DNA of 63,658 nt, filler included, from Rhabdomonas costata (lineage: Eukaryota), in NCBI GenBank assembly GCA_019059605.1. It is 48 parts of 48 records of this genome, joined end to end, with 100 filler letters (N's around TTAATTAATTAA, not from the genome) between each part and the next. Parts side by side here need not be neighbours in the genome. Positions count along the whole stretch, not along the records: positions 55,800 to 57,026 come from JAHMHO010022834.1; positions 57,127 to 58,350 come from JAHMHO010022835.1; 46 more parts are not named here. The stretch is one strand, 5' to 3'. The notes beneath the pieces were generated by a model. It did not search any database and was not told where the DNA came from. It was given only the letters and a program-made list of their open reading frames with translations. The position numbers were made by a program, and so were the translations under genes. Positions 1 through 63,658 of this stretch are shown here, piece by piece (position 1 is the stretch's first letter; every line of letters begins with the position of its first letter).

Positions 1-12674: not shown

Positions 12675-15432
12675 TATTGCAATTAGCCCGTTAAGTGGGA
12701 AAGGGAGCGACCCTAACCCAATAAAGCTGAGGGCTTTTTTCGCAACGAAATAAGGGAAGGGGAGCGGCCCAATCCCTAATTCGTGTGACGGGGAGGCTCG
12801 GTTGTTTCACCTGTCCCCCGGTAAAACAAGATACGAAGAACAGAAACTGCAGGGGGGGACTATGGCTTTGACCACTGTCCTGTTTCACACAAAAACTACA
12901 CTGGGGGGAGAATATTCCAACAGCTCGCGCACGACGCCTTGTCAGCGACTTCGGTTTCGTCCTGGGATTGGCGAACGACTCCTCGCCCTGGGCAAAACCG
13001 AGGCTTCCTCCGCTTTCGGCGGCTTGGCAAATCAACCCACACACAAACACACACACCAACACACACACACACACCAACACACACACACACTATTCAGAAC
13101 GCACAAGAAGTATAAAAGAAAACCCAATTTTCTTGGGGCTTTGCCCCGTGGTTCTCCTTGTCATTGGGGACCCGGATGGGCCTTGGGGAAGACGAAGTTG
13201 AAGGCAGCAAACGGGGGTCACCCAACACCCCNNNNNNNNNNNNNNNNNNNNNNNNNNNNNNNNNNNNNNNNNNNNTTAATTAATTAANNNNNNNNNNNNN
13301 NNNNNNNNNNNNNNNNNNNNNNNNNNNNNNNTGTGGTGGTGAAATTTACCATTCAGTTTTTTTGTTGTTTAACCAATCATGATCCAGGCGGACGGGAAAA
13401 CAGCATGCATGAGAAACAACAAAAAAACTGAATGGTAAATTTCACCATCATCTTGCCAGAAATACATTCAAAAACATCGCCCGCATGGTGAACAGGTGGG
13501 CTGAAGAACGGCACAAAAAGGAACGCGACCTTATCCGATGACGGTGACGGGGAAAAGGCAGTGAGTTTTGCGCCAGAAGGGTGCTCCCGCTGCCCCTTGG
13601 AGAGAAGATCCGGCAAGGCAGGTCGGGAGAACTCTTCCTGAAAAGGACTGGAACTCAACGTTTCGGTTCTCGGACGGCTCCACGCAGGGCACGTGGCTTT
13701 CTCAACCTGAAGAAGACGTAAAACAACAGAAAAATCATCATTGGGAAGAACACCAGAGGCCCCTTACCCAGACAGTAGTGAAGGGATCATCGGAAACAAC
13801 TCTCTTAAAAGTAGGGCCAGTGCAAACAAATTCGACATTCTCCTTGCGTGGTAGGTGTGACGGGGAATGGTATGAGTTGAGTGAGGAGGTTTTGGGGCAA
13901 TCGCTCAGTACCCGCACTGCTTGGGAAGGTGCTGAAAGCGCCGCTGCAGCCTTCTGCAGGGAAAGAAAGCGATCCTGCAACGCGCTGCTACTTATCCCAC
14001 CACCAGACCGAAGTCGACGGCAAACCTGCATGAAGAGAGGCCAAATGCTGCATAAATAAACCGGCTTAGTCCCTTATTTAGACGACACCTATCGCTTCCT
14101 TCGGTAGCAATTGCATCTTGCGATGCACAAACCAAACAGAAATTCTTGAAACTTAATTCCATGTCCCGTCATCCTGAGAGAATTATGAAGGGAATAAAAA
14201 TCCCCAAAGCATGAGCATGAACAAACACCACAGAAACGTTTCAAGGCAAAACTTGAAAGACCAGCTATAAAAACGGGTAAAATCTTTCATGTTTGCCAAG
14301 AACCCCAAAAGTTCCTCCGATCCGAACCAGATAAGACGTGTCATTGCTTACATATCGTCTTCGTGTTTCATTTCTCATCGAGAAACCAAAAGACAGTGGC
14401 GACGCTGTCTTATTTTCAACGTGCAAAATGCTTGTGAACGACTACCTATCAACAGAGATGGAGAACAAACGAAATGCCACTATCGGTGGATGGTCTGGAA
14501 GTCCTACCAACTCGAAATATTTGCTCAGCAACTCCGCCTCCTCTGGATTTCCAACAANNNNNNNNNNNNNNNNNNNNNNNNNNNNNNNNNNNNNNNNNNN
14601 NTTAATTAATTAANNNNNNNNNNNNNNNNNNNNNNNNNNNNNNNNNNNNNNNNNNNNCACAGGCGGTGCTTGTGACTCCACTCTGGTCTTCTTAGCTTCG
14701 GAAAACTTGACCTCGGGCCGGGTGGCCAACGGTCTCAGAAATCCATTCCAGGCCTTCCCGGAGGCCTTCTCCCGAGATTCCACACGCTCCCCGAATGAAC
14801 CTGCCACCCGATGAAAGCCCAAGGCAAATCACCGTTGACCATATGTGTGACCTTATGGATCAGATCGAGAATCTGATCCATAAAATTAGATTCTGAGATA
14901 ATCGGGAATGAAGGGGAAGGTGGGATTTCTTGAAGTGGAAGTGAAATTTGTTTGATTTTTTCTTGTTTCACATTGTGGCGTTCCCATCATTGGCAAGTGT
15001 CACCCTGCGGTAGATCTCTTTTGTCTCTTTTGTTGTCGCCATAGCTGAGCTTGGGGCGAGAGCGCGCAGTCAAGAACGAAGCAGGTGCAGAAGGAAGGGT
15101 ACAAGCCCGTATACGATTACCCAAAAACGAGAGTCTAAAAATAAAAATGCGCAAATATGTCCCGCGTCATATCAAGAAAAAGAGGTGGGGGTAGATGCAA
15201 CACAGGCTGAAAAGAAGCAAAAACACCCTCAGGAAAAACCACTCTGCAACCATTTTCAATATCTTTTAAGTCCGATCCCATTTCGCGTTCGTTTTCTATT
15301 TATCAGCGGTCATCGCAAGGAACCTTACCCTCCATGAGCAATGGGTTTCGCTTGCAGGCTCGTGGGGAGATTCGGGGAGCATATCAAGCACAGATATATG
15401 AAAAATGCAGAGAACGTGGGAATGCCAGAGAC

Positions 15433-15585
15433 CAGGTTTTGTGCCTCAGGGAGAAAAGCCGCAAACCGTCCGCGACCTCGGCGGTGCTCATCGCATTGGG
15501 CAAGTCTTGCTTGTTCGCAAAGACCAGCAGAACGGCATCCCGAAGGGTATAGTCGGACATCACCTTCATCAGCTCCTTCATGTCT
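15433..15585 (-). CDS. Arf/Arl small GTPase internal exon
   Basis: [48 protein letters not shown] contains the G4 motif NKQD in Arf context. Bounded by tttatAG and GT. Confidence 0.9.
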
Positions 15586-15981
15586 CTATAAAAAAGAGAG
15601 CGAAAGAGAGAACCAAAAGTATGCCTAATTCGTATCCAAGACGTCCTGGCCTTATTATTTTTTGGCCTTACCAGGGACAGCAATGAGAAAGCGACCAGAC
15701 GCCATCTATCAGAAAGCAAGCGATGGCAGCATCCCAATTCTTACCCAACAACACCAGTCGTGGAATTCTTGCGGTAGCAGGAGTCAGCACAAACAAAAAC
15801 AGGAAGAAGAAAGGCAAGGAAAACCAGTGTGGATTCGAATGTAGCAATGACACAAAGCAGGGGGGTCTTACCCAACCAACANNNNNNNNNNNNNNNNNNN
15901 NNNNNNNNNNNNNNNNNNNNNNNNNTTAATTAATTAANNNNNNNNNNNNNNNNNNNNNNNNNNNNNNNNNNNNNNNNNNNN

Positions 15982-16954
15982 AAGTCGGGGAGCCCGAGGT
16001 AGTGGTGGACCACTCCACGAGCCGGGTGGACTACTTTGGGCCCGCGGTGAACGAGGCGGCACGGGTGGAGTCCCGGGCGCATGGCGGGGAGATCTGCCTG
16101 ACCCAGGACGTAATGGCGCAGATTGGGCGCTGCGGGGCGTATCACGAGTGGGATATCACGTTTACTGGGGAGCACTCCTTCAAGGTCTGCCCTTGCTCAC
16201 TTATCTCTTCTCAGGCTCCTCTTTGTCGCAGCTACAGCTCCCCTCTGAGACACCCGAAGGTTTCGGAAAAACGCGCCGTGAAGGTATCATGTCTTCTTTG
16301 TCTTGAGACGGAAAAGGAAACATGCAGACAGGTGAAGTAAAGCGATGCCACTTTTAGCCTAAGACGCTCGTACCCTGGGGTGCTCGCACGAGTACTGTTG
16401 TCAGACTTGGGGTGCCGGCTCAGCAGAAACAGGACCCTCCGAATGCCCCGGGCTCTGGGCAGAAAACGCGCGAAAGTAACTCGGTGTCCTTCCCCCTCCA
16501 GAGTCAGTTGGAGGTTGAATGATCATTGCTCTGGCGCCATTGGTTTTTCATCAGAGAGTGGTAATATCTGTTGTCGCGCTCGTCCAATGACCGGGTGTCT
16601 GGAAGAGGGTGGAGGGGGTTTTATGAAGTTTTATATTCTCTGGGGCAATGACAGGGGGTCAGCCAGAAAATCCCGGTGTACTCCCTGCACCACTGCACCC
16701 TTGCGGAGCGCTCGTATCCCCCCGACAAGCCCCTGACGTGCGACCACTGCCAGGAGCCTCTGGAGTGCCCGCGTTGCACTGGCTACGCGGAGCAGCTCAC
16801 CAGAGCGCCCTCCATGAGGAGACTTCCCGGTGTGAGCCCATCCCCGAAGCGCATAGTTTTCGAGGCAGTTCGACTTGTCTTGGGTCGTGTTTTGACTTGC
16901 GGGCCTATTTACTCCGAATCCCGGTTCATTTCGGCAATGTGCTTCCTTTGTTAG
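15982..16954 (+). CDS. Class III adenylate cyclase, catalytic C-terminal part (exons <15982-16184 and 16655-onward; end uncertain)
   Basis: RVDYFGPAVNEAARVESRAHGGEI. Removing GT..AG intron 16185-16654 restores GEHSFK|GVSQKIPVYSL...LAERSYP. Confidence 0.88.
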
Positions 16955-17571
16955 AAGCCTTCCTTTACGTCTCTTCCGCTTCCCCAGCTTCGCCGAGACA
17001 CCACAGAGCTGGGAGGCTCTCTGTGGTCTCCGGGTTTCCGCGGGACGGAACTGGAAGCCCCCGCAGCGCTGCTGCTGCCACCGCAAGGGTCCTCACCAGC
17101 ATCTCCGCGGTGCGCAGCTTCTCTCACCCGGAATCCTCACAGCTGTCGTAAAACCCATACTTCTCGCCCTTCTTGCCATCCTCCCACACCCACCCAAACA
17201 CACCAACACNNNNNNNNNNNNNNNNNNNNNNNNNNNNNNNNNNNNNNNNNNNNTTAATTAATTAANNNNNNNNNNNNNNNNNNNNNNNNNNNNNNNNNNN
17301 NNNNNNNNNAGTGGTTTGAGCTCTAGTTGATGAGTGGGAGTGTTGCGTTCACCTGTGAGGTGGCTTTTTATGCGTTGTGTCCTTCCTTTTCCTTCTTTTC
17401 GGTTACAAGAGCTGAGGGCTGAGGGCCTCACCTTAAAGACCCCCGCCCGTTCCCCAAAACGCATTTATTGCCCTTGCAACTGTGCTGTGTTTCCGTATTT
17501 CGAGAAACCATCGCAACTATCGCGAGAGCGGAAAGGGGCATTCTTTCGCTCATTCTTGCCTGCCGTTCCAG

Positions 17572-18367
17572 CTACAACTGGACTGTCCTGGCGGGGCTGC
17601 TGGACAAGTTCGGGTTTACCCTGGAGCCTGACATCAAGACTTTGATTGTTGCTGGGGGTGTGCGCAATGTGAGTGTGTCGATGTGTCGGTGTCTTCCAGT
17701 CGAGGTCTGCGGACTGTGGTTAACGTCGGGATAGCCAACCTGTCGTCTTGAGAGAGATTGGCGGGACACAGCGCGGCTGGATTGGGTCGTTTAAGGGGAC
17801 CTTGCCCCCATCGAAGTGCACATTGTGTGTGTACACGTAGCGCCGCGCCCAAATGACCCAGGGATGCTTCCGAAAGAATGGTTCCGGTTCTGGACATGGA
17901 ACACCCGAAAGACTCATTCATCACTGCAGCAGGGAAGACAAAAAAGGAGAGATAGCCACGACGAAGGGAGAACGTTATCCCGCAGAGAGTCCCAGCCACT
18001 GTCCTGCACACGCAGTATGACCCGCACGCCGTGGACGTGAACACGCACATCGCCTTGAACGACAACAAGAGACTGTGTGGGTCTGAGTCTGGGTGTGAGT
18101 CGGTGTGGGTTTGGGTAAGCGGTGGATGACTGATGCAGCAAACAGAGGTAGCCTAGTTCACCCACACCACTGCTTTACCCCCCCCCCTCCGGCTTCTTCT
18201 CGCTCCAGACGTGGAGATCCTGGTGGATATGGTGAAGAGCGTGCACCAGCACCTGGTGCACCGCGAGCAGGCCGTGCAGCGCAGCCAGGCGGAGGCCGAG
18301 GAGAGCCGGCGGCTGCAGAAGCAGCAGGCCCATGCCCTGAAGGCCCTGGGGAAGGGCCCCCGCAAGC
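17572..18367 (+). CDS. Possible calponin-homology (SPEF1/CH_2-like) plus coiled-coil protein (exons 17572-17657, 18209-18367)
   Basis: Spliced YNWTVLAGLLDKFGFTLEPDIKTLIVAG|DVEILVDMVKSVHQHL followed by an E/Q/R-rich helix. Intron phases are compatible. Confidence 0.5.
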
Positions 18368-18918
18368 GTATGCGCGTCGCTCGTCGCGGTGGGATTGTTG
18401 TAGTCGAGCCTGTGGCGCCTCCTTTTGATTTCACCACATTGGTGGTATTGTCCACGGCACCTCAAAACAACTGAACAACTGAAAAAGGTGCACACTAAAT
18501 CAGGCTTTTTTGGACTTGGAAGCTAAGCTAAAAAAAANNNNNNNNNNNNNNNNNNNNNNNNNNNNNNNNNNNNNNNNNNNNTTAATTAATTAANNNNNNN
18601 NNNNNNNNNNNNNNNNNNNNNNNNNNNNNNNNNNNNNTTTGTGGTGAGACCTGAGCAGCAATGGAGCAATGCAGGTAGCCGCTGGAAAAGAGCAGCTGCG
18701 CGACAATGGCCCGGGACCCGTGGGGCTGAAGGGAGGTTACCAGATGTGGAACGTTTGGCGGTGAGCCGGTTTCGGTTCCCCACGGCACCGTTCGCTCCAA
18801 AGGCACCTCTCGCGAGCACCCGTGGCCAACAGCGCGTGCGCCAGTCAGTCCACAGTGGTCACCAACAAACCAAGCAACCAGTCAACCAGGCAACAGCCAG
18901 CGTGCAATGTGTCCAACG

Positions 18919-18989
18919 CACACACACACACACTCACTCACTCACTCACTCACTCACTCACTCACTCACTCACTCACTCACTCACTCAC
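18919..18989 (+). repeat. (CA)n then (CACT)n microsatellite
   Basis: Directly visible. Confidence 0.95.
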
Positions 18990-21650
18990 CTGGAGTGGAT
19001 GGTATGGCGGAGACCCGTGGGAACATGAGCTCGAGGAAACGCAGATCCGACAGGAAAGAACGTTCCTTGGAATTTACGAAAACCCTTCACAGTTGGGAGA
19101 GTGCTGGATAATTAAACCAAAGGGAGAAGTAGCCCGAGCGCAATTCCGAGGCTATTACTTTGCAATGAGACGCCTCTGTTCCGCCGTGGTGGAGCTGGAG
19201 ACCGACATCGTAGCGATCAGTCTCGCCCTGAACGGAAGAGTGTTTGCCACCGAAACCGCGGCAAGGTGAGTACAGGCGGCACTGCAGAAAAATCAGGAGC
19301 GCAAGGTGGGATCCCGCAGCCAAAAGCCAGAAGGAGGGAGGGAGGGACGAGGAGAGGGAGGAAAGGAGGAGGAGGAGGAGGAGGAGGGAGAGCGACACAT
19401 AAACACAGCCAAAAAAAAACTCCCGCTTCCGCGGTGACCCCAAGCACCGGTCCGAACCTACCTCTCCAAGGTTAAAGGATAGGACAACGTGGCAGGGGGA
19501 GCCGTGTCCTGCGGGAGAAACCCAAAAAAAACGGAAGAAAGAACCTCGCGGGACGCCACCATCACCGCGAGCGAGCCAAGGTGGCGTCAAGGCGGCGCAG
19601 CCGCGGCAACACGGCCCGCCCCAACAAAGACGAAAAAAAACCGCGACTGCACTGTACACTTGATAATCAGCCCCGCCGCCTCTCAGGGCAGAGGGATGTG
19701 GCAGCAGCGAGGAAGGTGGGAGAGGTATTTACTCCAGGGGCCCTCCACAAAGGTCTGTGATGACCAGAAAGAAGAGGCAACCAATTCCAACCAGGTCCTC
19801 CGCGAGTGAAGGAGGATAGGCCAAAAGCCGAAAATGGGGACTGCACCCGCCAAAAACCAAAGTCGTCATNNNNNNNNNNNNNNNNNNNNNNNNNNNNNNN
19901 NNNNNNNNNNNNNTTAATTAATTAANNNNNNNNNNNNNNNNNNNNNNNNNNNNNNNNNNNNNNNNNNNNTTTTTGGGTTTATCATCAGGTAATTTTTTGC
20001 GTTGCCCTACCACTGGGGAACGTTTCGGTCCTTTTAGGCTACACACTTGTACAATCCAGCTGTAGGTTGATGGAGGATCTCTGATGACCTTTAACTTGTC
20101 GTCTGCGATCCGTTTTTTTCGAATCGGATATTTCTTGATCAATTCCGCGTAGTGCTGATTGAAATGCCCTATTTCGGGCATTGCTCGTCTTCAATGCATT
20201 GGTCATTTGGTCATAGAGATGTATTGGTCTCTTGATTCAGTTTTTTGTTAAGATTTTCGGCAGGACGAAGTAAAGAACACAACACAATCTCTAAAGTCTG
20301 GTTTGGGACAACGAAGCACTGGCAAGCACAATTGATGAAACGATTCAGAAAAAGGAATTTTCTTCCAATCATCAGCTCTCGTTTCCGGCCCGCTCAATCA
20401 ACTCATGCCGATCTTCCAAAGATTCTTCTAGAGAGCGATTTATTCCTTATCTCTTTTCATCGCTTTATCTCTCTCCAATTCATCGGGTTTGCTTGGGGAG
20501 GCACACCGCTTGCTCTCCAATCGCTTCTCCTCGGCAACATGTCAGGAGTCCCTCTTGGCGGACCGGCACTATCAGCCGCATAAGTGTCCCGATGACAGTA
20601 TGTACGCGTTACACATAACTTTGGCGTTTTAATCTTTAACAAACAATTTGGACACTTTTGCTGTTGTAATGCAAAGCGCAAGCGCATTTATTTCCTCATG
20701 TAGTTAATCGCAAACGCCAAAATTAACCCAATTGGAAGAATTGGGTTCTAGTTCAAGAATTATCGAACCTAAAGCCGTGATTTGTCTATTATTTTTGGCA
20801 GTGTGCTGTGATAAGTGCTTTGGTTAAAGGTATCTGTGATTAGAAAAAACTTCTCCGTACTTAAGTAAGTTACACCGTAAACTCGGAAATGCAACATACA
20901 ACATGGCTGTCTCAAATGAGCATGCCCTCACCCACAAAGTTAAAGTTTCAGTGTTAAGCTTCAGTGAGCAACATGGTCAGCTCACAGAATAACACCACGC
21001 ACAGTCATCCATGCGAGACCCGAATTTTTGCCGGCGTGCTCACTCACGCGTGTATGTCGAAGGGGCCCACTGTCCCTCGTATCAACTGCATTTATTTGGG
21101 ATTTTAGTGCTGATTCATCTTTTTTGATATCTATTTTTACCTACATTATCAACAACAATTCTTACAGAATTGACCACGCGCTTCAAAATATACCACNNNN
21201 NNNNNNNNNNNNNNNNNNNNNNNNNNNNNNNNNNNNNNNNTTAATTAATTAANNNNNNNNNNNNNNNNNNNNNNNNNNNNNNNNNNNNNNNNNNNNGGGG
21301 GGGTGGGGATGGTTTAAACTATTGAAACTAGTTGAAACTAGGATGCCTCTCTCACGGATATTGTTAGTGATTTTGGAACTGGAATGGGGGTCGGGTCATA
21401 CAAATTCGGGCAGGTTGACCATTGGGAAACTCCGGCTTTATGATCAGAGTCGAAGGTATGCCCAAGCCATCTGCATGTTCCATTGCATTTTGGCTGTGTG
21501 TTTTTTTTTGGGATTTGCGTTCGTTTTTTCCAGGACTAATTTCCATGTGGCCGTGAATTTCTGAACGTTAACATCCCATGTTGAGGATATGGATGAGAGG
21601 TTGCAGCCCTGGGCTGCATGAGGTGTGTGTGTTTTGGGGGTTGGTTTTAG

Positions 21651-22427
21651 GTGTACGGGGTCAACCAGCTGGCCGCAGACTACTACAAACGAGCCCTTCC
21701 CCTACTGCGAGTGCACTATGGCGACCAGCACAAAGACGTTCAGGAGATGGAGACCTTTGTGCAGAAAGTTGGTGTGCCTGTGTGTGTTTTTGCCCCTTCC
21801 ATGCGTACTCATACGCTCAGCCCTGCATGCTGGCATGGGTCAAAATTGTGTTCGCTTGCTAGTGTCTTCTGCCACTTTGCGGTACGCCGTCCAGAAAATG
21901 TGAGTCCTTACATCCGTAAGTCCTTAGCCCGCATCCGTGAGTCCTTACCTTCCGTCCGTCCCCGCCTGTAAAAAAATTCACATGATGCCTCCGCCCGATC
22001 TTTACTTTACCTTTTAGAATGCGTAAGAGTCGCTTTGGTTCGGTATGCAACAATGTGTTTCAACTGTGTTTCTGGCTTGGGGTAAAGTTCCGAGGTGTTG
22101 TGGATTCGTTCAGCACAGGGCGCGTCTGCTTTTGGTTCGTTTATTATAGAGGATGGCAGACTTCCTCCCTTTCTCGGCGCTGGGGAGGGCGCTCCTGATG
22201 GCAACGTCCAGCAGCAGTCCTCGACTGACAGCGCTTCGAAGGCCCCAAATAATCACCCGCAGCAGCAACCACAAAAGGTTCAACCCAATACCTCAAAGCC
22301 CAAGCCCAAGAAAGGTGCAGCGTACCGAGCCACAGCGCCTGCTGCCACCGCGGCTTCGGTTGAGGGGCGGCAGAGGAAGCCCAACCCCAAGCAGCGCTCT
22401 TCTCCACCGGCGGCACTTGAGGAGTAA
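21651..22427 (+). CDS. TPR (kinesin-light-chain-like) protein 3' exons with a low-complexity tail
   Basis: Exon 21651-21767 reads VYGVNQLAADYYKRALPLLRVHYGDQHKDV. A later Q/P/A-rich exon ends at the stop at 22427. Confidence 0.55.
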
Positions 22428-25400
22428 ACTGAGGTTACCCTTCGGGAGAGGTTGGATGGGTTTGCCCGAAATGGCTCTGGGGCAAAAGGTGCTTGTCGGT
22501 GAGATCGCGATTTCACCACCACCCNNNNNNNNNNNNNNNNNNNNNNNNNNNNNNNNNNNNNNNNNNNNTTAATTAATTAANNNNNNNNNNNNNNNNNNNN
22601 NNNNNNNNNNNNNNNNNNNNNNNNGTTGTGTGGGGGAACATGAGTGAACGAAGTGAGAGAGTGTGACGACATCGACATACACTTGAGAGGAACATGAGGA
22701 CATTGCCACGTCAGGGGCTAGGACGAATGTGACGACCCACACGAACTCAGGGAGTGCCTTGTACCTGCGGTGCCCTTTCGCTTCAGTGGTGGTTCATGCA
22801 TCTGTGTTACCTTCAGCATCTTCCCTCCACCCTTACACGCATTCTCAGTCCCCCTCGACGTGCGTTTTTGGTTACAGGGTGGGTGTTGGTAGCATCCCTT
22901 ACCCTGACAGCCCCTCTGTGACACGTACCAACAGAGTTGGAGGAGCGTAGATGGAGTGAGTGACTGACACACAGCATGGTTAGCTGGATGCACCACTGCC
23001 ATCCTTGCCACTACCACCCATACAGTAGCAGGATGGGTCTCAGGTGTAGCTATGGTGGTGGGAGCCACTGTCACTACCATTACGCTCACACTACTACCAT
23101 CAACCACCATGGGTACACAACTACTACCATGGCAACCTACCATGGGTTGGTCGTACACTCACGTTGATTGTGGTTGCGCAGGGCCATGAACGTGTGACGA
23201 CCTGCGAGGAACGTCCATGGCTCACCCTATGCCAACTCAACATCGGCGCAGTGTGTGTAGTTGAGTAACCTGTACCGTTCCTACATGACCTTGCCTCTGT
23301 TGTTCGCAGTGGCCTCTACTTGCATACTTCATCGTTGCCAACGTCATCACGTGGGGGCGTCTGGATTCCAGCCTGCTTGCCATTCGTGTAGTGGATCGTG
23401 TTTCAACACAGTAGGAATCACGGCTCTTACATGTGGGTCACACATGCTGCCAGCGCAGCGGTGGGTTCACGTGTCCGTAGAGAGGCGGTTTCACTCATGT
23501 TATCAGCTAGATATGGCAGTCTCAGTAAAGCTTCCAGGGTCTTCTTCATCTGTGATATCCCGAAGGACATCGGCAATCCGAAACCTGAACCCAACCCTCC
23601 GAAGAGGAACCCACCCTAGAATTCACACACACACACACCCTCCGTCACCCACGCACCCTCCGTCCCTCAGACCCTCGCATCGCACATACCCTCCCTCAGA
23701 CCCACCATCCCACAGAAACGCGAACACCGTCACCTTGACCCTCCACCTTCCAACGTGACACCGTGACACCGTGACCCTCCATCCTCACCTTCGCAACCTG
23801 ACCCTCACCCTCGCATCCTGAGCCTCCATCCAGACAACCTACCACACACACANNNNNNNNNNNNNNNNNNNNNNNNNNNNNNNNNNNNNNNNNNNNTTAA
23901 TTAATTAANNNNNNNNNNNNNNNNNNNNNNNNNNNNNNNNNNNNNNNNNNNNGGGGGTGGTCATTGGAACCGTGGGCTGGGAACTGTTGTGGTATGGCAG
24001 TTTTGTGGTTGGTTTACCCAGAGCCCTACCAGTTATAAAATTTGGAATATGCAGTTGAGGGACGCAAGGACCCGGGGTCCGTCACGGGAATCCCACGAAA
24101 AAAAAATAGTCATATTGCTATAGTATAATATATTACTATAGTATAATATTACTATATTCAATTACATCATAACATGGGATTCCCGTTTCGATCCGTCACG
24201 GGAACCGTTTCGTCGTGAACCCGTTTGGAACCCGTTCCGGTGGATCCCGTTCGCTCCCCGCGGGAACCGTTTTTGGGTCCCGGGTCGTCCGGATTCGGTC
24301 TGATGAACGCAGTGGCGAGCGTAGCGAGAGCGTGGGCCGGAGGCCCTCGTCTTCTCTCTTACACCCTTCTACCCTGCGGGGCCTTATGCTTACATCAACC
24401 CTTACATCATGGCTTGGAACGAGCGTACCGATGTCAGTCGGGGAGCGAGTGACTGAGTGGAGGAATGATGCGAGGGACCGAGCATCATGACGACTGTAGA
24501 GTGGAGGAGATGCGCAGCATCGACGACCAGCATCTTGTCATGGTGATGGAGCGAAGGCACCTTATGGTGGCGGAGCGACGGAACAACGCATCTAGGAGGC
24601 ATAACGAGCATCGCGAGGAATGCCGACACTCAACTCCTTCAGTCCCCCTAACCCATGCACACCCACACCCACACCCAACCCCAAGACACTCACTCAGCGG
24701 AAAAGGAGACGGAAACAGAGACAGGATCGCGCCGAAAGCGGAAGTCAACCACGGGAACCCACCACACACATTCTCGCTCGAAGTCAGACCCAACAGCCCA
24801 GATTCAGAGATCAACATCATCGTAGTAGTTAGTAACGTAGCGAAGGAAACCAGCAAACAACGAATGCGTAACCCCGAAGACAGAAACCGAACGCCGACAG
24901 ACCGAAGATCATGAAGCCCCACTACGACACCGAAACCCCACAAGTAGATGCACAGATGGATAAGGAGACCCGACAGTCCACGACAGCGACACGGCACTGT
25001 TTCGGCCTTCCAGCCTCATCAGGTGAACAAGCACACAACCCCAAATGCAAAGACCAACCCCGAATGCAAAGACCAACCCGAGACAGAAACATCCGAAGCA
25101 CTACCATCCTCAACTCGCAGACACTCACCCTCACCTTCCACTCCAACACCCAGGCACCTTACGCACAAACACCCACACACNNNNNNNNNNNNNNNNNNNN
25201 NNNNNNNNNNNNNNNNNNNNNNNNTTAATTAATTAANNNNNNNNNNNNNNNNNNNNNNNNNNNNNNNNNNNNNNNNNNNNTTGTGTGTGGACGACGTCTC
25301 CGTTTCTGCCATCCACACCCGGCCCCGCGTGGCCGGGTGTGGATGGCAGAAACGGAGACGTCGTCCACGCCCAGCTCCACCCCGACAATGCGGAAGGTGG

Positions 25401-27731
25401 GGCGCGGGGTGGCTACGGAGGAAACCCATCGCCCCCTTCCACCCCCCGCCCCACCTCCGCATGCAAGTGCCTGTATTTATACGTAAACCAATGTGGGTGT
25501 GTGTGGTGGTGAAGCGGTGGATTCTACGCCGTGCACGAAACTCCACTGCACCAAACGCTGACAAAAAGTACTCTGCGGGACCCTCCTTTCGCCCATCCTG
25601 AACCGCCAGGACTTGGCTGGGGGTTCGCATGGCCATCGAACTCAACTATCAAAAACCCTTGCTACACGAGTTCTCTTATTGGGTCTCTATATCACCTTCC
25701 TTAAGTTACATTTGGGCAGCCTATTCAAAGGGCTTTTGGGACTTATATTCAGGGGGTAACTGAAATGGCCTTGCGGATCCTCTTTTCCAAATCCGGAGTA
25801 CTGTGGAATTGTATGCAACGAGTCTTGCCGCGGGTCAATACTGTGAGGGTGAGTTGTCCAAAGGGGTGCCCGCACAAACCGAGTGCCACCGGGTACCAAA
25901 ATATATATAGAGTCGCACGCTGAATGCGCGTGATTTACGGTTTCACTGGGGGAAAAGGTTCGTGAGACATTTTCCGCTCTTTTCGAAAGTCAAACAATCG
26001 CAACACATAACAACGAGAGGACGAGCATCCGTCCTTCCCCGAAAGAAGGGAAGGCGTTGGGGCGCTCTTTCACCCACTAGCAGGCGATACCCGATCTCAC
26101 CCATATGGGCTGCAATGTTGAGTCGGGATGCGGGCCCCTGATACAAAGTGCCACCCCACTTGAATTTCGAAACAGCCATGATATATTGTTGCTGGCAGCA
26201 GCCAGCCGGACAGTATCCTAGCCTGAAGTTCTTTCTCTTATGGAAAGCAGCCGGAAAGCTAAATGGATAAGCATTCTCCCGTGGATGAGGTCCTCCTGGT
26301 CTGTATCCTTGGGTATGCTGAGAAGCACCGGCCGAAAGCGTAACCTCACAAAAAAAAACAAAAAAATGGCACATGAAATTCAGTTCAACCCAAAAAAAAT
26401 AGTCCACGAGGACTCGTTAAAACATGGGGGTTTCTCACATCGCATCCCGAATCACAGCGACACATGGGGCAACATGTTATTCCTTGAACCCTGAAACAAC
26501 CCCCCCCCNNNNNNNNNNNNNNNNNNNNNNNNNNNNNNNNNNNNNNNNNNNNTTAATTAATTAANNNNNNNNNNNNNNNNNNNNNNNNNNNNNNNNNNNN
26601 NNNNNNNNGGGGTGGGTTTTTCAAGCCATGCCTTGGCACAGAGTCTGCATCTGAAGGTTCCGTGACGCAGCCACTGGCGTGCAAAGGTACCCAACTGTAT
26701 TTTTTCCGCCGATACACAACCTAAATGGAAACCATAACTTGCAAGAAGAGCTTCTAACCCAACCTTGTGCGAAGACCAACGAAGGCATGGGAACCAAAGC
26801 AAACAGATGGGCCGATGGTACAGGCAGAAAGAAGGAGTTGGAAACTGCAACCGAACGCTGCACACGAAAAGGGATGTTGCCTGCAACCCGACCACGAACA
26901 ACAACACCCACGCCCCCTCCAAAAAAAAGGAGGGGAAAAGACTGAGTCGTCAACCTCAGCGGCTGGCAATAAGTCCGACCCTCATAATGGGGAGGGCTGG
27001 CCAGCCTTCCATGCTACTGAAATGGAGAGCAATCCGACAACGTTACGCAGCCTCAAGCGACATCAGAGAAGCCGAGGTTTCCATTCCGCTGACACCCATG
27101 AAAAGAGCCAGGCGGAAGTCAGTGTGCGCAAAAGGTGTAGATCGCAGTGTGCCAAATGAGGGAGAGAAACAAAGCGTAAGGTATCGTGGATAGTACAAGA
27201 AGACAGCAATTCTAGAGACCCGATCACTAAACTGGCAAGATGCAGCCAAGGCAAAACCAAGGCAGGAGAAATATCACAGGACAAGAAAGACAAAAAGGCA
27301 GAGACGTGTACGAGCCAGCGCCCAAGTCTTCCCACTCCACATCCATGGTCTCTTCCGGCGAAGGGTTCCCAACTTCAACACCAAAATGAGATGAGAACTC
27401 AGCGCCCCATCTCATGTTCGCCCATTAGACGGCAGCACTGCAGACAGGAGAACTCGTGTTTGCCAGTGCAAACAAGAAAAACGGAGCCATGCACGACACA
27501 TCCACAGAGATCAAGAGCTGTGAGAGAACACTCTGCCGAGAGTGAAGCAGAAATGCTCCACGTGCAAAACAGAATAGCACGGGGGCTGGGGAAGGGCGAT
27601 CGCTAAATCGCAGGACGAATCAGCGAACCCGACGACACCGGTAACACCTGGGAAGAAGTATGTCAGGGAAGCATATCTCCACGCCTGACCCACGTGCAAA
27701 GTTCTGATGAGCATGTGCGGGCGGGGGTGCC

Positions 27732-27817
27732 GCACACGCACACGCACACGCACACGCACACGCACACGCACACGCACACGTACACGCACACGCACACGTA
27801 CACGCACGCGCACACGC
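27732..27817 (+). repeat. (GCACAC)n hexanucleotide microsatellite
   Basis: Directly visible. Confidence 0.95.
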
Positions 27818-28709
27818 AGTTTCATGGTGAACATCACNNNNNNNNNNNNNNNNNNNNNNNNNNNNNNNNNNNNNNNNNNNNTTAATTAATTAANNNNNNN
27901 NNNNNNNNNNNNNNNNNNNNNNNNNNNNNNNNNNNNNGGGGGTGTGGAAATCAGGTTGCTCAAAGCTTCCGCTTGAGTGCCTCTGCTCCTAAAAATATCT
28001 TTCGGAAACCTCTCCTTTGAGAAACCTGATTTCCACACTTGCTTCTCCACTGGCCTTTGCTCTGCACCACTGCCTTCTCCCAAAAGCTGTCCTTACAAAC
28101 TGCCTGCTTCTAACTCGCTTTTTCTACTGCCCTCGCACAGATTTACGAATTTCTTGAACAACTTCAAAGCCTCAACTTATCTCTGCTCTTGAAACGAACT
28201 CCTCTGAGCTCATTAACAACTTCTGAGACTAATCAAGCTACTACGCTACTACTAAAATCTTGTCTGGCTCACCAAGCTGTCTCTTTTATTTTATATCACA
28301 AAACGTTCTTCCAACGTATGCTTAGCCGTTACACCATCCCATGCTAGGACGGAGGATGCACTTCTGCCACCAACGTACGATCATTCCAACGGCGTAGCTC
28401 TTCTTGCTGAATGATTCTTACCACAAGAAAGCTTCATTTTATACGATTCAAACTTTCGTTCTCTTTACCAAAAGCATTCGCACTGGAGAAACAACACAGC
28501 ACTCCACCTCCACAACAACTTTGTTCACCGCTCAAAGTCCCGCGGCGATCACACCAACGACAAAGAACGTAGCTCATTAGCGAAAGTACTCTCTGCTGCT
28601 CGACCTGAAAGGTAACAACACACAGCAACAAAGACAACTCAAATCAGCTCTTCGTCAAACACTACGAAATCTTCTGCTATCCAATACGAAGCTCTACGAA
28701 GTTCCTTCT

Positions 28710-29146
28710 TCACCAACCACCATAACCAACCACATACGAAAACAACTTAGTCCACTGAGGCCTCGGCCTCAGCCGACCCTCATCCGTGAGGTATAACCTC
28801 CTTTCCATTCCACACATCGCACAGTCATTGCCTTCAACAACTCATACCACGGTGCTGGCACCCAGTTAGGCGTCACCAGTAGCACCCTTGACCCTTCCAC
28901 ACGAATCGTTTTCAACACTAGTGCATTAAGGTTGCGCGGTGGGTGCGCATACAAACACACTTCAGGACTCGACACATATGCGAACGCGTTTCACCATAAC
29001 GCTTACTCGTCATCATCTTCCAGTGTGAAATACCTTGGAAGCTGATGATACCTTTTCAACGCAAACAAGTCCACACACGGTACGACTAACAAATTGCTAC
29101 ACATAGTCATAATGATTGTTGGTTCCACCTTCACCTCCTCTTCCAT
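28710..29146 (-). pseudogene. DIRS-type (Dam-like) N6-adenine methyltransferase domain, disrupted
   Basis: Manual translation: PCVDLFALKRYHQLPRYFTLEDDDE*ALW*NAFAYVSSPEVCLYAHPP...RVLLVTPNWVPAPWYELL. It shows DLFA, NAF, Y.[N/H]PP and P.W...PWY motifs, two stops and one frameshift. Confidence 0.78.
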
Positions 29147-29265
29147 CCCGAAATTTGGGAGAGGANNNNNNNNNNNNNNNNNNNNNNNNNNNNNNNNNNN
29201 NNNNNNNNNTTAATTAATTAANNNNNNNNNNNNNNNNNNNNNNNNNNNNNNNNNNNNNNNNNNNN

Positions 29266-30173
29266 TCAAGTGCTGCGGGTGCTGCTTTCGCTGCGATTCT
29301 TGGTGCCCTCGTTCTGCCTCCTGGTAATCGCCGCGGGGGGGATGGTGGGCATCCTGCCAACCCACTTCACCAGCAAAACTATGGTCCGCGTGGTGGCCCA
29401 AAATGGGCAGACGCGGCTTCTCGACTCTGTCGCGGATCTCGTCTTTCGTTTCATTGACAGGTGGCCTCCGCATCTTCTAAGTTTTCATATCTTTTATCTC
29501 TGGAGAGAGGCTTTCTGCGGTGACCGAGCGTTTTTGTTTTGGAAACATGTAAACTGGTCTCACGGGGATCCGAACATCGGACATTGCATGATGTACATCA
29601 ATTCCTCTGTTTGTCGTTCTCGGGGTCTTCCATCAGCTCCATCTATCCTCCTCTGCGGGCGTCCGGAACTGCACCAATCGTCAGCGGGCACCCCCATGCA
29701 TTTCAGAGCTTTAGGGCCTCTTTTCGACTTATTCGAATTGTCAAAGGGCTGGAAAGGACCTTTTTATGGACCTGGCCTGCATACCAAATGAAAGTTTTTT
29801 TGCCGCATATGCTCAGCACTCCTCATCTCATCTGTATCATTTTTGCACGCTGAAGTCATTTTTGTCCTTTTTTTTTGATGGGCGACTTGGACAGGTTTAG
29901 TTTGGAAGGCCAGCACGAGTGACTCAGCCAGGTTTACTTTCGCTTTTTCGCAGAGCCGAAATGCTCATGGACTACAATCTGTACAACTTCCGCTCCGGGC
30001 TGTACCAGGCTGATCCCCAAAGTTTCATGCCACTCTTCTTCGCGCAAGTCAACAACACGGACTTCGTTTCCTCCTTCTCATTCTCGCCTAGGCGGGACAA
30101 CGGGTTCTACGGGGTCTATGGGTACTATCATCCTCCCAACACCTCCGCAGTCAGCATGTGGGACTACAATCAG
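29266..30173 (+). CDS. Receptor-type protein: N-terminal TM helix plus extracellular sensor region (exons <29266-29460, 29954-30173)
   Basis: SLRFLVPSFCLLVIAAGGMVGIL (TM), then a helical stalk. Phase-2 splice joins into RAEMLMDYN...GFYGVYGY, with N-glycosylation sequons. Confidence 0.55.
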
Positions 30174-32057
30174 GTGTACTTTTGTTTCTTTCTTATTATA
30201 TCTAATTGTGAAGCGCTCCCTTTTTCCCGCGTGCATTTTTTTGGTGGTGGTGGTGCTGGTGGGGTGTTCAACGTTTAGGACCGCTAAACGTTTAACGATC
30301 ATCGCCCAATGTAATGTTCCAACCCATCAACCTCAACCCGCCGCGGCACTGGCCTCCGCACCTAAAAACTTGAATCCTTTTTGTAGTGCAATCTCCTGGG
30401 AACCCTTCATGGCCGTGGCGTACTGACCTAAACGTTTAACGTTTAACGTTTAACGCCCCCCCCAAAAAAAAATACAATTGACCCAACAACNNNNNNNNNN
30501 NNNNNNNNNNNNNNNNNNNNNNNNNNNNNNNNNNTTAATTAATTAANNNNNNNNNNNNNNNNNNNNNNNNNNNNNNNNNNNNNNNNNNNNGGGTGGTGGG
30601 GCTCTTCTTTCTTTTGGTCCAGCGCAGGCTCCTCGGACGAAAATCGCGCCAATTTATCTGCCAGGGTTCGCCTGACTTGAAGAACCGCTGCCTTCTCAGC
30701 ATTCGCTGAAAGGAAAAGCAGCATACCTGTCAAAAGGCTGGATGGAGATGGATGGAGAAAGAAAGTCCCTGTGCAAGAAGCTAGAGGCTGCCTTCGGAGG
30801 AAAATTCAGAAAAGAAAATTCAGAAGAGGGAAATCAAGAAAAGAAATCAGGAAAACAGAGAATAGAAAAAGAGAGTGAACAAGGTCTTGGAACTCTAATT
30901 TTCATTCCTTTACCAACCACTCCTTTGGAAGACCTGTTATTTCCGATCTCAACTTTTGAAATTTTTTGGCGGGGAGGGGCATTTTGCAAGCACCTGCTTC
31001 GATCTGGATCTTCATTTGCTGACATTTCGCCTCAATCTCCTGCTTTTCGAGCTCAAGAGTTTGTCTTTCCCCCTGTCACACACACACAAACATGCACATA
31101 CAGCCTTTCAAATTCGAGCTACAAATTAACCTACAAATTAACAGGTTCTAGCAGAGAATGAACACCTCAACAGTTTGGCACTGCTTCAGTATTTCTGCAA
31201 ACATTCTGAAAAACGTTGGGGAAAAGCTGCAACGAGCAATGACTCAATGGACTCGCGGAAAGAATAGGGCATGCCCCCCCAAAACTATTGGCACTCCAAA
31301 CGGAGTGCCAATAGTGCAAACGGGAAAAGGTTATTAATTTTTAGGCTGGGCCACATTCTATATGGGGTATATTTGCGAGAAAAAAGCCTTCCCAGAGACC
31401 TCAGGTTAATTCAAACCTGCTTCAACTTAGGCCTCGGGCTGCGATAACAATCGTAACTTTCCCTTTCCCTCTGCCTTCCAGAAATATAATCTATCATTTG
31501 TGACCGATTCGCTTCACTTTATCATACTTTATTATGAAAAGAAAAAAAAACCACGAAACTTGCTTGTATACTGCTGCGTGGTGCTTGCTATACAACAAAC
31601 CAAATGCAACATGAGACCAGACTACAACACAACAAAAACAATATCAAACGGTAGATTTCTTTCAAATTTTTTCTCTTTGAGCAATAATATCAATTTTCAT
31701 AATCCTAATGGAATTCCTCTTCTGCACCTCTGCACCCCTTCCCTAAAAACAACACATATACCGCCGTCCTAATTAGAATGGATCCCAGGCAGGCGCAGAA
31801 AAAGCTTAAGGNNNNNNNNNNNNNNNNNNNNNNNNNNNNNNNNNNNNNNNNNNNNTTAATTAATTAANNNNNNNNNNNNNNNNNNNNNNNNNNNNNNNNN
31901 NNNNNNNNNNNTGTGTTTGGTGGGGGTGGGCCAAAATAACAGCTGCGGCTGTCGCCTGGCTTCATTTTCTTTATTTCTCTTAGAGTTCTCTTCGCTTGTT
32001 TGACCGCCGCACTCCCCCTTCGCGGTGGCCAACTGTGAGCCAATTTCCAAAATCAAA

Positions 32058-33131
32058 ATGAGTCTGCTGTTTACCCCTGTGAAGCTCCGCAGTGTGGAGC
32101 TTGCGAACCGAATCGTGGTGCCCCCGATGTGCCAGTACTCCGCCACCGAGGGCATTGCCGGAGACTGGCACCTGATGCACCTCGGAAAGCTGGCCGTGTC
32201 TGGGGTGGGGCTGATTATCGTCGAGGCGACGGCTGTTAACATGACCGGCCGGGTCAGCCCCAAGGACCTCGCGCTTTGCTCGGATGAGCAGGAGGCCGCT
32301 CTGGCCCGAGTTGTGGAGTTTTGCCGGAAGCAAGGGCTGGTCAAGATGGGGATCCAGCTGAACCACGCGGGGCGCAAGGCGTCCACCTCGGTACCCTTCC
32401 TTCAGGTTTGCCATGCTCTGTGTGTGTGGGGTTGCCAATAGCTGCAGCTTCGAGTTGTCGAGGGTCAAGGGCTTGGTATCTTGACCGTGTGAAGCGGCGG
32501 GTGGCAACTCCAGTCATCAGTGCTCCTGGCAGTACTTTTTTCCTCCTGCAAGAATGCGTTCCCTTGGTTTTTCGTCATGCGGAGCTTAGGACAATTCACT
32601 TTGGAGGGTTGAGGGGGAGTGGTGACGAATACCAGTGGAATAAGTTTTCGTTTTGGAGAATATATTGTAAAAGTCTTTAGTCTAAAGGTCTCCCAGGTCA
32701 CGTTCCACCCCGGCCTGCTCCGGCTGCGCCGCGAACCGGCCTCCACCACATCGCTGGTCTTCGCCCCAAAGCTAATGCTGTCCTATTCCTCCGCATCCCA
32801 GCCATGGACTAGTCCTTAGCACAGGACCAGATTTGACATGCAAAACAATACTCATCCATTCCCCACTTACGCGACGATGCTGTGACCCAGGAAGTTACCC
32901 AAACAACCGCGATACCGCGGACTGTCGTCCCAATCCGTGCGTCGGTAATCTGGGCCCTTTTCTAATTGCTCTGTTTTCGTCCCTTCTCTATTGTGTATTA
33001 CTCTCTCGTATGGCTCAGGGTCCCGTGCAGCTTTGTGCGGAAAAGGGTGGCTGGCCCACCGAGGCACCCTCGCCCATCCCCTTCGTTGCCACCGACCCTC
33101 CCCCACGGGAGCTCTCCGAGCCAGACATGAA
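32058..33131 (+). CDS. NADH:flavin oxidoreductase / Old Yellow Enzyme, YqjM-like (exons 32058-32405, 33019->33131)
   Basis: MSLLFTPVKL...NRIVVPPMCQYSA...WHLMHLG...GLIIVEATAV...GIQLNHAGRKAS|...GGWPTEAPSPIPF. Confidence 0.95.
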
Positions 33132-34597
33132 CCACAACCNNNNNNNNNNNNNNNNNNNNNNNNNNNNNNNNNNNNNNNNNNNNTTAATTAATTAANNNNN
33201 NNNNNNNNNNNNNNNNNNNNNNNNNNNNNNNNNNNNNNNGGTTGGGGGGGGGGCGTGAGTTTGCTGAGCGTGTTTGGTGCGGTGGCTTCCTTTTGGTTGG
33301 GTTCCGCTTTTGAGAGTGTGCCTGGTGTCGCGGGTCTTGCGTTGGTGCTCACACCCACCACGACGCACCACACCAAGCCCCCCAACCCGTACACAGAAGC
33401 ACCATTCCAACCACCATACATCACACGAAACTGCTTCGAAACCGAGACACCCTACGCACCCACACCACAAGCTCCGAATTCGTACACCCGACCCCAGCCC
33501 CTGCGCACCTGACACAAACAGCACAATCCCTACGCACAAAACCCAGACACCTGAGAAGCGAAACCGAAACCGTAGCCCAAACAACTTGTGTACAACCATG
33601 CCCAAATGGCATCACCCACCCTGATCCCGAACACAGAATGTCGAACGGAGACCAAGAAGACAGAAACGCAATATCAGCCCCACGAGTTAAGCAGTGTAGC
33701 CTCCACCAGCACCCCGACACCCAGCATACCGACACCGAACCACTCCATACTGACAGAAACCTTGACCCAGAACGCCGACTCAGAACCACAACACAGAACC
33801 CCAAAACATGAACCTATGAACCCATAATACAGGAACTCAAACACCCCAAGACGCGAAATCGAACCACGAATGGTCAAAATCAGCCAGTAATACTGCGCAT
33901 GAATACCATCTGACACCGAACCCCATCGACAAGGAGAAGCAAACCAGAAATACATCCCACGACAATACCCCCGAACCCCAAATCCAGAAACACAGACCCA
34001 AGCAGAAACCACCCCCATCATGAGAAATACACCCTGACCCTAACCATACCTGACAGGAAAAAATCTACCATGAAGTATAGGTCCACAAACCAACACCACG
34101 AGCAGAATCAGCACGTGATGGAGTCATATAGCGTCTTATAGCTTATACCACACTAATCACGCAGTACCAGACAAAACGTCGTCAAGTCAGCTTAGCGAAG
34201 TACCACCAATGTCACGCCACCATGTTCCGACTTCGCTGTGGAGTAAGCCACGAGCTTAAACACCAAGTTCACAAATCCGTCAGCAGATGTTACAAATTTA
34301 CCACATGAAAATGATTCACTACACGCAGCAATGGAGCGTCCGGACCCCCTTTCACCTCACTACACTCACAAAGTAGCGACAACGTGGTCGCACTCTCGAA
34401 CCACTGAGCAAACAAAGTCCTGCTAAGGACAATAATACAGGAGTGAAACTACCACTTACACAAAACANNNNNNNNNNNNNNNNNNNNNNNNNNNNNNNNN
34501 NNNNNNNNNNNTTAATTAATTAANNNNNNNNNNNNNNNNNNNNNNNNNNNNNNNNNNNNNNNNNNNNTTTTTTAGCGATTTGTCTGCTCTTTTCCCG

Positions 34598-35731
34598 ATG
34601 GCTTCGGACGGGGCTGGTGGGCTGTCGCTGCCGATGGAACTGTGGACTCTTGTGCTGGCGAGTCTGCACCCTCGTGAGGTTTTGCGGGTGTGTCTGTGGG
34701 GCGCGTCGAGCTGGCTGGTGCTGTTGGGAGCGGAGCACCTGCGGGCCCACCCCCGGCCTCGTGTGTTCACGGGACACGGCCGCACCATATTCGGCTGCGC
34801 GTTCTCCCCCTCAGGTGAGTCCCCTACATGATGAAAGGGTCCTTTATTCTTTATACTTTCACAGTATTGCTATGCCCTACGTCCTTTTTATTGCTCACTA
34901 ACAATTGTACCGTGAATGACCGTTTGTGTCTTAAGTCCGCTTTTGCTCTGTTTCTGGGAGCCCTTTTGCAAACCTCCGCGATCTTTTCTGTCCTCCCTGA
35001 GCCTAGCTGGATGAATGTGTTGTCATCTGGGTTCAGCGGACAGCCTCACCAAGGCGGCTTAATCCTCCGTTTTATTCCCGGCGAAGAGCCTGATTTCTGC
35101 GAGAGTCATCGAGTTTCTAGAGGGTGTCATGGCGGAACCCAGTTTCCATTCGTTGGTGGAAAGGTTCGGCCCTTATCATCTAATGATATAACTAAGCGAA
35201 CAGTTCGGAAAATCAAACCTATCTCCAGTTTCTTCGCACCTTTGTATACGATAAAACCTGCACATTTTCTTTCTTTTTTTGTTGCGTCTTTGTTACCAAA
35301 ACTATGTGAATCGTGGTCCATGCGTGATAACTGGTGCGTCCGCGCACTTGGACGGATTGGCAGTGGCCTCGTGTCAGGTTTTTATCCTTTAAGCGGAGGG
35401 CACGGGTACGATCGGTCTCCTTCATTTGTTCATTTTGCCTACAAAGTTGTGCACCTTATTTCGCGTGTTATCTAGCAATCTTGCTGCAGTTGCCAGAGTC
35501 AGAGTTTCACGTCCTCTTATTTTCTGATATTTTTGGTGGTTGTAGCCAAGCCTCTGCATCAAAGAAAGGTTGGGCATAGCATCCTTGAGGGTCATATTTG
35601 GAGTCTCTGTGTGGGTGTGGGTGTGTTTGTATCTGCAGGTGCCCAGATCGCCTCCTGCTCCAGTGACAACACCGTAAGAGTGTGGGACGCCTTCACTGGT
35701 GTGGAGGTGAGGACGCTGCTGCGGCACACCG
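34598..35731 (+). CDS. F-box-like + WD40 protein (exons 34598-34814, 35639-35731)
   Basis: SLPMELWTLVLASLHPREV (F-box). Phase-1 splice gives FTGHGRTIFGCAFSPS|GAQIASCSSDNTVRVWD (WD40). Confidence 0.88.
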
Positions 35732-37873
35732 GTCGGCTTTGCTTTTGTTCTAACTGGGTTCCCCTCCAGCTTTCCCTTGTGTGCCACACCCCACNNNNNN
35801 NNNNNNNNNNNNNNNNNNNNNNNNNNNNNNNNNNNNNNTTAATTAATTAANNNNNNNNNNNNNNNNNNNNNNNNNNNNNNNNNNNNNNNNNNNNTGTTGT
35901 GCAAAGAGAACAGCCAACAAGTCGAAGCAGCGGCAAGAATATACAAAGAAGGGAGGGGGTGATTCAATAGTGGTGAATAGTGGGGCTCACTCGAAGACCG
36001 AAGACCGGAAGCACACGGAAAAAGGGGGGTGTTAGAAAGAGCGCCATGAAACCCTGGGAATGAGAAAAGGGGGCTTCACCTGTACAAGAAGGGCCGTTTG
36101 AGAAAAAGCTGAAGGGGAGGAGGGCACACAATACATTTAGGTTGGTCGGGGGCGGGAGCACAATTTGAGGGAAAAACGTGAAATGCAAGCGGAAACGGAC
36201 AAAGCTTGACACCTGGTCTGTGTGCCTTGCGTGTGCCCTGTATGCTTGTGGAGGTCTCCGGGTATAAAAAAATCGTGAACCTGGCAAAATGCTCAACTCG
36301 CCTGACTTTGAGGGCAACCGCATGCAAGGGTTAACCATCAAAATAGGCGAGTCTTGGAGTTTCCCACTTGCATCCAGCACACAAATGCACCACAAGCATG
36401 TGAGCGAATGAATACCTTCTCATAAAGCTCCACCAACTGATCCAGTTTAGGCACCGGCAACGACCTCCAGCAGTGCAACACCTCGGAGTCCGTTGGGGCC
36501 TCGGATGGGGAGACCATACAAAGAGAGCCCTCTGCGTAACAAAAGCGGACATCCATTTCCCCTTTATCCTCGCGTATTCCCCAAAAGTACAGAGCTCACA
36601 GGTGACCTAAAGTTCGTGCACCCCCAAGCCAGACTCAAATCCAGTACCTCTGCCCCCCTCGCTCACCGCCCATCATTTGGTCTGCTCTAAATTCACCCTC
36701 TGCCGTCACTTCCACCTGCTGTACTTCATTAATGCTCTGTATGCGCACAAAAACACACACTCCCTCTACTTGTACCCGATCTCACAGAACCCAACACCCC
36801 TACACTCCTCAAAGACTCACACTGCCAACCCCCCGAAGAATAACTTCGGGGGAGGAGCATTAAAGATGAAGAACGATCAAGAAGCCGACCAAACTGTCCC
36901 GTCATGTACCAGGACAACGCCGAAGAGGGCCGTACAACACCCCTGTCACCTTTCACCTCTACAACCAAAATGAGGAGCGACAACAACAATTAAACACGGC
37001 GCATTTCCCGCCCTATCAAGTGCAATTATGCCCCCCCCCTTTCCATGCAAAATCTTTTATTGCAATCCCAGGAGACCCATGCATCGCCTCCTAACCCACC
37101 ACACCACACACACCCACCACANNNNNNNNNNNNNNNNNNNNNNNNNNNNNNNNNNNNNNNNNNNNTTAATTAATTAANNNNNNNNNNNNNNNNNNNNNNN
37201 NNNNNNNNNNNNNNNNNNNNNTGTGGTGGTTGGACTCATTCGGCCACCACGTCCAGGGACCCGCTGTGTGGGCTGCTGCCCAACATCACCTTCATGCCGG
37301 TCACAGGTTCGTGCTTGGTGCCCGAATGAGTCCAACCATAAATTGGAGTGGCTTTAAATGAAAAGTCAGTTAGCGCAGCAAATGCATCGGAAGGCTTCCA
37401 AACGCAATCTCATCGCAGTGGGATGCACCAAAGAAAATTCTAATGAGGGCTGAAAGGGCAGGGAAAAGCAGCATGAGAAATGCGCTAACTTGAGTTATGT
37501 TCTTTTGGCTGTATAAGAAAGAGGGTTCTCCCGATTCCAACACAACAGCTTGGGAGGTTCAGTGCCTCCTTCTGTACTCCAGTCCAGTCCCAAATGGTCA
37601 CGTTTGCAATCCGCTGTGTGAAGGTACTTTGGTCGAATATACGGTCATTATCAAATATACACGATTTTGTCAGGAAGCACAGCGTTGCAGCGATAATTTG
37701 CAGAAAGAGCAGAATTTTTTTGGTTGTCCTGCGACGAACTGATGAATCGAGGGTAGTTTGTCATTTACGAGTGAGACTCTCGAGCAGTAACGGTGAGCAG
37801 CACCTTGTTTTCAGGGTTTCCATCATAAACACTTACCTACACAAGGACCCGCGACTAAGCACATGTCTCGCAG

Positions 37874-38448
37874 GAATTCCTCACCTCACGCTGCGCTGCC
37901 ACCTCCCAACGTCGGACTTCCAAGCGGCGGTCTCCGTGAGCGTGTTTATCAGCACCTTCGAGGTCAGCTCGATTCTGCTCTCTCTGGTTACCGATCCCTC
38001 GGACCGGCTCTTCGTGTCCCAGGCCACGCCCTCGGGGATCCTCATTGGAGCCAGCCACGGCAAGGTGTGTCTACGTGCGCGAGACCGAATTGATAGACAA
38101 AACCAAACAATGTCCGGAGTCTTGCTGTACAGTGACCCTAGCTACCCTTGCCTCGTGGCGAAATTGTGTGCAATTGCTTTTGTTAGAGACCTCTTCCCCA
38201 GAAGCCCCTGGGGGTCAGGACTATTACCACCGTTTTTGGTTTTGACCTTCACAGCTCTTGTGGCCAGAAGCACGGCTGCCCCAAAATCTGTCGGTCACGA
38301 CCGGTCCTCGCAACCGTTTTCCTTCTGCGTTGCAGTTCTTCAGCCACTCTCAGATCGACCTGCCGCGCAACGACCCCCTGATCCACCCCCCGCCTATCGC
38401 GAATTTCAGCCTGTTCACCCCGATGGATTCCACCGACCCCACCATCGC
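37874..38448 (+). CDS. Probable sensor-domain exons (37874-38064, 38336->38448)
   Basis: AAVSVSVFISTFEVSSILLSL...RLFV...SGILIGASHGK|FFSH...TPMDSTDPTI, with AG/GT borders in phase. Confidence 0.5.
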
Positions 38449-39496
38449 NNNNNNNNNNNNNNNNNNNNNNNNNNNNNNNNNNNNNNNNNNNNTTAATTAA
38501 TTAANNNNNNNNNNNNNNNNNNNNNNNNNNNNNNNNNNNNNNNNNNNNGATCGCCAACGTACAAAAACTCTCACCCGTTTCACACAGATCACTCAACGGC
38601 AAGAAACAGGAGGGCAAAGCTTCAGTTCCAACGCTTCGTGCTCCAAGCAAATCCCCGAAAAAAAAAAGGAAAAGTGAAAGGCAGAAAGGGATGTATCATG
38701 GAAGGGTTGTCAGCCATCACTAAAAGGCTGTACCTGCTGATGGCGTGCACTTGGGCAGAAGGGAACGTGCTCTTACCGTTTGCGTATTTTCCTGTGGTGC
38801 GTGGACGTGCTCTGGCCCTCCAAATGCTTTCACGGTAAAAAGATGCACATGGACGCGTTTTCAACCAGTGTTCTTTTTTGACCAGGGTGGGCTATAAATG
38901 GCAAAGAAGAAAATGACAAAAGACCACGCACAAGTGAGTAACCACAAGACAAACTGGGAGCCAGTATCACGTGGTGCCACCTCACACACGCAAACATCCA
39001 TCACACAGCTCAAAGCACTCTTTTAGAGATCTTTTGTCGGTTGCCGTCTTTTCTGGATGCATCGGTCCACGCCAGTGCAAAATATGTGCTTGGAAAAAAG
39101 AGGATTGGCCGAAGCCGCCATATCAAAAATAACTCAGAAAAAGTCTGCGGGGGAAAACAAAAGAAGCTAGAGAGCAGGAAAGCAGTTCTCCGATGGAAAA
39201 GTTGATGGCACTGCTCTGGGTGCATTGGCGGCGGAGTGCTCTTCGTGAGTAGAGTGTGGGTGTGATTGTGCTTGAATCGGTGTCCGACCACTAAACAGAA
39301 GCACGGGGGCTCAGTGGCTCTGGGTGGAAAGAAAAAACCTACGTGTAAGGCTGAGGAGTGGGGTGCGGATAGCAGTTAATTGCAGGGGTGAGGGGGAAAG
39401 GTCCCCGGCGCCCCGAGAAGCTCTCGCATGGCCCGGCGGTTGGGGAAGTCCGGCACTACCTCTCTGGGGCAGCGGCTCTTCCACCGCTGCCCGCAC

Positions 39497-39564
39497 TTGT
39501 AGCACATGAAGTGGCCGACTCCCTATTTCATAAGACCAAAGACAGACGCGGTAGTCGTCGGATC
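39497..39564 (-). CDS. Small WD40 exon
   Basis: GSDDYRVCLWSYEIGSRPLHVLQ between AG and GTgcgg. Confidence 0.5.
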
Positions 39565-39875
39565 CTAACCGGCCCACGTCGATTTGATGCCACGAGATGC
39601 CACCTGAACACGCTAACAAATACAGGCAAGATATCCAACCCGCCATGCGCGGATTCCAGCAAGTCAAAGGGTCCTTGCTGCATATTGCTGCAATTGTTTG
39701 ATATCCTGGCAGGAAGAAGTTCTGGGGAATCCAGGCACTTTACCACCAAATATGTCTCAAGACATACCCCCACCCNNNNNNNNNNNNNNNNNNNNNNNNN
39801 NNNNNNNNNNNNNNNNNNNTTAATTAATTAANNNNNNNNNNNNNNNNNNNNNNNNNNNNNNNNNNNNNNNNNNNN

Positions 39876-41102
39876 GGGGGATGGTCCGCTTTGCCCTAGG
39901 AGAAAAGTCGTGGCGACGCTGCGGGAACAGATGTGGGGGTTCCCAAATTCCTATAGCAAAGCGGACCATCCCCTCGATACGGAACCTGTCCTGCCCCAGC
40001 ATCGGAACAGTGCTGTCCCAAGAGAGGAGGTCGTCTAACCGCAATAGCAGTCGCGGCGGTGCCCGTGACCTGCTTTCTCTCAGCTCTTTGTCAGCGACGC
40101 TCCACGGGCATACAAAACGGAAAGAAGGCTTCATTTGTGGCCTGGCCCCCCTGGAGATGCTCACGGGTTCAGGGGCGATGTCAGAATGCATCAAAGTTAC
40201 CGTTGCGGCCATATTCCCTCTCAGCCTGGCGAACCGGTTTTCCCCACTTCTGGTCGCTCCGAAATTGAAGGGTAAGCAACAACTTGAATCCATGTCTGGA
40301 GCAGCCGAAACCAACGTGCGGCCAATACCGCCGCCACAGGCACGAGGTCCCTTTTCCGGTAAAAGGCCAAGCTGGTTCGGACCAGCGAGTAGGCGTCTGC
40401 CCTCAAGGTCCTCGACGAAATGGAGGTGTGGGCTGCACCCTGTGTCCAAAGCATTTGGTCCACACTCACTGACCTGCGAGGAACCATGAAGATGTTCCCT
40501 CTCTTCGACTCCACCCCTAAGGCAGAGAAAGTTCCCAGCTGGGAGCGTCACAGGCTTGGTGTGTAAACCCGCCAATGAGGCTCGGGCGACCAACGGACCC
40601 ATCCACCTGGAAGTTCCACGAAAGCAAAAATCGCGAAGTCGATTGTCATCTCGCAACGAAAGCAAAAACCACGCGGAGACCGCACTCATCATCCCAGTGT
40701 ATTCCAACATGGTCTCCCCAGCACCCTTCGAATTTGCACTTCGGGTTCCAGCACGAGCATCGATAGGGTTACCAAAGGGGCCAACGCACACGACTTCTTG
40801 AGCTCTTGAGGTCGGAAATCCCTTCAACTCAGACTGCACCGTTGCGTCACATGACGGCTGAAGTCCATGTACCACTGCTGAAGGGCGGGTAATTTCCATC
40901 AAGTTAGAAAACTCACGGAGGATCCGCCACTGCATCACGGGCCGAATAAGCACAGCAGAAAACGCATCAACATCGACCACCACTTTGGCAAGCTTGTCAT
41001 TACTGCCCTGGCGAACGGCGCGTTCGCGGCAGAAGCCATGCCATAGACTTTCAGCAGTGCAGGATAATTTTCCGGTAGCCAAGCCCTGGCCCACCACCCC
41101 AC
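39876..41102 (-). CDS. Uninterrupted ~400-codon reading frame of unknown function
   Basis: The frame is open across essentially the whole contig. No motif recognised. Confidence 0.45.
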
Positions 41103-41280
41103 NNNNNNNNNNNNNNNNNNNNNNNNNNNNNNNNNNNNNNNNNNNNTTAATTAATTAANNNNNNNNNNNNNNNNNNNNNNNNNNNNNNNNNNNNNNNNNN
41201 NNAAAACTTCTAGGGGGATCCCTGGATTATAGCAACAGCGTTTTTTTACTTTTTCTCTCTGTTTTTTTTCCTTTCAAAAG

Positions 41281-42234
41281 ATCCAGCTGCAGCGTCCCAA
41301 CGCGGCAGACCTCCCGAAGTACGAGCAAGCCGTGGAGGCTCTTCTCTCTGCCCGTGCGGACCCCAACCTGGGCGTCTCCGTCACCGACCCCCTATGCAGC
41401 AAAGAGGTGACCTCTCTCTTCCCTGCAGCATCATTAGTTGGAGGAGGAGGAGGAGGAGGAGGAGGAGGATCAGCAACGGACGGGCACTGTGGAAATTCTA
41501 TGTAGCCCCTATATGGTCCTCTGATCTCGGTCTTCGCATGTCTCTGGTCGCCTTTTCTTTCTGGTGCCAGTGTCTTAACTGCTTTCAGAGTCGTACTGCC
41601 GTCAGCGGAATGGTCTCATTATGCTGAGGGCATACGTCCATGTTGAGTTGGGAAGCGCTCGAGTCCGCCTTATTCGCGAATGACATCTCCCCGTGTTAGT
41701 CTCCGTTTGTTGTGTCTTTGCCGACTAACTCGTCCCAAGCTGCCACCACTGCTGCTGAAGGTAATCTCCCCAGCTGTTAGCTATTGAAAACTATGCTATT
41801 ACTAATGCTGCACGCTTTCCTTCATTTTGTGTCTCCCTCTATCTCTGATGAAAAGGATCTGTGTGAGGATGACACTAACTTTTCTTCACACTGGGCAACG
41901 GTTTGCACGGAATACTTCGCCGCGCACACCTAGCGATAGTGAGCACAATGACTTTCTTCACGGTTGGCAAATCCCTTAATGCATTTACCGTTTTGCCCTG
42001 AGGGATTATTTTCGACCCGCAATATACTTGCGCTGCCGACCGGCACCACCACCACGACATACGGGCACCTCGTCGACTTAATATCTGTGCGCACAGAGCG
42101 TGCCCTCGCTGCTTCTGTACGCCGCCAAGGCGGGGCCTCGCCTGCGCCGTGTGGCGAAGGCCCTGCTGCGTGCCGGCGCGGATCCCAATGTCCCGGACTC
42201 TGAGGGACGTACCCCTCTGTACTGGGCGCTCCAG
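41281..42234 (+). CDS. Ankyrin-repeat protein (exons 41281-41406, 42097-42234)
   Basis: AVEALLSARADPNL and VAKALLRAGADPNVPDSEGRTPLYWA. Both exons are phase 0 with AG/GT borders. Confidence 0.9.
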
Positions 42235-42837
42235 GTGTCGGTGTCGTGAAGCCATTTCAAAGTAGGGGTGCAAAGGACTACTAAATCTTTGGTTTTTGTG
42301 GACCATTGATGTTGTGGTTGCTGGGCAAATCTAGTGGAACAGATTTTAGGGCCGGAGACGATGCGTGGCTGGACTGGGACATTTCCTCGTGAAAAGCCGA
42401 CAAAAATCAGTGTACAAAAAAAACCCTTTNNNNNNNNNNNNNNNNNNNNNNNNNNNNNNNNNNNNNNNNNNNNTTAATTAATTAANNNNNNNNNNNNNNN
42501 NNNNNNNNNNNNNNNNNNNNNNNNNNNNNGCAGCTTTACATGCACTTCGATGTTAAATTTAAAGGGCGGATCGTGGGTCACGGCATCACCGCCACGCTCG
42601 TTTCCGCTCGTTTCCGACCCGACTTCACCTATAATGAGCATATAGCTGAACGCACAAAAATACAGCCTACATTTTCAGTGTGCATTCATACTTGTCTCGC
42701 GCGTAACCACTCATTTGTTTTTGGTTTTGGCCACCGACGCCCTGTCTCTGTTTATGAGTTTACATTGCCGGATCATCAGATATCCCCCCGTCCAAAAAAA
42801 AACGTCGCTCCTTCCGAACTCGAGCGAGGCTTGGCAG

Positions 42838-43135
42838 GATCGTGCTCTCCCCATCCGGAGTGGCCGAGCTGGCGCACGCCCTCTCCCTGGGCGCCGGGGA
42901 ACAGCGAAGGAGCGTTCCCATCGGCAGTGACGACACCCTAACCACCACCCTCACCGTGCGGGCCGCGGCGAATGGCAGGGAGGGGGTGGAGCTGGACGTC
43001 GTGAAGTCCTCTGGGCACGGGACGGACAGCCTCACGGTGAGCCTTGGGGAGGTGCAGCGGGAGGCGCTCTCGAGATTTCTGAGGCGTCAGCTCCCCTACC
43101 TCAGCAAATGGAACGTTGCGGTAGACACAGTGTAG
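42838..43135 (+). CDS. Terminal exon of a Whirly-fold-like (Whirly/MRP1-MRP2-like) protein
   Basis: IVLSPSGVAEL...LTVRAAANGREGVELDVVK...SLTVSLGEVQREALSRFLRRQLPYLSKW resembles the Whirly LS..E...L motif and C-terminal LP.L.GW helix. Confidence 0.5.
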
Positions 43136-46100
43136 TGTATTTGCCTTGTATGGGGATCCGTAGCTGTTGGGTTGGGGGAGGAACTCCCTTGGAGGCCTTG
43201 CCAAGCTTTGTGCTGCGACAGTTCGATGACGCTGAGTGCACCTTGATCATTTGCATGCTGTGCAATCCCCGAGGCTGTGGGGTAATTTGGAAACTTGGTG
43301 AGGATCCAGGTTAGGAATGTCAATCGGTCAAGGTCCTGATCCCAAAAGAGGTCATCCCAAGGTGGCTGTTCCAATCGCTCCTTCCCTTTTTTGTCAACGG
43401 AACTGAACCGATTTTGCGTTGCCTTGGGTTGTGCAGGACCAACCTCCCTTCGGGCAACAGCGTTCAGCTAAACCAAGGCGGTCGGGCGAACAAGTTATCG
43501 TCTTGAGCTGAGCATGTGCAATCTGCTTGGTACAAGGACAGCTTTTTTTCGAGCTGCGAGTTACCTTCCCGTGCAAGCCAGATGTCCAGCGCATTCCACA
43601 TTTCCCTTCCCCTCCCATCGCTGAAACGCCGGCGAAAGCAAACGTTTTGGTGTGTGTGACATCGTTCGCCGTTTACTTGAGGGCTTCCTTTCGATGGATG
43701 AATGAATCCGCAGTACGCCCCTTTTTGTACCTAAAAACATGGCTGTGGTGCACAAANNNNNNNNNNNNNNNNNNNNNNNNNNNNNNNNNNNNNNNNNNNN
43801 TTAATTAATTAANNNNNNNNNNNNNNNNNNNNNNNNNNNNNNNNNNNNNNNNNNNNGTGTTGGGCCGACTGGTCAGTCGCCTCGCACCGTCGGCCACGGG
43901 CAGGCGGGCAGAGGGTGTTGTTGGCGTTCCTTTATACTTCCGTACGTTACATTTTTCGTGGCATTCTGACTCGGGAGGGAAAAGGTTTGTTGTATTCGAC
44001 CCCGTTTTGGCTTTTGGTTTTCTGCCTGGATGGGGTTCTTTCTCTGTAAAGGAAACCTGTCTCTCAGTGCTTGCCCTCCCCCCTGCTCCCTGCCCCTACG
44101 AATGGTATATCCTTTGGTTGGCGCTTTGAAACGCGGAAAATGAAGAGAGGGTGGGTTGTTGCTTTTTTGCTTCGTTGGGCATTCGGCTTCGCAAACAGCT
44201 TTGACTGCGCTTGGCTATGGGGGGTGTGATTCGTCTTTTCCTGCGATTTGAATTTGTACGGGAGAGGTGCGTATGAGGTTCGAACCCAAATGCACATCAG
44301 CTCGTTCTCAAAACTGACAGTATGCGTGGCGTTGCTCGTGTTTCTTCACGATTGGGATTGGGGACTTGTGAGTTTCCTAATTTCCTCCGCGTGGACAGAT
44401 TAGATATTTTGCCGAAGCTGCTTCGCGGGCATGTTTTTTTGTTGAACTCAGGAGCTGACCTCTACCCCCCCCCCCGGCTGTTTGTTGTGAAGTCCCAAGA
44501 ATCACAATACCGATATTGCCGGGGCGCCTTCTGATTCCCTTTTCGTCGGGGTTTGGCGACAGTGTCGGGGACAGCTGCAGTGGAGGATACATCCGAGGAA
44601 TTGGGGGGAACGGCATATGCAGCCCCTTGCGTCGCCGAAGAATGTGGAAGCTGCGGAGGAGCCGGAGCCCAAGTGCCGCTTTGCCCCTGCCCCCGCTATC
44701 CTCCCTTGTTCCAGAAATACCGTATGCTCCTGTTTGTTTGGTGGAATGGTCCTCCTGACACGCTGTGCGGACAGGAGGATTCATTGTTCTAGTATTCGAC
44801 TGCTCCCTTGATTTGGTCTTGGCTGACCTATCTGTATTTTTTGGAGAGGTTATGTTTGGAAAGGGGGCCGTCTTCCCCCAGTGAAAGGTGCACGTTGTGT
44901 TTTTGTGAGGGGATGGGGGGGGGGGACTGTTGTTGAGCAATAGTGAGGAATGGCGCTTTTTATTTCCTTCCGTCAGTCGGTCTATCTCCCAGTATTTTCA
45001 GGGTGATATTCATCCTCCCAGTGACGAGTAAACGCGGCTGCATTAAGTTGCTCTCTCCCCACCCACATGGGTACACAAAAACANNNNNNNNNNNNNNNNN
45101 NNNNNNNNNNNNNNNNNNNNNNNNNNNTTAATTAATTAANNNNNNNNNNNNNNNNNNNNNNNNNNNNNNNNNNNNNNNNNNNNCAGTACTGCCACAGCCT
45201 TTCGGCGAGCCCTTCCACCCGCTGTCTGCATTTTCGTTTCCACCTTGCCTTTGGGAGAAGAGCCAGAGAAAGGCTTGGGACTCACATGGACAACTTGCCT
45301 ACCTGAATCCCCCTCTAACACCCCTAAACCACTATTTCCTTTATTTCTGCCCTCTCTAAAGAAGCCTGCGTTCTGGCGGGAAATTTCTGGAATTGCCCGT
45401 TGACGTGGTGAGGACCTTTTGGCGCAGGACACACAAACTGCCTTTAAACCATTGCTCAGGAAGCTTGTTTTGTGGAAGCTGACCATATCGACCCCATTTT
45501 TGCCGCTGGGCAAGGGGGTCAAGTGTCATTTTATCCCTTTTTCACTGACAGGTTAGCCGACTCAAGAGCAAATCCGTCTGAAAAAACCAAACCTATATAA
45601 CGGACCGTAGCACCACCAGGGGCTTTGTTAAACGCATTGTCCGCATCTTTTTTGCGAAACCGAGGGCAGGCGCTGGAATGCCCCCGCCGCCCTTTCCAAG
45701 TATTTATACCCGGTCCTGTTCCGCCGCGCCACCTGCCCCAAGCGTAGCACCGGTGCCCCACAAGAATTGCCTTGGGTGAAACACGTGCCCTGCGCTGAGG
45801 CGCGGCACCCCATTGAAGGGGCGGAGGACCTGTAAAAACGCCCGGGCTGATGGAGGGCGCCGGGATGAGCGGGCGGGATACTGAGAGTAATCGGGGCGGT
45901 CGGCCCTTGGTGGGAATAGCAGCGTCCACGGTCTTTCTGGTGGTAAAGCGGTTGCCTGTTCGGGTATACTTCCTTTTGCCCAACGTTCTGAAATATTTAA
46001 CGTTTATTATTTTGTGGCCGGTTTTGCGGTGAAACGGACATCAATCAGACATGGCGCCGGATGCGAACATGCGACATCCCGGGTTATTTTTTTCAGCCGG

Positions 46101-46514
46101 AGGTAGTGTACGATCCTCACCGCCGGATCGTGTCGATCCGCGTGCCAGGCTGTGAGTGGGAAGTCCTGCGTCCTACATCAACAAAACAAAAGGAATTGCG
46201 TTGGGCAGGAAAAGCTGGAAAGCTTAAGGCAGCAAAGCAGGATTTGGCCGCTGGTATTCGAATGTAAATGCACAATAAGTCGTGGACGGAGTTGGCTTTG
46301 AAAATTAATTTTTGTAAACTTTCAGATTGTTTCAGTTGGCGCGGGAGTTTGGAGTGAAGTGATTACTAAGTGTGATCAATTTTTCGGTGAACCCTCCCCC
46401 CTCCACGTGGNNNNNNNNNNNNNNNNNNNNNNNNNNNNNNNNNNNNNNNNNNNNTTAATTAATTAANNNNNNNNNNNNNNNNNNNNNNNNNNNNNNNNNN
46501 NNNNNNNNNNGGTT

Positions 46515-46571
46515 GTGGACCGGACGGGAACCACCGCGCTGTCCTACGCCACTGAGAAGGGCTTCACAGAG
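46515..46571 (+). CDS. Ankyrin-repeat exon fragment
   Basis: VDRTGTTALSYATEKGFTE followed by a GT donor. Confidence 0.65.
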
Positions 46572-47910
46572 GTTGCTTTTTTTTCTGCTTAAGAAATAGG
46601 CACGAGGCTTCGATTGACGAAATGCAATCAGATCATCCAGGAGATTTTGGAATCTATGGAGCTTTGTTTCGGCTTTTTGGTTCAGCTACAAGTCTGCACG
46701 ACACAGCATCGCCCATAGTCACAACCTAATGAAACAGCAAAGGGAAACCCACGAAGTTGGGAGCTAGAAGACAAATAGACGGGAAAGAAAGGACAAACGC
46801 ACGGGCACTTTGCGCGTTTGTGGTTCACGGGAGGAGCAAGGGAAGGGGGGGTTCGAGTTTCAGCCTCACACCGCTGTCATCTCTGGTGTGTTCATTACAG
46901 ACCTTTGTGTCTGTTCTTAAGCACACGTGCCAACTCGAAGGGACTGACGTCTGAGACATGACATTATTCATCCGTTCACATTTTTATGCGGAAATCCCCC
47001 TGCCTTCGGTCGGGTGAGGTTCGGATGGATGAGTCGGGTCGCTCTCTCACAGGTTGTTGAGGTGCTTCGTGGTGCCGGGGCCGCACCGGGGAAGAGCTAA
47101 ACTGCACGGTGGGTTGAGATCTGATGGTATCTTTTCGTTCTTCCTGCCCTTGCCTCTTTGGTTCGGATTTGTGCACGCGTCCTGGTGACAGCCCTTTCAA
47201 TTTCTCTTCCTTTTCCTCTCCTGCTTCCCCTTCCTTTTCCCTAGTTGCCCGCTCTTGCCCGCTCCGTTGAACAGAACCGTGGACATTGCTGCCTTGTTCC
47301 TTGATGGTATCTGGTCTGTGTGTACCGGTGTAATTGCCCGGTCATCGTCGGAGCCGATACACACTCGTGCACCTCCAAGCCATCGACAGTTTTTCAGGGT
47401 AAGTCCACTGTCGAGCTATGACGCTAGGCGTGCGGCTGACCAACATAACGTAGAAGCAGTAATGTACGTAAACAATAAAAAAAGAATGAGTGCAACTTCT
47501 CTGTTACCTCAACAATTCAGTCTGAGGTTTTGCCAGAACCAGGTTTCAACAAGGAATTTTCTTTTCAGTGCCTTCACCCTTCACCTGTTCACCTGTGTTT
47601 ACGCCGCATTTCGCATGCAAGGTGCAGTTCGCAAGGTGCCACCTTAATCGCCGTTGAGGGCCCCGTCTTCCCACTTGCCAACGGCAATCCTCCTTTCAGT
47701 GGACTTCCCAGTCTTCCCGCCGCGTCCAAACCCCACANNNNNNNNNNNNNNNNNNNNNNNNNNNNNNNNNNNNNNNNNNNNTTAATTAATTAANNNNNNN
47801 NNNNNNNNNNNNNNNNNNNNNNNNNNNNNNNNNNNNNGGGGTGTTTGAATCCTTACTCAACAATAAATGACACGAACAGGCATACGGTGCGTAAAAAGCT
47901 GTCAAGGTAC

Positions 47911-48684
47911 GTGAGGTAGCACTCCGTTGTCACCACCATGCGAAGAGTGCCTCCGCTTCCCCTCAGCGCGCTCACCACGGACAGTGTCAGCACGCTCTGC
48001 CCGTCCCACAGGCTACCCGTCGGGGTCACCGGACCATAACCCACAGCGGAGTTAGCGGAGTTGCTCTGCGCACCTGCCCGGTACCAGCTCTGACCCCCCA
48101 AAATGGCGAAGAGGAAGACAGCAAACTAAATGCAGCAGTTGCTGAAACTTAACATTTTCCAGAGATCTGACGAAATAGGCGGGCTTCTTTTTGAAAGCCA
48201 GCTCACCAGTTGAGCCCCGGGCAGCCATATCATGTAGAAAGCACTGAACCAATAACATAGGCACCAAAAGACCAGATGCACCAGATGCTGATCTCGAAAA
48301 AAAAACTCATGCTTACAAGCAGCGAAAAAGAAAAAGAACCTTCTGCGTGGCATTGTAATGGCTGCACAAGTACGTCACCTCCCCAAACCGCTGCATCCAC
48401 TCGGACTCCGAAGTCAGACCCACGTTGGGATCGCTCGCATTGGTTGCCGGCCATGTGGCGCAGCTGTACCTCGTCCGGTTTCCGCTCCAGGCCCAGAACA
48501 TGGGGCGGGGAGTGGCGCTGAATCCGTTCGTGGTGCCGGACATGAGCGCAAACGATCCCCCGTCACTAAACCCGATGGCAAAAAAGCTAGCACTTGTGGA
48601 GGCGGTGCTGAGCATGGTGAACATCTTCAGCCGCATGTCCTCGTTGGTGGGAACGTCTGAACCCACCAGCCCCCGGACATGCGA
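47911..48684 (-). CDS. Extracellular sensor (Cache-like) exons of a receptor-type protein (48379-48684, 47911-48089)
   Basis: FFAIGFSDGGSFAL...MFWAWSGNRTRYSCATWPAT and SWYRAG...VLTLSVVSALRGSGGTLRMVVTTE. Confidence 0.55.
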
Positions 48685-49685
48685 CTGAAATTGAAGCAAG
48701 ACCTCTTTTAAACTCTTTTAACTCCAGTATCCAACTTCGTCCAACTGCTCTGTATGCGCAGAGCATATAGCGACGGTGGGTGATGCGAAGTGCGACTAAA
48801 AACCCAGGAAGAGTGAACTGAGCCCCACCGCGGGAGCATTGACTCCCACCCGTAAAAATCCAAATGGTCAGCACAAGAAAAGCAACTAGTCTTCTCCAGA
48901 AATGAAAACACAGACTCTAAAAACCAACCCAAAGAAAGCATCTCATAGAAGGTCGCAAAAGCAATACCCCCCAGTTACAAACCCTCACCTATTCCCTATT
49001 CCACCACTGAGCATCATCATTCTGAAGAGCGGAGGTTGCGAAAAAATGCATCCCTGTCGAAAAANNNNNNNNNNNNNNNNNNNNNNNNNNNNNNNNNNNN
49101 NNNNNNNNTTAATTAATTAANNNNNNNNNNNNNNNNNNNNNNNNNNNNNNNNNNNNNNNNNNNNGTGTTGGGTGTTTGGGATGGGGGGGGGTGATGCCGA
49201 CATAGCGTAGTGAGATGCAGATGCCGAGTGTGGAGGCAGCCCTCCGATGGGTGAATGAGGGCTGTCTGGAGACACCAGGGAAAAGGACACGGAGACCGTT
49301 ACCCTCCCGCCATTCTGTTACCACGTGACGACTCCGGACAGGCTGTTTTTCTGCTCCCCTTCTTTTCCTCTTGCTGCCTCTGTCCCGCTTTTCGTTGTTC
49401 GGGGCATTGGACGCTGTGCTTATTAACTAACAATCAGGGATGTTGGGGTTCAGGCGGGCGGTATTTTATCTTCACGAAACGAATAAATAAAGTCCTAATA
49501 TTAAAGAGCACCAAGTTGTTTCTAGTTTAGGTGAGCATAAGGTTTGCCAGGCATCCTTTCAAGCCAAGACTTGCCCTTCCCCTCCTGCAGGCCTATACGC
49601 GTCCTGTTCCGTTCCGTACCGCTTTCGAGCAAATCCTGGGGAAGGGGAGAAGAAAGAGCAACAGAGTGTGGGGGATTGAATGTAG

Positions 49686-50242
49686 ATGGTGGAAGCCGGG
49701 GCAAGCTGGCTCACCGTGCACGGACGGACGGTCTCCCAGCGCTCGACCTCGCGCGTCGACCTGGGGCCCCTGCTCGCTGTGGCTCAGGCCCTGCCCCTCA
49801 CTCCACTGGTGCACAACGGGGACGTCTTCTCGTCAAAGTATGTGAGTGCGGTTGTTTGGGTGGAGAACTTTCCGATCATGGTTGGGTGGGCATTATTGGT
49901 CATGTTTTGCGAGCCTTCCCGTTGCTGTGATGTATGGTATGGTACAGGTTGGTTTTTCTATTTGCCGTGGTTTTCCGTAAAGTTTTAGAGTTGTTTGTTG
50001 TTAAGTAGAGCCATCATCGAACAGCCAGGAAAAGCAGCCGCTTGCAACCACTTGCCGATCACCAAAAAACGAGACATTGACACACTCTTTTAAACGTGGA
50101 CGAAGATTGTCAGTTTTTCGCCCTTTTGTGTCCGCCTGCTTTTTCACCAGTGATGAGAGTTTACTCGGGCCGCTGCGAGAGGCCGGGGTTGGGGCTGTGA
50201 TGGCCGCCCGTGGGCTTCTGGCGAACCCCGCGCTCTTTGCAG
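49686..50242 (+). CDS. tRNA-dihydrouridine synthase (DUS4-like; exons 49686-49837, 50151-50242)
   Basis: EAGASWLTVHGRT...LVHNGDVFS|...AVMAARGLLANPALF, with a phase-2 intron. Confidence 0.9.
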
Positions 50243-50491
50243 GTCTGCGTCAGTGGTGCAATTGTCCCCCTTGAACCTGCCACCACCCGTGGAACACCCG
50301 TGGGGCCCTCCCTACTCTCGCGTCATCAGTCGTGTATGAGAAGAATTGGGCTCTGTCTTGTTTTTTCCGCTGACGGTCGGCAAAAACAACANNNNNNNNN
50401 NNNNNNNNNNNNNNNNNNNNNNNNNNNNNNNNNNNTTAATTAATTAANNNNNNNNNNNNNNNNNNNNNNNNNNNNNNNNNNNNNNNNNNNN

Positions 50492-50522
<31 letters not shown>

Positions 50523-50572
50523 TTTCTTTTTCTTTTTCTTTTTCTTTTTCTTTTTCTTTTTCTTTTTCTTTT
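50492..50572 (+). repeat. (TTTTTC)n microsatellite
   Basis: Directly visible. Confidence 0.95.
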
Positions 50573-51136
50573 GCTGTTCTGGTTTGTTTGCCCTTTTCGG
50601 TTTCTCTCCACCCCTCACGGGTTCTGACCCTAGACCTCGTCCCCACTGACTTCCTGTCGGCCTCCTTTTTCAAGGAACATCGCACACTTCTGGCTAAATT
50701 TTTTGAGTGGGGCCGCACCACGAGAATCGATTCATCAGTTGTGCGAGTCCCGCAATCCTCTTATTCCCGTGTGCCGTCAATAGTGACTGAGAGAGGATGC
50801 CAAAACGAACGACAATGCTGGAGCATTTGCCCATGAGCTGCAATCTTTCTGCTCCACCACCCTACTTTGGTTGGGTGGCGTGAACAGTGTCGGCGTAGTC
50901 GTCGTCTGCAGCGTGTTTTTTCGGTCTCCCAAGGTGAGAAAAGGACAAGCAGCCCCCCCCCCCCGGCATCAAAGCAAATGCGGTCCAGCATGGTGTGTAT
51001 ATTGCAGGGGAGGGGCAGACCCAACCTGACAACCACACATCCACGAAGGCGCAACTCCATAACGGCAAGTTCATGTCCTTCGATCAGTAAGCCAACCGGT
51101 TGGACAAACATGAACGGCCAACCCGAGGACAATCAC

Positions 51137-51713
51137 CTGAGGCATCCACGGCAGTGCCCGCCTCGCTGACGATGTACATGGCCAGGGTCTGGGTTACCCC
51201 CGTGTCACAGGCGTACAGCGTGGCCGCGGTGTTGACCTGTCGATGGGCAGTGCCCAGGAGGTACACCCCAGTCCAAAACCGTCCACTTGGTATAGGGCAG
51301 CACATCCCTCGTTTCCCAAAGCGGCCCCCTCGACCCTCGCACCCCATCCCAACAAAAAAATGTAGCATTACCGGGATGCTCCACGTACCTAAGCAAAACG
51401 ATAATTTCCGACATCCCCCAAAATCGTTTGCTTCCAGACATTTCACTGAATTGCATTTCAACCGACTTCTTCATTGCAGCCACCAGATAAGTCCGTCCAA
51501 CGGAGTGCACATGAGACTGCGAATGTAGGGGTTCCTTCTCACAGTTCCGGCCTCGTGAATACTCCGACCTTTGTCTAGAAACAAAATCCTCACCCACCCA
51601 ATGGACCTGAGTGCGGTTGGTATCCATCAGCTTCACAATCAGCACGCCCGTTGCAAAAGTCATGTTGGAGGGCAGAACAATGCTCAGATTCGCCGCAGCT
51701 GAGGGATCCACCT
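51137..51713 (-). CDS. Probable sensor-domain exons
   Basis: NLSIVLPSNMTFATGVLIVKLMDTNRT and RFWTGVYLLG...LAMYIVSEAGTAVDAS, with sequons and AG/GT borders. Confidence 0.4.
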
Positions 51714-54700
51714 AAAAANNNNNNNNNNNNNNNNNNNNNNNNNNNNNNNNNNNNNNNNNNNNTTAATTAATTAANNNNNNNNNNNNNNNNNNNNNNNNNN
51801 NNNNNNNNNNNNNNNNNNGTGGTGTGTGCCCATACTCCTTCGTACCGAGCCGTGCCCCGCGCGGCCGTTTTTGCCTATTTTCCTGTTGAATGTCGCTCTG
51901 AATGTTTCTCTCTCTTGCCTCAGTCTCCCTCTTTCTCTTTCTGTATCGCCACTCTCTCAGTGGCTACATGACGCTTTGCAATGTCCTATGGTTTCAATTC
52001 AATGCCTTTGGGTGGAAGCAGGATCTGTGACTTGCACTTAAGAATAGGTTTAAATACTTCACCACCGAATGGTGTGCACTCAACGATGCGTCTGAGCCTG
52101 AGCAAGGGCAAGTGCTGCGGAAAGCAAGATGGCGTTTTCGAACGGCTCTGGTTGCACTGTTGAATCCATCGTGGCGTCGCACCATTGATCCAGTAAGCGC
52201 TTCCAGACATTGGAGCAGAAGCGTTAACCCAAAGTCATTATCGCAGCCTCACGACTGCGAATCATCGAAGTGAAGTTTGGTCGGCAAGAGGTCCGGGAAG
52301 CAGTACCATTCGGAGAAATGTCTTCCAGTATTCTTGGCCTTCGTTGAGTTGTGCGCTGTGAGCTGCAGGGGGGTCCAAAGCTGCGTATTCAGAACTTGAA
52401 GTAAACATTTGCCATTCGTGTGTATGTGGTGTTATACGCATGTCGAAGCCATTTACGATTTTTCGGAACCAGGTGCGCAACACTTCTCCACAGCAATGCT
52501 CTTTTGCAGTTAAGGTTCTCCCCTCCCCCTTCCCTCCCATCGCCACCCTTCTGGCAAATGACCTTTCTTTGTGTGCAATACACCGCTAGCTGGCGATGAG
52601 TGTTTCCCCGCGAAGGCCCCCGAAGCCTGAGCTGGGGATGGGAGCCCCGTGGAAAGCCTCCGCGTTGCTTCGGTCGCGGTTCCTCCCGGTGATTTCCGTC
52701 TCGCTGTGCTTCCACGTCTCCAGCTCGATGCTGGACCCTGTTTTATGGGTATGCAGGGGTTACCTAGATCTTCACGAGGTCGTCATCGCATTTTGTGGTG
52801 CAATTGGAGTTTAGGGATCCTTGTACTCGAGTTAGCCACAGTATACCTGCCATCCAGCTTCTGTCTTGACCACGGACCGCTGGCACAGTTCACACCTTCT
52901 TTAGCCTCTCACCCAAATCTCACTTGTTCCTCGCTCCAATCTCCCCTCTTATCTTCTTTGTGGTGTTAGGGTTAGGGTCTGTGTTCCAGGATGCCATTTT
53001 GCCTTTTCCGAGTACAGCTCGCTCCTCTCTCAATACACCACCAACNNNNNNNNNNNNNNNNNNNNNNNNNNNNNNNNNNNNNNNNNNNNTTAATTAATTA
53101 ANNNNNNNNNNNNNNNNNNNNNNNNNNNNNNNNNNNNNNNNNNNNGGTTTGGTTGAAGCCCAAATCTCTGCCCTTCGCATTCTTGCGTGGCGTTTGAAGC
53201 ATAAGGTGCACATTCACCATCCGGTGTGCTGCTCATTTCGAAAAGACAACCACCATGCTCTGGAGCTGCAGACCGCTTCAGAAAGCTTTTCTTGGGCAAT
53301 GCCTTTTTATCGCTGATGTCGTCTTTTCTCATCTGATGGCAACTCTACGGTGATTTTGACCCGCTTATCACCAGTAGCAAGAGAATGGGGGACGAACCAG
53401 AACTAAGGACGCGACTGTGGCGGCTCTTTTTGTGACTCTTAGCCATAGCGGTTAACGGGAACTTTTTTCTTTTTGCGTTAGGGTGACTTTTCACTTCTTT
53501 TTTCAGCTGCATTGATGTGTGGAGTGTTGGCCCACATGTGCTTCACCCACCGGCCCTGGGGGCCGTTTTCAGTGCCCCGTGGGGCTGTGTTCCGGCTGTC
53601 CTGTTTCCAGCACACCCCAATGCTGCTCGTTATGTCGGGTATGGAGCTCACTCCTGGGACGAGGCATCGGTGGTTGCTTGGCGTTCAAAAGTGCAGAAAG
53701 AAGAATCAAGGTTAAGGGATTTACAGCGGCTTTCGCGGTGCGCGGATTCTCGGTCAGCGGGTTGGGAGAGTTCCTTGGGCGGTTCGTTGTTGGGTTTGAT
53801 TGGGTTGGGTGCGTTCGAGGGGGGCACCTCTCCTGAGCCGTGCCCAGCTTTTGATGAACGGATTTAGTAGGCAGATCACCCGTGTTAGCTCTTGTAAAAG
53901 CTGAAGTAGGTAAGGTGACCGTGCGCGCCCATCGATTCTTTTAGATACACGTGAGATTGAGAAGCGGAGTGCCTCGAGTATTCTGTGTGAATTTCGAATC
54001 CTAGTCAGTTTGCTGCAGTCCCTGATCATCTTTTCACGGAAAACTCCAGTGTAAGGTGGGTGTAATTGACGTCTGTGTATGTGGGGTAAGAGTTACAGCT
54101 GCTAACATTTATTCCTTTTGAAGAATACATTTAGAATAGTCATTCATAGTCACATCATCCGCCTGCTCCGGCCCTAACCAATGCTGTTTAACTCGTCCCC
54201 CATATCGCAGCCAGTGGCTAGTCCTCTGGCTGCATGAGTTTGACTTGCAAACCAAATAACACTCATCTAGGGAACACTGGCCCAGGTACATGTACTTAAC
54301 CTTTTGCAAAATAACAACTATTTTTTGCTATCACTGGTAACCGTTATGACCGTTATTGGAACCGTTCTCCCTNNNNNNNNNNNNNNNNNNNNNNNNNNNN
54401 NNNNNNNNNNNNNNNNTTAATTAATTAANNNNNNNNNNNNNNNNNNNNNNNNNNNNNNNNNNNNNNNNNNNNGTTGTGATTGGAGGGACCGCTTTTGCGA
54501 GTTTCCAAAACTTTCTCGGGATGAGCTAGTGTTTATGTGTCAGCCTTTTGCCATCCACGCTGGTTTTCCTTGCGTTTCTTCTTGTCAAAGCTGTTTGTTG
54601 CTGATCCCTGCTACGGCAAGAACTTTTGAGCCGGGCAGTGTAGGTGTTCAATTGTGCATTGCTTCCACACAGTCCTGTTCTCGCGCGTTTTCTGATGGCA

Positions 54701-55058
54701 ACCGACAGGCCGACAAACCATCGCTTCGTCCTCTGTTCTCTCCTCTGTGATTCCACACCTTCCAATCGTAAGAACCAGCACGAACACATTTATGGGGCCA
54801 TTCCCAATGCAACAAAGTGCAAAGAGAAGGACGTTAAATAGGAGGGCAACTGAATGCAGCCACCGCTGGATTAATGCCGTGGGCTGGGGGCGTTCACGTG
54901 GGTATTGGTCGAGGCAGCTTCGGTTGGTACTGTGAAAGCGAGTCAGCCTTATCCAATTATCACCAAGCAACTCCCTTTGCTCCTCCCAATTTAGTCCCAA
55001 ACTCAAATGGGAGGAGAAAAAACAACTGAAAAACAGAACAGCCTCCCATGGGACAAAC

Positions 55059-55471
55059 CCTTTGGGAGACATTCACCGGCTCTGGGTACACAAGGCTCTC
55101 ATTCTGCCGCAGGAGCTCCCAGTCTGAATTCCTCCAAAGGCCCCGTTCTTTCGTCGGGCACTGCTCGCAGCTCTTCGAAAGCTCCGTGGCCGGCCACATC
55201 GTGCGGTTGTACCCCGTGGAGTTGTTACTGACCACCCAGAACAGCTTCCCAGTGGTGGCGTCGGAGGCGATCGAGAAGAGCTCCCCTGTGCTTAGGCCTA
55301 GGGCCATTGCCGAGCCCGGGAGGGTAAAGTTTAGGCTTGGAAACTGCTGGAAGCTCTGCATTCGGTGAATCATCCGCTTCCGCAGCTCCTCTGGACATGG
55401 ATCCCCTGATGATAATTCGTCAACATCACCGAGCAGAATGGAACGCATTGAGGTGACAGGTATTGAAGTGC
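55059..55471 (-). CDS. Extracellular sensor exon paralogous to 48379-48684
   Basis: AMALGLSTGELFSIASDATTGKLFWVVSNNSTGYNRTMWPAT. Confidence 0.55.
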
Positions 55472-55799
55472 TTTGCGAAAAAGCCGCATTACCGCCTAGG
55501 TTAAGGATACTGAAAAGCACCAGTATACGGAGATGACGCAGTAAAAAAAAAGCGGCGCATCACTGGTAACGAGTACAGCAGGCTAAGAAAAAAGCACGCT
55601 GGAATATCCCGCTCAGACCCGGTCCCAAGGCGGAGGCAGCCGCATCCATCGCCAGCTGGCTTGTCTCCGCCATCAGCAGCTCCAGGTAGGTCACCACGTN
55701 NNNNNNNNNNNNNNNNNNNNNNNNNNNNNNNNNNNNNNNNNNNTTAATTAATTAANNNNNNNNNNNNNNNNNNNNNNNNNNNNNNNNNNNNNNNNNNNN

Positions 55800-56440
55800 T
55801 TGTGGGGGTAACTGAACGCTGAGCTATTCCTATGCACCTGCACTTCTGCACCCAGCAAGTAATGCCTCCACTCTTACAACGTGCCCACCAGTGCCAGCAT
55901 CTCTTTTTCATTCACTGGGTAATTTTTCTCTGCCTTCGACAACTTTAGCTAACGACATGCCACCAACCTCAGATTTCCGTCCTGCCCCTTCTGCAAAAGC
56001 TCCCAAACCTATCTCTGAGGCATGTGAAGGATCATGGGCTTTGAGAAGTCCGGTACGGTCAGCACGGGGTACTTCAGCAGCCTGACCTTCAGTGTCTAAA
56101 ACGCCTGCTCCTGAGCTTCGCCCCAAACCCACTCACTGTGCTTCTTCATCAGCTCAGTCAACGGCGCTGCTACCGTTGCGTAATCCGGCACAAACATCTG
56201 GTAGAACCCGCACAGTCCTAAGAAACTCTTAACGTCCACCGGTGTCCTAAGCTTCGGCAACACGTGCACCGCCATTAGTTTCTTCGGCTGGGGTATGATT
56301 CCATTCCTCCCAATGATTAACCCGCAATAATCTACCTCTGGCTGCGCGAAAACACATTTCTCTGGATCAGCGGAAAACTTCTCTCGGTCCAACCTCTCGT
56401 ACACCGCTCTCAACGCCACCAGGTTCTGTTCGGACACTTT
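55800..56440 (-). mobile_element. Ty3/gypsy pol remnant (end of RT, connection, RNase H)
   Basis: PEKCVFAQPEVDYCG...DVKSFLGLCGFY...IAAPLT-like VAAPLTELMKK..WVWGEAQEQAF*TLK...PVLTVPDFSKP, ASEIGLGA, and RNYPVNEKEMLALV...WRHYLLG. Stops and frameshifts are present. Confidence 0.92.
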
Positions 56441-57128
56441 GAGCACAACATTTTGTGGAGATTGGATAAGCTGAGAGTTGATGGAAACTTTCAGTTTTTC
56501 GTGCCTCAGTTCACACTGGGAGCCAAGCTACTGAGAGGTTGTCCTTTTGTTCATGATTTACACTTGAGGTACCTTTTCATTCAAGGATTTGAGACAGACA
56601 TGCAGGCAGAGCTGATGACGAAAAGCTTTTGAGTTTGCAGGAAAACGTTGACGCAGCATGGGAGTTCCACAGGAAACTCAGAGCGCCACCCAAGGTCATT
56701 GTTGTCGCGCCGCCAGCAGAGAAAGCGACAGCGAAAACTACAGGAATGGAGCTGGATTCCATGAAATATGGCACCTAGCCGTTTGGAGGGAGCTTTACTT
56801 TAACCAACCGTCTGCTCGAATTCAATCACACGGTTCAGAGAGTGCGTGTGTGGTCGTTGCAAGCTCGAGGGGCCTGAGTGGGATGTCGGTTGACGGGGGT
56901 TGGGACGCCATGACGTCAGGAACTTTGCTGCGGGAGATTGCGTCGCCGCCCAGAGGGGTGCTGTTTGTGGAACGTGGAGAGGCGCAAGCCAACGCCGTTA
57001 GGACACCGTCACATAGACCACACACANNNNNNNNNNNNNNNNNNNNNNNNNNNNNNNNNNNNNNNNNNNNTTAATTAATTAANNNNNNNNNNNNNNNNNN
57101 NNNNNNNNNNNNNNNNNNNNNNNNNNTA

Positions 57129-57359
57129 ATTAATGGTTCGGGAATTAAATATCATACATCTGGTGCTTCTTCAGGGTGTGGTATAGGTCAAAAGATAGCA
57201 TCCTCAATTGTTAGAAATGCAGGACATGCTATCGTTAACAAAATCACCGATTCTATAGGCGGAAATGGAATAAAAATAACAGGAGAAGGACATAAACGAA
57301 AACAAGGAAGACCAACAAAAACCAATGCTGCAGCTTATAAACGTAGACATAAGAAATAA
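57129..57359 (+). CDS. 5'-truncated basic Gly-rich protein; putative virion core/protease substrate
   Basis: Manual translation INGSGIKYHTSGASSGCGIGQKIASSIVRNAGHAIVNKITDSIGGNGIKITGEGHKRKQGRPTKTNAAAYKRRHKK*. It is absent from the ORF track. Confidence 0.65.
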   Translation: MNGSGIKYHTSGASSGCGIGQKIASSIVRNAGHAIVNKITDSIGGNGIKITGEGHKRKQGRPTKTNAAAYKRRHKK

Positions 57360-57365
57360 GTTAAC

Positions 57366-57401
57366 ATAATTAATTAGATTAACAATAATCTTATTAATTA
57401 T
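57366..57401 (+). terminator. AT-rich intergenic hairpin (16-bp stem with 1 mismatch, ACAA loop)
   Basis: ataattaattagatta-acaa-taatcttattaattat starts 7 nt after the stop of the upstream ORF. Confidence 0.45.
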
Positions 57402-57406
57402 TAGTA

Positions 57407-57847
57407 ATGAACAAATATAAGGTGCTCAAAGAGTTTCAAGAAAACCTAGTGTACATTGAAGACATCCTAACTACAAATAGTACAGATAATATACAATTGA
57501 ATAAATTATGCACATATTTATTCGGAACTGACGCGTTTAAGGGTGTATATCCATGTGACAAAATGCCCATACTCAAGAACAATGAGATGTGCATTATAAA
57601 TACAGATAATAAAAAAGGCATTCATTGGATTGCTTGCTACAAATACAAAAATAAAACATATGTCTATGATTCATTTGATCGCAATGTAACATCATTATCT
57701 CCATACTGGAAAAATAAGCACAATTGGGTAAATGCTAATTCAGATCGTGATCAGAGCTATGCATCCAGTATATGCGGTCAATTATGCTGTGCTTGGCTCA
57801 TAAGTGCACAAAAATATACACCAATAAAAATTATGAATATTATTTAG
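57407..57847 (+). CDS. Adenain-like (clan CE) cysteine maturation protease, 146 aa
   Basis: FKGVYPCDKMP, IINTD...GIHW (His), VYDSF (Asp) and Q...SSICGQLC (oxyanion Gln, catalytic Cys) occur in the canonical order. Confidence 0.9.
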   Translation: MNKYKVLKEFQENLVYIEDILTTNSTDNIQLNKLCTYLFGTDAFKGVYPCDKMPILKNNEMCIINTDNKKGIHWIACYKYKNKTYVYDSFDRNVTSLSPYWKNKHNWVNANSDRDQSYASSICGQLCCAWLISAQKYTPIKIMNII

Positions 57848-57876
57848 AGAAATTAAAATATATAGTTTTATTAATG
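57841..57876 (+). promoter_or_regulatory. Conserved pre-ATG motif, copy 1 (copy 2 at 58290-58325)
   Basis: tatttagagaaattaaaatatatagttttattaATG versus tatttagataaataaaatatatagttttattaaATG. Confidence 0.6.
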
Positions 57877-58280
57877 ACAATAACATCTGCTGATACTAAA
57901 GAATTCATACGGGAAAATTACCCCCATAAATGCTTGTGGCGTGATGAAAAGAACCAATACAATCAGCGAAATAAGTATTATGACAAAATATGCAACAAAC
58001 GATATTCTGTGAATGTAAATAGTGACGTTTATAGTATTGTTTGGAAAAAAGATAAGATCGTGGATGATAAATTTAATTACGTTTACGACAATATAACTTT
58101 GCGTTATTATTTTAAAGATGACTTCTTCTATTACAATTTAGTTTTACACCAATTCATGGTTGGAAAAAAAATATAGAAACCCGTGAACGACTTGAAAAAT
58201 TAAATCAAGCCAAACATGATTTTATGAAAAGTCTGAACATATGTGATGATGTTAGACGACATATTTATTCATTCTTATAA
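57874..58280 (+). CDS. Hypothetical viral protein (ATG 57874, stop 58176; -1 frame continues to 58280)
   Basis: Starts directly after the conserved motif. An A8 run at 58164-58171 precedes the stop, and the -1 frame reads IETRERLEKLNQAKHDFMKSLNICDDVRRHIYSFL*. Confidence 0.55.
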
Positions 58281-58450
58281 TTGAAAGTTTATTTAGATAA
58301 ATAAAATATATAGTTTTATTAAATGTTCTATATCTTGGTTGGAAAGAAAANNNNNNNNNNNNNNNNNNNNNNNNNNNNNNNNNNNNNNNNNNNNTTAATT
58401 AATTAANNNNNNNNNNNNNNNNNNNNNNNNNNNNNNNNNNNNNNNNNNNN

Positions 58451-59082
58451 TTGTCGTAGTCGTAGTGCCCGCGGGAGGACCGTACGAGGGTTTTGTCCCG
58501 GTGGTCCACCCCGAGCTGCTCCAGAAAGACGTGTCCCAGCCTCAGCTTCCAGTGCACCGCATGGGCCAGGCTGAGGCTCCGCCCCCCGCACACCGCTGGG
58601 TACACGGGGCTGAACTTCGAGCACGCCGCGATGACCTCAGCCACTGCGGCATCCTCCAGGGGCTTCCCAAATGCAGTGTGGCTGTCCCCGTCCACGCAAG
58701 GGGAGGGCCCAGGCTCGTAGAGCTCGGAGGAAGGGGCCTCTGGCAGGCTCTTCAGGACTTGCTGGCCCCTGCTGGGACTAATGTGCCGGACCTTCTGCGG
58801 CTTGGGCTGCTTCGCAGATCCCTTGCGGGTAGAGGACAGGGGCGAGGTGGCGTCGGAGCGGGTGCGGAGCCACCCCTCGAATTCTTCGGGATGGGTCCTT
58901 TGGGCCTCCGCCAAGACCTGGGTCAGACACTGTTGGGGGTTCTGCGGCTTCACGTGCAGCAGCATCGACACCAAGGCGTCGATGGAGGTGAACAGGCGCT
59001 GGTCTTGGATGTACTCCACATCTTCTTTTGAGACGGAGGCCGCGCTAGGCGTCCTCACGGGGGTGCCCGAGGAGCGGGACAT
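58451..59082 (-). CDS. Protein with an N-terminal RIIa/Dpy-30-like docking domain, 5' part
   Basis: VEYIQDQRLFTSIDALVSMLLHVKPQNPQQCLTQVL in a GC-rich frame open to the contig end. Confidence 0.7.
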
Positions 59083-61519
59083 CGGGACTGGTTATGCGAA
59101 GAAACACGAAGCAGCAAAACACACAGATGAAATGTGCTGTGATAAGGCGGATCATATTAGGAACCTGTGTTTTCAAAAGCCGGAAAGGGCTTAGCTGAAC
59201 CAGACCTGGGGACTTCGAATACACAGACCGGAGTTTGAGGTCAGAATTGTCTTACCATGCCCATTCGGCCCGTTGTGGTGCCCCTAGTCAACTTTTTCAT
59301 ATCACTTTTGCGTCGCCTCTTACCTCACCCAGCGATGGGCTTACGACAGCGCCATCTCATGGGGGATGAGCAGAACGCGTCGGAGCGGATCCAGCCACTC
59401 TGCGACTGTAAGGGGAGGGGAATGGGACCACAAAGTTGGGCACCGCTTTCAGTGGTATGCACAGCTCCTGTTTCTGCAATGCGTGTGACACACCAGCTTT
59501 CATCACCACATACAGATTTCACAGAAGAGTACTGGGCATGATGTGATGGGGTACCATGTGGAGGATCATGTGCTTACACACGTTGTCAGGTTCCGATACC
59601 TCGTTTTTGTTGCGTGTATGCCTACGAAACCAGTGTAGGCATACACGCAACAAAAACGAGGTATCGGAACCCAACAANNNNNNNNNNNNNNNNNNNNNNN
59701 NNNNNNNNNNNNNNNNNNNNNTTAATTAATTAANNNNNNNNNNNNNNNNNNNNNNNNNNNNNNNNNNNNNNNNNNNNTGTGGGTGTGTTTGGGGTTGGTT
59801 TGCCCTCGTCTTTCCCATTCGCCCACTGTCTTTTCGCCCCTTTTTTGACCTTCCGCCTTGCTTGTTTTCTTCTGCAGTTTATTGTTTCCTTTACCGCACA
59901 CTTGGCCGCGCTCTGCGCATTTTCCGCTCTGCTGCTGAATACCTGACAGTGTTGCGGCTTTTGGGCTTCCCTTGCAATCACGATACTTTACTTGCCAAAA
60001 GGCACAAACTCATGCGGCGCACAGTGCGGTCTCCATTTCCGAAGGCAATATTCAGAACAAATTAAATGAAAATTAAATTTTAAATTTTAAATTAAAATAT
60101 AATAATTGCCTTTAAAGCACGTATCTAAATTGCCAACATGTCTGCTCACAGCAACGTTTCAATGTTCAGAATCCAGCGCACACAACAGCGGCAAAGGTAC
60201 AAAGGTTCGGGAGAGTTAAAAAAACAATTAGACGTGGACGGAGACCAGAGATGACACATAGCCTCGGGGAGAGAAATAAAAAAACGCGGAGAAAAGCGCC
60301 CAAGCAGGAAATGGATCAGGGATGTGCACGTGTAGGCACAGGTGAAGGGGGCGTGGGCGAGGCGGGGGTGTTCGTCAGGGCTTGACAATATATTCGTGAA
60401 CGAGCAGGAGGGGAAGGAAGTTCATGCCTGCCAAGGAAGACCTCCTGGCTGAGCTTCTTGCATGCCGCGACTGTCTTCTTGTGAACCTGCACGCGCTGGG
60501 CCAAGGCCCGTGAGAAGCCCTGGCGGTGCATTCCTGGGGGGAGCCGCGTGAGCCGCCCCAAAACGCTCTCAGCAGCTTCAACAAAGGGTCTGACAGCAGT
60601 CTGATAGCTTTCACGATATGAGAAGAGAAAAAAGATTTGCTTCATGAGAGCAGCGAGAATGAAAATGCAGAAAGTAAGAATGATAACGGTGACGATCGAA
60701 ACAGAATGACATGGCCAAACCAATTCCCCGATTCCCCGTTTTCTGACAACACATCACATCTTTTGCATTTCCCGTGCAATGGCAAAGTAGAAAGGGGTGG
60801 TTGCATTGACATGCTGCTGTACTTACCCCTTGTGGGTTTCTCTCTCTTTGTGAACTACCAGGACCAGAAACCCCTCTCTCGTGTTCTGGTTCTGAATAAA
60901 ACATTCGAAACATCACGAATTATCGTTACGTAACTGCTGTGGTCGTAGCGTTGGAGCTTGGCCCTTCGTTTGCACCAACTGCCTGCAGATAACATTTCTG
61001 CTTANNNNNNNNNNNNNNNNNNNNNNNNNNNNNNNNNNNNNNNNNNNNTTAATTAATTAANNNNNNNNNNNNNNNNNNNNNNNNNNNNNNNNNNNNNNNN
61101 NNNNGTTTTGGTGGAAATTATCTGATTGTTTTGTGTAAAAACGTGGAAGTAATTTATTTTTGCCCGAGTGCTGAAAGAAGTATTTATTGCTGTATTTTTG
61201 CGCTGAGGGTGTTTTCAGGTTTTTAAAACTTCCCAAGCAAAAATAAATTACTTCCACGTTTTTACACAAAACAATCAGATAATTTCCAAAAAAACTGAAA
61301 TTAAACAAATTGTGTGTAATTGGTAATTGTGTGTTATTGTCGGTGCTAATAACAATACTGTATCAACACGTAAACCAACTGGAAACAACTGATCAGAGTT
61401 GCACACGATAAAAGTTTGTAAGCAGGTGAGCTGTCTGGTGTGGACGTTACACACAAACAAAAACGTGAACCCATACTGATTCTGGTGTAAAAGCAACAGT
61501 TTTGAAGTGAAAACGTTTA

Positions 61520-62320
61520 TATTTGTGGGAGTTCCAGCCGCAGCGCAGGAGGAGCTACGTAAGGCGCTGACAGCCTATCTTACACGACTTGACACCGCCA
61601 TTATTCCCGACCTCTTTCCGGACAAGCACATTCAAGCCACACTGACGGAGCCACCACACCATCTAGCCCAGCGATCTCTTCTTCAGCGCGCGCAGTTGGT
61701 CGACAAGCAGCGCCTTGAGTCACTCTGTGTCGCCCACTCCACTTCTTGAATTGCCCACTCCCCGATGATCTCGCAGCTCAACCCCAACCAGTTCCGTGCA
61801 GCAGTTCGCTGGTTACTGGGCATTACGCTACGTGCGGCGCCGTACCGTTGTCCATACTGTGGACGAACCGCAGACGCTCGTGGAATCCACGCAGTATGCT
61901 GCCAGAAAACTGCAACCATTGGACGGAGTCACACGGCGCTCAAGGAAGCCCTGGGCCAGATCATCCTCAACGCAGGCTTTGCATTCAAGACATAGCAATC
62001 ACCGCCGGGGGTGACAGACCGTGTACCAGCGGACATACTTGTGGGCAATTACAAAGGCCGCCCTATGGCCATTGACGTCAAGATTGTCACACCAGTCTGC
62101 CCCTCGAATAAACTGCCCCCATACCAACTCCTGGTGGACTCCGCGTGGCTAAGGAAAGTCCGCCTTTCCCGCGACCTCTGCCAATCGGCCGGATGGGGAT
62201 ACCTTTCCCTTTGTGGCCGATACATTCGGCGCTCTCAGGTGCGACGCCAGGAACTTTATTTCAGCGATAATATCGCGCCAGGCGTCCTCGTTCGCTCCAC
62301 TGACACGGGAAGATGTGTCA
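61520..62320 (+). mobile_element. C-terminal zinc knuckle and restriction-like endonuclease of a CRE-like non-LTR retrotransposon, disrupted
   Basis: FRAAVRWLLG, CPYC...DARGIHAVCC, H..LKEAL, RVPADIL...MAIDVKI, RKVR, and after a frameshift PFVADTFG. Internal stops are present. Confidence 0.85.
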
Positions 62321-63036
62321 ACCACCAACCCNNNNNNNNNNNNNNNNNNNNNNNNNNNNNNNNNNNNNNNNNNNNTTAATTAATTAANNNNNNNNNNNNN
62401 NNNNNNNNNNNNNNNNNNNNNNNNNNNNNNNTGTTGTTTGTGACTACGTCTAGTAATCATGGCTGTACTTGGTGATTTCGTGTGTATGTAGTCTCCACGC
62501 CGTATTTATGTTCGGCATTTTTTCTGAGGGGAACATGAAATTCGCTGATTGGGGTTTTTTTTGGAGTGGAATTCAACGTGGTAGTGGTGCAGGCGGCTCT
62601 CAAATGACCGCTGTATTCTTCAATAGATTCTTTATCAGTTGATTGGTACCTTTTTGTTCTGCGCTGTACACGCGTGGCCTGGCAGGTCAAACTCAAAGTG
62701 GCGCAGCCCTCTGGACTCTGCCCTGCGGTTTTGCACGGGTGACGAGGACCCTGTGGGCTGCTGTGTCGTTCTCCTGAGCAAGCTTCCAGGTTTGTTTGAG
62801 ACTTGGGGCATGCGACCTGGGAAAATTTTGTTGTCACCTCTTTATTGTCCAGGAAGTTTGCGGCTCAGCGCAATGTGTTAGCTCGTCAAGGAAGGAGCTG
62901 GCACGCGATAGAGTTTGAGCGAGCTCAAACAATTGGATGAAAATGTGAGAGTTACAATTTAGAGCTGAAACGTAGGAAAATGAGATTCCTTTTTTTATAT
63001 TTCTCTGAAATTTTATGGACTGCGCCCGTGGTGCAG

Positions 63037-63170
63037 ATGTTACCCCTCGTGCCTATGAGGTGCTGATGGGTGTGGTGGCCGACGCGGGCGACGAGATGGG
63101 GCAGCGGTACTTCCTTCTGCTGAGTATCCTCAGGGAGGCCTTCGGCAACAGAGCAATCTCTGTGCAGGAG
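63037..63170 (+). CDS. Probable exon of an unidentified protein
   Basis: GC-rich block VTPRAYEVLMGVVADAGDEMGQRYFLLLSILREAFGNRAISVQE between gcAG and GTgtcg. Confidence 0.4.
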
Positions 63171-63658
63171 GTGTCGACCATACACAAAAACACAACCCGA
63201 TCGAAGATCCAAGCCCAGAACGCACTCACTTGAACACCAACACTCACCCACCCACTCAAACATGTGAGAGGTATCGGTGCGCATATGTATAAGAGTATGG
63301 GTGTGGAATCAGTGCATTTCTGTGCCGAACGTACGCCGCGTCTTTTGCGGTGTTCGTGTTTCGGGTTTCCCGACGCATGCACAACGTGCTTCATATCAAC
63401 CACTCAAAAGACAAAGAAAGTTCAACATCAACACAATGCAATGTGTCGAGTAAGGTGTTTCTTTCGCGTTTCTTTTGTGCAAACCATCGTTGTGGAGAGC
63501 TGGAGATGATGATTATAGAGGAGGCACGATGATGCAGGGATCGCAGCATCTCACTGCTCACGCGCGTCAAGACTCATCTGCGCAGCGGAACGCTCAGCGC
63601 AGCCAATGCCGGCAGGTGGCACCAAAATATGTTCGTATATCCAACGACCCACAAAAAC

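Follow-up and report, generated by a model that had tools for sequence, protein, structure and literature searches.

Small double jelly-roll (DJR) capsid viruses with integrases (Polintons, Polinton-like viruses (PLVs) and virophages) are common residents of protist genomes, and some of them are inducible defences against giant viruses. Such elements have been described from many protist assemblies, where short contigs often carry them (PMC10120064), and virophage genomes as 15-30 kb long with a GC content of 27-51% (PMC8547959, PMC7805220). Mavirus uses an AT-flanked TCTA as its promoter, a motif that is also the late promoter of CroV (PMC8547959), and its protease cleaves GG/X and GX/G sites in the basic C-terminal domain of the major capsid protein (MCP) (PMC6048507). 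According to published descriptions, the Gossevirus (GKS1) PLVs of lakes, oomycetes and chrysophytes encode the complete set of virophage core genes, a cysteine protease among them, and have an MCP model closest to that of Sputnik, and some members of the group carry a protein-primed family B DNA polymerase (pPolB) and RVE (PMC10120064, PMC7805220).

Here we describe an AT-rich contig from the genome assembly of Rhabdomonas costata. With a probability of roughly 85%, we read it as a fragment of the morphogenetic module of an ~19-kb AT-rich DJR-capsid dsDNA virus with the gene configuration of Polintons/Mavericks, from a lineage known to date only through environmental metagenomes.

Results

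An AT-rich contig of co-oriented genes

The window, that is, the whole stretch of DNA analysed (63,658 nucleotides, filler included), is made up of 48 unrelated contigs of 1221-1282 bp (~1.2 kb) each, separated by spacers of the form N44-TTAATTAATTAA-N44. The first-pass annotation had singled out one of these, at 57127-58350, as far more AT-rich than the rest, intronless and packed with co-oriented ORFs, and this description holds: the 1224-bp contig has a GC content of 29.4%, versus 42.4-58.4% in the other 47, and carries four ORFs, all on the + strand, with ~91% of its length coding and no intron required by the ORF lists. Its trinucleotide profile lies at a distance of 0.66 from the mean of the other contigs (their own range being 0.09-0.37) and at 0.13 from that of L003, a 19,042-bp metagenome contig (GC 28-33%, ~30%) that carries a relative of the protease described below. 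Neighbouring contigs in the window are eukaryotic, with matches to a dynein heavy chain (DHC_N1, E 4.8e-41) and to RVT_1 (E 7.4e-10), and none of the other 47 contigs matches any L003 gene. An Rfam scan of the whole window returned 0 matches. The features of the contig are as follows.

57129..57359, + strand: 3' part of p83, truncated at its 5' end; 76 codons plus stop; small, Gly-rich, with a basic C-terminus
57366..57401, no strand assigned: AT-rich palindrome with 16-nt arms and a 4-nt loop, between p83 and the protease
57407..57847, + strand: predicted adenain-type cysteine protease (clan CE, family C5-like), 146 aa; H73, D88, Q116, C123
57840..57874, + strand: copy 1 of a direct repeat of ~35 nt, TTATTTAGAnAAATnAAAATATATAGTTTTATTAA, promoter-like, ending at the ATG of the next gene; TATAG at -13
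57874..58280, + strand: p108-like (C-terminus) gene with no assigned function; first frame 57874-58176 (100 aa plus stop), second frame 58122-58280
58289..58322, + strand: copy 2 of the direct repeat, promoter-like; TATAG at -14; the copies were detected as D1 (96% identical) and D2 (89%)
58323..58350, + strand: start of a further ORF, 9 codons (MFYILVGKK), cut by the contig end

The gene that follows the protease is split between its two frames by an offset of one base at an A8 run (58164-58171). Over the C-terminal 32 aa its product shares 62.5% identity with the end of L003 ORF 5509-5835 (E 7e-9), and a homologue search with ORF 57865-58173, which covers its N-terminal part, returned none. 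Because bases 58333-58350 repeat 58154-58171 (repeat D3, 89% identity), the ORF that opens at 58323 is probably a tandem paralogue of this preceding gene.

An adenain-type protease

Sequence and predicted structure identify the ORF at 57407-57847 as encoding a cysteine protease of the adenain type (clan CE, family C5-like), of predicted activity. The first-pass annotation had read an intact adenain-type His-Asp-Gln-Cys signature in this ORF and had proposed HMM and structure searches on it. The reading is borne out, and the protein is not a cellular Ulp1/SENP. The catalytic residues occur in the order named, encoded by codons at 57623-57625 (H73), 57668-57670 (D88), 57752-57754 (Q116) and 57773-57775 (C123). 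Across 104 homologues there is no variation at H73, W74, D88 or C123, and conservation is at least 90% at Q116 and G124. The same catalytic order, His, Asp/Glu, Gln, Cys, is found in adenain (MEROPS C5; PDB 1avp, 1nln, 4ekf) and in adintovirus adenain. Homologues at 49-73% identity numbered 48 (48 of 50 candidates scored), relatives in the range of 45-73% came only from metagenome contigs, and 1166 representative clusters match the protease at E<=1e-3.

Profile and fold searches both place adenovirus or adintovirus proteases first. A profile built from the 104 homologues finds the adenovirus protease 1avp as its best PDB match (E 2.1e-6, versus 8e-4 for SENP8), and the alignment pairs all four catalytic positions (His, Glu/Asp, Gln, Cys). 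Adenain was reached in PDB only with this 104-sequence profile; phmmer with the protease alone and hmmsearch with a narrow 21-sequence profile returned only ferritin and macro-domain noise from PDB (E>=0.03). The AF2 model of the protease (pLDDT 94.7) has adenovirus proteases at ranks 1-6 of a Foldseek search of PDB, with TMq values of 0.56-0.61, and its top viral match in BFVD is an adintovirus adenain (E 1.2e-6), with Sputnik V9 at E 1.7e-3. Neighbouring clusters in ESM Atlas are viral and carry PF00770. Pfam likewise assigns the family to Peptidase_C5 (PF00770) and not to C48: 13 of 21 close family members match at E<=0.01 (best E 1.6e-6), and the window protease itself scores 18.9 bits (E 1.3e-3), under the curated cut-off of 21.3 bits. 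Besides this low score, the protein differs from adenain in being 146 aa long versus ~200 aa, in a TM-score of 0.42-0.48 when normalised to the adenovirus target, and in an identity of 17-25% in structural alignments (PDB, BFVD).

The clan CE fold would also be shared by a cellular protease of the Ulp1/SENP type, or by a clan CE effector of a bacterial contaminant; SseL, NopD and Den1/SENP8 do take ranks 7-17 in the PDB fold search, and SENP8 is matched in the profile search. Such proteins are, however, outranked by adenovirus proteases in both kinds of search, the Pfam assignment is C5, the genomic context of the relatives is viral, and a PHROGs scan of the four ORFs gave no significant match (best E 0.39 and 0.021). 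We consider a cellular or bacterial origin extremely improbable. The adenovirus protease, the best match by profile and by fold, belongs to the morphogenetic module of a virus with a DJR capsid, as the protease described here would, and we infer that the latter is a capsid-maturation protease.

Synteny with a 19-kb virus-like contig

Related loci were recovered from metagenomes (19 confirmed among 192 pattern matches), with L003 the only long one. Its proteins are only ~64% identical to those of the R. costata contig. L003 encodes an rve integrase (PF00665, E 2e-12, 47.7 bits; cut-off 32.6 bits) and a 550-aa protein whose model has the DJR MCP fold (pLDDT 72); this model has 84 BFVD matches at E<=1e-3, mostly capsids, with those of virophages, adomaviruses and adintoviruses on top. 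A 1376-aa ORF is a putative pPolB: its ESM Atlas neighbours (score 0.97) carry DNA_pol_B_2 (PF03175; 19-47% of members) and Endonuclease_7, and the segments YLDANNLY and FSDTDS, recognised by eye, resemble the DxxSLYP and YxDTDS motifs; Pfam and PHROGs scans detect no polymerase in L003. The putative ATPase (5862-6533) has a Walker A motif by eye and a weak PHROGs terminase match (E 8.8e-4). Neither the ATPase nor the penton has a Pfam match; the penton candidate, a 264-aa ORF, also has none in PHROGs or PDB, and a PDB search with a 328-aa ORF found nothing. No TIRs were found at the ends of L003, which may be incomplete or circularly permuted.

Gene order around the protease is shared. In nine loci the order MCP, p83, protease is kept, with the MCP directly upstream of p83, and p83 followed by the protease is common to the R. 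costata contig and its relatives. Downstream of the protease, the genes of the contig are unlike those of all 12 relatives that have sequence there, which carry p72 and/or a papain-like protease in that place. Searches of IMG/VR with the protease alignment (45 pattern matches) and the MCP alignment (39) confirmed no relative, and tblastn of the L003 MCP and pPolB against GenBank phage records gave no match; searches of IMG/VR and of GenBank phage and virophage records turned up no close relative of either protease or MCP.

The R. costata contig itself has no capsid, ATPase, polymerase or integrase gene, and its identity as a virus rests on homology and synteny with L003. On the strength of the gene order shared with this 19-kb contig, which bears a DJR MCP, a putative pPolB and an rve integrase, we read the R. 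costata contig as a fragment of a small DJR-capsid dsDNA virus of the Polinton/virophage supergroup, which agrees with the Polinton-like virus or virophage fragment proposed by the first-pass annotation. The gene set of the virus would comprise pPolB, rve integrase, adenain protease, packaging ATPase and MCP.

The low GC content and dense co-oriented ORFs would also suit a piece of giant-virus (Nucleocytoviricota) DNA, whether from a viral genome or from a giant endogenous viral element. Giant viruses are likewise AT-rich and encode clan CE proteases, and proteases of Tetraselmis virus 1, an Aureococcus virus and moumouvirus appear among the weaker structural matches. These giant-virus matches are 209-297 aa long, however, versus 146 aa for the protease of the contig, the small-virus synteny is common to all 19 related loci, and the sole long relative is 19 kb in length and carries a putative pPolB and rve but no NCLDV core genes. 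A giant-virus source is, on this evidence, very improbable.

A candidate protease substrate encoded next to the protease

The p83 fragment contains three (I)xGxG motifs (INGSG, IGGNG and ITGEG) followed by a GRP-containing basic tail. These three motifs compare with 0.49 expected from composition shuffles (P 0.0066), and in an alignment of 11 sequences their GxG glycines are invariant or nearly so and form the most conserved columns of p83. By tblastn, p83 homologues lie directly upstream of the protease in 10 loci (E<=5e-9), and the p83 of L003 matches 11 loci and the R. costata contig. The consensus for adenain cleavage is (M/I/L)XGX-G, and p83 carries motifs of this type.

From these motifs p83 is a probable substrate of the protease or a core-protein precursor. 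By analogy with adenovirus and mavirus, the protease would be packaged and would cut virion precursors after or within Gly-x-Gly once the capsid has assembled, and p83, with its three conserved (I/L/M/V)xGxG sites, would be its most likely substrate. Cut there, p83 would yield a highly basic C-terminal peptide, rich in GRP, with the potential to bind the AT-rich genome. Its role would resemble that of adenovirus core-protein precursors, or that of the basic domain processed from the C-terminus of the mavirus MCP. The p83 GxG motifs parallel the GG/X and GX/G sites of the mavirus protease in a basic segment (PMC6048507). In contrast to mavirus, the basic GxG-rich segment is here a separate gene with its own upstream motif and not part of the MCP, and the MCP of L003 has no domain of this kind at its C-terminus.

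Promoter-like elements

The palindrome between p83 and the protease (inverted repeat I3, 94% complementary) has a predicted RNA fold of -9.5 kcal/mol (z -3.96), with covariation not above that of shuffled controls. Its 3' arm contains TCTT at 57389-57392, -18 from the protease ATG, which is the position of a TCTA core in the relatives. All members of a 13-sequence alignment of the region upstream of the protease have TCT, followed by A in 12 of them and by T in the R. costata contig; TCTA precedes the protease in 12 of 16 loci. Within L003, TCTA occurs at -25..-4 in 8 of 19 genes, versus 2.3 expected, a count reached by none of 2000 shuffles. TATAG occurs in the same interval in 7 of the 19 genes, versus 0.87 expected. 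An element similar to the ~35-nt direct repeat of the contig, AAAATGTATAG, lies upstream of the homologous L003 gene at 5509-5835.

From their sequence and placement, the TCTA and TATAG elements appear to act as promoters. Genes of the virus would be driven by short AT-rich promoters of two types, a TCTA type (TCTT in this copy) within the palindrome before the protease, and a TATAG-containing type in the 35-nt repeat before the two downstream genes. By analogy, the TCTA-type motifs hint at a virophage lifestyle, short of proof.

Relationship to virophages and Gossevirus-type PLVs

L003 resembles mavirus and the endogenous mavirus-like elements (EMALEs) of Cafeteria in having a putative pPolB, rve integrase, an adenain-type protease and a DJR MCP in ~19 kb at ~30% GC, and in the TCTA-type motif upstream of its genes (PMC8547959). 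This gene set and size, with the putative ATPase included, match the description of mavirus, and taken with the enrichment of TCTA and with the best BFVD match of the L003 MCP model, a Sputnik-type virophage capsid (E 6.8e-14), they favour a virophage sensu stricto (class Maveriviricetes, mavirus-like) dependent on a CroV-like giant virus.

Several results argue against that assignment. True virophages typically score at least 100 bits on virophage marker HMMs (PMC9952930), whereas in PDB searches, which served as a proxy for those HMMs, neither the L003 MCP nor its 23-sequence profile reached the MCP of Sputnik (3j26) or mavirus (6g45) at E<=10. The L003 MCP thus has no detectable sequence similarity to that of mavirus, and L003 also differs from mavirus in that no TIRs were seen. 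Structural Z-scores of the MCP model favour virophages no more than the capsids of PBCV-1, faustovirus or ASFV (VIA-align: PBCV-1 21.7, Sputnik 18.8, mavirus 17.3), and the protease model is nearer to adintovirus adenain than to Sputnik V9. Moreover, a protease combined with a Sputnik-like MCP model is known from PLVs outside Maveriviricetes, namely the Gossevirus group (PMC10120064), which L003 likewise resembles in the best match of its MCP model and in the origin of its relatives in environmental metagenomes. We therefore regard a virophage in the strict sense as unlikely, and retain the broader reading of a DJR-capsid virus with a Polinton/Maverick gene configuration.

Discussion

The contig could have reached the assembly as integrated DNA, as a free virus, or from another organism in the sample. 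Its identity as a virus is compatible with an endogenous provirus, perhaps one in decay, integrated in the nuclear DNA of the sequenced eukaryote. The relatives encode an rve integrase, and elements of this kind are reported to be frequent as endogenous viruses of protists, often on separate short contigs of deviant GC content, with 17% of MCP hits on contigs of <1.6 kb (PMC10120064). The contig shares the short length of its 47 neighbours, which would fit a similarly low coverage and not a free virus of high titre. Two details would suit an integrated copy that is degenerating: the frame break at the A8 run in one gene, and the TCTT in place of the conserved TCTA. They may reflect decay of this copy or a fault in the assembly, and a frame break at a homopolymer can arise from assembly error. 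Against integration, the contig has no host junction, TIR or target-site duplication, related genes occur on no other contig in the window, and the nearest relatives come from environmental metagenomes, so the lineage also exists outside the sequenced organism. We hold an endogenous origin as a tentative possibility that falls somewhat short of even odds.

The first-pass annotation had proposed an endogenous or co-amplified virus of a flagellate, in a probable euglenid assembly; the analysis bears out the viral part of this proposal, but not an endogenous state or a euglenid or other flagellate host. Our literature searches found no report of a Polinton-like or virophage element in a euglenid; in a paper on Euglena GEVEs, virophage and polinton proteins are mentioned only as part of a search database. 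A more elaborate scenario would be that of a resident, integrase-bearing Polinton-type virophage of a flagellate, possibly a euglenid, whose TCTA promoters tie it to a CroV-like mimivirid of the same host and in which the basic segment, processed by the protease and binding the genome, has moved from the capsid protein to p83 beside the protease. This scenario is speculative, and we think it quite unlikely as a whole. Were the element integrated in the sequenced organism, it would speak for past or present interactions of giant viruses and virophages in that host, but a fragment this short, and of such uncertain provenance, does not support that conclusion.

The contig represents a divergent addition to a known kind of virus, its protein identity to sequences in the collections searched reaching no more than 73%. 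Its relatives point to a lineage that combines the full Polinton configuration with promoters of the TCTA type and with a candidate substrate of the protease encoded by a gene of its own. The separation of p83 from the capsid protein, if true, would mean that the maturation module is arranged in a new way.

A compositionally distinct contig

The window consists of 48 separate contigs of 1221–1282 bp each, joined by N44-TTAATTAATTAA-N44 spacers, and represents several loci rather than one; positions 57127–58350 are exactly one whole contig, of 1224 bp. The GC content of this focal contig is 29.4%, against 42.4–58.4% in the other 47, and its trinucleotide profile lies 0.66 from their mean (own spread of the others, 0.09–0.37) but only 0.13 from L003, a metagenome contig from a related virus. 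Neighbouring contigs resemble eukaryotic nuclear DNA, as in these two fragments:

443–994, − strand: dynein heavy-chain N-terminal exon (DHC_N1, E 4.8e-41)
10006–10575, − strand: reverse-transcriptase fragment (RVT_1, E 7.4e-10)

The assembly is that of a eukaryote with retroelements. Microsatellite-like runs, translating as THTHTH or SLTHSLTH, occur in several window contigs, and Rfam gave no match across the whole window.

About 91% of the focal contig is coding, with all ORFs on the + strand:

57129–57359, + strand: ORF, last 76 codons of p83, a small Gly-rich protein with a basic tail
57366–57401: palindrome with 16-nt arms in the 47-nt p83–protease spacer (repeat search)
57407–57847, + strand: protease ORF, 146 aa
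57840–57874 and 58289–58322: two copies of a ~35-nt direct repeat (89–96% identity), one before each of the last two genes
57874–58176, + strand: 100-aa ORF, whose homology runs on in another frame to 58280
58323–58350, + strand: first nine codons of a further ORF

At an A8 run (58164–58171), the two frames of the gene at 57874–58280 shift by one base relative to each other. The final 18 nt of the contig (58333–58350) repeat 58154–58171 at 89% identity, and the assembly break therefore probably lies inside a tandem paralogue; the upstream repeat shared by both genes likewise fits a contig that probably ends within a tandem duplication.

A compact adenain-type protease

Searched alone, the 146-aa protein scored below threshold against Pfam Peptidase_C5 (18.9 bits, cut-off 21.3, E 1.3e-3), and phmmer against the PDB returned nothing meaningful. 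We found 48 relatives at 49–73% identity, nearly all of ~145 aa and all from metagenome contigs, and 1166 clusters at E<=1e-3 in a library of 50%-identity representatives; Peptidase_C5 is matched by 13 of 21 close relatives (E<=0.01). Residues N65, H73, W74, D88, R92 and C123 are invariant in a 104-sequence alignment, in which Q116 and G124 are at least 90% conserved. The profile of this alignment ranked adenovirus protease first in the PDB (1avp, E 2.1e-6; 4wx4/4piq, 8.7e-6), pairing the His, Glu/Asp, Gln and Cys positions with those of 1avp, with SENP8 (8e-4) and ASFV pS273R (6e-3) lower.

The AlphaFold2 model is confident (pLDDT 94.7, pTM 0.91), and its six best PDB fold matches are all adenovirus proteases (TMq 0.56–0.61). 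Among viral models the top match is an adintovirus adenain (E 1.2e-6), accompanied by Tetraselmis virus 1, bat mastadenovirus, Sputnik V9 and 'MELD virus' proteases, and the ESM Atlas neighbours are viral clusters carrying PF00770. Profile, fold and conservation therefore identify 57407–57847 as a compact clan CE protease of adenain type. We rejected a cellular Ulp/SENP or bacterial effector identity, as adenovirus proteases rank ahead in both profile and fold comparisons.

Related viral genomes

A search of IMG/VR for close protease relatives found none, and JGI metagenomes yielded 19 related loci. The locus L003 (19,042 bp, 28–33% GC) encodes an rve integrase (E 2e-12), an HNH endonuclease, a papain-like Peptidase_C1, a protein with a phospholipase A2 (PLA2)-like domain, and a 223-aa protein with a Walker A motif and a weak terminase-like match. 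Two independent comparisons identify its 550-aa protein (model pLDDT 72) as a double jelly-roll capsid protein: BFVD gave 84 matches at E<=1e-3, led by a Sputnik-type virophage capsid, adomavirus LO7, the Qinghai Lake virophage major capsid protein (MCP) and an adintovirus protein, and VIA-align against 48,161 PDB representatives gave PBCV-1 (Z 21.7), Sputnik (Z 18.8) and mavirus (Z 17.3). The 1376-aa protein is not recognised by Pfam. Neighbouring Atlas entries (score 0.97) contain DNA_pol_B_2 and Endonuclease_7 and are mainly of arthropod-genome origin, like Maverick/Polinton polymerases, and polymerase motifs are seen in the translation of the 1376-aa protein. The L003 gene set fits a Polinton/Maverick configuration, which is also found in mavirus according to PMC7805220.

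The focal p83 fragment is 49% identical to the 83-aa p83 of L003 (E 8e-18). In 10 loci a p83 homologue immediately precedes the protease gene, and the MCP is the next gene upstream of p83 in 9 loci. This synteny ties the focal contig to the L003 genome type. Downstream, the contig departs from the 12 relatives that have sequence there: these carry a 72-aa gene and/or a papain-like protease 3′ of the adenain, whereas the contig's own downstream gene matches the L003 108-aa ORF at 5509–5835 by its C-terminus (62.5% identity over 32 aa), with no homologue found for the N-terminal part of 57874–58280.

In most relatives the adenain is closely followed by the papain-like Peptidase_C1, a second cysteine protease (E 7e-8; L003:10379–11125); the 10 loci besides L003 that have it include L001, L002, L004, L008, L010, L011, L012, L014 and L016, and the focal contig lacks it there. 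The minus strand of L003:153–3890 encodes a protein of 1245 aa, rich in Ser/Thr/Asn and with internal repeats. Five PHROG families of unknown function match it (best E 2.1e-20), and it resembles a fibre or spike. At L018:107–992, the alignments of the protease and of the MCP end are each split between two frames, and this copy looks degraded or mis-assembled.

A candidate substrate for the protease

Adenoviruses and virophages use this type of protease as a virion maturation enzyme. The (I/L/M/V)xGxG motif of p83 fits the adenain consensus, (M/I/L)XGX-G. Glycines of three such motifs are the most conserved columns in an alignment of 11 p83 sequences, and a Lys/Arg-rich tail follows, with AT-hook-like GRP repeats. 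The focal fragment contains INGSG, IGGNG and ITGEG (3 motifs against 0.49 expected from composition, P 0.0066), and motif density is highest in p83 among 18 L003 proteins.

According to PMC6048507, the mavirus protease is packaged and cuts the basic C-terminal domain of the MCP at GG|X and GX|G, more efficiently after assembly, and MV13 is probably cut too. Whereas the mavirus MCP carries this domain, the MCP of the present lineage ends without a Gly-rich basic tail, and the Gly-rich basic features are found in p83, encoded between MCP and protease. We give even odds to p83 being a precursor that the neighbouring protease would cut into a genome-binding basic peptide.

The PLA2-like protein of L003 (4754–5479; 241 aa; PF08398, E 2.1e-8) carries two motifs, IYGSG at residue 9 and ISGKG at residue 214. 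This type of domain is best known from parvovirus capsid proteins, and the protein could be a membrane-active virion component processed by the protease.

Upstream motifs and provenance

TCTA occurs within ~30 nt upstream of the protease ATG in 12 of 16 relatives. Across 13 aligned upstream sequences TCT is invariant and followed by A in 12; the focal contig has TCTT, at −18. Between −25 and −4 of the 19 L003 genes, TCTA is found in 8 (2.3 expected), TCT[ACT] in 14 (4.3 expected) and TATAG in 7 (0.87 expected), counts reached in 0 of 2000 shuffles for each. TCTA in an AT-rich setting is the promoter of mavirus and the late promoter of CroV (PMC8547959). Before the protease, the TCTA-type motif is part of a conserved palindrome, whose predicted folding was better than that of shuffled sequences in 5 of the 6 loci examined (z −3.0 to −5.6). 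A covariation test of the p83–protease palindrome yielded none, and a protein-binding site or a transcript-end hairpin is an equally possible reading of it.

The altered TCTA fits an endogenous copy in the sequenced organism, as do the contig's frame break, a length like that of its neighbours and the integrase of its relatives; endogenous copies are common and assemble as short GC-deviant contigs, according to PMC10120064. The contig has neither host junction nor TIR. An exogenous origin fits the environmental source of the nearest relatives, the homopolymer at the frame break and the absence of a second viral contig from the window, where no L003 gene has a match among the other 47 contigs. 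We hold integration to be possible, at somewhat under even odds. The best match to L003 genes outside the focal contig, at 28228–28299 (27 residues, 48% identity, E 0.005), involves the L003 ATPase candidate, sits on a 46% GC contig and is probably a generic P-loop resemblance rather than a second viral fragment.

Placement of the lineage

Virophages proper (Maveriviricetes) are defined, according to PMC9952930, by virophage-type MCP, ATPase and protease found with marker HMMs. The L003 MCP and its profile found no Sputnik or mavirus MCP sequence in the PDB, a proxy for those HMMs, and the protease model resembles adintovirus adenain more closely in structure than it does Sputnik V9. PMC10120064 and PMC7805220 describe Polinton-like virus (PLV) groups in which a protease occurs together with an MCP of Sputnik-like model, in some cases also with pPolB and RVE; one of them is the Gossevirus group from lakes, oomycetes and chrysophytes. 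Because of these MCP and protease results, and because such PLV groups are already described, we place the lineage among Polinton-type viruses, at the level of the Polinton/PLV/virophage supergroup. The first-pass annotation had proposed a fragment of a Polinton-like virus or virophage that encodes an adenain protease, and profile, fold and synteny with L003 bear this out.

The feature is real, and the focal contig is a fragment of a divergent virus of an already known type. The TCTA motifs hint at, rather than prove, a virophage-like dependence on a mimivirid; these putative promoters and the possible role of p83 as protease substrate are the most useful leads.
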